Source of the DNA: Dehalococcoidia bacterium
GTDB taxonomy: Bacteria; Chloroflexota; Dehalococcoidia; Lucifugimonadales; UBA3495
Length of the DNA: 64,000 bases
NCBI GenBank assembly: GCA_965203835.1
Contig: OZ241919.1
Span: forward strand, 3,220,188-3,284,187
Reading direction: 5' to 3'
A program made the translations under genes and the position numbers. The notes beneath the pieces were generated by a model, which searched no databases, had not been told where the DNA came from, and was given only the letters and a program-made list of their open reading frames with translations. Numbering within the stretch: position 1 is the first letter of the stretch; every line of letters starts with the position of its first letter. This document shows, in pieces, positions 1 to 64,000 of the stretch.

Positions 1-540
1 GTAGGCCGTGTTTACCATCCCCGCCAAGCAGTCGTCCGGTAGCTGGAAGGCAGGGTCGAAAGCCCAGCGGATATCCCACTCGTGCATTGCCAACTCGGTC
101 AACCGTATGTCCACCTTGGATCGTACCGTTTCTAGCCTCAGCCGGTGATAGCATGGAGTGTCCCAGTCCTGCGGTTTCAGCCCTTCGATTATTCGCTCGA
201 AACGCCGGTTCAGGTCGGCAAATTCCGTTGCCAAGTCTCCTCCCAGACTGCGCCGTAGTTCTACAGCTCCGCGGTCGAGGTCTTCCCTGAACTGGTCCTC
301 GCTCGTCGGTGGGCCCGGCGGCGTGCCGGGCGACGGCGAAGTGTCGCCGGCCAGCCCCCTGGCAATCTGGTCGGGCATGAGTGCTCCCCGTTCGACCAGA
401 TGAGCCACCACGTCGGCGACGGTCCAACCTTCACAAGCGCTGGGGCGGTCCCAGCCGTCCGGTTCCAGCCCGTCCAGGAACCGTTCAAGGCGTTGGGCCG
501 CGGCTTTCAATACAGCGGGCCGTTCTTTGTCGGTGTACAT
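1..540 (-). CDS. DinB-family / MDMPI N-terminal-domain protein (partial; 3' end lies beyond window start)
   Basis: This ORF is absent from the track because no stop lies inside the window. My translation of the reverse strand from the ATG at 540 gives MYTDKERPAVLKAAAQRLERFLDGLEPDGWDRPSACEGWTVADVVAHLVERGALMPDQIARG... and stays open to base 1 (180 codons). The W..PS.C.GWTV.DVVAHL block is the typical first helix of DinB_2 / mycothiol maleylpyruvate isomerase N-terminal domain proteins. Confidence 0.6.
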   Translation of the reverse strand, partial: MYTDKERPAVLKAAAQRLERFLDGLEPDGWDRPSACEGWTVADVVAHLVERGALMPDQIARGLAGDTSPSPGTPPGPPTSEDQFREDLDRGAVELRRSLGGDLATEFADLNRRFERIIEGLKPQDWDTPCYHRLRLETVRSKVDIRLTELAMHEWDIRWAFDPAFQLPDDCLAGMVNTAY

Positions 541-551
541 GTTGCTTCCCT

Positions 552-839
552 TCAGGATGGCTTGTGGATTCGGCTCACATTGTCTTCGGCCTCGAATTCA
601 TCGTTAAGCCGATTAAGCGCCAGGGGGTTCACACTGGTTGCTAGTCCGCTGCGATTGGGGACAACTCTAAATTCGGACGAATGCATTTCATCACAAAACG
701 GAGACATCCCGCGCCTGAGTGTGTCGTTCACCACCTGCTTGAACGACTTGTTGAGAAGCCGGGCCCGCTCCTTGAGGTAGTCGGCTATGTCATCGTCAAT
801 GGTTAATGTAGTTCGAATGGGTACATGATGATATATCAT
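552..839 (-). CDS. VapB-type ribbon-helix-helix antitoxin-like protein without adjacent toxin
   Basis: 95 aa. PIRTTLTIDDDIADYLKERARLLNKSFKQVVNDTLRRG matches the RTTLxIDDDL...A N-terminus of RHH/VapB antitoxins and is followed by an extended tail. The stop is 12 nt from the DinB-like start. No PIN or other toxin lies on either side. Confidence 0.5.
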   Translation of the reverse strand: MIYHHVPIRTTLTIDDDIADYLKERARLLNKSFKQVVNDTLRRGMSPFCDEMHSSEFRVVPNRSGLATSVNPLALNRLNDEFEAEDNVSRIHKPS

Positions 840-958
840 CTTGACGATGGCAAGACGTGAGACGAACAGTGCCCTGCAAGATTAACACTCTTTGCTGGTT
901 GGCCTTCAAACCCCCGTGTTAAACTGTATGCCGCGTCCCATAGGGAGAGTGTATAGAC

Positions 959-2989
959 GTGGTCCCCCCAGGAGACATAGGCCCCATTCCAATTTGGGTA
1001 GGCGTTTACCTGGCTTTGCTGGTAGCCTGCGCCATATCGGGTTACGTGCTGTACTGGCGCGTTTTCCGACTGATCCGCCAAGGCAAGGACGTGGCGCGGT
1101 TCGACCGTCCGTGGGAAAGGCTCAAAGGGGCGATGATCATTGTCCTGGGCCAGCGACGGGTGTTGCAGAGAGTCCCCCAACGGGACTGGGCAGGTATAGG
1201 CCACGCATTGATATTCTGGGGATTCCTCTCCTTCTCTCTAAGCTATCTCATCTTCATTTTCGTCGCCTCCGTCTGGAGGCCATTCCCTGAGGCCTTGCTG
1301 ACGGAGACGGGCGTAGGCGTTTACAGCGCTTACCTGGACATTCTGGCATCGGCGCTTCTCGTGGTACTGGTTTGGTCTTTGGCCCGCCGCTGGATAGTCA
1401 AGCCCCCTCGCTTGAGTTTCGATTTGACCCGCAACTGGGACTCGGTCGTAGTAGTCGCCTTGGTCGCCGCATTGATGGTCTCTACTCTGCTGACCCATGC
1501 TTTTTACGTCGCCGGAAGCGGCGAAGGGCCGGAGGCGAGCGTGTTCGTTGGAGGCGCGATCGGCAATGGCTTCACGACGCTGGGCCTTACACGCGCTGTC
1601 TCTGACATCCTCCAAGCGATATCCTGGTGGGTGCACCTTGGGATAGTTCTGGGCTTCATGGTCTACATTCCCTTCTCCAAGCACATGCACATGGTAGCCG
1701 CGCCCATGAACGCCTTCTTCCGTTCCCTGGAGCCGCGTGGGGTGTTGGCATCCATGGACTTGGAGAACTCGGAACGGTTCGGCGCGTCGCGTGTCCAGGA
1801 CTTCACTTGGAAGCAGCTTCTGGATGGGTACGCGTGCGCGGTCTGCGGACGGTGCACCTCCGTTTGTCCGGCCAACCTGACTGGGAAAGTCCTGTCGCCT
1901 ATGCATATTGTGGAAAACCTGAAAGACCACATGATCGCCATTGGGCACCAAGGCAGCCGTGACAGTGAGCACGTCGAGCCATCCAATCTAGTGGGTGGGC
2001 CCATCTCAGAGCAGGCGATATGGGACTGCTTGTCCTGCGGCGCTTGCATGGAGGAGTGCCCCGTGGTGGTGGAGCATGTGCCTACGATCATTGACGTGCG
2101 GCGACACTTGGTATTGGAGGAGGCCAACATCCCCGAGACCGGCATGAACGCGTTGCTCAGCATGGAGCAGCGAGGACACCCTTGGCGCGGCAGCCAGTAT
2201 ACCCGGACAGATTGGGCCGAAGGCTTGGACGTGCCTACCCTGGCGGAAAATCCGGCCGCTGAAGTGCTCCTCTGGGTGGGATGCACCGGTGCGCTGGAGC
2301 AGCGGAGCCAAGCGGTAACCAGGTCAATGGCCAAGGTGTTAAGGTCCGCAAAGGTTGACTTTGCCATTCTGGGGGACGAGGAAACTTGCACCGGCGACCC
2401 TGCTCGCCGCATGGGGAACGAGTATCTTTTCCAGATACTGGCCCAGCAGGCTATAGAGACACTGGACAGGTATGGGGTGCAGACCATCGTGACTCTGTGC
2501 CCCCATTGTTTCAACACGATGCGAAACGAGTACCCGCAGTTCGGCGGAAACTACCGGGTGCTCCATTACAGCCAGTTTGTTGACGGCCTGATTAAGGAAG
2601 GGCGGGTCAAGCCGGTGAAGATGATGGATGCTACGATGGCCTATCACGATTCGTGCTACTTGGGGCGTCATAACGGCGTTTACGATGAGCCGCGTGATAT
2701 TGCCAAGGCGATCCCCGGACTCAAATTGGTGGAGATGGAACCGAGGTGCCGGGAGCGCGGGTTCTGTTGCGGGGCCGGCGGCGGCCACATGTGGATCGAA
2801 GACAGCCAAGGCACGCGGGTCAACCACACGCGCACCAGCCATTTCTTGCAGACCGGCGCCGATACCGTGGGGGTGTCATGCCCTTTCTGCCTGCAAATGT
2901 TGACGGAAGGCATCCAATCTGCGGGTCAACAGGGGGACAAGCAAGCAAAGGACGTGCTGGAAATCCTGGCGGAAAGCTTGGAGGACTGA
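959..2989 (+). CDS. Membrane-anchored Fe-S oxidoreductase: DsrM/NarI-like polytopic N-domain fused to HdrD/DsrK-like 2x[4Fe-4S] + CCG domains
   Basis: GTG start 9 nt after GGGAGAG. The first ~240 aa contain several hydrophobic helices with a PFSKHMH motif. Ferredoxin motifs are CAVCGRCTSVCP and CLSCGACMEECP. Cysteine-rich CCG-type motifs are CPHCFNTM, CCGAGGG and CPFCLQML. Confidence 0.8.
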   Translation: MVPPGDIGPIPIWVGVYLALLVACAISGYVLYWRVFRLIRQGKDVARFDRPWERLKGAMIIVLGQRRVLQRVPQRDWAGIGHALIFWGFLSFSLSYLIFIFVASVWRPFPEALLTETGVGVYSAYLDILASALLVVLVWSLARRWIVKPPRLSFDLTRNWDSVVVVALVAALMVSTLLTHAFYVAGSGEGPEASVFVGGAIGNGFTTLGLTRAVSDILQAISWWVHLGIVLGFMVYIPFSKHMHMVAAPMNAFFRSLEPRGVLASMDLENSERFGASRVQDFTWKQLLDGYACAVCGRCTSVCPANLTGKVLSPMHIVENLKDHMIAIGHQGSRDSEHVEPSNLVGGPISEQAIWDCLSCGACMEECPVVVEHVPTIIDVRRHLVLEEANIPETGMNALLSMEQRGHPWRGSQYTRTDWAEGLDVPTLAENPAAEVLLWVGCTGALEQRSQAVTRSMAKVLRSAKVDFAILGDEETCTGDPARRMGNEYLFQILAQQAIETLDRYGVQTIVTLCPHCFNTMRNEYPQFGGNYRVLHYSQFVDGLIKEGRVKPVKMMDATMAYHDSCYLGRHNGVYDEPRDIAKAIPGLKLVEMEPRCRERGFCCGAGGGHMWIEDSQGTRVNHTRTSHFLQTGADTVGVSCPFCLQMLTEGIQSAGQQGDKQAKDVLEILAESLED

Positions 2990-3037
2990 CCACGGGACCG
3001 TAACGTTTACCAACCCTCAACAACGGAGTGTGGGTAC

Positions 3038-3286
3038 ATGCCTGACAACGATTTGACTATCACCCAAAGCTGCGGAGATTGCGGCCACGAGGTAGGGTCT
3101 TTCAGTGTGAAGAAAGACAACATGATGCTCATGTCGAAGGAACTGGTCTGGTGCCCCGAGTGTCAGGCCGACAAGCCGGAAGTCCGGGACTTGGCAGGCC
3201 GCAGTTCGGCGATCCAAAGGGAGCAACAGAGCTACGCCAAGAATGAAGCTGTCCAGTCGGAGACCCGTGTCCGAAATCCCACATAA
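3038..3286 (+). CDS. Small zinc-ribbon protein, hypothetical
   Basis: 82 aa with two CxxC pairs (CGDCGHE ... CPECQ). It follows the Fe-S oxidoreductase by 48 nt on the same strand. There is no other support. Confidence 0.4.
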   Translation: MPDNDLTITQSCGDCGHEVGSFSVKKDNMMLMSKELVWCPECQADKPEVRDLAGRSSAIQREQQSYAKNEAVQSETRVRNPT

Positions 3287-3321
3287 CGGGCTCAGACCTC
3301 CCGGTTACCGGTGTCGGTGGC

Positions 3322-4218
3322 TTGTATTGGTCCCATCGCCGGGTCTTCAGCGGTGTCGCAACCGGCCCGACGGCGCATACTGTGACAGTCAAAATCCTCG
3401 TTGGTTTGACCCTTTTATGCCTGTTGGCGGTGTTTTTGTTCTGGCCGCATATTGAGAGACGGTTCGTATTCTTCCCCACCGCGGAAATCGTCCAGACCCC
3501 GGCTGCGGTGGGACTGACCTACGAGGAAGTGTTCTTTACCACCAGCGACGGGCTGCGGTTGCACGGTTGGTTCGTGCCAGGGAGTGGCGACGTTACCTGG
3601 GTGTGGTTTCACGGAAACGGCGGGAACATAGGCCACCGTGTCGACGAACTTGCGCTGTTCCATCACAAGCTGGGCGTTGACCAGTTCATCTTTGATTACC
3701 GGGGCTACGGACGCAGCCAAGGGACACCCTCGGAAAAAGGGACATATCAAGACGCCCGAGCCGCTATGGCGTACCTGCATAGCCGTCCCGGCATAGACGC
3801 CGGGAAGATCGTCTACTTCGGGCGGTCGTTGGGGGCGGCGGTAGCGGTTGAGTTGGCCGGCAGCCATCCGCCATCGGGTCTGGTCCTGGTTGCTGCCTTC
3901 TCATCCATGGAAGACATGGCCCGATTGACGTTCCCCTTCTTGCCGGTGGGTCTTCTGGTGAAGGGCCACTACGATTCGTTGAGCCGGATCCAGCAGGTGC
4001 ATAGCCCTCTGTTGGTCATGCACGGTGACTTGGACAGCACTGTACCGCTTTCCCAGGGCGAAAAGCTGTTCAAATCAGCCAATGGTCCCAAGCGGTTTCA
4101 CCGGCTCACCGGCGCGGGTCACAACGACACCTACCTGGCCGGGCAGGGCTACTGGGAAGCACTTGATGAATTCCTGGCTACTCTGTCCGCTGCCGGACCA
4201 AGCGGCGACCCCGGCTGA
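3322..4218 (+). CDS. Alpha/beta hydrolase (S9/BAAT-like) with N-terminal hydrophobic helix
   Basis: GRSLGAAVA nucleophile elbow, then HGDLDSTVP and GAGHND (Asp/His) motifs. The TTG at 3322 is only the most upstream possible start, so the true start is uncertain. Confidence 0.8.
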   Translation: MYWSHRRVFSGVATGPTAHTVTVKILVGLTLLCLLAVFLFWPHIERRFVFFPTAEIVQTPAAVGLTYEEVFFTTSDGLRLHGWFVPGSGDVTWVWFHGNGGNIGHRVDELALFHHKLGVDQFIFDYRGYGRSQGTPSEKGTYQDARAAMAYLHSRPGIDAGKIVYFGRSLGAAVAVELAGSHPPSGLVLVAAFSSMEDMARLTFPFLPVGLLVKGHYDSLSRIQQVHSPLLVMHGDLDSTVPLSQGEKLFKSANGPKRFHRLTGAGHNDTYLAGQGYWEALDEFLATLSAAGPSGDPG

Positions 4219-4320
4219 CTTGGAGGCTATGCCTCTCCTTATAAGAGCGATCGAAGAGCGAATTCGCTAGCGGAGACACGGCCCCGGTAAACCAAGCAAA
4301 ATTGTTGGGGACGAATGGAA

Positions 4321-4349
4321 AACCGCCCCGGATGCCGTCCGGGGCGGTT
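4321..4349 (-). terminator. Rho-independent-type terminator hairpin between convergent genes
   Basis: aaccgccccgg-atgccgt-ccggggcggtt forms an 11-bp stem with a 7-nt loop. On the minus strand it is followed by TTTTCC, and on the plus strand by TTCTTG. It lies between the hydrolase stop (4218) and the stop of the small minus-strand gene (4391). Confidence 0.7.
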
Positions 4350-4390
4350 CTTGTAAGGTCACCGGTTAGTACTTTGGACGTCGCGACTGC

Positions 4391-4585
4391 TTAAAGCTGT
4401 TCAGCATAATCCAGGTTGTGCAGGTACTTGTTCCCTTCGAACTCGCCTTCAACGATGACTACTTCGTGAACATTGACCTCGTGGGACTCCACGTTCAGGG
4501 AAACCCCGGTGGTCTCCACTGTCAACCCCGATCGAGTCTTGAACCGCAATCCAGCTTCCACACTGGTCATTTCTGCGTAAGCCAA
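4391..4585 (-). CDS. Small (64 aa) hypothetical protein
   Basis: TTG start preceded by ACGGAGGAAAGGAAA, a GGAGG about 8 nt upstream. A clean terminator lies downstream. The sequence looks beta-rich (LTVETTGVSLNVESHEVNVHEVVIVEG). I recognise no family. Confidence 0.55.
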   Translation of the reverse strand: MAYAEMTSVEAGLRFKTRSGLTVETTGVSLNVESHEVNVHEVVIVEGEFEGNKYLHNLDYAEQL

Positions 4586-4823
4586 TTTCCTTTCCTCCGT
4601 TTCAGGACCGTTGTCCCGTGTAATTTTGATTGACGAATTTTACTGTCGTGCTGACCGCTTGAAGCTTGCTGATATCCCGGATGCACAACCCACAAGCGAT
4701 TGTGTCAAGAGTACCATCCAGCGTCAGCAGTCTACAAATCGAGCTTTATAACGTCAAGCCTTATACTGTCCGGTGTTCGCTTCAGTTTCATGGCATGAGG
4801 TCCAACATTCGTCATGCAAGCGG

Positions 4824-5123
4824 TCAAAAGCCTGACATAATCTCTATTTCGTAGTCCAAAAGCTCCAAGTCACCGCGACTCTCTTCCAAGAATTCCACTA
4901 CCTTGGAGAGCATTTGGTTGGCGTGCCGGGCGTCATTGCTTAGACAACATACGGCAAGGGTCAAGTGTTGCCACAATTCGTTGTTCTCGGACTCCGCCAC
5001 AGCGACATTGAACCGGTTACGAATCCTCGCGGTAACGGACCTGCTTACCTGTCGTTTGCCTTTCAAGCTATGGTTGTCGGGAAGGTGGATCTCCAGACGG
5101 CAGAACCCAATGTGTAGACTCAT
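4824..5123 (-). CDS. DUF503 (YlxP-like) family protein
   Basis: MSLHIGFCRLEIHLPDNHSLKGKRQVSRSVTARIRNRFNVAVAESENNELWQHLTLAVCCLSND fits the DUF503 pattern (SLKxKR ... FNVSVAEV ... WQ). I place the start at the internal ATG (5123), not the track start at 5174. Confidence 0.7.
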   Translation of the reverse strand: MSLHIGFCRLEIHLPDNHSLKGKRQVSRSVTARIRNRFNVAVAESENNELWQHLTLAVCCLSNDARHANQMLSKVVEFLEESRGDLELLDYEIEIMSGF

Positions 5124-5133
5124 ACTCTCGACT

Positions 5134-5151
5134 TTGTAATTTATTTCACAG
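5134..5151. promoter_or_regulatory. Possible Rex operator-like imperfect palindrome
   Basis: TTGTAATTTATTTCACAG compared with the Rex box TTGTGAA-N4-TTCACAA matches 11 of 14 specified positions. It lies in the divergent region between DUF503 and rex. This was judged by eye only. Confidence 0.25.
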
Positions 5152-5307
5152 TTTTCTTGACGCAACGTAAACAAACATTATAGATTATGGCATGGACTAA
5201 CCTCATTTGGAGCGTCCCTGACGCGGAAACCAGCCTATACTACGAGGCAAGGTTTCCAGGCTGGCACACCCTCTGTTGGCGGCGTCCTGGGGCGGACAGG
5301 CGCGATT

Positions 5308-5970
5308 ATGGCGGCCGATTCCCCTATCCGCCACCAGCGGCGCGAAGAAGCGCCTGAAGTGGTGGTTGCGAGACTACCCCAGTACGTTCGCGTACTCACT
5401 CGCCTGCTTCAGGAGGGAGCGGAGGTAGTCAGCTCGCAGCAACTGGGAGAGACGCTCCAGGTTACTCCGGCCCAGATCAGGAAAGACTTAAGCTACTTTG
5501 GCCGGTTCGGGAAGCAGGGCCGCGGTTACAGCGTCCTGCATTTGCTGGAACGCTTGAAACAAATCCTGGGTCTCAATGATTCCTGGAATGTGGCCGTCGT
5601 GGGCGTAGGGCGATTGGGCAGGGCGATATTGAGTTATCCGGGGTTTACCCCGGACGGGTTCCAGCTTGTTGCCGCGTTCGATGACGACCCCAACGTGATT
5701 GGACAAGCAATCGCCGGGCTTACGGTCGAGCATACCGATATGATGGCCGCTGAGGTGGAAGCCAAGAACATCAGCATAGCTATCGTCGCCGTGCCGACCG
5801 AACACACTCAAGAAGTGGTGGACCGGTTGGTACAGTGCGGAATCCGGGCAGTGCTGAATTATGCTCCCATCACTCCCCAAGTGAAGGACGGGGTGAAGGT
5901 CCGGAACATCGACCCGGTGCTGTCGTTACAGTCGATGACTTACTATTTGAGCGACAACAGGCAGGGATAG
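5308..5970 (+). CDS. rex: Redox-sensing transcriptional repressor Rex
   Basis: RLPQYVRVL...SSQQLGE...VTPAQIRKDLSYFGRFGKQGRGYSV winged-helix signature, followed by the Rossmann motif VAVVGVGRLGRA. Confidence 0.9.
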   Translation: MAADSPIRHQRREEAPEVVVARLPQYVRVLTRLLQEGAEVVSSQQLGETLQVTPAQIRKDLSYFGRFGKQGRGYSVLHLLERLKQILGLNDSWNVAVVGVGRLGRAILSYPGFTPDGFQLVAAFDDDPNVIGQAIAGLTVEHTDMMAAEVEAKNISIAIVAVPTEHTQEVVDRLVQCGIRAVLNYAPITPQVKDGVKVRNIDPVLSLQSMTYYLSDNRQG

Positions 5971-6026
5971 GCTACCCTCTGCCGGAAGATCATCTCACTG
6001 GAGAGAAAGTACAGGGGCAGGAAGAC

Positions 6027-6479
6027 TCAGGAAGCCCCTGACGCTCCGGAATCCGGGCCCGGAGCGCCGCCGACTCTTGACCTCCGCCTACGGGCCACGT
6101 TCAGCCGCGCTTGGGCCCGGCGCAGCGATGCCATAGCCTGTTCCAGTTGCACGTCGCTGTCGTGGCTGCTTATCCGCTCTCTGGCGCGTTCAATGGCTTC
6201 TTGCGCCCGCTGTTCGTCTATCTCATCAGACCGCTCACAAGTGTCGGCCAGGATAGTGACCCGGTTTCCCATGACCTCCATGAACCCTCCGGAGACCGCC
6301 AGGAACGAATCCCCTCCGTCTTTGCGGATCAGGATTTCTCCCGGCTGCAATGCGGTCATCAACGGGGCATGGTGGGGCAGTATACCCAACTGCCCTTCAA
6401 AGCCAGGAGCGACCAGCATGTCCACCATGTCGCTGTAGACCTGCTGCTCGGCAGTGATTATTTCGAGTTGCATGGGCAT
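6027..6479 (-). CDS. atpC: F1 ATP synthase epsilon subunit
   Basis: LEIITAEQQVYSDMVDMLVAPGFEGQLGILPHHAPLMTAL is typical of epsilon. It is the last gene of the atp operon. Confidence 0.9.
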   Translation of the reverse strand: MPMQLEIITAEQQVYSDMVDMLVAPGFEGQLGILPHHAPLMTALQPGEILIRKDGGDSFLAVSGGFMEVMGNRVTILADTCERSDEIDEQRAQEAIERARERISSHDSDVQLEQAMASLRRAQARLNVARRRRSRVGGAPGPDSGASGAS

Positions 6480-6538
6480 GGGTGGTCCTCTTCCAACCTT
6501 CAGCTAAGGGCCGGTCCAACCGTCGCCGTTGATGTATG

Positions 6539-7948
<1,410 letters not shown>

Positions 7949-7962
7949 TTAGTTGGCCGTCA

Positions 7963-8826
7963 CTACCCCTCGAGGGCGATCTGGCCGCCGATGAGGTCCA
8001 GCAACTCGTTGGTGATGCTGTCCTGACGCAGCTTGTTCATGACGATGGTAAGGTCGCTCACCAGTTCGCTGGCGTTGTCGGTGGCGTTGCGCATGGCGAC
8101 CATCCGCGCCGATTGTTCGCTGGCAATGGACTCGAGCAGGCTGTGGTAGACCTCCATCTCCACGAAACGGGGGAGCAGGCTGTCGAGCACCGCCAAGCTG
8201 TCGGGCTCGTAGATGTATCCGACGCGCTCGGCTCCGGTCAACTCCGCCGGCGTCACCGGCAACAGCCGCTCGATGACCGGCCGTTGGGAAACCGTCGAAA
8301 CGAACCTGGTGTAGGCCAGGTAAACCTCGTCCACCTCTTCCTCGATATATGAATCTATGACCATCCTGGATATGGCAATGGTGTCGGCGAGGACGGGGCG
8401 TTCCGATATTTCGGTAAAGACGGCTTTAACGTTCTGCCCGGACCGGATCATAAAGTCGCGGGCCTTTCGCCCCACAATGATAGAGGTTACCGGCGAGACA
8501 CACTCCTGGATGAAACCGCCTACTGCACGGTTCAGGTTTGAGTGCATACCGCCGCACAGGCCCCGGTCGGGGCTGATGATCAGGATCCCGATGCGCTGCA
8601 CCGGTCGTACCCGGAGCAAAGGATGGGATTGGGTCCCGTCTTCGCTGGGTTGGGCTGCGAGGTGGGTGATGACTTCCTGAATCTTCTCTGCGAAGGGACG
8701 TCCTTGGGTGACCGACATTTGAGCGCGCCGCATTTTCGACGCAGCGATCAACGACATAGCGTTGGTAACTTTGCCGGTGTTCTCCACGCTGCGGATGCGG
8801 CGGCGCATGTCTCTTACACTGGGCAT
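7963..8826 (-). CDS. atpG: F1 ATP synthase gamma subunit
   Basis: The canonical N-terminus MPSVRDMRRRIRSVENTGKVTNAM begins at the ATG at 8826. The upstream 73 codons of the track ORF overlap atpA and are not credible. Confidence 0.93.
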   Translation of the reverse strand: MPSVRDMRRRIRSVENTGKVTNAMSLIAASKMRRAQMSVTQGRPFAEKIQEVITHLAAQPSEDGTQSHPLLRVRPVQRIGILIISPDRGLCGGMHSNLNRAVGGFIQECVSPVTSIIVGRKARDFMIRSGQNVKAVFTEISERPVLADTIAISRMVIDSYIEEEVDEVYLAYTRFVSTVSQRPVIERLLPVTPAELTGAERVGYIYEPDSLAVLDSLLPRFVEMEVYHSLLESIASEQSARMVAMRNATDNASELVSDLTIVMNKLRQDSITNELLDLIGGQIALEG

Positions 8827-8891
8827 ATTACGCTTCCCTGAACAACCGGTTGCGATGCTTGGCGGGGTTGGCCATGCAGTGGCTTTCCAAG

Positions 8892-10403
8892 CTAGACGTT
8901 GAAACCGCCCTTGAACTGGTTTATTGCGGCGGTCAGGGCCGTCTCCGTCTCTTGGGTCAGGTCTCGGGTTTCCGCAATGCTTTGCTGAAGCTCCGGGTGG
9001 GTCGACGAAATAAAGCGGAGCAACTGGTCTTGGAAGTCGCCGCAACGATTGAGGGGGATGTCTTCGGCGAGTCCTTCATTGACCGCGAACAGGATGATTA
9101 CCTCCTCTTCCAAGGAGAGGGGGTTGGAGTGGGGTTGTTTCAACATCTCCGTGGCGAGTTGCCCGCGGGTCAACTGGGCCCTCGTTGCGGCGTCCAAGTC
9201 CGCCGTGCCGAATTGTGCGAAGGTCGCTAACTCCCGGTACTGGGCCAAGTCCAGCCGCAAGCGCCCGGCCACACGTCGAATAGCCCGTGATTGGGCTGCG
9301 CCGCCAACGCGGGAAACCGACAGACCAACGTTGACCGCCGGGCGTATACCTGCGTTGAACAACTCGGTTTCCAGGTATATCTGCCCGTCGGTAATTGAGA
9401 TAACGTTGGTTGGAATGTAGGCCGAAACGTCGCCTGCCTGGGTCTCAATAATGGGCAGCGCTGTGATCGAACCTCCTCCCAGTTCCTGACTCAAACGGGC
9501 CGACCTCTCCAGCAACCTGCTGTGCAGGTAAAAAATGTCGCCGGGATAAGCTTCGCGGCCGGCGGGACGGCGAAGCAACAGGGACATCTGCCGGTAGGCC
9601 CAAGCGTGCTTGGTAAGGTCGTCGTAAATTATCAGGACGTCTTTGCCCTGCTCCATAAACTCCTCGGCCATGGAGCAACCCGCGTATGGGGCCATGTATT
9701 GCAGGGGCGCGGAGTCTGACGCGCCGGCGTTGACGATAATGGTGTGGTCCATCGCGTTGTTCTGTTCCAGCGTGGTCACTACCTGGGCTACTTTGCCTTG
9801 CTTCTGTCCGATGGCGACGTAGATACAGATAAGGTCGCCGCCGCGCTGGTTGATTATGGAGTCCAGGGCAATGGCCGTCTTGCCTGTGGAACGGTCTCCA
9901 ATGATCAGCTCCCTTTGCCCCCGACCTATGGGGATCATTGCGTCCACTGCCTTGATGCCCGTCTGCACCGGCGTATCCACCGATTGGCGCACCACCACGT
10001 TGGGAGCAACCCGCTCAACCGGGCGTGTGACGGTCGTATTGACCGGCCCTTTGCCGTCCAGCGGACGCCCGACGGGATCAACCACACGGCCTATAAGGGC
10101 GTCTCCAACCGGCACCTCGATGATTCGCCCGGTGGAACGTACCCGGTCTCCCTCTTTTATGGCGTTCGGGTCGCCCAGAATGGCCGCGCCTACCAAATCG
10201 GCTTCAAGGTTCAGGGCAAGCCCCAGGATGTCGTTGCCGAAGTCCAGCAACTCATTGGACCGGACGCCCTGAAGACCTTGTATGCTGGCGATGCCGTCGC
10301 CAACCTGGACTACAGTCCCCACGTCGACCAAGGTCAAGTCGCCGGCGAACTCTTCGATCTGGCGCCTGATCAAAGAAACGATTTCTTGTCCTCTAATGGC
10401 CAT
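8892..10403 (-). CDS. atpA: F1 ATP synthase alpha subunit
   Basis: Walker A GDRSTGKT and alpha-type sequence throughout. The start is set at [17 protein letters not shown] (ATG at 10403). Confidence 0.97.
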
Positions 10404-10425
10404 TGGCTGCTCCCTTGCGCCCGGT

Positions 10426-10977
10426 TCACGACCGGGGCACGATGATCTCCGAGTGCATTCGATTACGCAACGCTTCCAGTTGAGACCGTGTGCTGCCGTC
10501 AAGCAGTTGGTCGCCGACCTGAATTACGATTCCGCCCATGATGGACTCGTCCACCTCGGTCGAGACAACCACCTCTTTGCCGGTCAGCGCAGCCGCGAAT
10601 TGGGCAACACGCGTTGATTCGGCATCACTCAAAGGCACGGCCGTGGTGACACGCACCCGTTGGCGCCCATGGTGCTGGTCCAGGAGAGCGTTGTAAGCGT
10701 CTTCCAAGTCCGGGGCTGCATCCACCAGCCCCTTAGTGACCATCAGGTTGACCAGGTTCTGCATGAGGGGATGAATCTCACTCAGCACAACCCCGATCGA
10801 CCTGGTCTTCTCTTCGAGGGGTACCTCGGCGTGGTTCAGGAAGGCGCGAAATTCCGGGTCCTGCAGCACTTGGCTGGCCAACTGCAGGTCTATGGCCCAC
10901 TGGTCCACTTGCCCATGTTCCAAGGCCAACTGGAAGATAGCTTGGGCGTATTGTTTGCCCGAAACACGTCTGGGCAT
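10426..10977 (-). CDS. atpH: F1 ATP synthase delta (OSCP) subunit
   Basis: [18 protein letters not shown]... OSCP-type N-terminus, positioned between atpF and atpA. Confidence 0.9.
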
Positions 10978-10980
10978 CGC

Positions 10981-11490
10981 CTACCTCGACCGCGAGCCTT
11001 CGTCCAACACTTGGGCGATGAGTTCTTCATGGGCCTGACGGTCCAACGAGCGCCGTATGACCCGTTCGGCGGCCGTTATGGCCAAGTCGCCGAAGTTGGC
11101 CCGCACTTCCTGAATGGCGGCGTCACGTTCCCGCTGGATTTCGGAGCGGGCGCGCTCTATCATCGCGTCGGCATCGTTTCTGGCCCGTTCCATCTCTTCG
11201 CCGCGATACCTTTCCGCCGCCTCACGCGCTTGGTCCAAGAGTTGCTGGCCCTGCCGCCGGGCATCGTTGAGCTGCTCTTCGATGGCCTCTCTTGAACTGG
11301 ACGCTTCCTGCCTGGCTTGGTCGGCGGCCGAAAGGCTTTCCCTGATCCGCTCGGCCCGCTGGTCCATAACCCGGATCAGCGGCTTGTAGGCGAACAGGAA
11401 AAGTATGCCCAGCAGAATCCCGAAGTTGATCACATAAATGATCAGGCTGGGGAGGTTAATTCCCAGTTCGGTAATTCCCAAGAGTATCAT
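10981..11490 (-). CDS. atpF: Fo ATP synthase b subunit
   Basis: A single N-terminal TM helix followed by a long charged coiled coil. Operon position supports the call. Confidence 0.88.
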   Translation of the reverse strand: MILLGITELGINLPSLIIYVINFGILLGILFLFAYKPLIRVMDQRAERIRESLSAADQARQEASSSREAIEEQLNDARRQGQQLLDQAREAAERYRGEEMERARNDADAMIERARSEIQRERDAAIQEVRANFGDLAITAAERVIRRSLDRQAHEELIAQVLDEGSRSR

Positions 11491-11491
11491 G

Positions 11492-11752
<261 letters not shown>

Positions 11753-11780
11753 TTAACCTCCTATGAACCGTTTTAAGGTA

Positions 11781-12758
11781 TCAGTGCTCTTCGTGGCTGA
11801 CCGCCACCGATACGAATACCAGAGTAAGAGAAGCAAATATTACTGCCTGTATTAGCCCCACCAGCAACTCTAACCCGAACACAAACTCCACCGCCACCAA
11901 TGGCACGAGGAAGGTGATCATTACCACCAGGATCTCTCCGGCGGTCATGTTGCCGAACAGACGGAAGGTGAAGCTGACCACGCGCACCATTTCGCTGATC
12001 AGTTCAAGGAATCCCACGAAGGCGTCAATCAACCCGGTCGGGCGAAGCCGCAACAGGTTGCCCAGGGCGAAAAACTTTTTCAGGTAGCCAAAACCGTTGT
12101 ACTTGAACCCCCAGTACTCGACGAAGACGAACGAGATCAACGCCAAGGCCAATGGCATGTTCAGGTCGGTCCCGGCGGAGCGAATCAGGTGGGCCTTGAG
12201 GTGCCCATCCTGCATGAACCCAAGAAACTGGTAGAAGGGCAGCAGCGCCAGCCAAGCATTGAACAGCACGAAGAAGAATATGGTGGCCACCACAGGGAAC
12301 GCCTTGCGGCCCAACTCGGGACCCAGGACGCTGATGCAGAAGTTAAGGCCAGTCTCGATAAGTATCTCCACCAAAGCTTGGAAACGGCCCGGGATAATGC
12401 TCCTCTTAGCGGAGCCGAGCACGAAGAAAAGAATAATGACGATGGTGGCGAACCAAGCCGAAAGCAGGGTGTTGGTCAGCGCTATTTGGGTCATGGTCAA
12501 GGGCGTAGCGTGGGGTTTCTCTCCTTCCTTGACCTCGACCTCGTGTCCATCGGCGGAGACCAGCCCCAAGGACTGGTCCCGGAGAGTTGTGGGGAAAATC
12601 GGCTGCGGCGCCAAGTGTATCTCGGGTTTATCTATGAAACCGTCGCCCTGGGTCAGGATTTTCTGACCGATGACGCCTATAACCAAGCCGACGATCAACA
12701 GGACAATCAGCCCTACCGCGGCCAAAAGCAAAAGGGACCTGGTGGCGCCAGCCGACAC
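11781..12758 (-). CDS. atpB: Fo ATP synthase a subunit (with ~90-aa N-terminal extension)
   Basis: Polytopic protein with the conserved Arg region FTFRLFGNMTAGE. The GTG start overlaps the upstream stop (TAGTG). Confidence 0.93.
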   Translation of the reverse strand: MSAGATRSLLLLAAVGLIVLLIVGLVIGVIGQKILTQGDGFIDKPEIHLAPQPIFPTTLRDQSLGLVSADGHEVEVKEGEKPHATPLTMTQIALTNTLLSAWFATIVIILFFVLGSAKRSIIPGRFQALVEILIETGLNFCISVLGPELGRKAFPVVATIFFFVLFNAWLALLPFYQFLGFMQDGHLKAHLIRSAGTDLNMPLALALISFVFVEYWGFKYNGFGYLKKFFALGNLLRLRPTGLIDAFVGFLELISEMVRVVSFTFRLFGNMTAGEILVVMITFLVPLVAVEFVFGLELLVGLIQAVIFASLTLVFVSVAVSHEEH

Positions 12759-13018
12759 TAACTATCTCTCCCGCCGGTATCCGATCCCGTGGATTTTACG
12801 CCGTAGCTCGACAAGAACGGCCGGACCATCTTATAGAGACCCCAAAAGGCTATCGTGGTGCCCAACACTGCCCCCAGTAGAAGAAACAAGACCTTGGTGC
12901 CTGCCAGCCGGTCCAGCCACGCTCCACCCGCCACACCGATGACAATGCATATAGCTACATACCAGCCCAAGCCCGTAAGGCGTAAGGCAAAGGCCCACCA
13001 CTTCATCCCTGCCGCCAA
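12758..13018 (-). CDS. AtpZ/AtpI-like small membrane protein (first gene of atp operon)
   Basis: Two TM helices (WAFALRLTGLGWYVAICIVIGVAGGAWLD ... LFLLLGAVLGTTIAFWGLY), as in the PF09527-type ATPase gene-1 family. The start is either the TTG at 13018 or the ATG at 13006. Confidence 0.7.
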   Translation of the reverse strand: MAAGMKWWAFALRLTGLGWYVAICIVIGVAGGAWLDRLAGTKVLFLLLGAVLGTTIAFWGLYKMVRPFLSSYGVKSTGSDTGGRDS

Positions 13019-13026
13019 GCCGCGTG

Positions 13027-13055
13027 AATATTAGCAGGATGCATTTTAAAAGTCA
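13027..13055 (-). promoter_or_regulatory. Sigma-70-type promoter of the atp operon
   Basis: The minus strand reads TTGACT - 17 nt - TAATAT. The -10 element ends about 9 nt before the first possible start codon. Confidence 0.6.
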
Positions 13056-13097
13056 ATTGAGCCTCGTTTTACGAATTCCTATGATTCGGTAACGATA

Positions 13098-13130
13098 AGC
13101 GGCCCCGGCATCGTCCATGCCGGGGCCGCT
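13098..13130 (-). terminator. Terminator-like GC hairpin after the bifunctional nuclease gene
   Basis: agcggccccggcat-cgtcc-atgccggggccgct forms a 14-bp perfect stem. The U-tract is weak (TTATCGTT on the minus strand). Confidence 0.55.
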
Positions 13131-13155
13131 ATGAACAGCTAAAATTACCCTTATT

Positions 13156-13716
13156 TCACCTGCCGGGCTGCGACTTGCCGAAGTCCTCCAAGTCCAGAGT
13201 GTCAATGAAGTCTGTGAACGCCGACATCCGCCGGAGTTCCTCTTCTTTTACTTCCGAAGGCCCTTCCGAAACCTGCTGCTCTTCCGCGCCTGGCACGATG
13301 GGCTTGCCGGTTTCCTTGTCCAAGAGGATGCCAGCCTTGTCCAACACCGATTCGTCCACGTAAATCGGCACCTGCACCCGTACCGCCAAGGCCACGGCGT
13401 CGCTGGGGCGACAGTCTATCTCCGTCGCGGTGCCGTTGGTCTGCAAGGTTATCTTGGCGTAGAACGTGTCGTTTTGAAGATCGCTTACCAGGATGTGCTT
13501 GACCGAAGCCCCCAACGTGTCGATGACCGTCCGCAGCAAGTCGTGGGTCAACGGGCGAGGTACGGAGAGGTCCTGGAGTTTGACGGCTATTGCATCGGCT
13601 TCGGCTGGCCCGATCCAGATCGGGAGGTAGCGATCGGACTCCTTCTCTTTGAGGATGACTACGCGCTGGTAGTTCATCGGGCTCACCCGAATGCTATCGA
13701 TACTCATCTCCAGCAT
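13156..13716 (-). CDS. Bifunctional nuclease (BFN/DUF151) domain protein
   Basis: LPIWIGPAEADAIAVKLQDLSVPRPLTHDLL is the DUF151 signature (IWIG..EA.AI......RP.THDL). GGAGG lies 8 nt before the ATG. Confidence 0.8.
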   Translation of the reverse strand: MLEMSIDSIRVSPMNYQRVVILKEKESDRYLPIWIGPAEADAIAVKLQDLSVPRPLTHDLLRTVIDTLGASVKHILVSDLQNDTFYAKITLQTNGTATEIDCRPSDAVALAVRVQVPIYVDESVLDKAGILLDKETGKPIVPGAEEQQVSEGPSEVKEEELRRMSAFTDFIDTLDLEDFGKSQPGR

Positions 13717-13754
13717 TGCCGTCGCCTCCGTCTTTCATCCCTGAGCGGTACCAA

Positions 13755-13784
13755 ATTTTATTCTCCGCATAATTTCCATGTCAA
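13755..13784 (-). promoter_or_regulatory. Sigma-70-type promoter for the BFN gene
   Basis: The minus strand reads TTGACA - 18 nt - TAAAAT, about 40 nt upstream of the GGAGG/ATG. Confidence 0.5.
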
Positions 13785-13800
13785 CCCAGATTTTTACGAG

Positions 13801-13834
13801 AATGGGGCGGCGTAGATAAGACGCCGCCCCATTG
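13801..13834 (-). terminator. Terminator-like hairpin after the coiled-coil gene
   Basis: aatggggcggcg-tagataaga-cgccgccccatt forms a 12-bp stem, 30 nt after the stop at 13865. There is no clear U-tract. Confidence 0.45.
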
Positions 13835-13864
13835 GCTCGAGACATATTGCAATGTTGGCTGGGA

Positions 13865-14353
13865 CTATTCTTGTTGGTAGTGGCCGTTGCTGGCGCTCAA
13901 CACGGTGTCCTGCGCCAGCATGTCGATACCCTTACGCACGGAGGCTGTGATGCTGTTAAGCTGGCGTTCCAGGTTCCGAAGACTGTGCAGCGCGTAGGCG
14001 TCCGCCTCGGATACTTGTGACCTGGCAGTGTTTTCGGACTGGTTGAGCAGCCGTTGGGCCCGTTCCTCAGCATCCGAGATGATTTGGTCAGCTCTCTGCT
14101 GCGCTTTCTCGATTATGTCGTTCTGGTCCAATCGCTCCCGGTAGTCGTCCTCGGCTCGAGCCTTGGTGCGCCGGGCGTCAATAATGGCCTGATTGATGAT
14201 TTGGTCTTTTTGCGCCAGTACCTCCTGGGCCGCCTTGTACTCTTGAGGTACGGCTAGGCGCAGTTGGTCTACCAACTCCATCACTTTTGTTTTATCGATA
14301 AGAACGCCGCCGCTCACAGGCACAACCTTGCTGGTGTCGAGTAGGGTCTCCAA
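13865..14353 (-). CDS. Coiled-coil protein of unknown function (DivIVA / ATPase stalk-subunit-like heptads)
   Basis: 162 aa and almost entirely charged helix (QEVLAQKDQIINQAIIDARRTKARAEDDYRERLDQ...). The frame stays open 45 nt further upstream (EEDIIDIINVIDR) behind a GGAGG, but without a canonical start codon, so the start is uncertain. Confidence 0.55.
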   Translation of the reverse strand: METLLDTSKVVPVSGGVLIDKTKVMELVDQLRLAVPQEYKAAQEVLAQKDQIINQAIIDARRTKARAEDDYRERLDQNDIIEKAQQRADQIISDAEERAQRLLNQSENTARSQVSEADAYALHSLRNLERQLNSITASVRKGIDMLAQDTVLSASNGHYQQE

Positions 14354-14404
14354 CCGGTCAATAACGTTTATGATATCGATGATGTCCTCCTCACCCGGCC
14401 TACG

Positions 14405-14893
14405 CTAGTTAGACGCCGGTGCTCCAAATTTTCGATAGACCGCTTCTGCTACGTAAGGCGGCACCATGCCGGTGATGTCCCCGCCTAACATTGCTACCTC
14501 TTTAATTAAGCTTGAGCTAAGGAACATGTGTTCCTGCGAGGTCATGAATGAGACCAGGTCCACCTCAGGGGCCAGCTTCCGGTTCATGATTCCCATGTCA
14601 AATTCATACTCGAAGTCCGAACCGCTGCGCAGTCCCCGCACAATGACATTAGCTCCCATGTCCTGCGCAAACCTGACTACCAACCCCTCGAATCCCCTTA
14701 CTTCCACGTTGGGCAACCCCTCAACCGCTTTGGTGAACAGCGCTATGCGGTCGTCCGAGTCAAACAACAAGTTCTTGGAAGGGGTTGCGTAAACGCCGAT
14801 TATCACTTTGTCGAACAAAGCCGCGGCGCGCGTGGCAATATCCAAGTGTCCATAGGTCACAGGATCGAAGCTTCCCGGATAAACGGCAGTCAA
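14405..14893 (-). CDS. coaD: Phosphopantetheine adenylyltransferase
   Basis: AVYPGSFDPVTYGHLDIATRAA (nucleotidyltransferase T/HxGH motif), about 160 aa. Confidence 0.93.
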   Translation of the reverse strand: MTAVYPGSFDPVTYGHLDIATRAAALFDKVIIGVYATPSKNLLFDSDDRIALFTKAVEGLPNVEVRGFEGLVVRFAQDMGANVIVRGLRSGSDFEYEFDMGIMNRKLAPEVDLVSFMTSQEHMFLSSSLIKEVAMLGGDITGMVPPYVAEAVYRKFGAPASN

Positions 14894-14898
14894 TTTGT

Positions 14899-15450
14899 CT
14901 AGGCCTCGTTGCGATAAAAGTCTACGGCGTTGTCGCCATAGCGACGCTGGGAGGTGATCCGCAAGGACCCGTAGGCCTCCTGGAGTTCCGTCCGTTTGGA
15001 GTGTCCGGCCACCACCATCCCTCCGACACCCACCAAGCCCGGCGTGGATGCGATGGCGTCTAATACCTCTCCCAAGGTTTGGAGGCGATATGGTGGGTCC
15101 AGCAGGACCAATTGATAAGGCCCGGTGAGTCTGCCCAGGGCCGATTCAACCGAGGTGCAACTGACGTTCGAGAAGTCCCGAAAGCGAGTGGCATCCAAGT
15201 TGGCTTGAATCACGGCACACTGGCGGCGGTCTTGCTCCACGAAGTCGGCCCACCCGGCGCCTCTACTAAGGGCTTCTATACCCAGGCTGCCCGTCCCGGC
15301 GTACAAGTCCAGTACACGCTGGTCCTCATACGTATGGGGCTGAAGGATATTGAAGATAGCCGCCCTCACCCGCTCTGTGGTAGGCCGAACCGCCTCGGAG
15401 GTTGCACCCCTCAGCCGACTGCCTTTGGCCTTGCCGGCTACCACACGCAT
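14899..15450 (-). CDS. rsmD: 16S rRNA (guanine966-N2)-methyltransferase RsmD
   Basis: RPTTERVRAAIFNIL, DLYAGTGSLGIEALSRGA and the LLDPPY motif. It forms the classical rsmD-coaD pair. Confidence 0.9.
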   Translation of the reverse strand: MRVVAGKAKGSRLRGATSEAVRPTTERVRAAIFNILQPHTYEDQRVLDLYAGTGSLGIEALSRGAGWADFVEQDRRQCAVIQANLDATRFRDFSNVSCTSVESALGRLTGPYQLVLLDPPYRLQTLGEVLDAIASTPGLVGVGGMVVAGHSKRTELQEAYGSLRITSQRRYGDNAVDFYRNEA

Positions 15451-15608
15451 AACGTTTCCTGTCGGTATTTAAGCATAATGTCAATATGGTTACCAAGGAA
15501 CCGAAATATCGATTTCGACCACTTTAGAGGCCAACGGGAAAACCTTTTGGGCTGCGGCTTGGCGCTGAACGTAATGCGACTGTTCATCCACCTTGAAATG
15601 GGTTCAAG

Positions 15609-15637
15609 TTGACGCTCCTATCCGGCTATGCTACCAT
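15609..15637 (+). promoter_or_regulatory. Possible promoter for ribF-tyrS
   Basis: TTGACG - 17 nt - TACCAT, about 90 nt upstream of the ribF ATG. Confidence 0.35.
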
Positions 15638-15727
15638 CCGAGCGCACCGAATGTTAGAATTTTCACGCCGTTTTCCCTGCAAAAGTCACGTCTGACGGGG
15701 GATGGTGCCCACGGAACCTGAGTCGGC

Positions 15728-16684
15728 ATGAAGTTGCAACAGCGCCTTGCCACCGTCGCCCCGGACAGGGATACGATAGTGACCGTCGGCGTCTTCGACG
15801 GCGTCCACCAAGGCCATTGCCATTTACTGAGACGCTTGGTTGAACTGGCACGCCCGCAGTTCCTGCCCACCGTTCTCACCTTTGTCAATCACCCGACCAC
15901 TGTTCTGCAACCTCAGAGCGACGTTCGCTACATAACTACGCCAGAAGAACGGGTGCGCCTGTTGAAAGAGCAGGGAGTGGAATTGGTGGTGTGCCTTGAC
16001 TTCACGCAGGAACTGTCCCAAGTTACGGCCGACGACTTTGTCCGCGAAATGGTCAGCGGCTTGAGAATGAAGGGACTGGTGGCCGGACCGGACTCGGCGT
16101 TGGGACGAGGCCGGCAGGGAGACTTGGACTTCCTGAAAAGAAAGGGCGAGGAGTTGGGTTTTTGGGTAGATTCGGTGCAGCCCCTGGAGGTTGACGGCGA
16201 TCAAGTGAAGAGCCGCCGCATTCGCGGAAACCTGGCAGAGGGCGACGTAGCTACCTGCGCCAAGCTCCTGGGGCGCAAGTTCTCTCTGGACGGCATCGTA
16301 GTAAAGGGTTACCAGCGCGGGCAAACGCTGGGCTTCCCCACAGCCAACCTCCAACCTACCCCACAAATGGCGCTGCCCGGCGACGGTATATACGCAACCT
16401 GGGCAATTATAGACGGTGTTCGCCATCCTTCCGCCACCAGCATAGGCGTCAGGCCCACATTCAACTTGTCCGAGAGACTGATTGAAGTATATGTGATGGG
16501 CGACGACGAGGGACGCCCCTACAACGGCGATTTGTACGGCAAGAGGCTGGGCGTGGAATTTGTAAGCAAGTTGCGAGACCAAGAGACTTTTAACAGCGTT
16601 GATGAGTTAGTTGTCCAAATTAACCGGGACGTTGCGGACTCCAGAGCAGCCTTGAACGAAGACATGGGGGCCGGTCTTGCTTAG
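15728..16684 (+). CDS. ribF: Bifunctional riboflavin kinase / FMN adenylyltransferase
   Basis: VTVGVFDGVHQGHCHLL N-terminal FAD synthetase motif and a C-terminal riboflavin kinase domain (GFPTANL ... E..). Confidence 0.93.
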   Translation: MKLQQRLATVAPDRDTIVTVGVFDGVHQGHCHLLRRLVELARPQFLPTVLTFVNHPTTVLQPQSDVRYITTPEERVRLLKEQGVELVVCLDFTQELSQVTADDFVREMVSGLRMKGLVAGPDSALGRGRQGDLDFLKRKGEELGFWVDSVQPLEVDGDQVKSRRIRGNLAEGDVATCAKLLGRKFSLDGIVVKGYQRGQTLGFPTANLQPTPQMALPGDGIYATWAIIDGVRHPSATSIGVRPTFNLSERLIEVYVMGDDEGRPYNGDLYGKRLGVEFVSKLRDQETFNSVDELVVQINRDVADSRAALNEDMGAGLA

Positions 16685-17933
16685 CGACGAAGCAATAGAG
16701 AGGATAACCCGGCGGGGAGTTTCCGACATTATTTCCCGGGAAGAGTTTGTCCGCATGTTGGGCCGGGGCGAACCCCTCCGGCTGAAGATGGGGTTCGATC
16801 CCAGCCGTCCTGACATCCACTTGGGCCATGTAGTAGGCCTCCGCAAGCTGCATCAACTCCAAGAACTTGGTCACCAAGTCATACTGATCGTTGGCGACTG
16901 GACTGCCCAGATAGGAGACCCCAGCGGCCAGTCGGCAACCAGGCCTGTATTGACTCACGACGAGGTGGTCGCAAACGCCGAGTCATACCTGCGGCAGTTC
17001 TTCAAAGTGGTGGACAAAGACCGGACCCAAGTGGTCTGGCAAAGTGAATGGTTCGGTAAGTTCAGCTTGGAAGACGTAATCAAGCTTACCGGCAAGTTCA
17101 CCGTAGCCCAGTTCCTGGCAAGGGACGACTTCGCCAAGAGGTTCCAAGAACACCGGCCTATCGCCATCACCGAGTTGTTGTACCCCCTGCTCCAAGCCTA
17201 CGACTCGGTTGCGATTCAGTCCGACGTGGAGTTTGGAGGCACCGACCAGCGGTTCAACCTATTGGTAGGCCGTGAGTTGCAGGAGATGGAAGGGCAGCGT
17301 CCCCAGCAATGTTTCCTCATGCCCATCCTCGTAGGCACAGACGGCGCGCAGAAGATGAGCAAGAGCTTGGGGAACTACGTGGGTGTCGAGGAACCGCCGG
17401 GAGACATGTACGGCAAGATAATGTCCCTGCCCGACGAGTTGATCAAGCCTTACTTCGAATACCTTACCGACATGCCGGACGATGACTTGGCCGCATTGGC
17501 TCACGACTTGGAAAACGACGCCGTAAACCCGATGGAGTTCAAGAAGCGGCTAGCGTGGGAGGTCACCAGCCAATTTCACGATTCCGCAGCGGCTGACACG
17601 GCTCAAGCCCGCTTCGAACGTGTGGTGCAGCAACGTAGTCTGCCTGATGAGATGCCTGAACTCTCTATAAGCGGCAGTTTGAGTGCAGTAGTAAATAGAG
17701 CAGACGGCAGCCATGATACCGTTATGGCTCAAGCTGACCGCTTGCTGGTGGCCGTTGGACTGGCCTCCAGCAATGCCGAGGCGCGGCGCTTGATTTCCCA
17801 AGGCGCAGTAGAGTTGTTGCGTCAGACGGGAGATTCCATGCGCATAGAGAACGCACGGGAAAATGTAACCGTCTCTGCCGGGGACGTAGTGCGGGTGGGC
17901 CGTCGCCGCTTCGTGCGCTTGGTGGCAAATTAA
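16677..17933 (+). CDS. tyrS: Tyrosine--tRNA ligase
   Basis: HIGH-type motif PDIHLGH, KMSKS present verbatim, and a C-terminal S4-like domain. It overlaps ribF by 8 nt. Confidence 0.9.
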   Translation: MLSDEAIERITRRGVSDIISREEFVRMLGRGEPLRLKMGFDPSRPDIHLGHVVGLRKLHQLQELGHQVILIVGDWTAQIGDPSGQSATRPVLTHDEVVANAESYLRQFFKVVDKDRTQVVWQSEWFGKFSLEDVIKLTGKFTVAQFLARDDFAKRFQEHRPIAITELLYPLLQAYDSVAIQSDVEFGGTDQRFNLLVGRELQEMEGQRPQQCFLMPILVGTDGAQKMSKSLGNYVGVEEPPGDMYGKIMSLPDELIKPYFEYLTDMPDDDLAALAHDLENDAVNPMEFKKRLAWEVTSQFHDSAAADTAQARFERVVQQRSLPDEMPELSISGSLSAVVNRADGSHDTVMAQADRLLVAVGLASSNAEARRLISQGAVELLRQTGDSMRIENARENVTVSAGDVVRVGRRRFVRLVAN

Positions 17934-18041
17934 ACCGTATTCCTGACATCCGCATTGCGCGCTCGAGCACGATGCGGAGTCTTTCCCGAAAGTTCCCATT
18001 ACAGGTCAAGGGGTGTTTCATATCCCCGCCGGAGGTGCCCG

Positions 18042-19706
18042 TTGTACTCCCACGAGCAGTTGACACATCTCAGGTCACGCCTTGCCCAACGACGCGAAAA
18101 GAATTCCTCCCTGGTAGAGCGACGGAAGGAGTTCAAGACCCCTTCGCAGATACCGGTTAACACGGTGTACACCCCCGATGACCTGTCTGACATAGACTAC
18201 CTGCAGGACCAGGGCCTGCCCGGCGAATACCCCTACTTGCGCGGAGTACACGAGACCGGTTACCGGGGACGGCTGTGGACAATGAGGATGTTCGCCGGAT
18301 TCGGCATGGCCGAGGAAACCAATGAGCGGTTCAAGATGCTGCTCGGCAACGGTGAGACCGGCCTGAGCGTAGCATTCGACATGCCAACCCTTTACGGCTA
18401 CGACACTGACGACCCAAGGGGTGCGGGTGAGTTCGGCACCTGCGGCGTCGCCGTATCCAGCTTGGCCGACATGGAGGTGCTCTTTGAGGGCATCAAGCTG
18501 GACGATATAACCACGTCGATGACCATCAACAGCCCGGCGGCCATCATCTGGGCCATGTTCATCGCGGTGGCGGAGAAACAGGGCGCAGACATCCGCCGCA
18601 TAGGCGGTACGTTGCAAAACGACATCCTCAAGGAGTTCACTGCTCAGAACGAGTATATTTTCCCGCCCGATCCATCGATGCGATTGGTGGTCGACACGGT
18701 GGAATTTGCCACCAACCACATGCCCAGGTGGAACCCCATCAGCATCAGCGGTTACCACATCCGGGAAGCCGGGGCCAATGCCACGCAGGAGTTGGCGTTT
18801 ACCTTGGCCGACGGCTTCGAGTATGTGCGTCAGTGCGTGGAGCGAGGCATGAACGTTGACGAGTTCGCTCCCAGGTTGAGTTTCTTCTTCAACGTCCATA
18901 ATAACTTCTTTGAGGAGATCGCCAAGTTTCGAGCGGCCAGACGCATCTGGGCGCGGGAGATGGTCGAGACATTCAAGGCTCAGAATCCACGGTCCGGCTG
19001 GCTGCGATTCCATGCCCAGACTTCCGGTGCCAGCCTTACCGCGCAACAACCGGAAAACAACGTGGTGAGAGTTTCGTTGCAGGCGTTGGCCGCGGTCCTG
19101 GGTGGCTGCCAGTCCCTTCATACCAACGGCAAGGACGAAGCGTGGGCGCTCCCTTCGGAGGAAGCGGCGCTTCAAGCCCTGCGCACACAACAAATCATTG
19201 CTCACGAGACCGGCGTCACCGATACGGTGGACCCGTTGGGCGGCAGCTACTTCGTCGAGACGATGACTAACCAGATGGAAGAGGGCGCCTATGATTATTT
19301 CCGCCAGATTGAGGACCACGGAGGGGTGATGACGGCCCTGGAATCGGGTTTCTTCCAGCGTGAGATCGCCAACGCGGCCTACGTTTACCAGATGGAAGAG
19401 GACAAGGGCGAGCGGATTACCGTTGGCGTTAACGAGCACAGGACCGACGATCAGTTGGAGATACCGCTGCTACGGGTGGACCGGGAGGGTGAACGGCGTC
19501 AAATCCAAAGGCTTAACCGGGTCCGCCACAGCCGTGACAACCGCTTGGTGAAAGAGAAGCTACGTGCCTTGGAGCAGGCCGCCAGAGGGTCTGACAACCT
19601 CATGCCTCCACTCGTGGAGGCGGTCAAGGCATACGCCACTCTGGGAGAAATGATGGACGTTTTCCGGGATGTGTTCGGGGAATATCAGCCGTCCTGGGGC
19701 TTTTAG
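18042..19706 (+). CDS. Methylmalonyl-CoA mutase family, catalytic (N-terminal TIM-barrel) subunit without B12-binding domain
   Basis: [23 protein letters not shown] and the rest are mutase-like. I favour the TTG at 18042 (GGAGG 6 nt upstream) over the track start at 17955. There is no C-terminal cobalamin-binding domain. Confidence 0.88.
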
Positions 19707-19714
19707 TTGGAGGT

Positions 19715-20278
19715 ATGACAGTCATGGCCACGTCACGCCCCAAAGTCAGATTCACGTACAACGACTATTGCCTGCTCCCCGAGGACAAGCGTTACGAATT
19801 GATCGGCGGTGAATTGTATATGGCGCCAGCGCCTTTGATCAGGCATCAGGTTATATTGCGGACCCTGCTACCTTTGTTGTGGCCATTCGTCCGGGACAAC
19901 GGTTTGGGCCAAGTTTATAGCGCCCCGGTTGACGTCATTTTTTCCGACGAAGATGTGCTCCAGCCGGACATCATTTTCGTGGCCGCAGACCGGGAAGGAA
20001 TCGTAACTGAGCGGGCGTGCGAAGGGGCTCCGGACCTGGTAATCGAGATACTGTCGCCTTCCACCGGCCAGCGCGACCGGGAGTTAAAGCGCAAGGTCTA
20101 CGCCAACTACGGGGTGAAGGAGTACTGGTTGGTGGACCCGGAAAGTCATTCGGTACAGGTTCTTCGGCTTGGTGATGCCGATTTCAAAGACTGTGGGGAA
20201 TTCCGGGCGGAGGCCAGCCTCACTACGCCCTTGCTCCCAAGGTTGGAACTCCCGGTCTCCGATGTCTTTGCCCCTTAA
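19715..20278 (+). CDS. Uma2-family (DUF820) endonuclease, paralog 1
   Basis: YELIGGELYMAPAP...HQ ... QPDIIFV ... APDLVIEILSPST ... K...Y...GV.EYWLVDP is the PD-(D/E)xK-type Uma2 pattern. Confidence 0.85.
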   Translation: MTVMATSRPKVRFTYNDYCLLPEDKRYELIGGELYMAPAPLIRHQVILRTLLPLLWPFVRDNGLGQVYSAPVDVIFSDEDVLQPDIIFVAADREGIVTERACEGAPDLVIEILSPSTGQRDRELKRKVYANYGVKEYWLVDPESHSVQVLRLGDADFKDCGEFRAEASLTTPLLPRLELPVSDVFAP

Positions 20279-20312
20279 ACTGCGATCCCCAAAATCCGAT
20301 AGGAATGCTGAG

Positions 20313-20341
20313 GCCCCGTCCCACTTTTAGCTGGACGGGGC
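20313..20341. terminator. GC hairpin between Uma2 and tRNA-Pro
   Basis: gccccgtcc-(11 nt)-ggacggggc forms a 9-bp stem between convergent genes. There is no U-tract on either strand. Confidence 0.3.
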
Positions 20342-20374
20342 ATTGGTGTCGCCAATGCCTAGCGGGTCTATAAC

Positions 20375-20451
20375 TGGTCGGGGCGCCCGGATTTGAACCG
20401 GGGACCCCCTGCACCCCATGCAGGTACGCTACCTGGCTGCGCTACGCCCCG
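20375..20451 (-). tRNA. tRNA-Pro (anticodon GGG), CCA encoded
   Basis: Reverse complement, folded by hand: CGGGGCG TA GCGC AGCCAGGTA GCGT A CCTGC ATGGGGT GCAGG GGGTC CCCGG TTCAAAT CCGGG CGCCCCG A CCA. This is a full cloverleaf. The anticodon loop ATGGGGT is identical to the loop I recall from E. coli tRNA-Pro(GGG). Confidence 0.93.
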
Positions 20452-20631
20452 ACAATCTTAGAATATCATACGAGTTGTGCGGCTTCAACCAGTGCTCCCG
20501 CACACACTTTTACTGCCTCGGCGCTGCCCTTGCTACCGGGATAGGCTGTGGGCATAATATGGCAAATTTATCCCCCACAGCGGTGTGCGCCATGATTGGG
20601 CGTTGGGATAGTCCTTTACAGGAGAGTGCTT

Positions 20632-21915
20632 ATGTCCGGGCCATTGGAAGGCATAAGAGTTGTGGACTTTACCGAGATCATCGCCGGGCCTCTGGCCGGC
20701 CGTCTTCTGGCCGAAATGGGCGCCGACGTAATCAAGGTAGAGCCCCCTTGGGGTGAGCCGTGGCGCACGACCCAGCGGTTTGCTCCGACCGAGAGCCGGG
20801 GATTCATGGCCTACAACGGCGGGAAACGCAGCCTTCCTTTGGACCTTACCAAGCCGGAATGCCAGGACGTTATCAGCCGGCTGATACCGAAGGTCGACGT
20901 CGTCCTGGTCAACTTCAGGCCCGATGTCGCAGCGAAGCTGGGGGTGGACTACGCCACGCTGAGCGAGTTGAACCCCCGGTTGGTCTATTGCGAGATTACC
21001 GCCTACGGGCGGGAAGGCCCCGATGCTCACCGCCCCGGTTACGACATGATCCTGCAAGCCTTGACAGGGTTGATGGCAGCGGAGACGAAGCTGGAGAACG
21101 GTGTGCCGCAGCAGATATGGGCGTCGCCGGTGATAGACACCACCGCCGGGTTCTGCATGGCTTGGTGCGTTTGCAGCGCCCTGTTCAATAGAGAACGGAC
21201 CGGGCGCGGGCAAAAGATTGAGACCAGCCTGTTGGGTGCGGCAATGGCATTGCTGGGAACGCGGTTCCTGCACGTGGAGGACCTGGACAAGGAGGTCCGG
21301 GCCAAGGCACTGGATGACATAGCAGACCGGCGGGCCGAGTCGGCGTCATACCAGGATATACTGGACGCTTCTCCGGGAAGCCGCCGTCCCAGGCACCACA
21401 CCAACGTGTATTACCGGACCTATTTGACGAAGGACGGCCCTATCGCGGTAGGCTGTCTCAGCGACCCGCTGCGCCGTCGCCTGCTGGATACCCTGGGGCT
21501 GACCGAGATGGCCCCGGAGCTGGAGTTCAGCGCCAACGATCCGGAAGCCCAGTCCAGGGCCCGCAAGCTGGAGGCCGCCGCGGAAGAATTGTTCCGGCAA
21601 AAGACGTCCGACGAATGGCTGAGCATATTGGAGGGCAGAGGGATTCCTGCCGGGAGGGTCCGGTTCGTCGAGGAACTGTTCGATGACCCGCAGATCAAGG
21701 CCAACGGGTTGGTGAAGGAACTGGAACACCAGAAGGCGGGCAAAGTCAAGACAATGGGCGCCATAGCCCGCTTCAGTGACACACCGATGTCGGCGGACGT
21801 TGCTTCCCCGGCCTTGGGACAGCATACCTGGGACATCCTCAAAGAGCTGGGTTACTCCGAAGAGCAAGTCCGCGAATGGGAAGAAGCCGGCTCCCTTGGA
21901 TATACAGGCCCATGA
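20632..21915 (+). CDS. Family III CoA-transferase (CaiB/BaiF-like)
   Basis: MSGPLEGIRVVDFTEIIAGPLAGRLLAEMGADVIKVEPP is the family signature. The start is set at the ATG at 20632 behind AGGAGA. Confidence 0.88.
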   Translation: MSGPLEGIRVVDFTEIIAGPLAGRLLAEMGADVIKVEPPWGEPWRTTQRFAPTESRGFMAYNGGKRSLPLDLTKPECQDVISRLIPKVDVVLVNFRPDVAAKLGVDYATLSELNPRLVYCEITAYGREGPDAHRPGYDMILQALTGLMAAETKLENGVPQQIWASPVIDTTAGFCMAWCVCSALFNRERTGRGQKIETSLLGAAMALLGTRFLHVEDLDKEVRAKALDDIADRRAESASYQDILDASPGSRRPRHHTNVYYRTYLTKDGPIAVGCLSDPLRRRLLDTLGLTEMAPELEFSANDPEAQSRARKLEAAAEELFRQKTSDEWLSILEGRGIPAGRVRFVEELFDDPQIKANGLVKELEHQKAGKVKTMGAIARFSDTPMSADVASPALGQHTWDILKELGYSEEQVREWEEAGSLGYTGP

Positions 21916-21967
21916 CGAAGGGCTCCCTCAAGGGAGCCCTTCGCTACGCCGCCGAGGTGTAAATTGG

Positions 21968-23815
21968 TTACCGGTTTACCATGTCGTAGCTGCGGAGCAG
22001 CTTCCCCGGGGTGGCTCCGGTGCACACTGTGCCCTCGGTGAAGGTGACATCACCGTTGACGATGGTGTAGCGGATTCCCTTGGCCTTCTGGATGATGCGG
22101 CGCTCACCGCCCGGGAAGTCGGTGTCGTAGACCGGGCTGTCGAACTGGAGTCCCAGTTTGTCCAGGTCGTAGACGATGATGTCCGCCGCGAACCCCTCTT
22201 TGAGGATGCCGCGGTCGGTGAATCCGGCAATCATGGCCGGCAGGCTGCTCATCTTGTAGTGGGCCTTCTCCAGGCTCATCATTCCTTGGTCCCTGACCCG
22301 GTCAGCGATCATGTTGACCGGCCATGAACCGAGGGTCTGGTACCTGGTGTGGGCCCCGCCGTCCGACACGCAGGGGTGAGTGTAGGGGTGGTTCAGGATC
22401 TCGGACACTGCCTTCCTGTCGGTGCCTTGGGCCGAGTCGAAGGTGAACTCGGTGCGCAGCCCCTCGTCAATGGCAAGGTCGAGCATCGCGTCCATCGGAT
22501 GCTTGCCCATCATCTCGGCTAGCTCGGCAATGGTCTTGCCCTCGTACTTGAGATTGCGGTCTTCCCGGACCTCGACTACCCGCATCTTGGACCACTCGGA
22601 AGCGGCGTCGGCGGCGCCACCCTGACCGGCGTATGCGCCCACGTCCTGGCGCATCTTGTCCCGGTTCTCCGGAAGGCTCAGCTTGGCGATGCGCTCTTCC
22701 GGTGTGCCGACGAAGGGGTCGATCCAGTTGGGCATGGCGTCGAAGCCATTGTATTCGGCCAACTCGAACACCGGCGAAGGGGAATAGGCCGTGGTCTGGG
22801 CGAACATTGGCGCGCCCTCCTGACGGGCCCTTTCCAGGAACGCCAATTGTTCCAAGTACCGGCCGGGTGCGTTCTCGTTGAAGGCCACAGCCCCCCACTG
22901 GATGGGCCGGCCCGCCGCAAGGCACATCTCGATGAGGAAGTCCTCCCGGCCCCTTCCCGGAGCGTCGCCCTCCACCGCGTCCATCAGGATTGCCGACTGT
23001 CCGGTTACGGCAGCCACCGCTGCGCCGGGGTCTCCGCCGCCAATCAGGTCCGGCTCGCCGGGGGGCAAAGGACGCTCGGCAGGGCCGCGAGTCCAGCCGA
23101 TGTGGCCGACGCCGAACTCGTTGAGCACCTTGGCCAGCGCCAGGAACTCGTCGTTGTGGGCGACCTGGCTGGGTATGAAACGCCCGTCGTCGGGACGGTT
23201 GGCCAGGGTCTTCATGGCCGACCAGCCGAAGGCGCCGGCGCGCATGGCTTCGCGCTGGAGTTCCTCCATCCGACGGATCTGTTCGTCGGAGGCCCGGACG
23301 ACCGTGCGGGAGTCTTCCACTCCCATGACGTACATGCGAAGGGTGTTGAAGGGGACCAGCGCACCCACGTTGACTCCGAGCGGATGCTTGTCAAGGCTGT
23401 CCAGCCACTGGGGGAAGCTCTCCCAGTCCCAGCGCAGGCCCAATTCCATTGTTCTCATGGGAATGGCCTCGATCCTGGTCATCAGGCGCATCGCTGCTTC
23501 CCGGTCTTCGGGCTTGCAGGGAGCGAAGCCGAAGCCGCACTGGCCTATGGTTACAGACGTAACGCCGTGCCAGCCGGACATGGTGGCGTAAGGTTCCCAG
23601 TTGAGTTGAAGGTCATAGTGGGTGTGCAGGTCGATAGCGCCAGGAGCGACGATACAGCCCGTGGCATCCAACTCCTCACTGGCCGATCCCTGGATTCGCC
23701 CGCTGATCATGGCGATTTTGCCGTTTTTGAGGGCAATGTCCCCACGGAAAGCCGGCGTACCTCCAGTGCCGTCGACAATCGTACCGTTGCGAATAATTTT
23801 GTCGTATTCCGCCAT
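21968..23815 (-). CDS. Amidohydrolase, N-acyl-D-amino-acid deacylase (D-aminoacylase)-like
   Basis: IIRNGTIVDGTG...FRGDIALKNGKI ... APGAIDLHTHYD (HxH metal site), plus a C-terminal beta-sandwich typical of Amidohydro_3 D-aminoacylases. Confidence 0.8.
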   Translation of the reverse strand: MAEYDKIIRNGTIVDGTGGTPAFRGDIALKNGKIAMISGRIQGSASEELDATGCIVAPGAIDLHTHYDLQLNWEPYATMSGWHGVTSVTIGQCGFGFAPCKPEDREAAMRLMTRIEAIPMRTMELGLRWDWESFPQWLDSLDKHPLGVNVGALVPFNTLRMYVMGVEDSRTVVRASDEQIRRMEELQREAMRAGAFGWSAMKTLANRPDDGRFIPSQVAHNDEFLALAKVLNEFGVGHIGWTRGPAERPLPPGEPDLIGGGDPGAAVAAVTGQSAILMDAVEGDAPGRGREDFLIEMCLAAGRPIQWGAVAFNENAPGRYLEQLAFLERARQEGAPMFAQTTAYSPSPVFELAEYNGFDAMPNWIDPFVGTPEERIAKLSLPENRDKMRQDVGAYAGQGGAADAASEWSKMRVVEVREDRNLKYEGKTIAELAEMMGKHPMDAMLDLAIDEGLRTEFTFDSAQGTDRKAVSEILNHPYTHPCVSDGGAHTRYQTLGSWPVNMIADRVRDQGMMSLEKAHYKMSSLPAMIAGFTDRGILKEGFAADIIVYDLDKLGLQFDSPVYDTDFPGGERRIIQKAKGIRYTIVNGDVTFTEGTVCTGATPGKLLRSYDMVNR

Positions 23816-23879
23816 CAGTTTCCCTCTCTTTCGTGGCGATTTGGTGTCGTTCTCACCTTACCCAACAGCAATACGCCCG

Positions 23880-24335
23880 TCAAGACCTGGATTCCATTTC
23901 CAAGGGCCTGTCGTGGGGTGAACTATAGCCGGTGAGGCCCTGCTCCGACGGGAATCCCGACGGCGGGGCGTTGGGCGGCGTCGAAAGCACCCGGTCCGGT
24001 TCGTGAATCGGGAAGACGAACAGCAAACGGGCCGGGCTATCGGAGCGGTTGACGAAACCGTGCACTGAACCGGCAGGCGCGAGGACCACGTCGCCGGGTC
24101 CGATGGTCATTCGCTGCGAACCGACCAGCGCTTCCAACTCGCCTTCCAGCAAGACCATCGCTTCTTCCGTGTTGGTGTGAGTGTGGCGTGGCACGCGGGA
24201 CATACTGGCGATGGTCACTTCACCGATTCTCAGAGACGCACTGCCGTGGTATGCGTCGACGATGCCGAAGGACTCTAAGCCGGGAGAGGTTACATTTTCT
24301 CTCTTGGTCCTGTCGCTTCTCTTGATGATGGGCAT
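23880..24335 (-). CDS. Cupin-domain protein
   Basis: PRHTHTNTEEAMVLLEG ... GPGDVVLAPAGSVHGFVN form the two cupin motifs. Confidence 0.8.
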   Translation of the reverse strand: MPIIKRSDRTKRENVTSPGLESFGIVDAYHGSASLRIGEVTIASMSRVPRHTHTNTEEAMVLLEGELEALVGSQRMTIGPGDVVLAPAGSVHGFVNRSDSPARLLFVFPIHEPDRVLSTPPNAPPSGFPSEQGLTGYSSPHDRPLEMESRS

Positions 24336-24360
24336 GTCGCCTCCTCCTCTATGTTGTGTA

Positions 24361-24430
24361 GGTTCCCGCCCCCGCCTTCGCGGGGGTGACGTACCTTCGC
24401 GGGGGTGACGTTCCTACGCGGGAATGACAG
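24361..24430. repeat. REP-like element cluster: three tandem variant half-units
   Basis: ggttcccgcccccgCCTTCGCGGGGGTGACGTaCCTTCGCGGGGGTGACGTtCCTACGCGGGAATGACag. These are tandem ~19-nt units related to the window-wide GCGGGAATGAC repeat. Confidence 0.8.
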
Positions 24431-24431
24431 T

Positions 24432-25049
24432 TTAGGGGAGCCAACGGACGAAGTTGGATACAGGAGTGCGCTGAGAGTTGGGGTCTTCGGCAGGGTAGCC
24501 GATGGAGAGCATGGTCGCCAGCGTCCAGTCGTCTTCGGCGCCCAAGGTTTTGGCCAGGTCCGGGTGGCGGGTGGGGCCGCCGGTCTCCCAAGTCACGGCC
24601 AGGCCTTCGGCCACGCCGGCCAGGGCGATGTTGTGTGCGGCGCAACAGACCGACGCGTAGTTCTCCTTGGTGCCCCCTTCGTCCCGGCCGGGCGTGGAGT
24701 ACATGTAGATGAGCACCGGGGTCTTGAGCAGAGAGTCGCGGGTGGCTTCGGCGCGCCGGGCGTCGCCGCGACGCTCCAGGGCGTAGTCATGGGCCAGCCC
24801 GGCCACCTTCTCCAGCGCCGCGCTGCCCTTCTCCATGACGAATATGCGCCAAGGCTCGGTGAGGCGATGGTTCGGCGCCCAGACGGCGGTTTCCAACATA
24901 CGGTCCAGGGCATCCTTGGGCACCGGCTGGTCTTTGAAGTCCCACGCCATGCGACGGCGGTAGAGGGCTTCGTAAACTGTGACGTTCGTCTCCGGTACGG
25001 CGCAATCGGCGAAGCCTAGTTTTTCCGTGCGTCCGGATTCACTGGACAT
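24432..25049 (-). CDS. Nitroreductase-family protein
   Basis: RRMAWDFKDQPVPKDALDRMLETAVWAPNHRLTEPWRIFV is typical of the nitroreductase fold. About 200 aa. Confidence 0.8.
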   Translation of the reverse strand: MSSESGRTEKLGFADCAVPETNVTVYEALYRRRMAWDFKDQPVPKDALDRMLETAVWAPNHRLTEPWRIFVMEKGSAALEKVAGLAHDYALERRGDARRAEATRDSLLKTPVLIYMYSTPGRDEGGTKENYASVCCAAHNIALAGVAEGLAVTWETGGPTRHPDLAKTLGAEDDWTLATMLSIGYPAEDPNSQRTPVSNFVRWLP

Positions 25050-25190
25050 GTCGGCCTCCTCTCACTCTGGCTCTGTCAGGCGTTTCTGTTTCCTGTTCCG
25101 TCCTTACAAACGCGTGTATACCATAAACGAGACAGGCCGGTCATCCTGCATGAGACCGGCCTGTACAATCGCTTGGCGATATGCGGGCTG

Positions 25191-26618
25191 TTAAGACCCT
25201 TGGGCTATCCGGGTGAAGGCGGCGTGCTCGGTGGTGTTGGTATCGGCTCCCTGCCAGCCTTTCTTGGTAACGTTGAGGCTGTCCTGGGCCGCTGCGAGGT
25301 CACCCATGCCCTGCTGGGCCCGGGCCATCCAGTAATTGTCGCGGGGCGACTCGCGCTTGGACAGGCGGTCCTTGAGCATGGCCGTCGCCTTGTCGAACTC
25401 CCCGGCCCGGAGGCAGGCTTCCAGAAGGGTGTCCTCGAACACCAACCGCTGGGCGTGGCTTCCGCCAACCCTGGTCAGTTGAGGGAACACCGGCTCCAGC
25501 AACCGCACCGCTTCGGCGTAGTCGCCCTGACCGAATGCGCCGATGCCCTTGACCAGCGGCAAGGTGGCCTCCAGGGCAGTGGCGTCCCCACTGTCGGCCA
25601 TCGCTTGCAGACCGTCGACCAGCTTGTTGAAGGACTGTTCGTCACCGGCGGCGGTGAAGGCTAGGGCGGCGTGGGCGTCGCGGAAGGACGGGCCCGGCCT
25701 GACGGCGGCCGGCGCGGCGAGGTCGACGATTTCCTGCCAAGGAGCGTCGGGGGCTTTGTTGCCGTAGATGCGCATCCGCCAGATGAGAGAGGCGCTGTCG
25801 GCCAATGCTTGATACCTGAGACCCTGCACGGCTGGGCGGATGTCATTCTCGTACCATCCGAGAGCGTCGTTGTAGCGGCCCCGGGCCAACTCGAACAGAG
25901 CCTGATGCCAGGAGAGGTGGACGCGGTAGGCGGCGCGACGGTCGTAGCCCTCCAGCCAGTCGCCGAGGAAGGTCGCTCCCTCTTCATCCTGGCTCAACTC
26001 GTAGAAGACGTGGGCCACGGAGTGGGCGGCCACGCCGTTGTCGGGCTTGATGTCAAGGGAACGCTCGGCCAAGTCCATGCCCTCGGCCATCAGGCCGACC
26101 TCGTGGTTGGCCCAAGAGTACTGGCCCATGAAAGCCCAGTCGTCGCCGTATCTGGGCGCCACGCCGCTCATCAGTTGGTAGAACTGTGGCGGGTAATCCG
26201 GGGCTCCAATGCCGACGCAGCCCTGGACATAGAGGCGCTGGGCCAAGCGGAGCATGATCGCGTCGAGGGGAAACTCATTCAGGTGCTCGTGCACTGCCGC
26301 GGTAGCCTCGATGTTCTTTCCGTTGACAAACTTGGACACCACGTCAATGTATTGCCGTTCCCGCTGGGAGATGCCGGACGAGTGCTTGACGGCAGCCTCG
26401 GCGCTTGCCTTGGCCTCGGGCACGGCGACACGGGTGTTCTGCATGAAAGCCAGCGCCGCGTGGGCCAGGGCAAACCCCTCGTCGGCTTCCACCGCTTGAA
26501 CAAATTCCTCTTCAGCGCCGAAGCTCTGGGCCAAGGCCAAGTCCAAGCCCGTTTCGAAGTGGGCCGCCGCGGCGCTGGAAGGTGTGGACATGGGGAGCCC
26601 GTAACGGTCGTTAGGCAT
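25191..26618 (-). CDS. TPR-repeat protein (TTC38-like family)
   Basis: 475 aa and all-helical, with repeated A-x-x-A-x-A-x-x-G-x-x-x-x-A patterns. The N-terminus (AAAHFETGLDLALAQ...) resembles what I recall of the bacterial TTC38-like TPR family. Function unknown. Confidence 0.6.
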   Translation of the reverse strand: MPNDRYGLPMSTPSSAAAAHFETGLDLALAQSFGAEEEFVQAVEADEGFALAHAALAFMQNTRVAVPEAKASAEAAVKHSSGISQRERQYIDVVSKFVNGKNIEATAAVHEHLNEFPLDAIMLRLAQRLYVQGCVGIGAPDYPPQFYQLMSGVAPRYGDDWAFMGQYSWANHEVGLMAEGMDLAERSLDIKPDNGVAAHSVAHVFYELSQDEEGATFLGDWLEGYDRRAAYRVHLSWHQALFELARGRYNDALGWYENDIRPAVQGLRYQALADSASLIWRMRIYGNKAPDAPWQEIVDLAAPAAVRPGPSFRDAHAALAFTAAGDEQSFNKLVDGLQAMADSGDATALEATLPLVKGIGAFGQGDYAEAVRLLEPVFPQLTRVGGSHAQRLVFEDTLLEACLRAGEFDKATAMLKDRLSKRESPRDNYWMARAQQGMGDLAAAQDSLNVTKKGWQGADTNTTEHAAFTRIAQGS

Positions 26619-26638
26619 GAGTCCTCCTTATGTGATGA

Positions 26639-26763
26639 TGGATTCCCGCATTCTCGGGAATGACGGTATGTATTTCGAGTGACGTTCCTTCTCGGGAATG
26701 ACGGTATGTACTTCGAGTGACGTTCATTCGCGGGAAAGACGGGATTTTCGCGGGGGTGACGTT
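26639..26763. repeat. REP-like element array (about 125 nt, includes a 38-nt unit duplicated in tandem)
   Basis: TGGATTCCCGCATTCTCGGGAATGACGGTATGTAtTTCGAGTGACGTTCCTTCTCGGGAATGACGGTATGTAcTTCGAGTGACGTTCATTCGCGGGAAAGACGGGATTTTCGCGGGGGTGACGTT. It fills the whole spacer between two convergently ending, same-strand genes. Confidence 0.85.
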
Positions 26764-27566
26764 CAGCCCAAGCCGGACAGGAACTCGTTGATGATGCGGT
26801 TGAACTCGTCTGGTTTCTCGGCGAGGGGGAAATGGCCGCACCGGTCGATTTCCTGAACGGTGGCGTTGGGAATGGCGTTGGCGTAGAGGTGGGCGCATTC
26901 CACCGGGACCACCGCGTCCTGGGTACCCCAGATAATCAGCGTAGGGGTATCCACCTTACCCAAATAATGGGGCAGGCTGGGGTTGTGCAGATATGGCTTC
27001 CAGCAGAGGCGGGACGACATCTCGCGATTGGAGTGGTCCACGGTCGCCTCCTCGGGAGTCAGTTCGCGGGTCCAGTATGCCTTTTCGACCTCGGGGACCT
27101 GGGACTCGTCGTAGAAGCGCTGGGCGGCGCGGGTCTGGGCCGATACCATGAAGACCTCGGCGATCTCCCCGTGGACGGGCTTGATCCCCGCCGCGTCCAC
27201 CAGCACCAATCCCTTCAGATCGTGGTGGTCCATAGCGGCCATCTCGGCTGCCACCCAGCCGCCCATGGAAAAGCCTACCAGGACGTAGTCCCGGAGGCCA
27301 AGCTCGTGCACCATGGACTGGTTGAAGTGGGCCAGGTCGGTGATGGTAGAAATCCATGGAGGCCGAGGAGTGCCGTTGTATCCCGCTTGGGAAGGTGCGT
27401 AAACGGTGTGGGTCCGGGCTAAGTTGTCCAGATACGGTTGCCAGCCGGGACTTCCGCCGGCCCCGTGAAGGAACAGCAGAGGCGGCCCGGAGCCGCCGGA
27501 AAACATCTGGACTTCGTGACCTTGTACGGCAATAGTGGACTCGTGTTGACTGGCAGTAGTTGTCAT
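26763..27566 (-). CDS. Alpha/beta hydrolase (meta-cleavage-product hydrolase-like)
   Basis: LFLHGAGGS oxyanion region, GFSMGG nucleophile elbow, and a C-terminal CGHFP histidine motif. Confidence 0.85.
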   Translation of the reverse strand: MTTTASQHESTIAVQGHEVQMFSGGSGPPLLFLHGAGGSPGWQPYLDNLARTHTVYAPSQAGYNGTPRPPWISTITDLAHFNQSMVHELGLRDYVLVGFSMGGWVAAEMAAMDHHDLKGLVLVDAAGIKPVHGEIAEVFMVSAQTRAAQRFYDESQVPEVEKAYWTRELTPEEATVDHSNREMSSRLCWKPYLHNPSLPHYLGKVDTPTLIIWGTQDAVVPVECAHLYANAIPNATVQEIDRCGHFPLAEKPDEFNRIINEFLSGLG

Positions 27567-27788
27567 TGAGACCCTCCAGATAGACCTGCGGTCAGATGAC
27601 TGCCCGTGAGGCGACCCCTACCCGCCGCACTTCACTCCAGCCCTCTCCCGAGAGGAGAAGGGACTTCAGGAAGCCTCCCAAGCCAAGCGTCGCGTTCATC
27701 CGATTCTGGTACAGAATCAATATCGTGTCAAGATTAGGTCAAGTCGTGGTCGGGGCGACTACGAGCCGGGGTTGAGATTTTTGGATTC

Positions 27789-27818
27789 GCGGACATACCC
27801 GGACATTTGCGGACATTC
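27789..27818. repeat. Three contiguous 10-bp direct repeats
   Basis: GCGGACATAC CCGGACATTT GCGGACATTC (core CGGACAT three times at exact 10-bp phase), inside a 580-bp ORF-free region. Confidence 0.7.
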
Positions 27819-28148
27819 GAGCTTGCGGTGTCACTGCTGGATGGCGCCAAAGGCCGCAGGACGGGTTGGAAATAAGTGGTTTTGGCGTGTTTTTCGTCGT
27901 TAGATACCATGTCGCCTCAGTGGCGCGGTTGGATTTGGTCCGCGTCCCGCCGGGATGGGTTTTGGACCTGTTTCTATGGTAGAGGGGCGCATTACGAATT
28001 GTGAAGGGGCGAGGTGTCAGCGTGGGGTGGGGATTTAGGGATGGACTGGGGATATGGTAGGTGAAAGAGGATATACTTACTCGCTAAGGGCTGGCTCTGT
28101 TGCCTGCATCAGTTCCCATGCGAGGACGATTTCCAAGGGAGGATACCC

Positions 28149-28463
28149 ATGGATCAACTGGAAATGAATATATCCGCTTACGTCCATATAAGGGAACACT
28201 TGGAAATGCAACATCGGGGTGACTGGGTGGTGTTGCATAACAGGAGGCTTGCCGGTATCTACAGTTCCTACGAGGAAGCCTACAAGAAAGCCTTGGGGCG
28301 CTTCGGCCCAGGGCCCTACCTTATAGCAGAAGTGGGTGGGGAGTGGATAGACAAGCGTGTGAGAGAGGTGCAGGCCAAAGCCGCCAAGTGGCTAGCTGAC
28401 GCAGGCGGGAGCGCCCCTAGTCTCGAGGACATACCTCGCCGCCGCAGCGAGATTCAAGGATGA
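28149..28463 (+). CDS. Putative antitoxin (unknown family) of a decayed VapBC-like module
   Basis: 104 aa. Its stop overlaps the downstream PIN-remnant start (ATGA at 28460). GGGAGGATACCC precedes the ATG. Confidence 0.5.
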   Translation: MDQLEMNISAYVHIREHLEMQHRGDWVVLHNRRLAGIYSSYEEAYKKALGRFGPGPYLIAEVGGEWIDKRVREVQAKAAKWLADAGGSAPSLEDIPRRRSEIQG

Positions 28464-28663
28464 TTCTTGCGGATACATCGATTTGGGTGGACCACTTTCG
28501 AAGGCCGAACGCTGAAATGATAGAACGTCTCACCGCCGGTGACGAGGAAGACCATGTGATAAACCGCGCGCCTCTATCGGGACCGCCGCGACTTCGTAAC
28601 CTAGCCCAGGGACACTCGGGCAAGCGGGAAGACTACCCGGTGAATCCTGCGTATCAGAGTTAA
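28460..28663 (+). pseudogene. Truncated PIN-domain (VapC) toxin remnant
   Basis: MILADTSIWVDHFRRPNAEMIERLTAGDE is a textbook VapC N-terminus (first catalytic Asp). After ~30 aa the PIN pattern is lost and the ORF ends at 67 aa, whereas PIN toxins are about 130 aa. Confidence 0.65.
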
Positions 28664-28674
28664 GGGAGGTTTCG

Positions 28675-29709
28675 ATGCCCGACAGTGATACTTTGCTGGC
28701 TTACTTGGTTTCCAGCTTTCCCGGCAATACGGAGAACATCGCTACGGAAGCGCTTCGACACATTTTCGACCACTCTGATGCCTCGGTGGAGGCGTTGAAC
28801 GACGTGGTGCAGTCAGGAGTTCGTGGGACAAAACCTATCGTCAGCGTGAAATCCCAGGTGATCCAAGCAGATGGAACACGCCCGGACTTGGTGGGGTTTG
28901 ACGAGACCGGTGGCGAGAGGGTCCTTATTGAAGTGAAGTTCTGGGCTGAACTAACACCCAATCAGCCCAACAGTTACCTCAACCGGCTGCCGGACGATGG
29001 TCCTGCGGTCGTGATGTTCCTGGCACCGGAGGAGAGAATCCATTCATTGTGGCCTCATTTGAAAGGACGCATAAATCGGGGGTTCGATACTTTGACGGAG
29101 ATTGACTCGGAACGCAAATGCGTTCGTGCCGGGGACACGGAACGGCATTTGATGGTGGTCAGTTGGGGAAGTCTCCTTGACAGCATGGCCGCAAGGAGCA
29201 GGGATTTCGATGAGTCGGGTGTCGAAAACGAAATCCGCCAGTTGCGAAGTCTTGCCAAGTACGCCGACGCAGGAGCGCTGAAGCCAATCCGACGGGGCGA
29301 GGAATTTGGAGAGGACTCGGAGATGCGCCTACGCCAATACAAGCGCCTCATTGATGCCGCCACTGAAAGAGGAATTGAGCAGGAATGGGCAAGCCGTAAG
29401 GGGTTGAGGGCAACTCCCCGCCCTTACGGTTTCGGCAGGTATATCAGCATTCGTGGCGCTATTGTGTGGTTCGGCGTCAACATTGACCAGTTCGAACGAA
29501 CCGGCGATACGCCTTTGTGGATAGATTGCCTCACCCATTTGGTAGACAAACCCGCCGAGGTGCGCGACGAACTTGGCATGTCCGACGCCAATTGGGTCCC
29601 GGTCAACCTGAAAAGAGATGTAGAGTACCCCGAAATGCTTGACGGCGTCGTTGAGAGCTTGAAGCACATTGCCGACGCCGTTTATGAGGCCCGCTTCCCG
29701 TCCGGTTAA
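28675..29709 (+). CDS. PD-(D/E)xK nuclease-fold protein, hypothetical
   Basis: 344 aa. RPDLVGFDETGGERVLIEVKFWAEL supplies a D ... E-x-K core in the usual beta-strand context. No other motif recognised. Confidence 0.55.
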   Translation: MPDSDTLLAYLVSSFPGNTENIATEALRHIFDHSDASVEALNDVVQSGVRGTKPIVSVKSQVIQADGTRPDLVGFDETGGERVLIEVKFWAELTPNQPNSYLNRLPDDGPAVVMFLAPEERIHSLWPHLKGRINRGFDTLTEIDSERKCVRAGDTERHLMVVSWGSLLDSMAARSRDFDESGVENEIRQLRSLAKYADAGALKPIRRGEEFGEDSEMRLRQYKRLIDAATERGIEQEWASRKGLRATPRPYGFGRYISIRGAIVWFGVNIDQFERTGDTPLWIDCLTHLVDKPAEVRDELGMSDANWVPVNLKRDVEYPEMLDGVVESLKHIADAVYEARFPSG

Positions 29710-29737
29710 CCGCGTTCTCACCGTTACAATGTTTTTG

Positions 29738-29760
29738 CGGACAGCCATTTGGCTGTCCGG
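29738..29760 (+). terminator. Hairpin after the PD-(D/E)xK gene
   Basis: cggacagcc-attt-ggctgtccg forms a 9-bp perfect stem, 29 nt after the stop and preceded by TTTTTG. No downstream U-tract. Confidence 0.4.
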
Positions 29761-29818
29761 TAGGCTTGTGAAAGTCTTTACCGACAGCAAATGTCTGAAT
29801 CAGGATTACCAAGATTAA

Positions 29819-29853
29819 GGGATTCTCAGGATTGGGAATATCCTGAAAATCCC
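29819..29853. promoter_or_regulatory. 35-nt nested palindrome (operator-like) upstream of the ATPase-PIN pair
   Basis: GGGATTctCAGGATtgggaatATCCTGaaAATCCC. Two tiers of 6-bp inverted repeats, and an extra CAGGATT copy 20 nt upstream. Confidence 0.45.
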
Positions 29854-29912
29854 GAAATCCGGTAAATGTTCATTCAGAAAATTACTTTGCACAAGCCCTG
29901 CATTTTGGCCGA

Positions 29913-29921
29913 TGTTATAAT
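29913..29921 (+). promoter_or_regulatory. Extended -10 promoter element
   Basis: TGTTATAAT (TGnTATAAT consensus) lies 20 nt before the ATG at 29941. GAGGA lies between them as the SD. No good -35 element. Confidence 0.45.
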
Positions 29922-29940
29922 CGGCGCGAGGATAGTTGGC

Positions 29941-31182
29941 ATGATAACGAACATCACACTGGGCAATTTCAAGTGCTTCCGGCACGTGAGCATCGACCCG
30001 AAGCTGGTCACGGTCCTGATTGGGCCCAACGGCACGGGCAAGTCGGGCGTTCTGCAGGCGTTGATGTTGCTCAAGCAGTCCAGGGACGACGTCAGGTCAT
30101 TGAAGTTGCAGGGTGATTTGGTGTGGTTCGCGCCGGAAGCTTTCGGGCTTCAAAGTCTTGATGCTGTCTCCGCGACCGTTAGGTTGTCGGTGTCCGGGCA
30201 TGAGTATATCGAAGCGGAGACGGTTGAGAGTCAGGTTGATTTTTGGGTTGACCTCAACTATGAGGGTGATGCCAAGCTAACAACCAAGATTGGAACGACG
30301 GTGTTCAGAATTCTCGGGCGGGAATTCCGGGTGTTTTTCAATCAAGAAGAAATATCGTCCAGTCTCAATACTCCCTTAGGTGACATCTTTTATGAAGAGC
30401 GAAATGGAATCAACAATTTCAGGGTGATAGGTTATTCAGGGATAGCAGAGGCCATCCCCGATGTTTGGGAGCAAATATCCCAAGCCCCCATGAATACCTT
30501 CGCAAATATAAAGATGGTCTCGGCGGCCAGGGCATTGACCCGAGGAACCTATCACTTGGGGCCTGAACTTTCCGATGATATTTCGAGCGCCGGTGGGTTG
30601 GGGAAACAGGAAGCGGACACGGCTACGACGTTGGCTTATTCTCGAAGTGACGTCGAAAAAGTTTCCCGTTCGATGAAACGAGTCACGGGGGTTGGATTCA
30701 GAACGGATACCGTTCCTCCGCAATCGGCAAAACCAATTTCCGAGGCTAAGTCTGGGGATTTCAGTCTTGTTGCTGAGGGGTTCGGGACGAACGCTCTCGT
30801 CCGACTCTTGTTTGAAGTGGTGCGGGCCGTTCCGGGGGCTACGGTGTTGATCGAGGAGCCGGAGGTCCATCTTCACCCCAGGGCGCAGGCGGACTTGGCG
30901 TCGGTGCTGGTTGAGGAGGCTAAGGCGGACAGCAAGCAGATAATCATGACCACGCACAGCGAGCATGTGGCGGGAAGACTGCTTACCTTGGTGGCGGAAG
31001 GGAAGCTGTCGCCGGAAGAGATCGCCATTTACTCTTTCGAAAAGGATGAGAACGGCGTCTGTTCTGCCCAGGAGATCGAAGTAACCGAGCACGGCCAGGT
31101 AGTGGGAGGTCTGAAGAGTTTCTTCGAGACGGACTTGGACGAAATGCGTCGGCTTGTGGATGCGCTGCGTGCTAGAGCATGA
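29941..31182 (+). CDS. ABC/SMC-like ATPase of the AAA_15/AAA_21 type (possibly with DUF3696-like C-terminus)
   Basis: Walker A GPNGTGKSG, Walker B VLIEEPEVHLHP and H-loop MTTHSEH. The start is set at MITNITLGNFKCF (29941), the usual N-terminus of these ATPases. Confidence 0.8.
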   Translation: MITNITLGNFKCFRHVSIDPKLVTVLIGPNGTGKSGVLQALMLLKQSRDDVRSLKLQGDLVWFAPEAFGLQSLDAVSATVRLSVSGHEYIEAETVESQVDFWVDLNYEGDAKLTTKIGTTVFRILGREFRVFFNQEEISSSLNTPLGDIFYEERNGINNFRVIGYSGIAEAIPDVWEQISQAPMNTFANIKMVSAARALTRGTYHLGPELSDDISSAGGLGKQEADTATTLAYSRSDVEKVSRSMKRVTGVGFRTDTVPPQSAKPISEAKSGDFSLVAEGFGTNALVRLLFEVVRAVPGATVLIEEPEVHLHPRAQADLASVLVEEAKADSKQIIMTTHSEHVAGRLLTLVAEGKLSPEEIAIYSFEKDENGVCSAQEIEVTEHGQVVGGLKSFFETDLDEMRRLVDALRARA

Positions 31183-31649
31183 CACCCCGCTTCATCCTGG
31201 ACGAAAACGTTGTAATACTGGCGCAGCAGGGGCTTGATGAAAGAGGAAATCCCAGCCCCGTTTGCGCCGAACTGGTCCGACGGATCATCGAGATTTGCCA
31301 CACCATCGTGGTGGATGACGTTCTGTGGGACAAGTTTGACGGACAACTCAACCGGCCCGGTTACCAACTTCCTCAAGCCGGTCCCAACCTACTGCGTGTT
31401 CTTTGGAACGCCCTCACGATCGTCAATAAGATAGACGGTCTGGGTAGCACCGCGCCCCCCTTCGGCGAAGAAGGGTTGATTCCATCCGGCAGTATAGATG
31501 ACACTTATATCGTGAGGCTGGCAGTGGAGTTCGGGGCAATATTTGTCACGACTGACGGGCCTATTCGGGACGACCTGCGGGACTCGGGGATTCGGGATGC
31601 TTACGGGTTGACGGTGGTTTCACCTGACGAGGCATTGGGGATATTGTGA
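31179..31649 (+). CDS. PIN-like nuclease-fold protein (putative effector), translationally coupled to the ATPase
   Basis: ATGA overlap with the ATPase stop. FILDENV (strand 1 Asp), then DDTYIVRLAVEFGAIFVTTDGP (late Asp pair) resemble the PIN acidic residues. The assignment was made by eye only. Confidence 0.5.
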   Translation: MTPRFILDENVVILAQQGLDERGNPSPVCAELVRRIIEICHTIVVDDVLWDKFDGQLNRPGYQLPQAGPNLLRVLWNALTIVNKIDGLGSTAPPFGEEGLIPSGSIDDTYIVRLAVEFGAIFVTTDGPIRDDLRDSGIRDAYGLTVVSPDEALGIL

Positions 31650-31714
31650 CGGGTGGTTGATACGTGGTTCCCAACGCGTTTCGCTGCAAAGGCAGGGAGC
31701 CAAACCTCCGACGG

Positions 31715-31742
31715 TGGATTCCCGCCTGCGCGGGAATGACGG
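31715..31742. repeat. REP-like hairpin, canonical copy
   Basis: TGGATTCCCGCCTGCGCGGGAATGACGG. The 8-bp stem is ATTCCCGC/GCGGGAAT and the loop is CTGC. Confidence 0.9.
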
Positions 31743-31775
31743 ATGGCCGTGTGGGGCCATGTATGAGGCACGGAA

Positions 31776-32369
31776 ATGCCTATTTTCGTGGAAATGACCA
31801 TACACGCCGCCGGAACCGATCCGATGGGGTACGATACAGACATGTTTAAGCAAGAGAGAAGACCGCTTTATTGGGACAACCACGAGGGGTTTCGGCGACT
31901 GCTGATAATCGGCAGTATCTCGCTGGTTATCGGCGTATTTTTCGGCGACCAGATAGGGCGGTCTGAGGGATTCACATGGCTTCGAGGATGGTTCCCGATT
32001 TTCATGTGGACTTCCGGGCTGGCTACCTTGGCTATATGCTTCCTGGTCCATCCGCGGCAGTATTCAATTTACCCGGACTATTTATTGGTTGAGTGGTGGT
32101 ATCCCCGCCGGAAGGTCGTCCCTTTCAATGAAATAACCGAACTCCAAGCTTGGACCAGCGTGGGCCGGAAGAAAATCATCGTGCTGAGCAAGGGGGATGA
32201 CTACGATTTCGGCTTCGACGCAATCGCGCCCCGGCGGATAGGGGTCTTCGCTCAACGGCTGGAAGAGGCGTTGAACCGCCACCGTTTCTTTGCAGGCCGG
32301 GACCCCCTCCAGATTCGGCCGGAACGGTCGCGCAGAGACAAGAACAAGGGCCAGGGGTCCCAACCCTAA
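31776..32369 (+). CDS. Membrane protein with two TM helices and a bacterial PH-like (YdbS/DUF304-type) domain
   Basis: LLIIGSISLVIGVFFG and WFPIFMWTSGLATLAICFLV helices, followed by YSIYPDYLLVEW...VPFNEITEL..., as in bPH_2 proteins. The start is uncertain (31776, 31827 or 31845). Confidence 0.5.
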   Translation: MPIFVEMTIHAAGTDPMGYDTDMFKQERRPLYWDNHEGFRRLLIIGSISLVIGVFFGDQIGRSEGFTWLRGWFPIFMWTSGLATLAICFLVHPRQYSIYPDYLLVEWWYPRRKVVPFNEITELQAWTSVGRKKIIVLSKGDDYDFGFDAIAPRRIGVFAQRLEEALNRHRFFAGRDPLQIRPERSRRDKNKGQGSQP

Positions 32370-32465
32370 CGAGTGCAACGTGCGGGGGGCTGGTCCATAT
32401 TTTTCTGCGTGTAGGCAATATAGCCGTGTACACTATTGTAGTGTGAGCCTTATGGTACGGAGGTA

Positions 32466-32696
32466 GTGATGAAGAATATAACTCTCAGCGCCGATGAGGG
32501 ACTCATCAAGGAGGCGCGCCGCATCGCCGCTTCCCGCAGCACTACGCTGAACGCCGAGTTCCGGCTGTGGCTGGCCGACTATGTGGGGCGAAAGCGGCAA
32601 GCAGAGAAGGCCATGGCCACCATTCGCGAATTGCAGGCCATCTATGGCACCGGTGGGCGCAAGTTCACCCGGGAAGAGATGAATGAGCGCCGATGA
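32466..32696 (+). CDS. Antitoxin-like RHH protein, orphan
   Basis: 76 aa. NITLSADEGLIKEARRIAASRSTTLNAEFRLWLADY is an RHH/CopG-like antitoxin pattern. It is followed only by a 14-codon stub (see findings). Confidence 0.55.
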   Translation: MMKNITLSADEGLIKEARRIAASRSTTLNAEFRLWLADYVGRKRQAEKAMATIRELQAIYGTGGRKFTREEMNERR

Positions 32697-32847
32697 CTTC
32701 GAAGATATTCGACACGGCTAACGGATACAAGGGCTGACGATAGTGAACCCATTTGTGAGCCAATAGCATTGAACAGGAGTTCATCCGGGTTGTTGAAGCT
32801 CAACTTACTCGGTTATATCATCGCCCTATAGTAACCTGACCGAGAAG

Positions 32848-33219
32848 GTGACGATTATGTCCCCAGCCGGAGATTCCGCTACCGGCAAGGCTGACAACTC
32901 CTTCCATGAACAGTACAAAGATGCTCTGGACCGGGAGCCGGTGGACTATGCTTTCCTGGAAGAACACCTGGATGAGCTGGACCTTAGCCCGACGCACTTT
33001 GAAACTATGGAAGAGAAGCATCGGCGCCAGGGAGATGAGATGCTGCGCTTCAAGGAATTCGTGCGTACCCTGGACGAAGCGCAACAAAAGCTAAGCGACC
33101 GGGAGCGCTTTCGTCTGTTCTTGAAAGAAGAGGGCCGGCATGACCGAGAACAGCGGAGGCGCTATCTTCTGTTCCTCAGGCACGACCGGCATGATTTGGC
33201 CGAGATGAACCAGGAATGA
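32848..33219 (+). CDS. Highly charged helical protein, putative atypical antitoxin of the downstream VapC
   Basis: 123 aa and very rich in E/D/R/K. Its stop overlaps the VapC start (ATGA at 33216). Confidence 0.5.
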   Translation: MTIMSPAGDSATGKADNSFHEQYKDALDREPVDYAFLEEHLDELDLSPTHFETMEEKHRRQGDEMLRFKEFVRTLDEAQQKLSDRERFRLFLKEEGRHDREQRRRYLLFLRHDRHDLAEMNQE

Positions 33220-33629
33220 CGCTGCTGGTTGATACCGGGCCGTTAGTAGCCATTATAAACCGAGGAGACTCTCGCCATGCGGACTGTACTGCAATGCTGC
33301 GGGACCTGCGGAGTGAGCCGATGGTTACTACCTGGCAGTGCTTTACCGAGGCCATGTATTTCATTGGCCGCGACGCCGGCTATCATTTTCAGGATGCCTT
33401 GTGGGATATGCGCAGCGCCGGGTTAATCAGTATTCACACAACGACGGATTCGGAGGCCGACCGCATGGCGTTGTTGATGCGTCGCTATAGAAATTTCCCA
33501 ATGGACTTGGCCGATGCATCGCTGATTGTGGCGGCGGAATCCCTTGCTATTCGCCGCCTTTTCACGATTGATTCCGAATACTACTCTTACCTCCTCGCCG
33601 ATGGCTCAGTAATGGAAGTAATCGCCTGA
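33216..33629 (+). CDS. vapC: PIN-domain toxin (VapC family)
   Basis: MTLLVDTGPLVAIINRGD ... FTEAMYF ... DLADASLIVAAE ... FTIDSEY. All four PIN acidic positions are present. 137 aa. Confidence 0.8.
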   Translation: MTLLVDTGPLVAIINRGDSRHADCTAMLRDLRSEPMVTTWQCFTEAMYFIGRDAGYHFQDALWDMRSAGLISIHTTTDSEADRMALLMRRYRNFPMDLADASLIVAAESLAIRRLFTIDSEYYSYLLADGSVMEVIA

Positions 33630-33783
33630 AATACCAGCCGGCATTTCAGGCCCCTCGTTGATGACAATACAGGATCAGCAAACACTTTCTTTCGCTTTTT
33701 TCTTGCCAATGGCCCAAGGGCTGGTCTATCATCCAACCGTCTTGTCGCGTGACCGAAACGACTGAAGCACGACGGAGTATCCC

Positions 33784-35211
33784 TTGGTAACGCAGCGGTT
33801 TATTGAAGAGGCCCGGCGGATTGTGGGGGAGGAGTACGTTATTTACCACCCGGACGATTTGCTGGTGTACGAGTACGACGGATCGGTGGACCGGAACGTT
33901 CCGCAGGCGGTGGTGCTTCCCAACTCCACCGAGGAAGTGAGCCGGGTGATGGCGCTGGCCTACGGAGAGGGGATTCCGGTGGTAGGGCGAGGGTCCGGCA
34001 CGGGACTGAGCGGCGGGGCTATCGCGCCGGAGGGTGGCATCCAGATTGCCTTTCCCCGGATGCACCACATTCTCGAGGTAGACACGGAGAATTGCACCGC
34101 AATGGTGCAGCCGGGAGTAATAAACCTGGACCTGGATACCCATGTGCGCCGTTTCGGGTTCCGTTACGCTCCAGACCCGTCGAGCCAACGGGCGTGCAGC
34201 TTGGGGGGGAACATAGCGGAGAACGCGGGCGGGCCGCATTGCTTGGCATACGGCTGTACCACCAACCACGTGCTAGGGATGGAGGTGGTGCTGGAGGACG
34301 GCACTATAGTCAACCTGGGGAGCGCAGCGCGGGAAACGCCTGGGTACGACTTGCGGGGCGTGTTCACCGGGTCGGAAGGGACCTTCGGCATCGCCACCAA
34401 GATAATGGTGCGTTTGCTGCCGGTGCCGGAAGCGGTCAAGACGTTCTTGGGGATCTACCCGGACGTGGACTCGGCAGCCACCGCCGTTTCCGCCGTAATC
34501 GGGCACGGCATCGTCCCGGCGGCGCTGGAAATGATCGACGCTCTCAGCATCCAGGCGGTGCAGAACGTGATGGACGCGGGCTACCCTGAGGACGCGGGAG
34601 CGGTGCTGCTGGTAGAACTGGAAGGCTTGCAGGAAGAGGTGGACGAGATAGGCGCGGAGGTAGAGGCGGCGCTGTGGGAGTCAGGGCCGTCGCAGGTAAG
34701 GGTGGCTGAGGAGGAGAATGACCGCGCCAACCTTTGGATCGGGCGCAAGGGGGTACTGGGAGCCCTTGGGAGTCTGGCTCCGAACTATTACCTTGTGGAC
34801 GGCGTGGTGCCCCGGACGCAGCTGACCCAAGTGTTGCGGCAGGTGAGCCGTATAAGCGAAGAGTATGGTGTGCCTATCTCCAACGTGCTGCACGCCGGGG
34901 ACGGCAACCTGCATCCCTCTTTGTTGTTTGACGAACGGCAACCAGGGGCGTTGGAAAAAGTAATCGAAGCGGGCGCGGAGGTAATGAAGGTCTGCATAGA
35001 GGCGGGGGGCGCCCTGACCGGCGAGCATGGCGTGGGGTTGGAGAAGAAGGAGTTGATGCCCTTGTCCTACTCGCAGGACGATATGGACGCGATGCTCTTG
35101 GTGCGACAGGCTTTCGCGCCGGAGAACCGGCTGAATCCGGGCAAGATATTTCCTGATGGCACACACTACACGCCGCCGGCCCGGCGGCCTGAGCCGGGGA
35201 TGACGGTTTAG
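33784..35211 (+). CDS. glcD: FAD-linked oxidase, glycolate oxidase subunit GlcD-like
   Basis: FAD_binding_4 motif VVGRGSGTGLSGGA and the C-terminal GEHGVGLEK motif. First gene of a D-E-F triad. TTG start 7 nt after GGAG. Confidence 0.8.
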   Translation: MVTQRFIEEARRIVGEEYVIYHPDDLLVYEYDGSVDRNVPQAVVLPNSTEEVSRVMALAYGEGIPVVGRGSGTGLSGGAIAPEGGIQIAFPRMHHILEVDTENCTAMVQPGVINLDLDTHVRRFGFRYAPDPSSQRACSLGGNIAENAGGPHCLAYGCTTNHVLGMEVVLEDGTIVNLGSAARETPGYDLRGVFTGSEGTFGIATKIMVRLLPVPEAVKTFLGIYPDVDSAATAVSAVIGHGIVPAALEMIDALSIQAVQNVMDAGYPEDAGAVLLVELEGLQEEVDEIGAEVEAALWESGPSQVRVAEEENDRANLWIGRKGVLGALGSLAPNYYLVDGVVPRTQLTQVLRQVSRISEEYGVPISNVLHAGDGNLHPSLLFDERQPGALEKVIEAGAEVMKVCIEAGGALTGEHGVGLEKKELMPLSYSQDDMDAMLLVRQAFAPENRLNPGKIFPDGTHYTPPARRPEPGMTV

Positions 35212-35246
35212 GAGTGGCCGGTGGTCAGTGGCTAGTGGTTAGTTGA

Positions 35247-36677
35247 ATGGTAGACAGACCCTCTTCAAGTGCATCAGGCCAGCAGTCCCCGATGACTGCC
35301 CACCGGCCGCTGGATGCCGTCCACTGGCTTGGCGAAGACAGTCTCGATGACTATGCCATAGACGGCCAAGCGCCCGAGGCGGTGGTTAGGCCGGAGAGCC
35401 GGCAGCAGGTCGCGGAAGTGGTTCGGTGGGCGTGCGAAGAAAACGTGGCGCTTTTCCCGAGGGGCGGCGGTGTGCATGTGTCGTTGGGCAACCCGCCCGG
35501 CAGGCCCGGGGTGGTGCTGGACCTGAGCCGTTGCAACCGGGTCCTGGACTTTCAGCCTTCCGATTTGACGGTTACAGTGGAAGCCGGAGTTACGCTGGAC
35601 TCGTTGCAGCAGCACTTGGCGGTGGGCGGCAAGTTCCTGCCTCTGGAGTCTCCCCGTTCCGGCGCGGCAACCATTGGGGGTATCCTGGCCGCCAACGTCA
35701 CCGGCCCTTTGCGGTCTAGCGTGGGGCTCCCACGGGAGTGGCTGATAGGAATTGGAGTAGTCAACGCCCAGGGAGTGGAGACCAAGGCCGGGGGCAAGGT
35801 GGTAAAGAACGTCACCGGCTACGACTTGGACAAGCTGTACACCGGGTCGTTGGGCACGCTGGGGATTATCGTGGAGGCAGCCTTCAAGCTGGCCCCCCTT
35901 CCGGCCGAGTCCGCGGCTTTGATGGCAGTGTTGCCCTCGATGCAAGCCGCGGTAGATGCTGGAAGCGTACTGAAAAAACAGGTGTATGCGCCACAAGGGC
36001 TGCAAGTCCTGAATCAAAGGCTGGCGCGCCGGTTGTCTCAACGGATAAACGGGCATCCATCCCTGTCTGACATCCAACTGCCGGAGACGGGCCAAGGGGA
36101 ATGCGTGGCGTTGGCCTTGTTCAGCGGTCGTGCTGCGGCCGTAAGGCGCAAGCTCCGCGAGTCCGCCGGACTGTTGAGAGAGAAGGGAGGGTCTCAGATA
36201 GCTGAAGTTACGGGGCCGCGGGCCGCCGGGCTTCTTCGCGCCGTGACCGACTTGGGCTGGGAGCAGGATGATTTGCCCCACTTGGCACTGAGAATCAACG
36301 TTGCGCCGTCGGACACGGGTAGGGCGTTGGATTGGATAGCCGGACCAAACGAAGCAAGCCACGATCCACAAGCGGACATTGTGCCGATAGACATCATCGC
36401 GGACCCCGGATTCGGGTTGGTGCGGATGTTTGTATGGCCGGACGGCCCGGAAGGTGGGGCCGACGATGGGCAACTAGCCGCTTTTGTGTCGAGGGTGCAG
36501 GGACTGGCAAAGGGCATCGGCGGTTCGGCGGTGGTGGAGCGAGCGTCACCGGAGTTCAAACGTGTGGTCAACGTATGGGGTGACTCGCCCGAAGGGGCGC
36601 ACATAATGGCGCGCATCAAGCAGAAGTTCGATCCGACGGGGATTCTCAATCCCGGCCGGTTCGTGGGAGGAATATAG
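35247..36677 (+). CDS. glcE: FAD-binding subunit GlcE-like (long form)
   Basis: FPRGGGVHVSLGNP, KNVTGYDLDKLYTGSLGTLG, and a C-terminal KQKFDPTGILNPGRF. Confidence 0.75.
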   Translation: MVDRPSSSASGQQSPMTAHRPLDAVHWLGEDSLDDYAIDGQAPEAVVRPESRQQVAEVVRWACEENVALFPRGGGVHVSLGNPPGRPGVVLDLSRCNRVLDFQPSDLTVTVEAGVTLDSLQQHLAVGGKFLPLESPRSGAATIGGILAANVTGPLRSSVGLPREWLIGIGVVNAQGVETKAGGKVVKNVTGYDLDKLYTGSLGTLGIIVEAAFKLAPLPAESAALMAVLPSMQAAVDAGSVLKKQVYAPQGLQVLNQRLARRLSQRINGHPSLSDIQLPETGQGECVALALFSGRAAAVRRKLRESAGLLREKGGSQIAEVTGPRAAGLLRAVTDLGWEQDDLPHLALRINVAPSDTGRALDWIAGPNEASHDPQADIVPIDIIADPGFGLVRMFVWPDGPEGGADDGQLAAFVSRVQGLAKGIGGSAVVERASPEFKRVVNVWGDSPEGAHIMARIKQKFDPTGILNPGRFVGGI

Positions 36678-38029
36678 TGGCGGTCGGCCCGACTTCAGGC
36701 CAAGTTGAGGCGCCCGTGGACGTTGGGCGCGGGACGCCGGTAAGTGGATTCATCGGGGTTAACGCGCCAGCGGAAGCCGATATGTACCGTTGCGTCCACT
36801 GCGGGTTGTGCATCAGCGCGTGCCCCACCTACGGCGAGTTGTCGCTGGAAGCCGAGTCTCCCCGGGGGCGCATTGCCTTGATGAAGGCGGTCAACGAGGG
36901 CCGGTTGACCATTAACCCGCGGGTGGTGTCGCACTGGGACATGTGCCTCCAGTGCCGGGCCTGCGAGGCGGTGTGCCCGTCGGGGGTGCCCTACGGACGG
37001 ATTATGGCCAACACCAGGGCGCAAGTCGCGGCGCAGGACCAGAGGCCGGCCAAGCAGCGGCGGGTGAGCCGGTTGTTCTTGCGGGGGGCGCTGCCGCACC
37101 CGGGACGTATCCGATTGGGGGCGCGGTTCGCGCAGGTCTATCAGAAGACCGGGTTGCAGACGCTGGTGCGACGGAGCGGCATTCTTAGTCTGCTGCCCGG
37201 CGGTCTGAAAGAGCTGGAGGCACAACTGCCGGCATTCAGCGGACCGTTTTTCAACGCCGACGGGCGGAAGTATGCGGCGACATCGAACAGGAAGATGACA
37301 GTGGGACTCCTGTCAGGTTGCGTGATGCCGTTAATGCAGGGAGACACCATGCGAGCAGCGGTGCGGGTGCTGACTCGCAACGGCTGCGACGTGGTGGTCC
37401 CGTCAAGGCAGGGTTGCTGCGGCGCGCTCAACGTACACGCCGGGGACCTGGAGTACGCCAGGGACATGGCCCGCAAGAACATTGACGTTTTCTTGGCTGC
37501 CGGGGTAGACACGATCGTTACCGCGTCAGCCGGATGCGGCTCGGCCATGAAAGAGTACGACGACCTGCTGAAGGATGATCCCCGGTACGCTGGAACGGCG
37601 CGGCAGTTGGCAGAGATGACCAAGGACATCACCGAGTTTCTGGTGTCGCTGCCGTTGAACCCGCCCAAGGCATCGCTGCGGCGCAGGATTACCTACCAGG
37701 ACCCGTGCCACTTGGCCCACGCGCAGCGGATTACGGCTGCGCCCAGGGTTATTTTGAAGGCCATTCCAGGGGTCGAACTGGTGGAGATGGAGCAGGCTTC
37801 GAGGTGCTGCGGCGGCGCGGGTACGTATTCGATGGTGCAACGGGAGTTGTCGTCCAAAATACTGGCCACCAAAATGGGCAACATTGCCGCCACCCAAGCG
37901 GAGCAGGTGGTTACGGCCAACCCCGGCTGCATGATGCAATTGGAGCAGGGGCTGCGGGAGCTTGGCAAGCCCGGCAGGGTGCTTCACGTGGTGGACCTCT
38001 TGGATGAGGCGTACCGGAGCGAAAAATGA
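36677..38029 (+). CDS. glcF: Iron-sulfur subunit GlcF-like (2x4Fe-4S + 2 CCG domains)
   Basis: CVHCGLCISACPTY, CLQCRACEAVCPSGV, then CCGALN and CCGGAGTY CCG motifs. Its start abuts the glcE stop. Confidence 0.8.
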   Translation: MAVGPTSGQVEAPVDVGRGTPVSGFIGVNAPAEADMYRCVHCGLCISACPTYGELSLEAESPRGRIALMKAVNEGRLTINPRVVSHWDMCLQCRACEAVCPSGVPYGRIMANTRAQVAAQDQRPAKQRRVSRLFLRGALPHPGRIRLGARFAQVYQKTGLQTLVRRSGILSLLPGGLKELEAQLPAFSGPFFNADGRKYAATSNRKMTVGLLSGCVMPLMQGDTMRAAVRVLTRNGCDVVVPSRQGCCGALNVHAGDLEYARDMARKNIDVFLAAGVDTIVTASAGCGSAMKEYDDLLKDDPRYAGTARQLAEMTKDITEFLVSLPLNPPKASLRRRITYQDPCHLAHAQRITAAPRVILKAIPGVELVEMEQASRCCGGAGTYSMVQRELSSKILATKMGNIAATQAEQVVTANPGCMMQLEQGLRELGKPGRVLHVVDLLDEAYRSEK

Positions 38030-38068
38030 TGGGGAGCAGCCGAGCAACGAATTGTATCCGCTTCTCCA

Positions 38069-38635
38069 CTATTTCTGTTGACGAAAGAGCCTCCAGACCG
38101 GAGTAGAGAAGCCGGGAAGCAGGTCTCCTCCATCCAGTTCGTCGTCCTCGGTCAAAGTCACCGGGTCCATGCCAAGCCGATATATCGTGACGGCCACACG
38201 GCCCGGGTCGGCCATCCACACTTGACGCGACCCGTAACGGAGCCACATCGCCGCCTTGTCGGCCAATTCCGCATAAGTGTTGCTGGGTGACTTGATCTCC
38301 ACGGCCAAGTCGGGGGCGAGCTCCGGGTAGCCTACGGTGTCTGATGGCACTCGCCTTGGGGAAATCCAGGACACGTCAGGCGCCCGAACGGTATCGGGGT
38401 TGCTTTCCAGCCGGTAATGAGGTTCCACGCAAAGACCGTCATAGCCGATGGACTCGCCATACAAGAACAGCAGCCCGCTTATCCTGCCGCCCACAAATCC
38501 GTGCAAATATCCTGGAGCCACTTTCTCGCTCAACACACCCCGAATCAACTCGTGCCTTCTGCCTTCATCCGGCATCAGCAGCAGTTCTTCGGCGGTAACC
38601 AGCTTGTGCTTGGTAGTCATCTTGCGGCGCACCAA
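38069..38635 (-). CDS. Uma2-family endonuclease, paralog 2
   Basis: HELIRGVL...APDVSWI...APDLAVEIKSPSNT...K...Y...G...VWMADP. Confidence 0.85.
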   Translation of the reverse strand: MVRRKMTTKHKLVTAEELLLMPDEGRRHELIRGVLSEKVAPGYLHGFVGGRISGLLFLYGESIGYDGLCVEPHYRLESNPDTVRAPDVSWISPRRVPSDTVGYPELAPDLAVEIKSPSNTYAELADKAAMWLRYGSRQVWMADPGRVAVTIYRLGMDPVTLTEDDELDGGDLLPGFSTPVWRLFRQQK

Positions 38636-38640
38636 GTGTG

Positions 38641-38667
38641 TGGATTCCCGCCCGCGCGGGAATGACG
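38641..38667. repeat. REP-like hairpin (loop variant CCGC)
   Basis: TGGATTCCCGCCCGCGCGGGAATGACG, between the aminotransferase stop and the Uma2 start. Confidence 0.9.
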
Positions 38668-38677
38668 GGCCAGGTTT

Positions 38678-39877
38678 CTAAGCGGCCAGGGCCTGCTGGG
38701 CGGCGGCCAGGCTGGCGCCTTGGGCTACTTCGTAGCCTTGAGCGGTGAGGATTCGCTCCAGGGCAGAGAGCAGGGCGAAGACGTTGGTTTCGCGGGCGGA
38801 GTCACCCATCAAGCCGATGCGCCACACCCTGCCGCGGAGTTCTCCCAATCCGCCGCCGACCTCGATGTTATAGTCCCGGAGCAGGGCGGCACGGACGACA
38901 GCGTCATCGATACCGTTGGGGATTACGGCGGTGGTCAGGGGATTGAGGCGGTGGTCTTGGTCGGCCAACAGACCGATGCCGATGGCCTGCAAGCCGGCAC
39001 GCAAAGCGGCGGCGACGCGGGCATGGCGGTCGAACCGTGCCTCCAGGCCCTCTTCCATGAGCATCCGGAGGGCTTCGCGGAAGGCGTAGGTCATGGAGAT
39101 GGGGGAGGTGTGGTGGTAGGCCCTGGCTTGGGACCAGTAGCTTTCCAGGTCCTTGATGCTGAAGTAGAAGCTCTGCACCTTGCTGGTACGATTGTTGACC
39201 ACCTCCATGGCCCGGGGGCCGAAGCTGACGGGGGCCAGTCCCGGAGGGGCGCCCAAGCACTTCTGGGAGGCGCTGTAGGACACGTCGATGTCCCAGTCGT
39301 CCAACCTGATGTCGTGGCTGCCGAGGGAGGTCACCGCGTCGACAATCACCAATGCGCCGTGGCGGTGTGCCAAGTCGACGATTTCCGGCAGGGGTGTCAA
39401 CACGCCGGTGGAGGTCTCGCCGTGGACCACACCCACGGCCTTGACTCGTGGGTGTTTCTGAAGCTCGGCTTCCAGGTCTTCCAAGGCTACGGGCTTGCCC
39501 CATTGGGCGTCGACGATATGGACCTCGGCCCCGCACCTCTCGGCAATGTCGGCCAGCCGTGCGCCGAAGTAACCGTTGCGGCAAACGATCATGGTGTCGC
39601 CGTGTTCCAGGATGTTGGCGCAGGCCGCTTCCATGCCGCCGGTGCCGGTGGCGGACAGGGGCAGCGTCATGGCGTTGGAGGTGTGGTACACCTCCCGCAG
39701 CATCTCTCCGACATCATCCATCACTTGGAAGAAGTCCGGGTCCAAGTGCCCCACGACCGGCAGTGTCATGGCTTGAAGGACACGGGGATGGACGCTGCTC
39801 GGGCCAGGCCCCAGAAGAATCCTGGAAGATGGCATCAACTCGTTCAGGTAGGATGTAGACAAGTCGCTTCGCTCCAA
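38678..39877 (-). CDS. Class-V PLP aminotransferase (serine-pyruvate / alanine-glyoxylate aminotransferase-like)
   Basis: LLGPGPSSVHPRVLQAM N-terminus and PLP lysine context SYSASQKCLGAPPG. About 400 aa. Confidence 0.85.
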   Translation of the reverse strand: MERSDLSTSYLNELMPSSRILLGPGPSSVHPRVLQAMTLPVVGHLDPDFFQVMDDVGEMLREVYHTSNAMTLPLSATGTGGMEAACANILEHGDTMIVCRNGYFGARLADIAERCGAEVHIVDAQWGKPVALEDLEAELQKHPRVKAVGVVHGETSTGVLTPLPEIVDLAHRHGALVIVDAVTSLGSHDIRLDDWDIDVSYSASQKCLGAPPGLAPVSFGPRAMEVVNNRTSKVQSFYFSIKDLESYWSQARAYHHTSPISMTYAFREALRMLMEEGLEARFDRHARVAAALRAGLQAIGIGLLADQDHRLNPLTTAVIPNGIDDAVVRAALLRDYNIEVGGGLGELRGRVWRIGLMGDSARETNVFALLSALERILTAQGYEVAQGASLAAAQQALAA

Positions 39878-39942
39878 AATTTAGAAACTACCGGAAAACC
39901 GAGTATTCTTGGCGGCATCCCGGCGTCGCTGACCCAGGGGCA

Positions 39943-40008
39943 TGGATTCCCGCCTTCGCGGGAATGACGTTGTTGCCCTGAAATGACGTCCCTGCGCGGG
40001 AATGACGG
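39943..40008. repeat. REP-like elements, one full copy plus one partial copy
   Basis: TGGATTCCCGCCTTCGCGGGAATGACG ttgttgccctgaaatgacgt CCCTGCGCGGGAATGACGG. Confidence 0.85.
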
Positions 40009-40040
40009 GTTGGGTAGCGTGGCAAGCTTTGAGATAGTTA

Positions 40041-40838
40041 CTACACGACTGCCGACACGCCGCCGTCGATGTTGACCGCGATGCCGGTGAGGTAGCTGGC
40101 CCTGTCGGAGGCCAGGAAGGCGATGACATCGCCAGCCTCTTCTGGCTCGCCGACCCGCCCGATGGGGACCGACCGGCCTTGGGCCAGTTGGTCGTAGAAC
40201 AGGTCTTCGCCAAGGCCGGGATCGGTTTGCAGCCGGGCCTCGTACCGCCTGCGGTGCTGGCCGCTCTTTATTAGACCGATGCAAACGGTGGACACCAGGA
40301 TGTTGTCCTGGGCCAGGTCCTTGGAAAGGCCCTTGGTGATGGCTATGCCGGCGGCGCGGGAAATGGAGGTAGGCATGGAATTGGCGCCGGGAGTGCGGCC
40401 TCCCAGGTTGGTCACGTTGATAATGCGGCCGCCGCCGACCTTGCGCATCTCCGGGATGGACTGCTGGATGAGCCTTACCGCGCCCCAGACCTTCAACTCG
40501 AAGTCGAACTCCCAGTCCTCTTGACTCACTTGCTCGAACCCCTTGGCCATGGAGGTCCCGGCGTTGTTGACCAGGATGTCCAGCCGCCCGAACCGGTCAA
40601 GGGTAGTCTGCACTACCCGCTCGGCGGTGTCGGCGCCGGTTACGTCGGCGGAGATGGGGATAACCGCGCCCTCGGTGGCGGCGCGGATTTCCTCGGCGGC
40701 CTCGTCGAGCATTTCCTGACCGCGGGCCACGATTACGACGTTAGCGCCCTCTTTGGACATGCTGAGGGCGGCGGCTCTGCCGATGCCGTCGCTGCCGCCG
40801 GTGATGATTGCTACTTTGTCCTGAAGTCCAAGGTCCAT
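40041..40838 (-). CDS. SDR-family protein with non-canonical active-site residues
   Basis: TGGSDGIGRAAA cofactor motif and NNAG are present. Where S...YxxxK is expected, I read VTN...T-SIS-R by hand alignment. The start is set at the ATG at 40838 behind GAGGAG. Confidence 0.8.
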   Translation of the reverse strand: MDLGLQDKVAIITGGSDGIGRAAALSMSKEGANVVIVARGQEMLDEAAEEIRAATEGAVIPISADVTGADTAERVVQTTLDRFGRLDILVNNAGTSMAKGFEQVSQEDWEFDFELKVWGAVRLIQQSIPEMRKVGGGRIINVTNLGGRTPGANSMPTSISRAAGIAITKGLSKDLAQDNILVSTVCIGLIKSGQHRRRYEARLQTDPGLGEDLFYDQLAQGRSVPIGRVGEPEEAGDVIAFLASDRASYLTGIAVNIDGGVSAVV

Positions 40839-41208
40839 GGGGAGAACTCCTCTGAAGGGATGGATCATGCTGGCCGTGGGCCATTATACAACATGTTGGA
40901 GGGTGGGGAGTGGGGGGAGGTGATAGTCGAAGGGTTAACGATGCTTGGAAGAGACGGAGGTTCTATCCTCCCCAACATCCAGAAATCGGGCAAATCACCC
41001 TATGAAGGGACAATCGCCGAGGTATGAAGGTTTCTGAATCCCTGTCGGGCGACTGGATTATCACTCTTGGATGTTGAATCCAAGTTGGACATCCGGCACC
41101 ACAAACGGGAAAACGGATATGTGAAACATAGCAACTGTGGATCAGAAGCGGGCTATGTTTTCACCACATCTCCCACAAGCCCAAACCTCGGCTAGGGATC
41201 CCCCGGTA

Positions 41209-41664
41209 CTAAACCACCGCTGGGTACAGAACCCCTTCACTGCGAACCAACGTTGCCAAGTCAGCCGCCACCTGCAGTGGATCATCCACCACAAATATCC
41301 CAGCGTGAGAATCATCCTTGGGTCCAGGCCGATGGACAACATTTGGATGAGCACCGCCATCCAAAACCATCGCACGTATGCGCTCGACGTTCAAGGTAGC
41401 GAACCTGCCCCTGGGCTTGATCGTCAACTTCGCACCAACCGCAATACGAATCTGAGCGATCGCCAAACCGTGGTTCAGAGATAACAGCTCCATCCAATTG
41501 ACCGAGGTCTCCCAACCGTTGAGGTGCTGCCTGAAATCAAAAGCATCAGGCAATACCTCATCCCGTGCAGGTGCCGCCCGCGCAACAATCGAGCTCGGCT
41601 TACAGTATCGTGTTACATGGTCAGATGAACGGATAGGAAGTTGAATCACCCTAGCATCAACCAC
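41209..41664 (-). CDS. Hypothetical protein (cassette gene 3, 151 aa)
   Basis: Third ORF of a tightly packed co-directional trio, overlapping gene 2 by 19 nt. No family recognised. Conspicuous residues: SDHVTRYCKPS, ETSVNW, DDSHAGIF. Confidence 0.6.
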   Translation of the reverse strand: MVDARVIQLPIRSSDHVTRYCKPSSIVARAAPARDEVLPDAFDFRQHLNGWETSVNWMELLSLNHGLAIAQIRIAVGAKLTIKPRGRFATLNVERIRAMVLDGGAHPNVVHRPGPKDDSHAGIFVVDDPLQVAADLATLVRSEGVLYPAVV

Positions 41665-42887
41665 CGCGTAAATTCGGAAACGGCTGTCAACACTGATTCC
41701 GCAGGGAGAACCCCGTTACACCGGAGACGGTCAAACCCATTAACCGGCGGACCTGAATTGGCTGCAAACCTTACTGAACCAGTCGGCTGGAACACCATGA
41801 CCAGAATGCCATCACCGTTGCCCCAGTAGCTAAAGCTACCAGAAGCTAGATCATCGTCCTTAACCGATCCCTTATCCACTTCCCGCCTTAAAATCCACGT
41901 GGCCGTCAAGCACCCGGTGGAATCCACACCCAAGCGGTCTGTCGCTAACTGTGGATTGGCCAACATAAACTGCTTCAGCGACTTCAAAGAATCAAACAAG
42001 ATCGGAGGCTCATCGGGATCATCAGCCTGAAGCTCATAAAGGTACTCCAATCGGTCACAAACAACCCCAAGACCACGAACCCGCATCTCTGACAAAGTAG
42101 GAACTGGCTCCTGCTGCTCCTGTGCTGGGAACTTTCCTTGCACTGATCCAGTACGGGTTACTGCTCCACCTAGCAACCTGCCTGTTGATCTCGGAGCCAA
42201 CATTATACGCTGGCCCTCCACGTCCAAGACCACCTTTGTACCGTCCCAGGTCACACCGTCCACCACAACCTCTCCTAACGGTGCCCAATGCCGCTCATCC
42301 AGGCCGAATGTGGACCGATTCAGCAAACCCGCCAAATACTCTAACTCGGGGCCTGTCCAGTGGGAATTATCATCGGTCAAGGCCGCACAGGCAGCCTGCC
42401 ACCATTTTTGAAAATCTTCCCGATCGACAGCCCTGCCGACTCCTCCCAACATCAACGCATATCCGCCACTCAATCCTATAGACTCCCCGATACCCTTTAT
42501 GAGTTCAGCAGTAGGCTTGCCGTGGAATTGATCATAGCCAACCTTACCCAAGTTGCTTAGCCCAGCACCACAAACCCGACCAGCTCCAAGGTCAAATTCG
42601 GAGTCCTTTACCATCTCAGGACCTAGCTTGGGCCGCAGTCCCCTTGAAGTCTCAGTATAGTTTGAGTAGGTTTCTACCCCACAAAATGTGGCCATATCCC
42701 TGAGACCGGGACGCAACTGCTCCTGTCCCAAGAAAGATGCAGGGTCATAAACAGTGTCCGCAACTACTTTGTTACCAAAAGTCAACCCGGAATCCAATAA
42801 AGTGGCACCCGAACGCTTCCGGCCAAAAAAGTCGATAGCGGTAGGCCTAGTCCTCGCAGTCGGTGAAGTCATGTTATTTGATACCAA
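41646..42887 (-). CDS. Hypothetical protein (cassette gene 2, 413 aa)
   Basis: Longest ORF in a lower-GC segment. It starts either at 42887 (14-nt overlap with gene 1) or at the ATG at 42872 (TAAcATG junction). It has a Gly-rich central segment (GAGLSNLGKVG ... GLSGGYALMLGGVG). No family recognised. Confidence 0.7.
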   Translation of the reverse strand: MVSNNMTSPTARTRPTAIDFFGRKRSGATLLDSGLTFGNKVVADTVYDPASFLGQEQLRPGLRDMATFCGVETYSNYTETSRGLRPKLGPEMVKDSEFDLGAGRVCGAGLSNLGKVGYDQFHGKPTAELIKGIGESIGLSGGYALMLGGVGRAVDREDFQKWWQAACAALTDDNSHWTGPELEYLAGLLNRSTFGLDERHWAPLGEVVVDGVTWDGTKVVLDVEGQRIMLAPRSTGRLLGGAVTRTGSVQGKFPAQEQQEPVPTLSEMRVRGLGVVCDRLEYLYELQADDPDEPPILFDSLKSLKQFMLANPQLATDRLGVDSTGCLTATWILRREVDKGSVKDDDLASGSFSYWGNGDGILVMVFQPTGSVRFAANSGPPVNGFDRLRCNGVLPAESVLTAVSEFTRWLMLG

Positions 42888-43488
42888 CCTTTGTCAACTG
42901 ACTGGTCAAGGTCTGCCGTTCCTCTCCAAAAAGAACCTGAATCTCATCGCTACTCAGTAACCTGTCAATGGGTTCACTCACATAGGCTCTGAACATAAAC
43001 CTGGATTCCCCAACAACCTCCACGTCAATACTATAGCTCTTGGAACCTTCCCTGTGAGAAAGCGTCATCAGATCACAGGACAGCCCAGTACCCAATTCGC
43101 TTCGCAACTCATCCCGCAGGAATCTTTGGCCAAGCCAATCCCCAGGGGACTCTCCACTGGTCATTTCCTGTTCGAAGAAAAAAATAATTTCGTATGACCG
43201 AGGATTCACATCGCCAAGCAATCCCAAAACGCTGGTAAGAACACCCGGTAACTTCTGTGAAGCTTCTTCTACGTTCCAGCTGAGGTCACGAACCTCTGTC
43301 CGATACGGAGACTGTAAAACCTCAATCTGGTCCCGGTGACTTATTACCCTGAAAGAATCCATAGAGGGATTTACAGACAGAGGCGGCCGTAAGAAACTGC
43401 GCAACGCTTCAGCCGAAAAATCCCCCGGCGTGCTCAGGGGATCATAGACTACAGCAACGGCACTACCGAGAAGATCATCAGGAGTCAT
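42874..43488 (-). CDS. Hypothetical protein (cassette gene 1, 204 aa)
   Basis: First ORF of the trio, 250 nt downstream of the trpB stop on the same strand. No family recognised. Confidence 0.65.
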   Translation of the reverse strand: MTPDDLLGSAVAVVYDPLSTPGDFSAEALRSFLRPPLSVNPSMDSFRVISHRDQIEVLQSPYRTEVRDLSWNVEEASQKLPGVLTSVLGLLGDVNPRSYEIIFFFEQEMTSGESPGDWLGQRFLRDELRSELGTGLSCDLMTLSHREGSKSYSIDVEVVGESRFMFRAYVSEPIDRLLSSDEIQVLFGEERQTLTSQLTKVGIK

Positions 43489-43738
43489 ACCTTAGTAACC
43501 TTTCCAAAAGGTAACTACGCAGAGCCGAGCGGCTCTGTTATCACGCCGCGATTGTTCCCTTTCCCGCACATTTTGTCAAGGAGCCAGTGCTACGCCCAAT
43601 GGCTTATTGCAATTTTACCAGTTTTATCGGGGGACTCGAAACTCTCACCTGACAAATCGGATGTGTATCCCACCCACTATCAAGCAATGCCAAATCCTCA
43701 AGCGACTCGTGTCGTGAGCACACCACCGAAGGATCAGC

Positions 43739-44947
43739 CTACATCTCTATCCCCGCGGCCTTGGCCACAATGTCTATGTCCTTGTCGCCCCTACCGCTCA
43801 GGCAGACGAGGACGGTCCGGTCCTGGGGGAGGGTTTTGGCGAGTTGGGCGGCGTGGTGGATGGCGTGGGATGGTTCTAGGGCGGGGATGATACCCTCGGT
43901 GCGGCAGAGGAGGTGGAAGCCTTCGAGGGCTTGAGAGTCGGTGACGCCGGTGTAGGCGGCGCGGCCGGACTCCTTCAGGTAGCTGTGCTCGGGGCCGACG
44001 CCGGGATAGTCGAGGCCCGCTGAAATGCTGTGGGTCTCGTGGACTTGGCCGTGTTCGTCCTGGAGCAGGTAGGACTTGGAGCCGTGGAGTACGCCGGTGC
44101 GCCCGGCGGTCAGAGTGGCGGAGTGCCGGTCGGTCTCAACGCCCTCGCCTCCGGCCTCGACGCCCACCAGCTTGACGGTGTCGTCGTTGAGGAAGGCGTG
44201 GAAAGCGCCGATGGCGTTGCTGCCTCCGCCGACGCAAGCGACCACGTAGTCGGGGAGATGTCCGGTGGTGTCGAGCATCTGCTGGCGGGCTTCCACTCCG
44301 ATGATGCGCTGGAAGTCACGGACCAGCATGGGGTAGGGATGGGGGCCGACGACGCTGCCGATGAGGTAGTGGGTGGTCTCGACGTTGGTGACCCAATCAC
44401 GGATGGCCTCGTTGATGGCGTCCTTGAGAGTGCGGGTGCCCGACTCCACGGGGATGACCTCGGCCTCCAAGAGGCGCATCCGGAAGACGTTCAGGGACTG
44501 CCTTTGAACGTCCTCGGCGCCCATGTAGACGATGCACTGGAGGCCCAGCATGGCGCAGGCGGTGGCGGAGGCGACGCCGTGCTGGCCCGCGCCAGTCTCG
44601 GCGATTATTCGCTCTTTGCCCATGCTCTGGGCCAAAAGGGCTTGTCCCAGGGCGTTGTTTATCTTGTGGGCGCCGGTGTGCGCCAGGTCTTCCCGTTTGA
44701 GATATATTTTCGCGCCGCCGCATTGCCGGGTGAGGTTCTCAGCATAGTAGAGGGGCGTGGGACGCCCAACGTAGGTGCTGAGGAGGTGGGCCAGTCTGGT
44801 TTGAAAATCAGGGTCTTCTCTGACGGCTGCGTAGGAGGCCTCCAGTTCCTCCAAGGCGGCCATGAGGGTTTCGGGGACGAATTTGCCTCCGAAGTCGCCG
44901 AAGTGGCCCTGTGCGTCAGGAAGAGTGGCGCGATTTTCAATTACCAT
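43739..44947 (-). CDS. trpB: Tryptophan synthase beta chain (TrpB1 type)
   Basis: [18 protein letters not shown] lysine in [11 protein letters not shown], and GGGSNAIG. Confidence 0.97.
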
Positions 44948-44990
44948 GCTGGAAGACCTCTTTGAATGATTGAGCGCTGACTGCTGTTCT

Positions 44991-45650
44991 TCATGCGGAA
45001 GCGCGGCGGGCGTTTCGGATGAAATCGCGGATTTTCCGGTGGTCTTTTACGCCGTTGGTTTCGACGCCGCTGGAGACGTCCACTCCCCAAGGATATGCCA
45101 CAGCCACCGCGTCCGCTACGTTGTCAGGTGATAGCCCGCCGGCAAGCAGGAAGTTGTGGCCTTGTCGGGAAAGCTCCGCCGCGATGCTCCAGTCGAAGCT
45201 TTCTCCGGTGCCGCCCTGGAGTCCTTCGACCAACCGGTCCAGGGTGACCAAGTGGCCCGCTTTCACATGGGCCAGAATCCTGTGCGACAGTTCTTGCGTG
45301 GACTCCGATGACGCCTGGCCTTGGGGTATGTGCAGCACCTTGATGACCTGGGCGTTGGTGTTGCAGCAATAGTCCAGCGACTCCGCGCCGCATAGCTGGG
45401 CCATGTCCAGGTTGCAGGCGCCGATAGTGCGGTTGACTTCGGCGAGAGGTTGGTCGGCGAACAGACCGACGACCTTGGGAGGGGTTTCCAAGAAGTCTTT
45501 CAGTCCGGCCACAATCTTGCGGGCCGCGTCAATTTCCAAGCGTCTCCGGCGGCCCGGTACAAACACGAGGCCGATGAAGTCAGCCCCGGCCTCGGCAGCC
45601 ACCTGAGCGTCGTCAAGGGAGCGGATTCCGCAAATCTTGACCCGTGTCAT
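44991..45650 (-). CDS. trpF: Phosphoribosylanthranilate isomerase
   Basis: [15 protein letters not shown] ... ADFIGLVF ... LAGGL.P.NV. Confidence 0.92.
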
Positions 45651-46534
45651 GTGCTGGTCCTGAGTGGATTCCCGACTTCTCGGGAATGACAGGTTGGTGT
45701 GGAGGAATGACGGGAGGGGGTGAGTGTGGGGAAGACGGCGGTGGACAACTCGCGGACTTTTTGGGCCACATCCTTGGAGGTTACGATGGACTCGCCCACC
45801 AGGACGGCGTTGACGCCGTAAGCCGACAGGTCGCGCAGGTCGTCTGGTTCATGGATGCCGCTCTCGCTGACCAGGACCTTGTCATCGGGGACCAAGGGGG
45901 CCAGGTCGCGGGTGACTTGGAGGTCGGTTACAAAGGTCCTTAGGTCCCGGTTGTTGATGCCGATGATTTCCGCCCCGGCGTCCAGTGCCACCTGTACTTC
46001 GTAGGGGTCGTGCACCTCCACCAAGCAGTCCATTCCTAGGGAGCGAGCCAGTTGGAGATATTCTTTGATTTGGGAAGAAGTCAGGATGGCTACGATAAGC
46101 AGGATGGCGTCGGCTCCGGCTGACCGGGCTTCATGTACCTGGTAGGGATCGAAGATGAAGTCTTTGCGCAGTACCGGGGCAGCGTTGCTTTGACCTTGGA
46201 GATGGGCCGAGGCAGCCTTCACTTGGACGATGTGGTCCAGTTCGCCTTGGAACCGGGGGTCGGTGAGTATGGAGATTGCCGACGCGCCGTTGGATGAATA
46301 GGTGCGGGCCAGTTCCACCGGGTCGAAATCGGGCCGGAGCAGGCCGCGGGAGGGCGAGGCTTTTTTGACCTCGGCGATCAGGCGGACACCCCCGGCTTTG
46401 AGGGCATTGGACATGGACAGGGCCGGCGGTTGGGACGCTATCTTGTCGGTCAGTGCGCCCAAGGATACGGCGAGCTTCTGTCGGGCAAGTTCTTCGGTCT
46501 TGGCGGCGACTATTTCGTCGAGGATGTTCGGCAT
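45647..46534 (-). CDS. trpC: Indole-3-glycerol phosphate synthase with a ~31-aa REP-encoded C-terminal tail
   Basis: ILDEIVAAKTEEL ... IAEVKKASPS ... FIFDPYQV.EAR..GADAILLI ... GINNRDL. The start is set at the ATG at 46534. The last ~31 codons (…[14 protein letters not shown]) read through a REP copy and end in an ATGA overlap with trpF. Confidence 0.9.
   Translation of the reverse strand: MPNILDEIVAAKTEELARQKLAVSLGALTDKIASQPPALSMSNALKAGGVRLIAEVKKASPSRGLLRPDFDPVELARTYSSNGASAISILTDPRFQGELDHIVQVKAASAHLQGQSNAAPVLRKDFIFDPYQVHEARSAGADAILLIVAILTSSQIKEYLQLARSLGMDCLVEVHDPYEVQVALDAGAEIIGINNRDLRTFVTDLQVTRDLAPLVPDDKVLVSESGIHEPDDLRDLSAYGVNAVLVGESIVTSKDVAQKVRELSTAVFPTLTPSRHSSTPTCHSREVGNPLRTST
45665..45692. 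repeat. REP-like hairpin variant inside the trpC 3' end
   Basis: TGGATTCCCGACTTCTCGGGAATGACAGG. A second partial copy (GGAGGAATGACGGG) lies at 45711-45724. Confidence 0.85.
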
Positions 46535-46544
46535 ATCAGATTCT

Positions 46545-47573
46545 CTAGCTCCCGTTCCGGCCCAAGCTCTGGGTAAGCTCGACGAACTTGTCCAGTTTGT
46601 CCAGGGCTGCGCCGCTGTCGATGATTTGCGCGGCCATTTCCACGCCCTCACGGATGGTCTTAACCAGGTCTCCTACAAGCAGAACGCCGGCGCTGTTGAG
46701 CAAAACCATGTCGCGCACCGGCCCCGGCTCGCCTTGGAAGAGGCGGCGCATGGTGGCGGCGTTCTGATCCCGGTCCCCGCCGCGGACCGCTTCGACCGGC
46801 GTATGGGGAAGGCCGGTATCGGCCACGTGCAGGGTCCATTCCCTGACTTGGTCTCCTCGCAGTTCCCACACCGAGGTGTCACCGGAGAGGGATATTTCGT
46901 CCAAGCCGCCGTGGCCGTGGACGATCATGGCGCGGTGCGACCCCAGCAGCCGGAGCACCTCCGCCATCGTCGCGCCCAGTTCGGGGAAGGCCACGCCGAT
47001 AAGCTGGACTTGGGCGCCGGCGGGGTTGGTTAACGGGCCGAGGATGTTGAAGACGGTGCGGATGCCGATTTCCCGGCGTACCGGGCCGGCGTGGCGCATG
47101 GCGGGGTGGAAGGCTTGGGCGAACATGTAGCCGACGCCCACCTCGTTGATACAGCGGGCAACGGCGTTGGGCGTAAGCTCGATGCTTGCTCCAAGGGCCT
47201 CGAGGATGTCGGCGCTGCCGCAGGAGCTGGAGGCGGCGCGGTTGCCGTGCTTGGCTACCTTCAGCCCTGCGCCCGCTGCGACAAAGGCAGTGGCGGTGGA
47301 GATGTTGAAAGAGTTGCTGCCGTCGCCGCCGGTGCCGACGGTGTCTACGACCGTTCCGTCCACCTCCACTCGCAAGGCGAACTCGCGCATGACGGCGGCC
47401 ATACCGGCTATTTCCTGAGTCGTCTCGCCTTTCAGCCGGAGGGCGGTGAGGAAGGACCCCAGTTGGGCCGGGGTGGCTTCACCTCCCATGATTTCACGCA
47501 TCACCGCCGATGCGTCGGCCATGTCGAGGGAACGACCGGACACTACATGGTCGATTGCTTCACGAATGTTCAA
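46545..47573 (-). CDS. trpD: Anthranilate phosphoribosyltransferase
   Basis: VDTVGTGGDGSNSFNISTA and KHGNRAASS motifs. Confidence 0.95.
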   Translation of the reverse strand: MNIREAIDHVVSGRSLDMADASAVMREIMGGEATPAQLGSFLTALRLKGETTQEIAGMAAVMREFALRVEVDGTVVDTVGTGGDGSNSFNISTATAFVAAGAGLKVAKHGNRAASSSCGSADILEALGASIELTPNAVARCINEVGVGYMFAQAFHPAMRHAGPVRREIGIRTVFNILGPLTNPAGAQVQLIGVAFPELGATMAEVLRLLGSHRAMIVHGHGGLDEISLSGDTSVWELRGDQVREWTLHVADTGLPHTPVEAVRGGDRDQNAATMRRLFQGEPGPVRDMVLLNSAGVLLVGDLVKTIREGVEMAAQIIDSGAALDKLDKFVELTQSLGRNGS

Positions 47574-47617
47574 GCATGTTACTCCAAGAAGATATAAATT
47601 CCCAAGGACGGAATTTA

Positions 47618-47914
47618 CTACACCAAGTCGGCCTCACTGATTCGCCGCGCCCCGTGAATTACCGTAATTACCACAACCGTGTCTCCATCAATACGATAGA
47701 TTACCCGGTAGGGGTGTACCAGGACTTGGCGAATATCGCGACGTCGGGACTCTGTCAGGATACGACCGGATTCAGGGAAATCGGACAAATTGGTTGCTGC
47801 TTGATATATGGCTTCAAAGACCGCATTCGCGTTTGCTTCCGAATTTCTCGCAATGTAGAGCCATATAGCGTGAATGTCACTGGTAGCTTGCGACGTCCAA
47901 ACTACTCGCGCCAC
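47618..47914 (-). CDS. RelE/ParE-family toxin
   Basis: 98 aa. W...A..D...I..YI ... FPESGRI ... RQVLVHPYRVIYRIDGDTVVVITVIHGAR is the ParE-type pattern. Confidence 0.8.
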   Translation of the reverse strand: MARVVWTSQATSDIHAIWLYIARNSEANANAVFEAIYQAATNLSDFPESGRILTESRRRDIRQVLVHPYRVIYRIDGDTVVVITVIHGARRISEADLV

Positions 47915-48252
47915 TTGGCCAACCTTTGTTTGACCTCCTCGTGGGGGATTACTTCTCCACGCTCCATCTCGTCAAGTCCTATCTCAACCTTAAGAATTAC
48001 GTACAGCCAGTCGACGGCTTCATGGATAGTTTCGTCGTGAGGTAGTCCATCAGGCAAACGCTGTAACGATTCAATTACTTGGGCTTTTTTAAGAGGGAAT
48101 GTAGCTCCAGGAGTAGCGTTTTTCCCATGCCCCACGCGTTCCACTCGAAGTGAAGAGGTGTAGAGCTTGCTTAACCGGACGACGGCTTCGTCGAAAGTGA
48201 AATTGTCCGGAAGTTCCTGTAGCAGGTCCAGGATATCTTCTTTGGCGGTCAT
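47902..48252 (-). CDS. Antitoxin partner of the ParE-like toxin (with internal partial duplication)
   Basis: It overlaps the toxin start by 13 nt. The C-terminal half, LQRLPDGLPHDETIHEAVDWLYVILKVEIGLDEMERGEVIPHEEVKQRLAKW, resembles a short antitoxin family I recall. The N-terminal ILDLLQELPDNFTFDEAVVRLSKLY repeats its first part. Confidence 0.6.
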   Translation of the reverse strand: MTAKEDILDLLQELPDNFTFDEAVVRLSKLYTSSLRVERVGHGKNATPGATFPLKKAQVIESLQRLPDGLPHDETIHEAVDWLYVILKVEIGLDEMERGEVIPHEEVKQRLAKWRE

Positions 48253-48310
48253 GTTGATGCCTTCTAACTACGATTGCGAGGTTGGGTTGATTTTACACTG
48301 TACCGAGCTA

Positions 48311-48535
48311 TCAGATTGGTACCTCTGCCTCGACCAGATATGCTTCGAGCATTGAAGTATATTCTTCCAACGAATCTGTACCGAAGGTTTCTACGTAAAA
48401 GCAAACTGCCGATTTCACATCATCCAAGGCTTCCTGATATGTGTCGCCCTGTCCAACGATGACCCCTTTGAGGCCCACAGGGTAGGCGACGAATCCATCG
48501 ACGTGCTTCTCGACCAAAACTTTCATCCGTTTCAT
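48311..48535 (-). CDS. HicB-like (UPF0150) antitoxin, no HicA seen
   Basis: MKVLVEKHVDGFVAYPVGLKGVIVGQGDTYQEALDDVKSAVCFYVE fits the HicB N-domain pattern (dG.y.a..P.l.G....G.T.eEA......A). The start is taken at an internal ATG and is uncertain (48526-48562). Confidence 0.65.
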   Translation of the reverse strand: MKRMKVLVEKHVDGFVAYPVGLKGVIVGQGDTYQEALDDVKSAVCFYVETFGTDSLEEYTSMLEAYLVEAEVPI

Positions 48536-48629
48536 GGAGTTACACCGTTCGTCCTGCACCAATTCACCGATACTGGTTCAGACTACACCCTTGGATGGGT
48601 GAACGTCTAACAATGCACGGTGCCGCGGA

Positions 48630-49208
48630 TTACCGATTCGCTTCCACGCGGTCGAGGAAGTTTTGTAAAAGGTGTTTGCCGTCGGGGGTCATTATGGACT
48701 CCGGGTGGAACTGGACAGCTTCGACTGGGTATTCCTTGTGGCGCAGGCCCATGATGAGGCCGTTTTCGGTCCAGGCAGTGACTTCGAGGCATTCCGGGAC
48801 GGTCTCGGGGTAGATGACGAGGGAGTGGTAGCGTATCGCCTCGAATGGCTGGGGCAGGCCCGACAGGACGCCCGCGCCGTTGTGGTGGATCATGGATGTC
48901 TTGCCGTGACGGATCTCGCCGGCCCGGTCTACCTTGGCGCCGTAGACGTGGCCGACGCACTGGTGCCCCAAGCAGACGCCCAACGTGGGCAACCTCGGGC
49001 CGAAGTGGCGGATGACGTCGTTGGAGATACCGGCCTGAAGGGGAGTGGACGGGCCCGGGGAAATGACGATTCCTTGAGGCGCAAGGTCTTCTATTTCTTC
49101 CAGGGTTATCTTGTCGTTGCGGAAGGTCTTCACCTCTGCACCAAGCTCCGACAGGTACTGGTAGAGGTTGTAGGTAAAGCTGTCGTAGTTGTCGATCATC
49201 AATATCAT
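48630..49208 (-). CDS. trpG: Anthranilate synthase component II (glutamine amidotransferase)
   Basis: [19 protein letters not shown], catalytic GVCLGHQ, and the HPES histidine region. Confidence 0.95.
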
Positions 49209-49233
49209 TGCAGCAACTCCATGTTTTCGGGAC

Positions 49234-50688
49234 TTACTCCCGGCCCTCGGCGCGGTCGATGGCCCTCATCAGCGCACCCGCCTTGTGCCTGGTTTCCTGG
49301 TATTCGTCTTCGACTACGCTGTCGGCGACGATGCCGCCGCCAGCCTGGACGTACATGGTGCCGTCCTTGTAGATGCCAGTGCGAAGCACCAGGGCGGTGT
49401 CCATGTTGCCGGAGTAGCTGAAGTAACCGACGGCGCCGCCGTAGGGGCCGCGCTTTTCGCCCTCCACCTCGGCGATGATTTCCATGGCGCGAATCTTGGG
49501 AGCGCCGGAAACGGTGCCTGCGGGGAAGCATGAGCGCAGGGCATCGTAGGGGGTCAGGTCTTTCCGCAGCCGACCCTCAACGTGGGATACCAAGTGCATG
49601 ACGTGGGAAAACCGCTCCACGTCCATGAGCTGGGTGACGTGGACCGTACCCGGGTCGCTGACTCGGCCGATGTCGTTGCGTCCGAGGTCAACCAGCATGA
49701 TGTGTTCGGCCCGCTGCTTTTCGCTGCTCTTCAGTTCGGCTTCGTTGGCGTCATCCTCTCCGGCAGTGCGCCCGCGGGGTCGGGTGCCGGCGATGGGGTG
49801 GGTGGCGGCGATGCCGTCCTCGACCTTGACCACGGTTTCGATGGCAGCGCCGACGATCTGGAAGCCGTCCAGGTCCAGGTAGTACATGTAGGGCGAGGGG
49901 TTGACGCTGCGGAGAGCGCGGTAGACTTGGAAGGGGTGGGCGTCGGTGCGGCGTGAGAAACGCTGGGAGTTGACTACCTGGATGATGTCACCGGCATAGA
50001 CATATTCGATGCATTTTTCAATGGCATTGGCGTAGCGTTCGGTGGTGAAGTTGGACTCTATGTTTGGGGACCCATTCGGGCCGAAACTGCCGTCCTGCAA
50101 CTCGGGAGGCAAGACGAGGGGTTGGGCCAGCCTGTCTACCATTTCGTCGATGCGGCGGGTGGCTTCAGCATAGGCTTTTTCCACGTCGCCGTAGAGATAA
50201 GCGTGGCTGACGACCTTGATGTCGTGGCGGAGGTGGTCGAAGATAAGGATGGTCTCACCGAACATGAAGACAGATTCGGGCAGGCCCTGCGGGTCGGCTG
50301 GCATGGGCGGCACCCTTGGCTCAAAGTAGCGGATGGTATCGTAGGCCAGGTAGCCCACGGCCCCGCCATGGAAGCCGGGCAGACCCTCGACCGGGATGTA
50401 CTGGTACTGCCCCATCTCCTCCTCGACCGGCAACAACGGGTCTATCTCCCCTGCCTCTGAGCCTGGACCGGTCTGTACCACCTTGTATGGTTCTGTTCCG
50501 ATGAAACTGTAGCGTCCCAGCCGTTCCCCGCCCTCCACGCTTTCCAGCAGGTAGGAGTAGGGGCCGCGGGCCACCTTGAGGTAGGCTGATACGGGGGTCT
50601 CAAGGTCGGCGTTGATGGACCGGTAGACCGGGACAAGGTTGCCTTGGCCGGCCAGGGCTTTGACCTGTTCGAGGGAGGGGTAGTACAT
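49234..50688 (-). CDS. trpE: Anthranilate synthase component I
   Basis: [14 protein letters not shown], and C-terminal [20 protein letters not shown] and [16 protein letters not shown] precedes the ATG. Confidence 0.96.
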
Positions 50689-50701
50689 GGGGTCTCTCCT
50701 T

Positions 50702-51042
50702 GAAAATCAGTCAAAAATAAAAGACCCGCCCCAAGGGACGGGTCTAGCTCGCGTTGCCACCCTCATTTCCGGACCAGCCCCAAGATGTAGACGGGCCTTG
50801 CCGGAATCTCTATCGGCGGGAGGGACCTCAGCCTACGCGGCCCCTGTGCCGGGGGCCTTTAACGGCGCCCAACCGTCGCAGCCTAGCACCGAGTCGCCTT
50901 GGCGATTCGGATGATCGGCCTGCGGCTCCGGGGTCCATTCGTCTTTCCGCTCTTGGCGCCGGCTCCCACCTAACCCGGCTCTCTGGGCCACGCTGGAAGA
51001 CTACTACTCCCCTTCACAGCCTTTGGAGTATTTGATTTTCAC
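50702..51042 (-). promoter_or_regulatory. T-box riboswitch leader, probable Trp (UGG) specifier
   Basis: RNA sense contains AGUAGUAG, an AGAGAG box, a GGUGGGAG distal-loop motif, a GAA-UGG-A specifier-like context, and the T-box sequence AAAUGAGGGUGGCAACGCGAG immediately 5' of the terminator. UGGC would pair with a G73-CCA tRNA end. Confidence 0.75.
50712..50745 (-). terminator. Intrinsic terminator of the T-box leader
   Basis: RNA sense: AGACCCGUCC-CUUG-GGGCGGGUCU, a 10-bp stem followed by UUUUAUUUUU. It ends about 25 nt before the trpE start. Confidence 0.85.
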
Positions 51043-51048
51043 ACAATC

Positions 51049-51078
51049 AGGCTACGCCGTCAGCGATATAGCTGTCAA
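51049..51078 (-). promoter_or_regulatory. Possible promoter of the trp leader
   Basis: The minus strand reads TTGACA - 18 nt - TAGCCT, directly after the vapC stop. Confidence 0.35.
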
Positions 51079-51094
51079 GTGGCGAAATCAGAAG

Positions 51095-51514
51095 TCATTG
51101 GTCATCCCGCAACAGAGCACGGAACCCTGCCTGTACGAAATCGCGGTCATGCGCCAAGGCTTCTTGGATGCGCCTTTGCTCCATGATTAAAAAACTTGAG
51201 CAATCGGTGAGGCTCCAACTTTGGTTAAGGCGCTCTCTGTAACGCTCGGTGGCGGCCCAGAACTGCGTGGTGGTCTGCGGCACAATTTTCACGGCAGAAT
51301 TGGCCCGAAGCCCTCTCACCGTTTCTACGGCCAGATGACGCTCGTATCGTCCAATATGGGACATGTGGTTTAGAAACTCGGCCAGCACCATGTCACTTGT
51401 AACTATCTGGCGCGAACCAAGCTGATGGACGATATTTTGCGCTCTCTGATGCAAATCATCACGAGGGTTCGTTATTGCAATCCAGTAGCCGGTATCCGCA
51501 AAGACCTCCCTCAT
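51095..51514 (-). CDS. vapC: PIN-domain toxin (VapC family)
   Basis: VFADTGYWIAITNPRDDLH ... SDMVLAEFLN ... SLTDCSSFLIM ... ALAHDRDF. The acidic PIN residues are all present. 139 aa. Confidence 0.8.
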   Translation of the reverse strand: MREVFADTGYWIAITNPRDDLHQRAQNIVHQLGSRQIVTSDMVLAEFLNHMSHIGRYERHLAVETVRGLRANSAVKIVPQTTTQFWAATERYRERLNQSWSLTDCSSFLIMEQRRIQEALAHDRDFVQAGFRALLRDDQ

Positions 51515-51517
51515 TCA

Positions 51518-52210
51518 TTACTCTTCTTTCGGGAAACCATAGAGGTAATGCTTGTAGTTCTTAGCCAAATCGGACGGAGGAGGAACATATCCTTCCGGTT
51601 CGGGGTTGGATCGGTGGATTTCGGCGAACATTTCCAAAATAGACACAGCCGTCGAGCCGTCTGTAATCTCACGAGGTTTCATTATCGGAGGAACGGTCAT
51701 AACCTCTGAGGTTCCTGCCATTATGTTTTGTCTAATAACGGCATTGTATATAGGGTTACGGCCGTCACATTCGCTGAGAATAATGCTCTCATCCCACCTT
51801 AATGTCTTGCCCCATTTCGCATACATCCGCCGTACTGAGTCTGATATGTCCATTGGAAACGGGTCAGTGTCTTGGGCTGCGATCAATGTTTCATCGACGA
51901 TTCGCGCCGCGTCGAACAATCTTTCTGTCTGATGAACCCGCATTTCCGGAACAATGAACTCTAGGCGTACTGAACAAGAACCCGCGCCGATGTCACTGAT
52001 TCCTAGACGAAAGTCCTGGGCGAACCCTCTGGGCAAGCGTTCCCGGCCAGGGTGTTCCAGCAACCAAGTCTCCCGAATGGTCGCAATCAGAATCGTCCTG
52101 TAAATCAGCAGTTCGTTCAATACATCCAAGTCCAGCCAACCTTCGGTTTCCTCAAAGCGTCCGCCGGTGAAATGAATGTCCTTGAGAAACTGTCTCTCGT
52201 GTTTAGCCAT
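51518..52210 (-). CDS. Large (230 aa) protein coupled to VapC; C-terminal tail antitoxin-like, N-terminal domain unknown
   Basis: The stop TAA is followed by TGAATG of vapC, a 3-nt gap. The C-terminal ...PPSDLAKNYKHYLYGFPKEE resembles the ...HD.YLYG tail I recall from short PIN-associated antitoxins. The first ~190 aa match nothing I recognise. Confidence 0.6.
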   Translation of the reverse strand: MAKHERQFLKDIHFTGGRFEETEGWLDLDVLNELLIYRTILIATIRETWLLEHPGRERLPRGFAQDFRLGISDIGAGSCSVRLEFIVPEMRVHQTERLFDAARIVDETLIAAQDTDPFPMDISDSVRRMYAKWGKTLRWDESIILSECDGRNPIYNAVIRQNIMAGTSEVMTVPPIMKPREITDGSTAVSILEMFAEIHRSNPEPEGYVPPPSDLAKNYKHYLYGFPKEE

Positions 52211-52290
52211 TTTCGTACTTACCCTTGAGTCCGATCTAACGGCGCGGTTGACCCATGGAGTAGTTTAGCAGCTTTTGTCCACGGCTTTTC

Positions 52291-52722
52291 CTAAACCGTG
52301 GCCTCTCCCAAGCCTCCTTCCTCCGCCGGAGGTGCTTCGTCTTCGCCGGGCCAGGGTGGGGTGGTGAAGCAGAGGAAGCGGAGGGGAGCATCATCATAGG
52401 CACTGAACTGGAAGCGCCAGCCCGTCGGGATGGCCAAGGCGTCGCCGGGTATTACTTCTACCGGAGGATATTGGGCGTGAGAGGCGCCGGGCGGGCAGCG
52501 CCAGACTTGGCCCCGGCCTTCCAGGATGTACCAGATTTCTTCGACGGTGCGGTGCCAGACTGGGCGGGATACTTGGCCTGCCGGAAGAGTTACCTCGACC
52601 ATGCTGGCGCGGGATGCGGAGTGGCGGGCGTCCACGAGCAACCGGATTTCCGAGCCGTCGGGGGCCGTCACGTCGGGGTCATGTCCCCGGCGGGCTAATG
52701 GGGGCAATGGCGGTTGGGACAT
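52291..52722 (-). CDS. Cupin-domain protein
   Basis: Cupin-like strands VWHRTVEEIWYILEGRGQVW ... GDALAIPTGWRFQF. Confidence 0.7.
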   Translation of the reverse strand: MSQPPLPPLARRGHDPDVTAPDGSEIRLLVDARHSASRASMVEVTLPAGQVSRPVWHRTVEEIWYILEGRGQVWRCPPGASHAQYPPVEVIPGDALAIPTGWRFQFSAYDDAPLRFLCFTTPPWPGEDEAPPAEEGGLGEATV

Positions 52723-52732
52723 GCCTTTCTCC

Positions 52733-54148
52733 TCATGCGGTCAAAGAGAGACCGATCAGCTTCCAGTATGGGAGCACTACAGCAAACAACACCGCCATGG
52801 TGACGACCGTCATAACGACGCCAAACCGAAACACCTCCGGACCGGGGAGGTTGGCCCGCTGGAAGATGATTACGCTGGCGGTGGCGCTGGCCGGATAATA
52901 GACTACAGAGTCCCCGACCACTACTATGGCAAGGCCGCAAAGCAACGGGTTGAGGCCCAAGGGGCCGGCGGCGGCCAACACAACCGGAGCCAGGAAGGCC
53001 AGGTATCCCGCTATGTTGGGCATCATCGCTCTGACCAGGGCGGCGGCGACGCATAGGGCCAGCAGCAGCACGAGGGGAGAATCGTGCAACATGTCGGCGC
53101 CGCTGACCAAGGTCTCCGCGAACCAGGACGCGGCTCCGGTGGCCACCAGGGCTTGGGCCAACGACAGGGATGTAGCAACGACGATGAATACACTCCAGCC
53201 CAGTTCCTGTTCCACGTCGCGCCACGACAACAGCCCTATGCCCGGCATGAGGATGGCGCACATGGCGATGAGGGCCGGCATAGCAGGGTGCAGACCGTGG
53301 GCGAAGTCGGTGAACCAGAGCAGCGCGGTGCCCGCGGCAATTGCCGCCGCCTTTTTTTCGGCGGAAGTAATCGGTCCCAGTTTCAACAATGCGCCGGTGG
53401 ACGCCGGCGCTGCGGTGAACCCGGACCTGTAGAGAAGGAACAGTGCCAAACCTCCGAATACCAGAAGGGCGTAGAACGGGAGCGCCATCAGGACGAACCA
53501 TCTACCCCAGGAAAAGTCGCCAAGCAACGACGACGCCACAACGGGAGTGATGCCGCCCGCCAGCAGGGCGGTGGACGCCAGCCGATTGAGAGATCCCATG
53601 GCCAGCATGATTGCCTTGTGAAGGGTGGAACCGGCAGGCACTTGCCAATGGTTCAGCGCCTGTTCATAGATGTACACCATGATGGCGCCGCGAGTGCTGG
53701 CCGACGGCAAGGCGTAGGTCAGCACGGCGAAGGAAACCAGCATTTGAAAGTAAAGGCTTTTGGGGTTGCCCGACGCCAAGCGGACGAGATGCACGGCGAT
53801 GCGCTCGGCGAGGCCGGACTTGTGGACTGCCAATCCCAAGGAGAGTATTCCAATCAGGAAATAGGATACGGGCTGAGAAAAACCGTAGAAGGCCTGAACG
53901 ACGTCGGGAACGGCGTTGACCAGCACCAGAAGCACCACGCAGCCAAGGCCGGTCAGGGCGATGGGAACAACCTCGGTGGCCCACAGGACTACGGCAAGGG
54001 CCATGACCGCCAGTGCCCTTTGCCCTTCGGGTGTCAAGCCGTCCGGAGCGGGCGACAGAAGCACGGCGAAGAAGACCACGACGGCTGCACCGCCCTTCAA
54101 CGCCGACGGCAAGCCTTGGCTGATAGCAGGGAGAAACGTATCACGCAA
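52733..54148 (-). CDS. DASS/SLC13-type anion transporter (ArsB/NhaD permease superfamily)
   Basis: 471 aa with about 12 hydrophobic segments. ALAVMALAVVLWATEVVPIALTGL near the N-terminus is typical of the CitT/DASS family. Confidence 0.7.
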   Translation of the reverse strand: MRDTFLPAISQGLPSALKGGAAVVVFFAVLLSPAPDGLTPEGQRALAVMALAVVLWATEVVPIALTGLGCVVLLVLVNAVPDVVQAFYGFSQPVSYFLIGILSLGLAVHKSGLAERIAVHLVRLASGNPKSLYFQMLVSFAVLTYALPSASTRGAIMVYIYEQALNHWQVPAGSTLHKAIMLAMGSLNRLASTALLAGGITPVVASSLLGDFSWGRWFVLMALPFYALLVFGGLALFLLYRSGFTAAPASTGALLKLGPITSAEKKAAAIAAGTALLWFTDFAHGLHPAMPALIAMCAILMPGIGLLSWRDVEQELGWSVFIVVATSLSLAQALVATGAASWFAETLVSGADMLHDSPLVLLLALCVAAALVRAMMPNIAGYLAFLAPVVLAAAGPLGLNPLLCGLAIVVVGDSVVYYPASATASVIIFQRANLPGPEVFRFGVVMTVVTMAVLFAVVLPYWKLIGLSLTA

Positions 54149-54232
54149 AGGACACCAAGTTTTGTAGAGCTCAGGAACTATCTCAAAACCAACCGTCTTC
54201 CCTGACGACCACTCATTGGTGACCTAAGCTTA

Positions 54233-54259
54233 TGGATTCCCGCCTGCGCGGGAATGACG
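54233..54259. repeat. REP-like hairpin, canonical copy
   Basis: TGGATTCCCGCCTGCGCGGGAATGACG. Confidence 0.9.
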
Positions 54260-54367
54260 AGTTAGAGATGCGCCAAGGTTTGAGAGACAAATTTTGAGAT
54301 CGGTACTTAATCAACGCCCCCGGCGCATTGGCCGGGGGCGGCAGAATATCCGGGAGTCCGGGCTTTT

Positions 54368-55141
54368 TCAGGAAGCTATGGGCTTGCGCCCCTTGCGGTC
54401 AAGGAAGTCCTTGAAACCTTCCTCGACGGACAGGCCGCGGAAGCGCCCGGAGCGGGCGTTGATTTCGTTGAGGTATTGCTGTTCCTGGGATAGCCCGCTG
54501 TGTTCTTGCAGCATCTGCTTGATGTTGGCCACGCCCTCTACGCGGTTCTTGGCGATGCCGGCGGCGATCTCCACCGCTTTGTCAATCAACTGCTCGGACG
54601 GCACCAAGTGGTTGATCAACCCCATGTGGTAGGCCTCGTCGGCGAAGACCTCGCGCCCGCTGTAGAGGAGTTCCTTGGCCCTGGGCAGCCCCACCATGAC
54701 GGGGAGGCTCCAAGTGGCGTTCATCTGGCCGTAGTTGACGGCGAGGAAGCGGAAGCTGGTGCGTTCGCAGCCTACCAGGAAGTCGAGGGAGGTGGCCATG
54801 ACGGTGCCGCCGCCGTAGCACAGGCCGTTGATGGCCCCGATTACGGGCTTGGCGCAGGTGGCGAGGTGCCATGTGTACTCAGACCTCTGCTCATTGACTA
54901 CAGCCCGCCTTTCGTCGGACAGTTCCCGGTTTTCGTGGATGTCGGCGCCGGCCGAGAAGGCCCGCTCGCCGGCCCCGGTGATGATGATGGCGCCAACGCC
55001 GTCGTCCCGCTCCATCTCGGTGATGGCTTCGTCCAACTCGCTTACCAGTTGCAGGTTGAGGGCGTTCAACACCTCGGGGCGGTTCAGAGTTACGATGGCG
55101 ACCCGGTCCACTCGGTCGGTTTTGATGGCCTCACGGCTCAT
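54368..55141 (-). CDS. Enoyl-CoA hydratase/isomerase (crotonase) family protein
   Basis: VAIVTLNRPEVLNALN ... IITGAGERAFSAGADI ... INGLCYGGG. The start is set at the ATG at 55141 behind AGGAG. Confidence 0.88.
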   Translation of the reverse strand: MSREAIKTDRVDRVAIVTLNRPEVLNALNLQLVSELDEAITEMERDDGVGAIIITGAGERAFSAGADIHENRELSDERRAVVNEQRSEYTWHLATCAKPVIGAINGLCYGGGTVMATSLDFLVGCERTSFRFLAVNYGQMNATWSLPVMVGLPRAKELLYSGREVFADEAYHMGLINHLVPSEQLIDKAVEIAAGIAKNRVEGVANIKQMLQEHSGLSQEQQYLNEINARSGRFRGLSVEEGFKDFLDRKGRKPIAS

Positions 55142-55307
55142 AATAGTCCACTCCTGATGGTCTCGTGGCTCCTTGGGGTTGCTGGCGTAACGCCGCCCAA
55201 TCAAGCCGGGGCTAATCATAAAACACCGCCAAGGCCAACGCAAACGAGGGAGTGAGAAAATTGCAAAACTTCAGTGAGTCTACATACGCGCCCTCTTTGC
55301 CTCATGC

Positions 55308-55877
55308 TTACATCTGGAGAGCAATCTCCAGCCGCCGGGCAAGGGAGTCAAAGTCCTCCGGGCATTTTTGACGGATGGCACGAACCCGGCGGGACGCCTC
55401 TTCCCCCAAAGCCTTCCTGCCACGTCCGAGCGAGCCAGTTAAGCCGCGCATAGCGGCTAACGGTTCAAAATACCGTTCTTTAACATCAACTTCTGCTCGA
55501 ACATCCAACCAGCGCCAGTCGCTAGGCAGGTCCACTCCGGCCAGAACCCAAGTCTCGATTTCTTCCCAAGCATTTTCGGCGATAAAAATGCGCCCGCTTC
55601 CAAATTCCCGTTCGATCTGGTCGAGCCTCTGACGCCTCCCCTCGACACCATCACGGTCAACGCACAGTATGAAAATGTCCACCGTTCCTTGATACCGTTG
55701 GACGATTTGCGCCAAGCCTTCCGATGTTAGAGCTTCCGCGATGCCACGAAACCGAGGGTTGTAACATATTGAGACATTTATGGTGGAGAAGCCCATGCGC
55801 TTGAACAGCCGGGAAAACAGCGGCTTGAGAATGTACTGGTCATTTTGGAAGTCCTCTGGGATGATCATGACCTCCAT
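55308..55877 (-). CDS. Toprim-like protein of the DUF4276/DUF4435 (OLD-nuclease-related) type
   Basis: VMIIPEDFQND (Glu), ILCVDRDG (DxD) and IAENAWEEIETWVLAG follow the DUF4276 layout as I recall it. The ATG shares its A with the upstream ATPase stop (TGATG). Confidence 0.5.
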   Translation of the reverse strand: MEVMIIPEDFQNDQYILKPLFSRLFKRMGFSTINVSICYNPRFRGIAEALTSEGLAQIVQRYQGTVDIFILCVDRDGVEGRRQRLDQIEREFGSGRIFIAENAWEEIETWVLAGVDLPSDWRWLDVRAEVDVKERYFEPLAAMRGLTGSLGRGRKALGEEASRRVRAIRQKCPEDFDSLARRLEIALQM

Positions 55878-57148
55878 CAGAGAGTCCCCTGCACCCAATC
55901 ATCTTCATCGTCATCGGGCAAATGGGCGGTACTGGGTTCGCCTTCGGACACCTTCATCGCGTGCTCGAACCAGCCCGACGTGTGCAGTTCCCCTAGGGTG
56001 TCGGACTTCCGCAACTCCCGCAGGTTGTACAGTCCCGCTATAGGTCGGATAACGCTGTCGGACCAGTATTCATCGCGGTAGACCACTGAGGTGTTCTCAA
56101 ACGTCTCGTCTCGAATCCATGACAGCAGGGCGGGCGAATGGGTCGTGGTTATCACTTGGACGCCTCCCTTGACGGTCTGACGTTCGATGAAGTCCACCAG
56201 AAGCCAGAGCCGGTTGGGGTGGATGCCGTTGTCAATCTCTTCAAAGAAGTAGAGGCCCCCTTCGTTGGGGCTTAGTAGGGCCGCTAGTATGCCCAGGAAG
56301 CGCAGGGTGCCGTCAGACGCGCTGTAGGCCGACACCTTGCGCCCGTTGCGCTCCACGATGTGCAGGTGGACCCGTCCGCTGGGGTCGCGGGGGAAGTCGA
56401 AGTCCTTGACATCCATGGGAGTAAGTTCCTGCAGCCAGGACATCAGATTCCGTCCGCGTTGGGAGTCGGCGCAGATTGATTCCAGCACCGAGGGCAAATT
56501 TTGGCCTGAGTCTCCCAAGCTGGCTCCGGGGAAGGCCGGCTCCCGCATTCGGTCTGGAATCGGTTCTAGGAAACGTACCTTAGCGAGAGCATCCTTCAGG
56601 TCGATAGCAGGGTTTTCTATAGGATTAGTTTCATCCGGTGGCCAATAGGTGGGAGCTACATCGGATAAGAAAGGGTCAGACGAATTCATAGGGTAAACCC
56701 GACCCTCCAAGTCACCCACGTCCAACACCAGTCGTTCACCGTTCCTATAACAATCGTAGACCGGACTTTCCTCTCTGGTGAATGCTTCACTCTTTACTCG
56801 AAACTTACCGTCGTTGAAAAAGTCATAGTCAACCTCAATAACGTAACGCAAGCCAATGTCCCACAGGGTAGCCTCTATACCCATCGAGAAGTCTAGGTGT
56901 TCAATTCGAATAATCTCATTGGGCGCCCCCCTAATCGGCTCCCACTCCAATTGTCCACCAGGCCCGTACTTGCCGCCCAGAATCTCCGCCAGGGTGTAGC
57001 CGCGGCCGATGCCGTGGAGGAAGCGGAAGGCGTCACGGATGTTGCTCTTGCCGCTGGCGTTGGCGCCGACGATGACGGTGAAGGGGCCAACCTTCAGGGT
57101 TTCGTCGGCGAAGTTTTTGAAGTTGACCATGCGGACCGAGGTTATCAT
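55877..57148 (-). CDS. ABC/SMC-like ATPase of the AAA_15/AAA_21 type
   Basis: MITSVRMVNFKNF...VIVGANASGKSN (Walker A), SASDGTLRFLGILAAL (signature-like), YFFEEIDNGIHP (Walker B), TTTHSP (H-loop). The start is set at the ATG at 57148. The upstream part of the track ORF runs through a REP remnant. Confidence 0.8.
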   Translation of the reverse strand: MITSVRMVNFKNFADETLKVGPFTVIVGANASGKSNIRDAFRFLHGIGRGYTLAEILGGKYGPGGQLEWEPIRGAPNEIIRIEHLDFSMGIEATLWDIGLRYVIEVDYDFFNDGKFRVKSEAFTREESPVYDCYRNGERLVLDVGDLEGRVYPMNSSDPFLSDVAPTYWPPDETNPIENPAIDLKDALAKVRFLEPIPDRMREPAFPGASLGDSGQNLPSVLESICADSQRGRNLMSWLQELTPMDVKDFDFPRDPSGRVHLHIVERNGRKVSAYSASDGTLRFLGILAALLSPNEGGLYFFEEIDNGIHPNRLWLLVDFIERQTVKGGVQVITTTHSPALLSWIRDETFENTSVVYRDEYWSDSVIRPIAGLYNLRELRKSDTLGELHTSGWFEHAMKVSEGEPSTAHLPDDDEDDWVQGTL

Positions 57149-57243
57149 CGCAGGTCTCCCGGCGTTGAGGTTTGGTTGTTCTTCGTGGATGCTACGATGT
57201 TGGTGTTCCGTTTCAGGTGAGTTGGTCGGAGACGATGATACGG

Positions 57244-57258
57244 TGGATTCCCGCCTGC
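57244..57258. repeat. Truncated REP-like half copy
   Basis: TGGATTCCCGCCTGC followed by unrelated sequence (taatccg), so the 3' arm is missing. Confidence 0.7.
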
Positions 57259-57269
57259 TAATCCGATTA

Positions 57270-57980
57270 TCAAGCTCCCCGGCGGCGTTCCAGTTCCGCT
57301 TCGAGTTCCCGGACGCGGGCTTCGGCGGACTCGGCACGGGCTTGGGCATTGGCGCGGGCTTCTTCAGTTTCGTCGAAGGTCAGCAAGTAACTCCGCGTTT
57401 CGGGGTCCCACCATCTAAGCTTGCCGTCTTCCCAGCACAAGTCCAGTCCCAGGACGTCGCTGTGTCCGTGGAGATGGCCCGGACCTGACTCCACGATGTC
57501 GATGGGCAGGTAAGTGCCCTCCTCCAAGCGGTCTCCCGCCAAGGGCGCTCCGTGATACCGCCCGCCCGAGGGGTCGAACCGCCAGTACTCGGGAATGCCG
57601 AAGGCAGCGTAGTCACGCCGCTTGCTGGTGTAGTCATTCTCGCCAGTACTCACGGAAGCGATTTCCAGGACGAAGTCCGGCGGTTTGCCTTGGTCCCGGA
57701 TTGAGTATCCATTCTGCTCGACAGCCCGTGGCCGATCTACACCGAAGGCGATCAGCAGGTCCGGAATGCGGTGGCCTTCCCGCTGTCCGGGGGACTGTCG
57801 TACCGGTATTTCGCTCAAGACAATGGTGGTGTCGTCATTGTTGAAGTGTCGGCGGAGGGCGGCCTGGTGGGCCGGGTCGTCCAAGTGGAGAGAGTTCTGC
57901 ATATCGTCCCTGGGTGGGAAGTCCGGGAACCGTTCCAGCGTCCCGGTTTCCTCCTTCTGGCGGGTCAGCTTGCTAGTCAT
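57270..57980 (-). CDS. Uma2-family endonuclease, paralog 3, with C-terminal coiled-coil tail
   Basis: IPDLLIAFGV ... PPDFVLEIASVSTGENDY..KR..Y...GI.EYWRFDP core, then ARANAQARAESAEARVRELEAELERRR. Confidence 0.8.
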   Translation of the reverse strand: MTSKLTRQKEETGTLERFPDFPPRDDMQNSLHLDDPAHQAALRRHFNNDDTTIVLSEIPVRQSPGQREGHRIPDLLIAFGVDRPRAVEQNGYSIRDQGKPPDFVLEIASVSTGENDYTSKRRDYAAFGIPEYWRFDPSGGRYHGAPLAGDRLEEGTYLPIDIVESGPGHLHGHSDVLGLDLCWEDGKLRWWDPETRSYLLTFDETEEARANAQARAESAEARVRELEAELERRRGA

Positions 57981-58185
57981 GGCGGTCCTCGTTAGATGGG
58001 CGGGTCGAACATGCGGGTGCGGCCATTATAAGGCATCTGTGTGCTGCCGGACGGCAGTCTTCACATTGAAATGTTGGTCGGATTGTACTACAGTAGGTCA
58101 CAATTCAAGGCCACTTGCCAAGGCTATCTTTGGCTTCGCCAACCGCCTGATACGAGCTATCAAACGAATCCTCCAGGAGGCGTAG

Positions 58186-59319
58186 ATGACCACTAACACG
58201 CGGGAAAAGTCTCTCGTTGTTATACAACTAACGGGGGGCAACGACTATTTGAACACCGTGGTGCCCCACGGCAGCGGAATGTACTACGATTCCCGGCCGG
58301 TGGTGCACATAGACCGGGACAAGGTCCTTCCAATAAACGACCAGATCGGTTTCGCCCCGGCGCTGGGTCCAATCAAGGAGCTGTGGGACAAGGGGAACGT
58401 GGCGGTCATCAACGGCATAGGCTACTTCAATCCCAACCGGTCCCATTTCCGGTCGATGGACATCTGGCACACAGCGGAGCCGGACGCCATCGGCACCGAG
58501 GGCTGGCTCGGCCGGGCGACCAGGGACCTGGACCCGCACGGCGAGAACGTGCTGACCACCATCCACTTCGGCCGCGGCCTTCCCAGGGCCCTGGGTTGCC
58601 GGGGAGTCCCCGTAGCCTCGGTCGGAGACCTTCAGACCTACGGGTTGTACCCTGACCTTCAAGACGACCCTCTGCTCGAAGCCACGCTGGAGTGCTTCTC
58701 CCAGATGTACAGCGGCGCGGTAGGCAGGGGAGCCGTCCTGGACTATATAGGTCAGACCGGCAGCGATGCGCTGAAGGGCGCGGACATACTGCGCACCGCC
58801 CCGGCCATGTACTCGTCATCGGTAGAGTACGGACCCGACGCGCTGAGCCAGAACATGAAGAGCATGGCCCAGGTGCTGTTCGCCGACCTGGGGACCCGCA
58901 TCTATTACACCACACACGGTAGCTACGACACCCATTCGGGGGAACTGGATACCCACGCCAAGCTATGGGAATCGGTTTCCGGTGGCGTAAGCGACTTCAT
59001 GGCCGACCTGACAGAGCATGGCCGGCAGGATGACGCCGTAGTGCTGATATTCTCCGAGTTCGGACGCCGTATCAAGGACAATGGCTCTGGCAGCGACCAC
59101 GGCTCCGGCGGGGTGGCCCTCCTGATAGGCAATTCGGTCAAGGGCGGACTCTACGGTGAGTACCCGTCGCTGGAGGAGAAGGACCAGTTGGAGGGAGACC
59201 TGCGGGCGAACAATGACTTCCGCAGCACTTACACCGCCTTGTTGGAACAGTGCCTTGAGTTGGACGCGGCCCCGATAGTCAACGGGCGGTTCGAGCCCTT
59301 TGACCTGATAAGCAGATAG
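58186..59319 (+). CDS. DUF1501-domain protein (sulfatase/phosphatase-fold), no signal peptide visible
   Basis: LVVIQLTGGNDYLNTVVP near residue 10 and FSEFGRRIKDNGSGSDHGSGG are the DUF1501 hallmarks. Confidence 0.8.
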   Translation: MTTNTREKSLVVIQLTGGNDYLNTVVPHGSGMYYDSRPVVHIDRDKVLPINDQIGFAPALGPIKELWDKGNVAVINGIGYFNPNRSHFRSMDIWHTAEPDAIGTEGWLGRATRDLDPHGENVLTTIHFGRGLPRALGCRGVPVASVGDLQTYGLYPDLQDDPLLEATLECFSQMYSGAVGRGAVLDYIGQTGSDALKGADILRTAPAMYSSSVEYGPDALSQNMKSMAQVLFADLGTRIYYTTHGSYDTHSGELDTHAKLWESVSGGVSDFMADLTEHGRQDDAVVLIFSEFGRRIKDNGSGSDHGSGGVALLIGNSVKGGLYGEYPSLEEKDQLEGDLRANNDFRSTYTALLEQCLELDAAPIVNGRFEPFDLISR

Positions 59320-59328
59320 GCATTTGTA

Positions 59329-59378
59329 TGGATTCCCGCCCCCGCCTCCGCGAGGGCAGGCTCTGCGCGGGAATGACG
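59329..59378. repeat. REP-like element with expanded loop
   Basis: TGGATTCCCGCccccgcctccgcgagggcaggctctGCGCGGGAATGACG, between the DUF1501 stop and the DUF1800 start. Confidence 0.85.
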
Positions 59379-59404
59379 ATTTAGGCGACACCGTGGAGGT
59401 AAGA

Positions 59405-60820
59405 ATGACCAGTCAAGACACCGCTCTAATGGCCCACCTTTTTAGACGGGCGGGTTTCGGGGCGACTCCGGATGAGTTGGACCAGTACATGGCCAAGGGG
59501 TACGACGCCGTTGTCGAGGAGCTTCTCTACCCCGGCGATCCCCAGAACATTCCCGACGACCTGATCCGGCGGTATCATGCCGAGATGTCGGAGGCCCGGG
59601 ACCTTGCCGGGGCCGGCGCCTACTGGATGTACCGGATGATCAGCACCAAGTGCCCGATGGAGGAAAAGATCGCCCTGTTCTGGCACGGGCTTTTCGCCAC
59701 CGGGTACGCCAAGCTCAATCAAGCCAGGGCGTTATTGAACCAGATAGACATGTTCCGACGGTGCGGCTTGGGCAACTACCGGGACCTGCTGGTGGAGTTG
59801 TCAAAAGACCCGGCGATGATCCTGTGGCTGGACAACAACGAGAACCACAAGGAAGCCATCAACGAGAACTATGGCCGGGAGCTTCTGGAACTCTTCTCCA
59901 TGGGCATCGGCAACTACTCCGAGGATGACATCAAGGAAGGCTCGCGGGCATTCACCGGCTGGACCATGGCCAACGCCGAGTACATGGCCATCCGCGCCAG
60001 CAAGGACTCGATCTGGCCCTACAGCCGCATCGCGTGGCACTTCCAGTACCGCGACGAGGACCACGACGACGGCGAGAAGACCTTCCTCGGGCACACCGGG
60101 AACTTCAACGGGGAAGACATCATCGACATCATAGTGCAGCAGGAAGCGACGGCCCGGTTTGTTTCCACCAGGCTGTTCCAGTACTTCGCTGCCGACGAGG
60201 TGGATGAAGACGGGGAAGTTGCGGTGCAGGAAATGATGCGCTGCTACTTCGAGTCGGGCTACGAGATACGGTCAATGCTGCGCACGCTCTTTCACTCGGA
60301 CTACTTCAAGTCAGAGAAGGCCCGCTTCGCCCGGGTGAAGGGCCCCGTGGAACTCATGGTCGGGGCCATGCGCATGGCGGGAAGCTATCAGTCCCCCACG
60401 CTGGGCATCGAAAAAGTAACCAACCAGTCCTTGTTCATGGGGCAAGGGCTCCTCCAGCCTCCCACGGTTGAGGGGTGGCATGAAGGTGTCGAGTGGATCG
60501 ACAGCGGTGCGTTCGTGGAGCGGCTCAACTTTGCCGCCAAGGAATTGAGCAACGTCAACCGTCCTGGCATCCGGGCCATAATCGACCGGCTGGCCCATGA
60601 AACGGGAGGAACGCTGACGCCGCAAGAGTTGGTGGACCGGTGCCTGGACATCGTGGGGCCGCTGACGGTGTCCGACTCGACCCGCGACGCCTTGGTGACC
60701 TACGCAACCCGCCAAGGCAACCTGGACCTGACGGCCCGGCAACCGGGGGACGAATCGGAGCAGCGGGTCGGCAACATGCTCCGGCTGGTTGCTTCCACCA
60801 GGGAGTTCCAACTGGCCTGA
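59405..60820 (+). CDS. DUF1800-domain protein
   Basis: HLFRRAGFGATPDEL and later WLDN..N......NENYGRELLELF are DUF1800 signatures. The start is set at the ATG at 59405 behind GGAGG. The track start lies inside the REP. Confidence 0.8.
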   Translation: MTSQDTALMAHLFRRAGFGATPDELDQYMAKGYDAVVEELLYPGDPQNIPDDLIRRYHAEMSEARDLAGAGAYWMYRMISTKCPMEEKIALFWHGLFATGYAKLNQARALLNQIDMFRRCGLGNYRDLLVELSKDPAMILWLDNNENHKEAINENYGRELLELFSMGIGNYSEDDIKEGSRAFTGWTMANAEYMAIRASKDSIWPYSRIAWHFQYRDEDHDDGEKTFLGHTGNFNGEDIIDIIVQQEATARFVSTRLFQYFAADEVDEDGEVAVQEMMRCYFESGYEIRSMLRTLFHSDYFKSEKARFARVKGPVELMVGAMRMAGSYQSPTLGIEKVTNQSLFMGQGLLQPPTVEGWHEGVEWIDSGAFVERLNFAAKELSNVNRPGIRAIIDRLAHETGGTLTPQELVDRCLDIVGPLTVSDSTRDALVTYATRQGNLDLTARQPGDESEQRVGNMLRLVASTREFQLA

Positions 60821-60923
60821 TTCCCGGAACGGTCCTCCCGTTTGACGGGCGGAGCCAATAGAATTTCTGCAAATTCAAGGGCTGCGATATTGCGCAGCCC
60901 TTGGCAGGTATGGAGGCTATTCA

Positions 60924-61955
60924 GTGAGTACCCACGCCTCAGCCAAGACCATTGAAATCGACTACGTCAAGACAATCGGCATCGTCAACAATGGCCTGAA
61001 CGGGCGCGGCTTCACCACGCCTTTCGACTTGGCGGTGGCCGACGACGGAAGAATTTTCGTGCTCAACCGGTGCGATCCGGGCCGGGCGGCTGGAATTCGC
61101 GTTGGCATCTGCAACCTGGACGAGGACTACCTGGGGGAGTTCGGCTACGGCTACGGGGCCGGAGACGGCCAGTTGGTCTGGCCGGTCTGCATCGCATTCG
61201 ACGCCGAGCAACGGTTGTTCGTTACCGACGAGTACAACCACCGTATATCAATCTATGATACGTCGGGCAAGTTCCTGGACAAGTGGGGCGAAGCGGGCGC
61301 TGGTGAAGGCCAGCTAAACGGTCCGGCGGGGATAGCTTTCGACTCGCGGAATAACGTTTTCATTGCCGACCAGCACAACAGCCGGATACAGAAATTCACC
61401 GCCGACGGCGGATTTCTGCTGGGGTGGGGAGGCCCGGGCGACGGACAGAGCCAATTCAACCTGCCGTGGGGAATCGCCGTCGACGGGGACGACAACGTTT
61501 ACGTGGCCGACTGGCGCAACGACCGGGTACAGAAGTTCTCCAACACCGGCGGGTTCATTGCCAGCTATGGCAGCCCCGGTACCGGTGAAGGAGAGTTCAA
61601 CCGCCCCGCCAGCGTAGCCGTGGACGGCGAGGGGTACATTTACGTGGCCGACTGGGGCAACGAGCGGGTGCAGATCTTCGATGCCGGCGGCGGGTTCCAG
61701 ATCCTTCTTCGCGGAGCGGGGACGGTCTCCAAGTGGGCGGCGGAGTACTTTGAGGTCAACCCCGAAGAGAAGAAGGAAAGAGATACGTCAGACCTCTACC
61801 CTGAACTGCCAGAGCACTTGACGGCTCCTTATCATGTATCGTCGCAGACCGAGCCGTACTTCTGGGGCCCGGTATCGGTGTCGTTGGACAAGGGAGGGCG
61901 GCTCTACGTTACGGAGACCAACAGGCACCGATTCCAGGTGTACCAGAAGCGGTAG
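60924..61955 (+). CDS. NHL-repeat beta-propeller protein
   Basis: Five to six repeats of the form G.F..P.GIAVD..GNVYVAD..N.RVQKF. Confidence 0.8.
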   Translation: MSTHASAKTIEIDYVKTIGIVNNGLNGRGFTTPFDLAVADDGRIFVLNRCDPGRAAGIRVGICNLDEDYLGEFGYGYGAGDGQLVWPVCIAFDAEQRLFVTDEYNHRISIYDTSGKFLDKWGEAGAGEGQLNGPAGIAFDSRNNVFIADQHNSRIQKFTADGGFLLGWGGPGDGQSQFNLPWGIAVDGDDNVYVADWRNDRVQKFSNTGGFIASYGSPGTGEGEFNRPASVAVDGEGYIYVADWGNERVQIFDAGGGFQILLRGAGTVSKWAAEYFEVNPEEKKERDTSDLYPELPEHLTAPYHVSSQTEPYFWGPVSVSLDKGGRLYVTETNRHRFQVYQKR

Positions 61956-61975
61956 TCCAAGCATCGGGTGAACGC

Positions 61976-62851
61976 ATGGCCAAGATTTACTTGTTGGGGA
62001 CCGGGACTCCTACCCCAACGCCTACGAGGTTCGGCTCTTCTCACGTCATAGAGGTTGGCGGCCAGTACATCATGTTCGATTGCGGCCCCGCCACCACCTA
62101 CAAGCTGGTGCAGGCGGGACTGTGGCCTACGCAAGTGGACTATCTTTTCTTCAGCCATCACCACTTCGACCACGACGTTGACTACCCGTGCTTTTTGCTG
62201 TGCCGCTGGGACCAGAGTTCGGGCAAGGAAAACGAACTCAAGGTTTTCGGGCCCACGCTGACCGAGACCATCACCGAGCGTATCCTGGGCGAGGAGCACG
62301 GCGCGTTCGCTCACGATTGGCGGGCCCGGGTCAATTCACCCGGCAGCCAACGGGTCTATGTGAACCGGGGCGGTACCCTGCCCCGCAAGCCCCCGTCAGT
62401 GGACGTCCGGGACATCGGCCCCGGACTGGTGCATTCGGGCAACGACTGGACCGTCACCGCGTCCGTCGCCGAACACGCCCAGCCTTGGCTGGACTGCTTG
62501 GCTTACCGCTTGGACACGCCGGACGGCAGCGCGGTGTTCACCGGCGACACCCGTCCTTGCCAGTCTGTGGTGGACTTGGCCAAGGATGCTGATGTTATGC
62601 TTTGCATGTGCTGGGACGATTCGGAGGAGATGGAGGCCTCGGGAGAGGGGCAGAACAGCATGTGCGGGACCATGGGCGCAGCCGGAATGGCGCAGGAAGC
62701 GGGGGTGAAGCGGCTGGTGCTGGTGCACACCGGGCCCCACTTGAGCCAGCATGGCCCGATGGAAAAGGGCATCGGAGACATCAAGCGGATTTACGATGGG
62801 GAACTGGTCTTCGGCGAAGAGCTTATGACACTGGACTTGGGCCGCAAGTAA
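61976..62851 (+). CDS. MBL-fold metallo-hydrolase
   Basis: FSHHHFDHDVD (HxHxDH), a later TGDT, and a VLVH histidine. Confidence 0.8.
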   Translation: MAKIYLLGTGTPTPTPTRFGSSHVIEVGGQYIMFDCGPATTYKLVQAGLWPTQVDYLFFSHHHFDHDVDYPCFLLCRWDQSSGKENELKVFGPTLTETITERILGEEHGAFAHDWRARVNSPGSQRVYVNRGGTLPRKPPSVDVRDIGPGLVHSGNDWTVTASVAEHAQPWLDCLAYRLDTPDGSAVFTGDTRPCQSVVDLAKDADVMLCMCWDDSEEMEASGEGQNSMCGTMGAAGMAQEAGVKRLVLVHTGPHLSQHGPMEKGIGDIKRIYDGELVFGEELMTLDLGRK

Positions 62852-62869
62852 CCCGGTCCCCCGCAGTAT

Positions 62870-63706
62870 TCAGGCCTCCCTCCAGTCGTGGCGGGGCTTC
62901 CATCCCAGCATACGCTGGGCTTTCTCCGTGCTTATCACGCTGGCGGTGCCTTCCAGACCTTCCCGTATCTCCACCCGGTCGCCGAAGTTGGTCTTAATGA
63001 TGTCCACAGTCGGCTCATCGAAGCGGCTGGAGGGTTGGGCGATCATGAAGGCCTCGTACTCTTCTATCTCGGCGTCCAGCGCCAGCACGTGGGCCTCGGC
63101 TACATCCCGTGCATCCGCGTAGGCCCACATCACCAGTGTAAGCGGCTTCTCCGGCGTTGGCGCAGGCCAAGGGAACTCCGCTTGCACTTCGGGGAGCGCC
63201 ACGTTGGTGAAGCGCAGGCTGACTACGGTGGTGTCTGAGTTGCGGGCGATCATTCTGCCGATGTCTTCCCCGACCTGCTTGGTCAGGCCGTAAGGCTCGA
63301 AGGGCATCATGGGATGCTCCTCGTCCAATGGGAGGTACAGCGGCACGAAGGCGTTGCCGTCGTGGGCCCACCCCATGCCAAAGGCGCTGGACGAGAACAC
63401 CACCCGCCGCAGTCCCAACTCCGCCGCCGACATCATGACGTTGAAGGTGCTGGCAATGTTGTTGTCGAAGATTACCCGCGGGGGGTGACGCAGCGGTCCT
63501 GGTATGGCGCCCATGTGAATGACGGCTTCCGAGTCCTTCAGGAGTTCCCCGACGGCGTCGGCGTCGCCAAGATCGCAACGAACGAATTCCGTTGGGAGAT
63601 CGTCGGCGTCCAGTATGTCGCTTGCCAGCACCTCCGTGCCGCGGTCCACCAGCAACTGCACCACCCTGCGTCCCAGCCTGCCCGCCGCTCCGGTTACTAC
63701 TATCAT
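62870..63706 (-). CDS. NAD-dependent epimerase/dehydratase (extended SDR) family protein
   Basis: MIVVTGAAGRLGRRVV Rossmann motif and the YGLTK (YxxxK) motif. Confidence 0.8.
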   Translation of the reverse strand: MIVVTGAAGRLGRRVVQLLVDRGTEVLASDILDADDLPTEFVRCDLGDADAVGELLKDSEAVIHMGAIPGPLRHPPRVIFDNNIASTFNVMMSAAELGLRRVVFSSSAFGMGWAHDGNAFVPLYLPLDEEHPMMPFEPYGLTKQVGEDIGRMIARNSDTTVVSLRFTNVALPEVQAEFPWPAPTPEKPLTLVMWAYADARDVAEAHVLALDAEIEEYEAFMIAQPSSRFDEPTVDIIKTNFGDRVEIREGLEGTASVISTEKAQRMLGWKPRHDWREA

Positions 63707-63809
63707 GGTTTCCTCCGGTCAGGTTAAGTTGACATTTCCCTGTCATCCCGCGAAAGCGAGATGACAGACGCGTTATCAGCCGGTTACGTTCTCTTCCTTT
63801 GGAAGTCTT

Positions 63810-63836
63810 TGGATTCCCGCCTGCGCGGGAATGACG
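63810..63836. repeat. REP-like hairpin, canonical copy
   Basis: TGGATTCCCGCCTGCGCGGGAATGACG. A diverged relative (TGTCATCCCGCGAAAGCGAGATGACA) lies at 63741-63766. Confidence 0.9.
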
Positions 63837-64000
63837 ATATAAGGCTGCGGGAATTGCCTATGGCACATTGGGACCACGTATGAACATGAAAATGGCCTGT
63901 TTTCATAGCAATGACGATGTTGAGATGGGGGCTACTCATGGTTTGTCAAGCCCGTGGATACCTCGGTAGTCGACCGTTGGAGGCGATTGCCAGCCTTCCA

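Follow-up and report, generated by a model that had tools for sequence, protein, structure and literature searches.

A conserved, translationally coupled ABC ATPase and PIN-fold gene pair in a Dehalococcoidia genome: a putative divergent relative of the HEC-03 defence system

The window, by which we mean the whole stretch of DNA analysed (64,000 nucleotides of contig OZ241919.1, assembly GCA_965203835.1, from a Dehalococcoidia bacterium), contains three open reading frames that a preliminary description had grouped as a candidate defence module. All three are present on the plus strand. The region is a TA-rich island, as had been stated; the GC content dips to 0.50–0.57 over approximately 27.5–34 kb versus 0.62–0.67 in the flanks. 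The genes, the protein motifs that they encode, and the DNA elements around them are as follows.

28675–29709, plus strand: orphan protein of 344 aa bearing a PD-(D/E)xK-like motif in its N-terminal part, a neighbour outside the module
29738–29759, plus strand: perfect 10-bp hairpin CGGACAGCCA-TT-TGGCTGTCCG, 29 nt after the stop codon of the 344-aa gene
29786–29886, no strand: imperfect long palindrome with the core GGGATTCTCAGGAT...ATCCTGAAAATCCC at 29819–29853, previously called an operator-like element
29914–29922, plus strand: TGTTATAAT, resembling an extended −10 promoter element, 18 nt 5′ of the start codon of the ATPase gene
29941–31182, plus strand: 413-aa ABC ATPase (AAA_15/AAA_21, "OLD-ABC") with a DUF3696-like C-terminal tail, the proposed sensor and gatekeeper
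30022–30045, plus strand: Walker A GPNGTGKS, residues 28–35 (G28, N30, G33, and K34 invariant in 23 sequences)
30085–30510, plus strand: hypervariable Insert-1, ATPase residues 49–190, the proposed trigger-sensing surface
30517–30537, plus strand: VSAARAL, with an invariant R197 put at the Q-loop position by alignment, not by structure
30772–30792, plus strand: ABC signature motif in a GxG form, AEGFGTN
30844–30879, plus strand: Walker B and D-loop VLIEEPEVHLHP, residues 302–313 (E305, E306, P307, E308, L311, H312, and P313 invariant)
30949–30966, plus strand: H-loop TTHSEH, residues 337–342 (T338, H339, S340, and E341 invariant)
31006–31155, plus strand: DUF3696-like C-terminal tail, residues 356–405, including GGLKSFFETDLDEM, where the PIN protein is proposed to dock
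31179–31649, plus strand: stand-alone protein of 156 aa that has a PIN fold and retains an acidic site, the proposed RNase effector
31718–31737, no strand: REP-like palindrome ATTCCCGCCTGCGCGGGAAT, 69 nt beyond the end of the PIN gene

The ATPase and PIN genes are translationally coupled, in agreement with the preliminary description, and they are conserved neighbours. The ATPase stop codon overlaps the PIN start codon in an ATGA at 31179–31182, a feature shared by at least 24 of 30 related loci. In the Chloroflexota, the ATPase gene lies directly 5′ of the PIN gene in all 31 loci having upstream DNA. The pair was also found in six distant contexts (PIN identity 24–37%). Three of these are apparently archaeal, and some of the six loci carry archaeal markers (TFIIB, IF5A). 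No further conserved gene was found beside the pair among 32 loci; the recurrent neighbours are metabolic paralogues whose positions vary. The pair has an accessory character, since it is patchily distributed (the search patterns picked out 32 of 185,579 species representatives) and decayed copies occur at five loci (L003, L019, L021, L029, and L032). Numerous copies are set among housekeeping genes and not in recognisable defence islands, and none was found on viral contigs.

The start of the ATPase gene at 29941 is backed by alignment. An earlier start at 29866, which gives a product of 438 aa, was rejected because the homologues all begin with MITNITL and the −10 element would lie inside the extension. 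In most of 25 related loci, a TGnTATAAT-like element recurs 18–20 nt 5′ of the ATPase gene, and the DNA farther upstream is unrelated between loci. The pair thus has its own extended −10 promoter-like element, as had been noted. A two-hexamer scan did not list TGTTATAAT, there being no −35 hexamer at 16–18 nt; the element may nevertheless function as a promoter. The palindrome described as operator-like exists, but it is not a conserved operator, being absent upstream of the ATPase gene in all 25 related loci, including the one (L002) that carries the 344-aa gene. The functional unit is a self-contained cassette of two genes, with the promoter-like element, the ABC ATPase, and the coupled PIN protein.

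In the preliminary description, the PD-(D/E)xK protein was a third member of the module, acting jointly with the other two. The 344-aa gene is on the same strand, separated from the ATPase gene by 231 nt, and the three-gene arrangement is repeated in L002 with 86% identity. However, it adjoins the pair only in the window and L002 (2 of 33 loci); neither L001 and L003, which are syntenic with the window, nor the other, non-syntenic loci contain it. The 343 homologues of its product (identity 64–99%, none with a Pfam domain) are encoded in unrelated contexts without the pair, and in genome OZ240229 the gene lies approximately 0.6 Mb from it. In addition, the separately conserved promoter-like element and the hairpin at 29738–29759 lie between the genes. 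This hairpin, which is not followed by a T-run, may serve as a terminator and probably separates two transcription units. A conserved association of the three genes is refuted, and a joint module, which could at most be a functional interaction peculiar to this strain, is the least probable of the readings discussed here.

The 344-aa gene occupies the same variable region as the pair but is an accessory gene unrelated to it; several VapBC-like toxin-antitoxin remnants lie there too. The motif that had been reported for its product (RPDLVGFD...LIEVKFW) is present, and P70, D71, E86, and K88 (P70-D71 ... E86-V-K88) are invariant in 27 homologues. Its AF2 model has a pLDDT of 85. The top Foldseek matches of this model were YaeQ, a restriction-endonuclease-like protein (3ijm), and DrdV, all of them weak (E 0.02–0.3, low TM), and the Pfam family VRR_NUC also matched weakly (0.076).

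The 413-aa protein belongs to the OLD-type ABC ATPases (Pfam AAA_15, 5e-28; AAA_21, 1e-21), as do the ATPases of Septu, PARIS, and Gabija; its class and its GPNGTGKS, VLIEEPEVHLHP, and TTHS (residues 337–340) motifs had been correctly recognised. The PADLOC models of AriA, GajA, and PtuA match it at 1e-14 to 1e-31, by the generic core motifs only. The top PADLOC match is NsnB of Menshen (1.3e-45, full length), followed by the HEC-03 ATPase model (5e-31) and then by AriA and PDC-M55A, and the NsnB model is matched by all 23 ATPase family members. Pfam DUF3696 scores only E 0.017 on the window ATPase, spanning all 52 profile positions, and is matched in 11 of the 23 members (best 5.8e-5). When the tail alone was compared with PADLOC, it matched PDC-M55A (1.8e-8), NsnB (5e-4), and the HEC-03 ATPase model (8.5e-4). 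From these profile matches, the ATPase can be placed in a DUF3696-tailed clade with Menshen NsnB, HEC-03, and PDC-M55. The most variable part is Insert-1: its mean pairwise identity in the close clade is 23%, whereas the ATPase cores reach 71–75%, the tail 70%, and the PIN protein 68%. A search of this region against the PADLOC models gave no match, and it may act as a sensor.

Menshen (NsnABC; Millman et al. 2022; Li et al. 2025, PMC12065111) is among the closest known systems. In NsnB, the Q-loop glutamine is replaced by R and the signature is changed from SGG to GxG, and AlphaFold3 NsnB-NsnC models predict that NsnB clamps the PIN-like domain of NsnC (Li et al. 2025, PMC12065111). NsnC consists of an N-terminal inactive PIN (inPIN) without acidic residues and a C-terminal effector, and the PIN part is hypervariable (Li et al. 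2025, PMC12065111). The window ATPase shares the R at the Q-loop position, the GxG signature, and the DUF3696-like tail, and the gene 3′ of it likewise encodes a product that starts with a PIN-like fold. The pair might accordingly be a reduced Menshen, with NsnB, a minimal NsnC composed of the PIN-like domain alone, and an NsnA that has been lost or is encoded elsewhere; the full-length top match to NsnB and the predicted binding of the NsnC N-terminus to the NsnB tail agree with this. However, NsnA (ParB-DUF262 + ParBDB) is missing. None of the nine window ORFs scanned around the pair, both flanking genes included, contains DUF262, and no ParB-DUF262 gene lies beside the pair in approximately 39 related loci (the distant ones with Pfam-annotated neighbours). 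The PIN protein here is a single domain of 156 aa that keeps its acids and has no C-terminal effector, and PADLOC gave no match of the NsnC model to it. The variability resides in the ATPase insert here and in the PIN part there. Furthermore, the match to NsnB is not specific because bona fide HEC-03 and PDC-M55 ATPases also score highly on that model. A reduced Menshen is largely refuted by the missing NsnA, and we consider it very unlikely.

The proposed PIN-like nature and acidic site of the 156-aa partner were supported by its predicted structure and by conservation. The AF2 model has moderate confidence (pLDDT 75, pTM 0.74, with pLDDT 53–69 over residues 41–110), and the assignment to the PIN fold is made at the same level. 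In the PDB, the top 31 Foldseek matches of this model are all PIN-domain proteins, VapC among them (best E 4.5e-4, probability up to 1.00, TM 0.42–0.53). The motifs FILDEN, GSIDDTYIVRLA, and VTTD are present, and the predicted acidic site is composed of D8, D46/D47, D107/D108, and D126. Among 112 family representatives, D8 is conserved in 96%, D108 in 99%, and T/S124 and D126 in 100%; D46/D47, which form the second acidic position, do not vary within the close clade but do so across the wide family. The family comprises 298 representatives at E ≤ 1e-3, and none of the best 150 of these exceeds 186 aa. No match to the window PIN protein was found in PADLOC, Pfam, or NCBIfam. We propose that it is a metal-dependent RNase effector, as predicted from the fold and the retained acids.

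A profile search of the PDB with the 156-aa protein gave nine weak matches, eight of which are PIN/NYN RNases. These include PRORP1, KHNYN, ZC3H12C, and RNA-free RNase P (HARP), and they align on GSxDD...VTxD. The best sequence-profile matches are the catalytic motifs of PRORP1 and RNA-free RNase P, which raises the idea of a housekeeping RNA-processing enzyme, such as a HARP/PRORP-like RNase, with an ATPase partner. The high conservation of the family (62–88%) and the housekeeping genes that flank some copies would fit such a role. On the other hand, the matches to PRORP1 and RNA-free RNase P are weak (E 0.4–1.7), the occurrence is patchy, shortened or decayed copies exist, the ATPase carries a hypervariable insert, and both components are homologous to defence proteins. 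A housekeeping function is therefore scarcely probable.

The pairing or fusion of an OLD-type ABC ATPase with a nuclease that is thought to be gated by the ATPase is shared with PARIS (AriA/AriB), Septu (PtuA/PtuB), and Gabija (GajA/GajB). Their effectors are Toprim (AriB and the C-terminus of GajA) or HNH (PtuB) proteins, whereas the partner in the window has a PIN fold; the PADLOC models of AriB, PtuB, and GajB gave no match at the pair. The preliminary description knew of no characterised ATPase and PIN pair with this layout, but one exists. HEC-03 consists of an ABC ATPase and a VapC-like PIN protein (PADLOC PDLC04148 and PDLC04147, respectively); it protects E. coli from phage, requires both genes, and is toxic upon induction (Payne et al. 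2024, bioRxiv 10.1101/2024.01.29.577857). In both cases, the gene for an ABC ATPase with a DUF3696-type tail comes first and overlaps the next gene, which encodes a small, stand-alone PIN protein with acidic residues; the two genes are adjacent, co-directional, and in the same order. This gene order and overlapping junction are seen in L044, a bona fide HEC-03 locus from an Aeromonas plasmid.

The PIN families are homologous at the remote profile level, and the ATPase tails are related. The hhalign alignment of the PIN family with the HEC-03 PINs (93% probability, E 3.4e-7) spans 139 columns and brings the four acidic motifs into register; the distant subset of the family aligned with the HEC-03 PINs at 70% (E 4.2e-5). 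D8, D46/D47, D107/D108, and D126 correspond to D7, D45, D113, and D134 of HEC-03. The divergence is nevertheless large, with an identity of approximately 25% for the ATPase and 19% for the PIN protein (in the hhalign alignment), and Insert-1 of the window ATPase is unrelated. The HEC-03 ATPase model covers only residues 269–404, the C-terminal third of the window ATPase (106 bits), compared with 445 bits over 1–458 for a bona fide HEC-03 ATPase. The window PIN protein did not match the HEC-03 PIN model (PDLC04147) at E ≤ 1, and 3 of 24 close relatives touched it at E ≥ 0.003, while a bona fide HEC-03 PIN scores 3e-23. All five HEC-03 plasmid loci examined have a downstream RNA-ligase or HNH gene, which the window family lacks. 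The latter is chromosomal (Chloroflexota and archaeal-type contexts), while the HEC-03 loci examined are on proteobacterial or actinobacterial plasmids. Judged from these alignments, the window pair is a very divergent relative of HEC-03. As to whether it is an already named system, the kind has a name, but this family escapes the PADLOC models of HEC-03, which would not call the locus; the PIN protein is unmatched and the top match of the ATPase is NsnB. An ATPase and PIN defence pair was thus already known, and the window pair adds a divergent member outside those models.

By analogy with these systems, we consider it likely, with a probability of roughly 0.7, that the pair is a self-contained ATPase and PIN nuclease cassette, distantly related to HEC-03, in which the ATPase gates the PIN protein upon a phage trigger. 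It would probably be an ATPase-gated RNase acting by abortive infection. The ATPase would oligomerise, and its conserved DUF3696-like tail would keep the PIN protein inactive in a complex; a docking role for the tail is borrowed from the NsnB-NsnC AlphaFold3 models. A phage-derived trigger may be sensed by the hypervariable Insert-1 surface, and ATP binding or hydrolysis would then release or activate the PIN protein. Its acidic metal site may cut tRNA, rRNA, or mRNA, so that the growth of the infected cell would stop or phage transcripts would be destroyed. The analysis itself shows that the genes are linked and translationally coupled, the fold and conserved residues of the proteins, their homology to HEC-03/NsnB-type components, and the pattern of conservation; that the two proteins form a complex, what triggers it, which RNA is cut, and that phage is repelled are predictions drawn from the known systems compared here.

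Alternatively, the pair may be a toxin-antitoxin-type addiction or stress module that stabilises the locus or mediates growth arrest, in which the VapC-like PIN protein is the toxin and the ATPase is a proteinaceous antitoxin or regulator, with no dedicated anti-phage role. The PIN protein resembles VapC of the type II VapBC systems in its fold and acidic site, its structural neighbours are VapC toxins, HEC-03 is toxic upon induction, and many chromosomal copies lie between housekeeping genes. The locus also lies amid VapBC-like cassettes, namely a VapC fragment at 28460–28663 (NCBIfam, 8e-4) and a 123/137-aa pair at 32848–33629. However, the place upstream of the PIN gene is taken in all loci by the ATPase gene (413 aa) and not by one for a small DNA-binding antitoxin, which is absent, and an ATPase of this size with a hypervariable insert is atypical as an antitoxin. 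The C-terminal motifs of the PIN protein resemble those of NYN/PRORP-type PINs, unlike VapC, and the closest characterised relative, HEC-03, defends against phage with both genes. A toxin-antitoxin role is thus rather unlikely, though it overlaps mechanistically with a defence role because abortive infection systems are often toxin-antitoxin-like.

Downstream of the pair, the REP hairpin that had been reported is present as ATTCCCGCCTGCGCGGGAAT. Seven such REP-like sites occur in the window, compared with 0.01 expected, and similar elements are found 5′ of the ATPase gene in L001 and L003. The REP-like palindrome is a dispersed genome repeat and is not specific to the module.

The pair of overlapping genes encoding a 413-aa ABC ATPase and a 156-aa PIN-like protein is most probably a divergent HEC-03-type ABC ATPase/PIN defence pair within a clade of ATPases with a DUF3696 tail. 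The three open reading frames that had been grouped as a candidate module in the preliminary description were confirmed, as was the ATGA at 31179–31182 that is common to the ATPase stop and the start of the 156-aa gene.

28675–29709, plus strand, 344-aa PD-(D/E)xK-like protein
29941–31182, plus strand, 413-aa ABC ATPase
31179–31649, plus strand, 156-aa PIN-like protein

Close relatives of the 156-aa protein number 318 (62–88% identity, almost all 156 aa long), and no Pfam domain was found in any of them. A pattern scan yielded 32 loci, all from Dehalococcoidia/Chloroflexota MAGs (one genome per species), and tblastn searches with the window's proteins placed the ATPase directly 5' of the 156-aa gene wherever upstream DNA is available (31 of 31 loci). 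The ATGA junction is kept in at least 24 of 30 loci, and in four further loci it lies a few codons before the point at which the tblastn match begins. A third conserved gene was sought by all-against-all clustering of the ORFs of 33 loci and was not found; only two clusters, the ATPase and the 156-aa protein, are universal. The other widely recurring clusters are antisense shadow ORFs of the pair or metabolic paralogues whose position varies (luciferase-like monooxygenase, Ldh_2, histidine kinase, and alpha/beta hydrolase). Each of the six distant PIN members (24–37% identity) immediately follows a 410–462-aa AAA_15/AAA_21 ATPase, abutting or overlapping it, and the flanks of these pairs are otherwise unrelated. 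The archaeal markers TFIIB and IF5A are found in three of the six. No relative was found in viral contigs searched with the alignment of close PIN homologues.

The PD-(D/E)xK-like gene shows the motifs described for it (RPDLVGFD at residues 69–76 and LIEVKFW at 84–90), and an invariant PD...ExK motif characterizes its family. Elsewhere it accompanies the pair only in L002 (86% identity, tblastn), a locus syntenic with the window (TPR protein, hydrolase, island, and FAD oxidase), and it is missing from L001 and L003, which are equally syntenic. Its 343 homologues (64–99% identity, some of 411–440 aa) contain no Pfam domains; those examined occur singly in unrelated neighbourhoods (L041–L043), and in genome OZ240229 the copy lies approximately 0.6 Mb from the ATPase/PIN pair. 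On these neighbourhood data, the proposed three-gene arrangement was rejected; the module consists of two genes, ATPase and PIN, and the PD-(D/E)xK-like gene is an accessory gene that shares the region but lies outside the module. Pfam, NCBIfam, and PADLOC gave no direct family match for the 344-aa protein, a PDB sequence search gave nothing meaningful, and no structural match was found for its confidently modelled C-terminal domain. Genes near its homologues include DNA methylase/HATPase, integrase, EVE, and DUF433 genes.

Several related loci show further variation. The PIN gene ends at residue 135 in L003 (7001–7405), retains 32 residues in L032 (7001–7096), and carries an internal duplication or frameshift in L029 (7001–7487); such decayed copies are typical of the turnover of an accessory or defence gene. 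The ATPases of L019 and L021 lack most of the Insert-1 region. In the archaeal-context loci, a co-directional metallophosphoesterase gene (409–410 aa; L038 6605–7834, L039, and L040 6576–7808) lies directly 3' of the PIN-like gene, whose product is longer there (178–190 aa), and the ATPase has 462 aa.

No model in Pfam, NCBIfam, or PADLOC matches the 156-aa protein, in which the motifs FILDEN (residues 5–10), GSIDDTYIVRLA (104–115), and VTTD (123–126) were verified. When 1.84 billion representative proteins were searched with the family profile, 298 representatives were retrieved at E <= 1e-3, and the best 150 of them are no longer than 186 aa. Those that match over their full length are stand-alone proteins of 140–190 aa; therefore, the family is not a domain of larger proteins. 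Against PDB sequences, the family profile gave weak matches (E 0.4–1.7), eight of nine being PIN/NYN RNases (PRORP1, KHNYN, ZC3H12C, and RNA-free RNase P) aligned on GSxDD...VTxD, a segment that holds catalytic aspartates in PRORP1. An AlphaFold2 model from a 24-sequence alignment (pLDDT 75, pTM 0.74, weakest over residues 41–110) was compared with the PDB by Foldseek, and the top 31 matches are all VapC or other PIN domains (best E 4.5e-4, probability up to 1.00, TM 0.42–0.53). Among 112 full-length representatives, D8 (96%), E9 (92%), D108 (99%), T/S124 (100%), and D126 (100%) are kept, and D46/D47 are invariant within the close clade. The structural matches and the kept acidic residues thus support, with moderate structural confidence, the PIN-like fold suggested earlier, and the acidic site of this PIN protein is apparently intact. 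A Cys-His pair (ICHT/NCHx; window residues 40–41, nt 31296–31301), which is not a canonical PIN motif, is kept in 88% and 82% of the 112 representatives. The PADLOC model PDC-M11A weakly matches 8 of 24 close and 7 of 38 distant relatives (best 1.1e-6) and none of seven further PINs.

The preliminary description knew of no characterised ATPase+PIN pair, a statement that is outdated. Protection of E. coli is reported for HEC-03, a system of an ABC ATPase and a VapC-like PIN protein in which both genes are required and induction is toxic (Payne et al. 2024, bioRxiv 10.1101/2024.01.29.577857). When plasmids were searched with the window ATPase (tblastn), 'DUF3696 domain-containing proteins' of approximately 25% identity were found. 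One of them, from a pAsa9-like locus of Aeromonas, belongs to a bona fide HEC-03: this ATPase scores 1.1e-133 on the PADLOC ATPase model PDLC04148, and the overlapping 177-aa gene scores 3e-23 on the PIN model PDLC04147. The gene order and coupling of that locus are those of the window pair. Profile-profile comparison of the 156-aa family with six HEC-03 PINs from five genera gave a probability of 93% (E 3.4e-7, 139 columns), with D8/D7, VVDD/VIDD, D108/D113, and D126/D134 in register, and the distant PIN subset gave 70% (E 4.2e-5). This match and the relatedness of the ATPases indicate, at the level of sequence, that both cassette proteins are remote homologues of the HEC-03 components. However, the window proteins fail the HEC-03 PADLOC models themselves.

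The ATPase carries GPNGTGKS (residues 28–35), VLIEEPEVHLHP (302–313), and TTHS (337–340), and its assignment to the AAA_15/AAA_21 class holds (Pfam AAA_15 5e-28, AAA_21 1e-21). DUF3696 aligns end-to-end with residues 356–405 below the Pfam threshold, and 11 of the 23 family members match it (E <= 0.1, best 5.8e-5). In PADLOC, NsnB of the Menshen system ranks first (1.3e-45, full length) and the HEC-03 ATPase model second (5e-31, with the alignment confined to the C-terminal third); AriA and PDC-M55A come next. Searched by themselves, the last 69 residues match PDC-M55A (1.8e-8), NsnB (5e-4), and the HEC-03 ATPase model (8.5e-4), and residues 45–270 alone match no PADLOC model. NsnB is matched by all 23 family members, including those of archaeal context. 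Walker A, IEEPExHLHP, and THSE are invariant in the alignment, as is an Arg at the Q-loop position, and EGFGTN stands where the SGG signature is expected; a Q-loop Arg and a replaced SGG are peculiarities of NsnB (Li et al. 2025, PMC12065111). Genuine HEC-03 and PDC-M55 ATPases also score highly on the NsnB model; therefore, the match places the ATPase in this clade and not in Menshen.

Menshen consists of NsnA (ParB-DUF262 + ParBDB), NsnB, and NsnC (an inactive PIN with a C-terminal nuclease), and the DUF3696 tails of NsnB are predicted to clamp the PIN-like domain of NsnC (PMC12065111). The cassette lacks NsnA, and no DUF262 gene was found in any related locus examined; its PIN is a single domain that keeps its acidic residues, and this PIN is the conserved part, whereas that of Menshen is hypervariable. 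Membership in Menshen was rejected for these reasons. Mean pairwise identities within the close clade are as follows.

N-terminal core of the ATPase, 75%
Insert-1 of the ATPase (residues 49–190), 23%
C-terminal core of the ATPase, 71%
Tail of the ATPase, 70%
PIN family, for comparison, 68%

The hypervariable Insert-1, set against the conserved effector, provides a concrete and testable candidate sensing surface.

The pair lies in a TA-rich island, as reported, with a GC content of 0.50–0.57 over approximately 27.5–34 kb against 0.62–0.67 on either side, bounded by an alpha/beta-hydrolase gene and an FAD-linked oxidase gene. Other small genes in the island are listed below.

28149–28463 and 28460–28663, 104-aa and 67-aa ORFs with an ATGA overlap
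31776–32369, 197-aa ORF containing hydrophobic segments and weakly matching a bacterial PH domain (bPH_5)
32466–32696, 76-aa ORF with a weak DUF6364 match, recurring in L001 and L002
32848–33219 and 33216–33629, overlapping 123-aa and 137-aa genes, conserved in L001 (59–63% identity)

The first 33 residues of the 67-aa product match a VapC toxin model (NCBIfam 8e-4), and the two ORFs look like the decayed remains of a VapBC-like pair. Residues 1–58 of the 104-aa protein are found again 3' of the PIN gene in L001, so such small cassettes change position within the island. PIN-like motifs (LVDTGP..., DLADASLIVAAE, and FTIDSE) are present in the 137-aa product, for which Pfam gave no match; the 123/137-aa pair and the 76-aa ORF are probably further toxin-antitoxin cassettes. 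The 197-aa ORF is conserved beside the pair only in L003 (87% identity).

These VapBC-type remnants, together with the VapC-like fold of the PIN and the housekeeping flanks, favour the main rival explanation, in which the cassette has a pure toxin-antitoxin or addiction role. However, its closest relative has a defence phenotype, and the variability of Insert-1 also argues against that role. Given the linkage, coupling, fold, residues, homology, and conservation pattern observed, an ATPase-gated PIN nuclease is the best-supported reading, for which we infer complex formation, trigger, substrate, and phenotype as follows. An ATPase oligomer would hold the PIN through the conserved tail, by analogy with the NsnB-NsnC models, PARIS, and Septu, and Insert-1 would sense an infection cue. 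ATP binding or hydrolysis would then free or activate the PIN, which may cleave RNA and cause abortive infection or growth arrest.

The DUF3696-like tail and PIN partner common to Menshen, HEC-03, PDC-M55, and the cassette family suggest a common docking mechanism, and the cassette is the simplest member in which ATPase-tail/PIN docking can be tested. We tentatively propose, at roughly two chances in five, that these ATPases form one superfamily whose tail clamps a PIN-fold partner, with the cassette family as a fourth lineage missed by current models and in a minimal state (an intact, highly conserved PIN as effector and Insert-1 as direct sensor). If so, the cassette family inverts the Menshen pattern, in which an inactive PIN is the hypervariable part and sensing falls to a separate ParB-DUF262 protein. 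The pair introduces no new principle and would be seen by specialists as an expected divergent branch of ABC-ATPase/nuclease immunity. It extends a validated type of ATPase+PIN defence to Dehalococcoidia/Chloroflexota and, apparently, archaea, whose defence repertoires are poorly charted; defence gene counts there would be underestimates because PADLOC-type models miss the cassette family.

Upstream of the ATPase, the extended -10 element TGTTATAAT is present at 29914–29922; it was not listed by a two-hexamer scan because no -35 lies at canonical spacing. In most of 25 loci (160 nt upstream aligned), a TGnTATAAT-like element is located 18–20 nt before the ATPase start, and the sequence beyond it differs. 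The comparison thus supports a putative promoter that is carried along with the cassette. A mechanical ORF list also gives a 438-aa version of the ATPase with its start at 29866, which was discarded after homologue alignment; the start is 29941 because all homologues begin MITNITL and the upstream sequence is unrelated. The palindrome at 29786–29886, regarded previously as operator-like, was not found in the other loci, L002 included, and is not a conserved operator. A perfect hairpin lies 3' of the 344-aa gene (29738–29759), and Rfam gave no match over 26.5–34.5 kb. The REP hairpin said to end the group exists but is a dispersed genome repeat rather than a feature of the module: ATTCCCGCCTGCGCGGGAAT occurs at seven sites in the window against 0.01 expected. 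The 20-nt palindrome, ATTCCCGC-NNNN-GCGGGAAT, lies at 26642, 31718, 38644, 39946, 45668, 54236, and 63813, three of the seven sites being identical. L001 and L003 also carry it 5' of the ATPase, and it looks like an extragenic repeat family of this particular Dehalococcoidia lineage.

Unlike the cassette family, plasmid HEC-03 loci have an RNA-ligase or HNH gene 3' of the pair. On Aeromonas, Azotobacter, Tistrella, and Rhodococcus plasmids, the gene directly 3' of the PIN gene is of the RNA-ligase family (Pfam RNA_ligase 2.9e-34), and an HNH endonuclease takes its place on an Acinetobacter plasmid (third-gene sites: L044, the Aeromonas reference, 5928–6629, L045, L047 3540–4232, L049 3501–4193, and L050 3582–4181; L048 3538–4296). 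HEC-03 was published as a two-gene system, so a third component, of the RNA-repair type, may have escaped notice. Sources disagree on the A/B labels of HEC-03, which are swapped: in PADLOC-DB, 'HEC-03B' is the ATPase model and 'HEC-03A' the PIN model, whereas in the preprint text the ATPase is HEC-03A and the PIN is HEC-03B (bioRxiv 10.1101/2024.01.29.577857).

Follow-up and report, generated by a model that had tools for sequence, protein, structure and literature searches.

A three-gene cassette inserted downstream of trpB in a Dehalococcoidia genome: members of an unannotated and possibly defence-related gene family

The question raised by the locus

What are three genes of no recognisable family doing between trpB and an SDR gene, where trpA might be expected? 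The question arose in a 64,000-nt stretch of a Dehalococcoidia bacterium genome (contig OZ241919.1; hereafter, the window). A first-pass annotation, made from the letters and their open reading frames, had described three co-directional ORFs at this position, placed them in the slot of trpA, and suggested that they form a horizontally acquired defence or conflict system. The three genes are present on the minus strand between trpB and the SDR gene and are called g1, g2, and g3 (Table 1). Related loci are designated by L numbers.

Table 1. Features of the inserted segment (window coordinates)
Feature	Coordinates	Strand	Description
Inserted segment	40896..43738	-	~2.84 kb: leader, g1, g2, g3, and 3' tail
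Leader	43489..43738	-	250 nt, moves together with the cassette
Promoter-like element TTGACA-N17-AACAAT	43551..43579	-	Consensus scan, 10/12 matches
Palindrome/hairpin CAGAGCC-GCTC-GGCTCTG	43520..43537	-	Perfect; directly 3' of the -10
Second small hairpin	43494..43516	-	Overlaps the Shine-Dalgarno-like AAGG ahead of g1
g1	42874..43488	-	204 aa, ATG start; putative accessory protein
g2	41646..42872	-	408 aa, ATG at 42872; two-part middle protein
g2 variable N-terminal region, residues 1–255	42108..42872	-	Gly-rich
g2C, conserved C-terminal alpha/beta domain, residues ~256–408	41646..42107	-	Homolog conservation and AlphaFold2 prediction
g3	41209..41649	-	146 aa, GTG at 41649; putative effector
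3' tail of the insertion	40896..41208	-	No conserved gene

Insertion site and origin of the cassette

The lower G+C content noted at first sight was borne out by sliding windows of 300 nt, which gave 0.47–0.57 across 40.8 to 43.8 kb versus 0.61–0.68 in the flanks. The GC3 values of g1, g2, and g3 are 0.50, 0.53, and 0.55, respectively, as compared with 0.73–0.83 for the flanking trpF, trpB, SDR, aminotransferase, trpC, and trpD genes. In a blastn alignment with the empty-site genome L012, homology ended at 43740 and restarted at 40895, and 29 bp lie between these points in L012. trpB and the SDR gene are adjacent in the cassette-free L012 and L014–L021, the gene order in nine cassette-free relatives is trpF–trpB–SDR–aminotransferase without trpA, and the trpB–SDR gap of trio-free relatives (29–470 bp) contains no trpA. 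At the trpB site, the cassette is confined to the clade of the window, L001, L003, L006, L007, and L010. Because the trio-free relatives join trpB to the SDR gene without trpA, the trio is an insertion of about 2.84 kb that did not replace trpA. The proposed trpA slot must be abandoned, because in this clade trpA does not adjoin trpB, whether the cassette is present or not. A tblastn search of the window, for which the queries were TrpA of E. coli and three TrpA fragments from Dehalococcoidia, found no trpA or remnant of it. The identification of a trio protein as TrpA was rejected because there was no Pfam or NCBIfam match and the position is not conserved among relatives.

A foreign origin of the cassette by horizontal acquisition, as first suggested, is strongly supported by the sequence comparisons, because empty sites are present in relatives, GC3 contrasts with that of the flanks, and the same cassette with its 250-nt leader is carried elsewhere on a serine-recombinase element. 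Neither an integrase nor any other element gene accompanies the window-clade copy, and the dS of this copy is similar to that of the flanks. A search for direct or inverted repeats flanking the insertion returned only short matches at chance level. The 3' tail aligns with L001, L003, and L010 only up to 41017; these three have about 400 bp extra in the tail, and within it an oppositely oriented ORF of 95 aa that the window lacks. In the sister genome L011, an NsnB/HEC-03-like ATPase gene and a PIN-like gene occupy the slot downstream of trpB. The 3' end of trpB is a variable cargo slot in the window lineage. HEC-03 was reported to be experimentally protective (bioRxiv 10.1101/2024.01.29.577857).

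Gene boundaries and leader

The longest-ORF listing gives g1 at 43488..42874 (204 aa, ATG), g2 at 42887..41646 (413 aa, TTG), and g3 at 41664..41209 (151 aa, GTG), and the overlaps of 14 and 19 nt that had been described between them are artefacts of this choice of starts. Homologs support the shorter g2 and g3 given in Table 1. With these starts, the g1/g2 junction is TAAcATG with a 1-nt spacer, and g2 and g3 overlap by the 4 nt GTGA. The TAAcATG-type spacing is also seen in L001, L004, and L008, and the 4-nt overlap in L004, L093, L094, L101, and L106.

The leader aligns end to end with that of the L004 copy, although the genomic context of L004 is unrelated, and the mean column identity of five leader sequences is 89%. 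The promoter-like hexamers and their spacing do not vary between the window, L001, L003, L010, and L004, and the element is also present upstream of the g1 homolog of L008. We infer that the leader carries a putative promoter of the cassette's own. In L004, one pair of the palindrome at 43520..43537 is changed from C·G to T·A and another to T·G, with pairing kept; this comparison with one divergent sequence makes it a tentative candidate for an operator or a 5'-UTR stem. For the hairpin at 43494..43516, RNAalifold pairs columns 233–256, and one compensatory change (U·A to C·G in L004) is a slight hint of its maintenance. A structured RNA in the leader was unsupported by an Rfam search (no match) and by folding, which was no better than that of shuffled sequences (z = -0.96).

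Family searches and selection

The impression that the three proteins are unrecognisable was upheld by profile searches. g1, g2, and g3 gave zero matches at E ≤ 10 against Pfam, PADLOC, and NCBIfam and a single PHROG match (E = 0.1), and PDB sequence and profile searches with six alignments gave nothing below E = 0.1. Nothing useful was obtained when 20 relatives of the trio proteins were compared with Pfam, NCBIfam, PADLOC, and PHROGs, and relatives of g1–g3 had zero matches in PADLOC-DB v2 at E ≤ 0.1 to 1. g2, g3, and eight relatives showed no Pfam or NCBIfam match to recognised toxin or antitoxin superfamilies (RelE/ParE, MazF, VapC, HipA, Doc, RES, HEPN/MNT, etc.; HTH, RHH, or AbrB antitoxins). 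The NPPY/F/W motif IV and a methyltransferase domain are absent from g1, g2, and g3. As dN/dS is 0.11–0.25 and lengths are kept down to 46% identity, g1, g2C, and g3 are real genes under purifying selection.

Recurrence of the trio and its neighbourhoods

A three-gene operon with junctions of 1–4 nt recurs in at least eight independent loci, the window clade (window, L001, L003, L006, L007, and L010) counted. The others are L004/L005 (204/409/156 aa), L094 (219/245/142 aa), L100 (217/337/162 aa), L101 (225/297/138 aa), L102 (219/295/165 aa), L106 (213/461/155 aa), and L099 (TIGR04255/227/157 aa). Some loci (L091 and L097) have no first gene. g2C and g3 always occur together, including in the pair-only locus L091 and the fusion P0026, and a g3 homolog lies directly 3' of every g2C-domain gene examined. 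As judged from the sequences compared, the invariant core of the family is g2C followed by a g3 homolog. No match to the trio family was found in 50,697 phage genomes; viral contigs contained one locus (IMG/VR), plasmids only a lone g3-like gene (Rhizobium gallicum), and a metagenome/viral scan with a narrower alignment gave four short contigs.

The copies of L004 and L097 ride related serine-recombinase elements, and copies were also found on transposase-rich elements. Large N6-adenine methyltransferases of the type IIG/ISP/PglX kind adjoin or are fused to the trio at four of the nine informative loci, and the distance is at most 3 kb in L004, L094, and L101. The neighbour in L004 is a PglX-like methyltransferase of 989 aa, a type ISP enzyme is encoded directly upstream in L101, and a type IIG enzyme is 3 kb away in L094 and L093 (PADLOC 6e-21 for the latter). 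The four NPPF/Y/W methyltransferases found in all, as neighbours or fused, are mutually unrelated. No restriction-modification gene lies within several kb of the window copy, and no large N6-adenine methyltransferase was found in the DNA examined for the window, L099, L100, L102, and L106. Other neighbours across the loci are DndB, PDC-S20 (5e-138), and DUF499/HEPN. Toxin-antitoxin genes surround L094; these genomes, like the window, are rich in such genes. Restriction-modification, defence, or toxin-antitoxin genes occur within 6 kb in seven of the nine informative loci, a small sample without a background statistic. The inspection covered only about 10 neighbourhoods, many of them from the same few metagenome projects, so the association with restriction-modification is not a statistic.

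The two parts of g2

Full-length homologs of g2 have 405–409 aa, and g2C is nearly invariant among them. A g2C profile collected 254 representative clusters at E < 1e-3, every match being limited to the g2C part; this count (at least 254) refers to clusters at 50% identity in public metagenomes. Of 153 family members examined, 132 have g2C at the C-terminus. Its AlphaFold2 model has a pLDDT above 90 for most of residues 260–408, and its dN/dS is 0.15–0.19. Recent gene conversion was rejected as an explanation of this conservation, since dS in the C-terminal half (0.49–1.0) is as high as elsewhere. g2C corresponds to no Pfam family, and the AlphaFold2 model of g2 gave no Foldseek match at E ≤ 0.001 in PDB or BFVD.

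The N-terminal region (14% Gly) was modelled with a pLDDT below 50 over residues 1–255, which may be only an effect of the shallow alignment. Residues 31–255 have a dN/dS of 0.42–0.70. Among the 153 family members, this region is swapped for unrelated sequence of 0–840 aa, and the N-termini of most g2C proteins are short and unrelated. The first ~25 residues of g2 (MxSxTAK...F.RKRxG) are shared with the middle protein of L008, which is otherwise different. In P0026, an MmeI-like methyltransferase is fused to g2C, and a g3 homolog comes next.

Conserved residues of g3

Ten diverse members of the g3 family share the invariant residues H16, R19, A41, F42, S54, V55, N56, E59, G86, F88, A89, P113, S119, H120, and L136, and dN/dS is 0.11–0.20. 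The blocks SDHVTRYCKPS, ETSVNW, and DDSHAGIF, which had been picked out by eye as potentially catalytic, correspond to the family-invariant H16, R19, S54, V55, N56, E59, S119, and H120. Invariant residues of these kinds (two His, Arg, Ser, Asn, and Glu) are typical of an enzyme, and g3 may be one; since its fold could not be predicted (pLDDT 47 with an 11-sequence alignment), this reading is drawn from the conserved residues only. Foldseek matches of the poor model, FosA and others, had E ≥ 0.17 and were discarded as meaningless. A 2H phosphoesterase is recognised by two H-x-[ST]-x motifs ~80–100 residues apart and a LigT/CPDase/AKAP7-type profile match. On sequence grounds, the structure model being too poor for a judgement, this assignment was rejected for g3, which had no Pfam match at E ≤ 10; of H16-V-T-R and S-H120-A-G-I, only the first is motif-like, and position three of the second His motif varies across the family (G, S, or L).

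g1 and the first genes of other trios

Only four homologs of g1, down to 46% identity and all of 204 aa, were found among 5.8 billion proteins, and dN/dS of g1 is 0.21–0.25. g1 is collinear with the first genes of other trios (213–225 aa), and the hhalign scores (E = 2–3e-4, probability 38–46%) faintly suggest a relation. Neither g1 nor these first genes had a Pfam or NCBIfam match, SecB-like chaperone included.

TIGR04255 is an NCBIfam family described as 'sporadically distributed', and no mention of it was found in the literature searched. A bona fide TIGR04255 protein (4.5e-31, 108.6 bits) stands at the g1 position in L099, before g2C–g3, and a TIGR04255 gene heads a trio on the Crinalium plasmid pCRI9333.03. 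The second and third genes of the latter (HEAT-like middle, 171-aa third) resemble the partners of the g1 homolog in L008, the similarity being weak and collinear (E = 0.056). In contrast, g1 itself matched TIGR04255 neither by HMM nor by profile–profile comparison, and its membership was rejected (no NCBIfam match at the 30-bit cut-off; hhalign probability ≤ 0.3%). Homology of the first genes of L094, L100, L101, and L102 to TIGR04255 was likewise unsupported by sequence, with no NCBIfam match and no support from hhalign.

Proposed function and alternative explanations

Here, we propose, with a probability of roughly 0.5, that the trio is a toxin-antitoxin-like defence module with g3 as the effector, g2 as the tether and sensor, and g1 as an accessory. 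On this view, the insertion, a horizontally acquired operon (leader with a putative promoter, g1, g2, and g3), would be self-contained and belong to a previously unannotated conflict-module family. g3 would be an effector or toxin, and g2C would bind it and hold it inactive. The sensing or bait element would be the N-terminal part of g2, which is hypervariable and evolves fast; in one relative, a complete MmeI-like DNA methyltransferase stands in this place. The trigger would be loss or occupation of this element, e.g. by a phage product or a protease, upon which g3 would be released. For g1, we envisage an accessory role, as an adaptor or chaperone whose target would be the conserved peptide at the N-terminus of g2. 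The module would thereby have anti-phage activity as an abortive-infection or defence system, often alongside restriction-modification enzymes. The suggestion of a defence or conflict system made in the first-pass annotation is favoured by context only, namely the recurrent operon, the restriction-modification neighbours, and the HEC-03-like pair in the slot. The comparisons themselves establish the recurrence, foreign origin, neighbourhood, domain make-up, and purifying selection of the trio, and this contextual evidence is good, whereas contacts between the proteins, toxicity, trigger, and anti-phage activity are inferred.

Tightly coupled small genes, carriage on serine-recombinase and transposase-rich elements, the abundance of toxin-antitoxin genes in these genomes and the window, and retention of the window copy at a chromosomal site across the clade would also suit a plain addiction module, which only stabilises its carrier elements or islands and has no anti-phage role. 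However, the trio has three genes and not two, restriction-modification and defence neighbours recur, and addiction alone hardly explains the hypervariability and fast evolution of the g2 N-terminal part or the methyltransferase fusion. We regard such a module as rather unlikely; addiction and defence roles are not mutually exclusive. The fusion P0026 with its adjacent g3 and the methyltransferases within 3 kb in L004, L094, and L101 could instead mean that the family is an accessory of type IIG/ISP/PglX-like methyltransferases, in which g2C recruits g3 (a nuclease or regulator, for example) and the stand-alone trios are detached or trans-acting. This is unlikely in view of the lack of relation among the four methyltransferases, the short, unrelated N-termini of most g2C proteins, and the five loci, the window included, that have no such enzyme in the DNA examined.

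It is quite improbable that the trio is non-immune cargo left at trpB by a mobile element, such as an anti-defence, superinfection-exclusion, or maintenance factor. Serine-recombinase elements and one IMG/VR contig do carry the family, but the window-clade copy is under purifying selection with flank-like dS despite having no integrase or element genes, and neither the phage genomes nor PHROGs contained a match. A housekeeping or tryptophan function, e.g. as a TrpA substitute, has only the position after trpB in its favour; against it, neither the cassette nor trpA is present here in relatives, the trio turns up in other, unrelated contexts, and there is no similarity to TrpA. Spurious ORFs are contradicted by dN/dS well below 1 and conserved ORF lengths. 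From these comparisons, the housekeeping or spurious reading is refuted for practical purposes.

The defence-module reading may be taken further, to a 'plug-in guard' type of immunity that we consider doubtful. g2C would be a dedicated adaptor fold tethering g3 to interchangeable sensors, from short diversifying peptides to whole type IIG-like methyltransferases, and this new class of immunity would monitor restriction-modification enzymes or other baits for their integrity and fire a new type of enzyme. All three folds would be new, and in a parallel branch, with g1 or TIGR04255 at its head, the adaptor would be HEAT-like and the effector another protein, of 171 aa.

Comparison with known systems

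The trio resembles type II toxin-antitoxin systems in that its genes are small and co-directional, with a stop/start overlap and a palindrome by the promoter, and it is mobile and located among other toxin-antitoxin genes. The putative inhibitor and toxin, g2 and g3, are adjacent and translationally coupled (GTGA). In TAC systems (e.g. the HigBA-SecB-like system of M. tuberculosis), the antitoxin has an unstructured extension on which a third protein acts, and the proposed action of g1 on the N-terminal peptide of g2 is similar. However, no component is homologous to a known toxin, antitoxin, or SecB. Classical type II antitoxins have a DNA-binding domain, whereas none is found in g2, and the putative inhibitor is large (408 aa) with its variable part at the N-terminus. 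The gene order is accessory, inhibitor, and effector.

In PrrC-EcoprrI and related 'guard' arrangements, a restriction-modification enzyme holds a latent toxin. g2C–g3 modules likewise adjoin large N6-adenine methyltransferases or restriction enzymes and are once fused to one, which is in keeping with the idea of a restriction-modification protein that keeps an effector tethered. g3 is, however, not an ABC-ATPase/anticodon nuclease, there is no sequence relation, and linkage to a restriction-modification enzyme is missing in most of the family, the window copy among them. CapRel(SJ46) is a fused, sensor-type toxin-antitoxin defence protein whose antitoxin part senses a phage protein. g2 similarly joins a proposed effector-binding part, which is conserved, to a fast-diversifying one, and the raised dN/dS of residues 31–255 is as expected of an arms-race sensor, but the trio proteins are separate and the families unrelated. 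The evidence for the trio is of the same type as that for HEC-03 ('guilt by embedding' or hotspot occupancy): the trio alternates with the HEC-03-like ATPase and PIN genes at one slot and adjoins restriction-modification enzymes elsewhere. It differs in being outside PADLOC-DB v2 and sharing no family with HEC systems.

If the proposed function is true, three protein families without annotation anywhere would define a new modular defence/toxin-antitoxin architecture, in which a conserved adaptor–effector pair is combined with a hypervariable sensor and naturally fused to restriction-modification methyltransferases. It would offer a new effector fold, a new coupling of abortive infection to restriction-modification systems, and the first functional handle on TIGR04255-type operons. 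The family seems to be concentrated in uncultured, defence-rich Chloroflexota-type genomes, for which experimental knowledge is almost nil. A smaller benefit concerns annotation, in which the cassette is to be described as an insertion and not as a part of the trp operon.

Gene structure, composition and selection

The three cassette genes, g1, g2 and g3, lie in that order on the minus strand between trpB and an SDR gene, joined by TAAcATG (g1/g2) and a GTGA overlap (g2/g3). The ORFs of 413 and 151 aa and the 14-nt and 19-nt overlaps of the first-pass annotation depended on upstream TTG/GTG codons, which the homologs do not use. The low G+C content reported there was reproduced: 0.47–0.57 over 40.8–43.8 kb versus 0.61–0.68 on either side, and 0.50–0.55 at third codon positions versus 0.73–0.83 in flanking genes. 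The sign of the GC skew also reverses within the cassette (40.8–43.8 kb; plus strand about -0.1 to -0.3), whereas the same-strand flanking genes are mostly positive, and this flip is a further compositional mark of foreign origin.

Coordinates of the features in the window and in the loci compared
Feature	Locus	Coordinates	Strand	Size	Remarks
trpB	window	43739-44947			flank on g1 side
Promoter-like TTGACA-N17-AACAAT	window	43579-43551			in leader
g1	window	ATG 43488 to TAA 42874	minus	204 aa	start backed by homologs
g2	window	ATG 42872 to TGA 41646	minus	408 aa	start backed by homologs
g3	window	GTG 41649 to 41209	minus	146 aa	start backed by homologs
SDR gene	window	40041-40868			flank on g3 side
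NsnB/HEC-03B/AriA-like ATPase	window	29866-31182	plus	438 aa	ABC-type; PADLOC NsnB 1.6e-45, HEC-03B 6e-31, AriA 7e-31
This ATPase and next ORF, in lower-G+C island	window	29866-31649	plus		156-aa ORF follows ATPase
PDC-S03-like Uma2/DUF820-like protein	window	38069-38635	minus	188 aa	PADLOC PDC-S03 2e-11
trpG–trpD insertion	window	47618-48562	minus		GC3 0.52-0.56
PDC-M32A-like protein	window	51518-52210	minus	230 aa	PADLOC PDC-M32A 9e-25
This gene and PIN-domain gene, in low-G+C patch	window	51095-52210	minus		includes PIN-domain gene (139 aa)
95-aa ORF	L001	11797-12084	opposite to trio	95 aa	Pfam: no match
95-aa ORF	L003	11799-12086	opposite to trio	95 aa	Pfam: no match
95-aa ORF	L006	4965-5252	opposite to trio	95 aa	Pfam: no match
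ATPase and PIN-like gene after trpB	L011	8032-9737		433 aa (ATPase)	ABC-type; PADLOC NsnB 7e-44, HEC-03B 1e-28
Serine-recombinase element	L004	1625-6877
Serine-recombinase element	L097	1-3101
Middle protein P0019	L106	6001-7386			g2C at residues 142-279 and 308-459
Second trio type	L008	8763-11049
Second trio type	L105	3986-5816
WP_040114236.1	L103	5896-6426		176 aa	HMM 4.5e-19

As annotated at first, the proteins are unrecognisable. Neither they nor their relatives matched Pfam, NCBIfam, PADLOC or PHROGs, and sequence and profile searches of the PDB gave no match; the three families are absent from Pfam (2025), NCBIfam (2026), PADLOC-DB v2 and PHROGs and have no PDB relative. A word-indexed search among 5.8 billion proteins found only 4, 4 and 2 homologs, all from ENA metagenomes, with lengths unchanged down to 46–53% identity. 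Pairwise Nei–Gojobori dN/dS (window versus L001, L003, L010 and L004) was 0.21–0.25 for g1, 0.42–0.70 for g2 residues 31–255, 0.15–0.19 for g2 residues 256–408, 0.11–0.20 for g3 and 0.06–0.23 for flanking genes. The three ORFs are real genes, and the C-terminal half of g2 is kept by selection, not by recent conversion. Because dS of the cassette (0.25–0.9) is of the same order as that of the flanks (0.36–0.7), it was probably inherited from the common ancestor of the window, L001, L003 and L010.

Insertion at the 3' end of trpB

By its trpB, the window belongs to an uncultured Dehalococcoidia lineage, with 93% identity to the MAG chromosome OZ253476.1 (L010), which also has the trio. Nine related Dehalococcoidia/SAR202 genomes (L012, L014–L021) share the order trpF-trpB-SDR-aminotransferase, with neither the cassette nor trpA between these genes. 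DNA homology to L012 ends at 43740 and restarts at 40895, two points that are only 29 bp apart in L012, which puts the inserted segment at ~2.84 kb. The cassette had been thought to occupy the place of trpA, but it is an insertion into a trpB–SDR arrangement that relatives have without trpA. No trpA or remnant was found in the 64-kb window, and none next to trpB in this clade (L001–L024); trpA is 2–4 kb from trpB in L026–L028 and adjoins it only in more distant genomes, from L030 outward.

In the sister genome L011 (trpB 92% identical), homology to the window stops at the same point as the cassette boundary, and trpB is followed by an ABC-type ATPase and a PIN-like protein. This pair is built like HEC-03, a two-gene defence system that was reported to have been validated (bioRxiv 10.1101/2024.01.29.577857). 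The different cargo at the same point makes the trpB 3' end, in this lineage, a slot for variable cargo. The L011 ATPase and the 438-aa ATPase of the window are almost identical over their N-terminal ~50 residues, and thus the same defence cargo occurs at different sites in related genomes. Sister genomes also carry a 95-aa ORF between g3 and the SDR gene; the ~400-bp stretch bearing it is missing from the window, where the alignment is interrupted from 41017 to 40920.

The leader, the 250 nt that separate g1 from the trpB stop codon, belongs to the cassette and aligns over its entire length with that of the L004 copy. The promoter-like element is invariant and also precedes g1 of L008. Downstream of the -10 element and ahead of the start codon are two small hairpins or palindromes, and each shows a single compensatory change in the L004 copy. 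The leader had no Rfam match and its folding is not unusually stable (z = -0.96). With low confidence, it might be a promoter with a possible operator.

A recurrent operon with a constant core

Of the 254 representative clusters that an exhaustive profile search with g2 gave at E<1e-3, three match over the full length and the others at residues ~255–408 only. This domain, g2C, is at the extreme C-terminus in 132/153 proteins, preceded by unrelated regions of 0–840 aa. AlphaFold2 (149-sequence alignment) modeled residues 260–408 with pLDDT >90 over most of the domain, comprising three helices, a five-stranded sheet and one helix at the C-terminus; pLDDT stayed below 50 for residues 1–255. Foldseek found nothing similar to the g2C model in the PDB or BFVD, and in 60 members the domain fell within no Pfam family. 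One member, P0026 (1000 aa), carries g2C at the end of an MmeI-like N6-adenine methyltransferase. In L106, a single g3 homolog follows the middle protein P0019 with its tandem domains.

Wherever the surrounding DNA is readable, a g3 homolog directly follows the g2C-domain gene.

Layouts of the operon in other loci (lengths in gene order)
Locus	Genes	First-gene group
L004/L005	204 + 409 + 156 aa	g1 proper (L004)
L091/L092	156 + 142 aa	pair only
L093/L094	219 + 245 + 142 aa	213-225-aa family (L094)
L097 (methyltransferase fusion)	1000 aa + g3
L099 (IMG/VR contig)	283 + 227 + 157 aa	bona fide TIGR04255 (4.5e-31)
L100	217 + 337 + 162 aa	213-225-aa family
L101	225 + 297 + 138 aa	213-225-aa family
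L102	219 + 295 + 165 aa	213-225-aa family
L106	213 + 461 (two g2C domains) + 155 aa	213-225-aa family

All-against-all BLAST among the g3 proteins is significant. H16, R19, A41, F42, S54, V55, N56, E59, G86, F88, A89, P113, S119, H120 and L136 are invariant in 10 diverse members, and the blocks singled out by eye in the first-pass annotation coincide with these residues. The AlphaFold2 model of g3 is poor (pLDDT 47) and its Foldseek matches are meaningless. The sole match from a cultivated organism is a lone g3-family protein, WP_040114236.1, on Rhizobium gallicum pRgalR602b (L103); its gene has no g2C gene upstream and adjoins a VapC/DUF433 pair, near nif genes.

The first genes form three groups: g1 proper (window, L004, L008), the 213–225-aa family and, in L099, a TIGR04255 protein. 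The first two are collinear over ~180 columns around WLGQRFLR/WLTQRFL, with a weak hhalign score (E = 2–3e-4, probability 38–46%); neither shows sequence similarity to TIGR04255, which the literature searched does not mention. In L008, the g1 homolog (46% identity) is followed by a 383-aa protein, which shares with g2 only its first ~25 residues (MxSxTAK...F.RKRxG) and has a HEAT-like region at its end, and by a 171-aa protein unrelated to g3. A TIGR04255-led trio on the Crinalium plasmid pCRI9333.03 (L105) has the same layout, and the third proteins of the two align over their full length, collinearly although weakly (22% identity, E = 0.056). This second trio type thus consists of a g1 homolog or TIGR04255 protein, a HEAT-like middle protein and a 171-aa protein; N-terminal motifs of the latter (RKI..W...LSFW) vaguely resemble those of g3 (RYC...LSVNW). 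The arrangement suggests, short of proof, that the middle protein may be linked through its N-terminus with the first-gene product and through its C-terminal domain with the third gene.

Genomic company and possible function

A type ISP enzyme lies directly upstream of the trio in L101. L094 has a 1099-aa Eco57I/N6_Mtase protein at 3 kb, whose equivalent in L093 matches type IIG enzymes at 6e-21, plus MazE, BrnTA and ParE genes, and L004 encodes, in convergent orientation, a 989-aa protein that matches PglX/type IIG weakly (5e-5). DndB, PDC-S20 (5e-138) and a DUF499/HEPN_Swt1 protein are found in the neighbourhoods of L102, L099 and L106, respectively. NPPF/Y/W occurs in each of the four large methyltransferases, although they are mutually unrelated; the association thus concerns a functional class rather than a single family. 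The L004 and L097 copies are on related serine-recombinase elements, whose common backbone (serine recombinase, HTH protein with 48% identity, 228/230-aa and ~100-aa proteins) suggests a family of integrative elements whose defence cargo varies. Nmad2 is nearby in L005.

The trio is a mobile three-gene operon under selection, with g2C and g3 as its constant core and an interchangeable, fast-evolving N-terminal module on the middle protein. Its company is defence and toxin–antitoxin genes, often large methyltransferase or restriction enzymes. A trp-related role and spurious ORFs are, in practice, excluded. Here, we propose a toxin–antitoxin-like mechanism as the most economical: g3 would be the effector, g2C its tether or inhibitor, the variable part of g2 a sensor or bait, and g1 an accessory. 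In rival readings, the trio would be a purely selfish addiction module, would assist type IIG/ISP enzymes as an accessory or would have another mobile-element function. A defence-island, toxin–antitoxin-like operon is a familiar kind of system; new are the parts of this one and its adaptor-plus-variable-module layout, and there is a moderate chance that it is more than a new version of that kind.

Other defence-type genes in the window

Downstream of the cassette, at a distance of 2.6 kb, is the PDC-S03-like Uma2 gene; at its position, L003 and L007 have a Mut7-C/PIN and DUF433 pair, and L001 and L006 a 244-aa gene. The PDC-M32A-like gene adjoins the PIN-domain gene. The trp operon is interrupted between trpG and trpD by genes for a ParE-type toxin (98 aa), a 116-aa partner and an 83-aa HicB-like protein, and L001 and L003 share this insertion.
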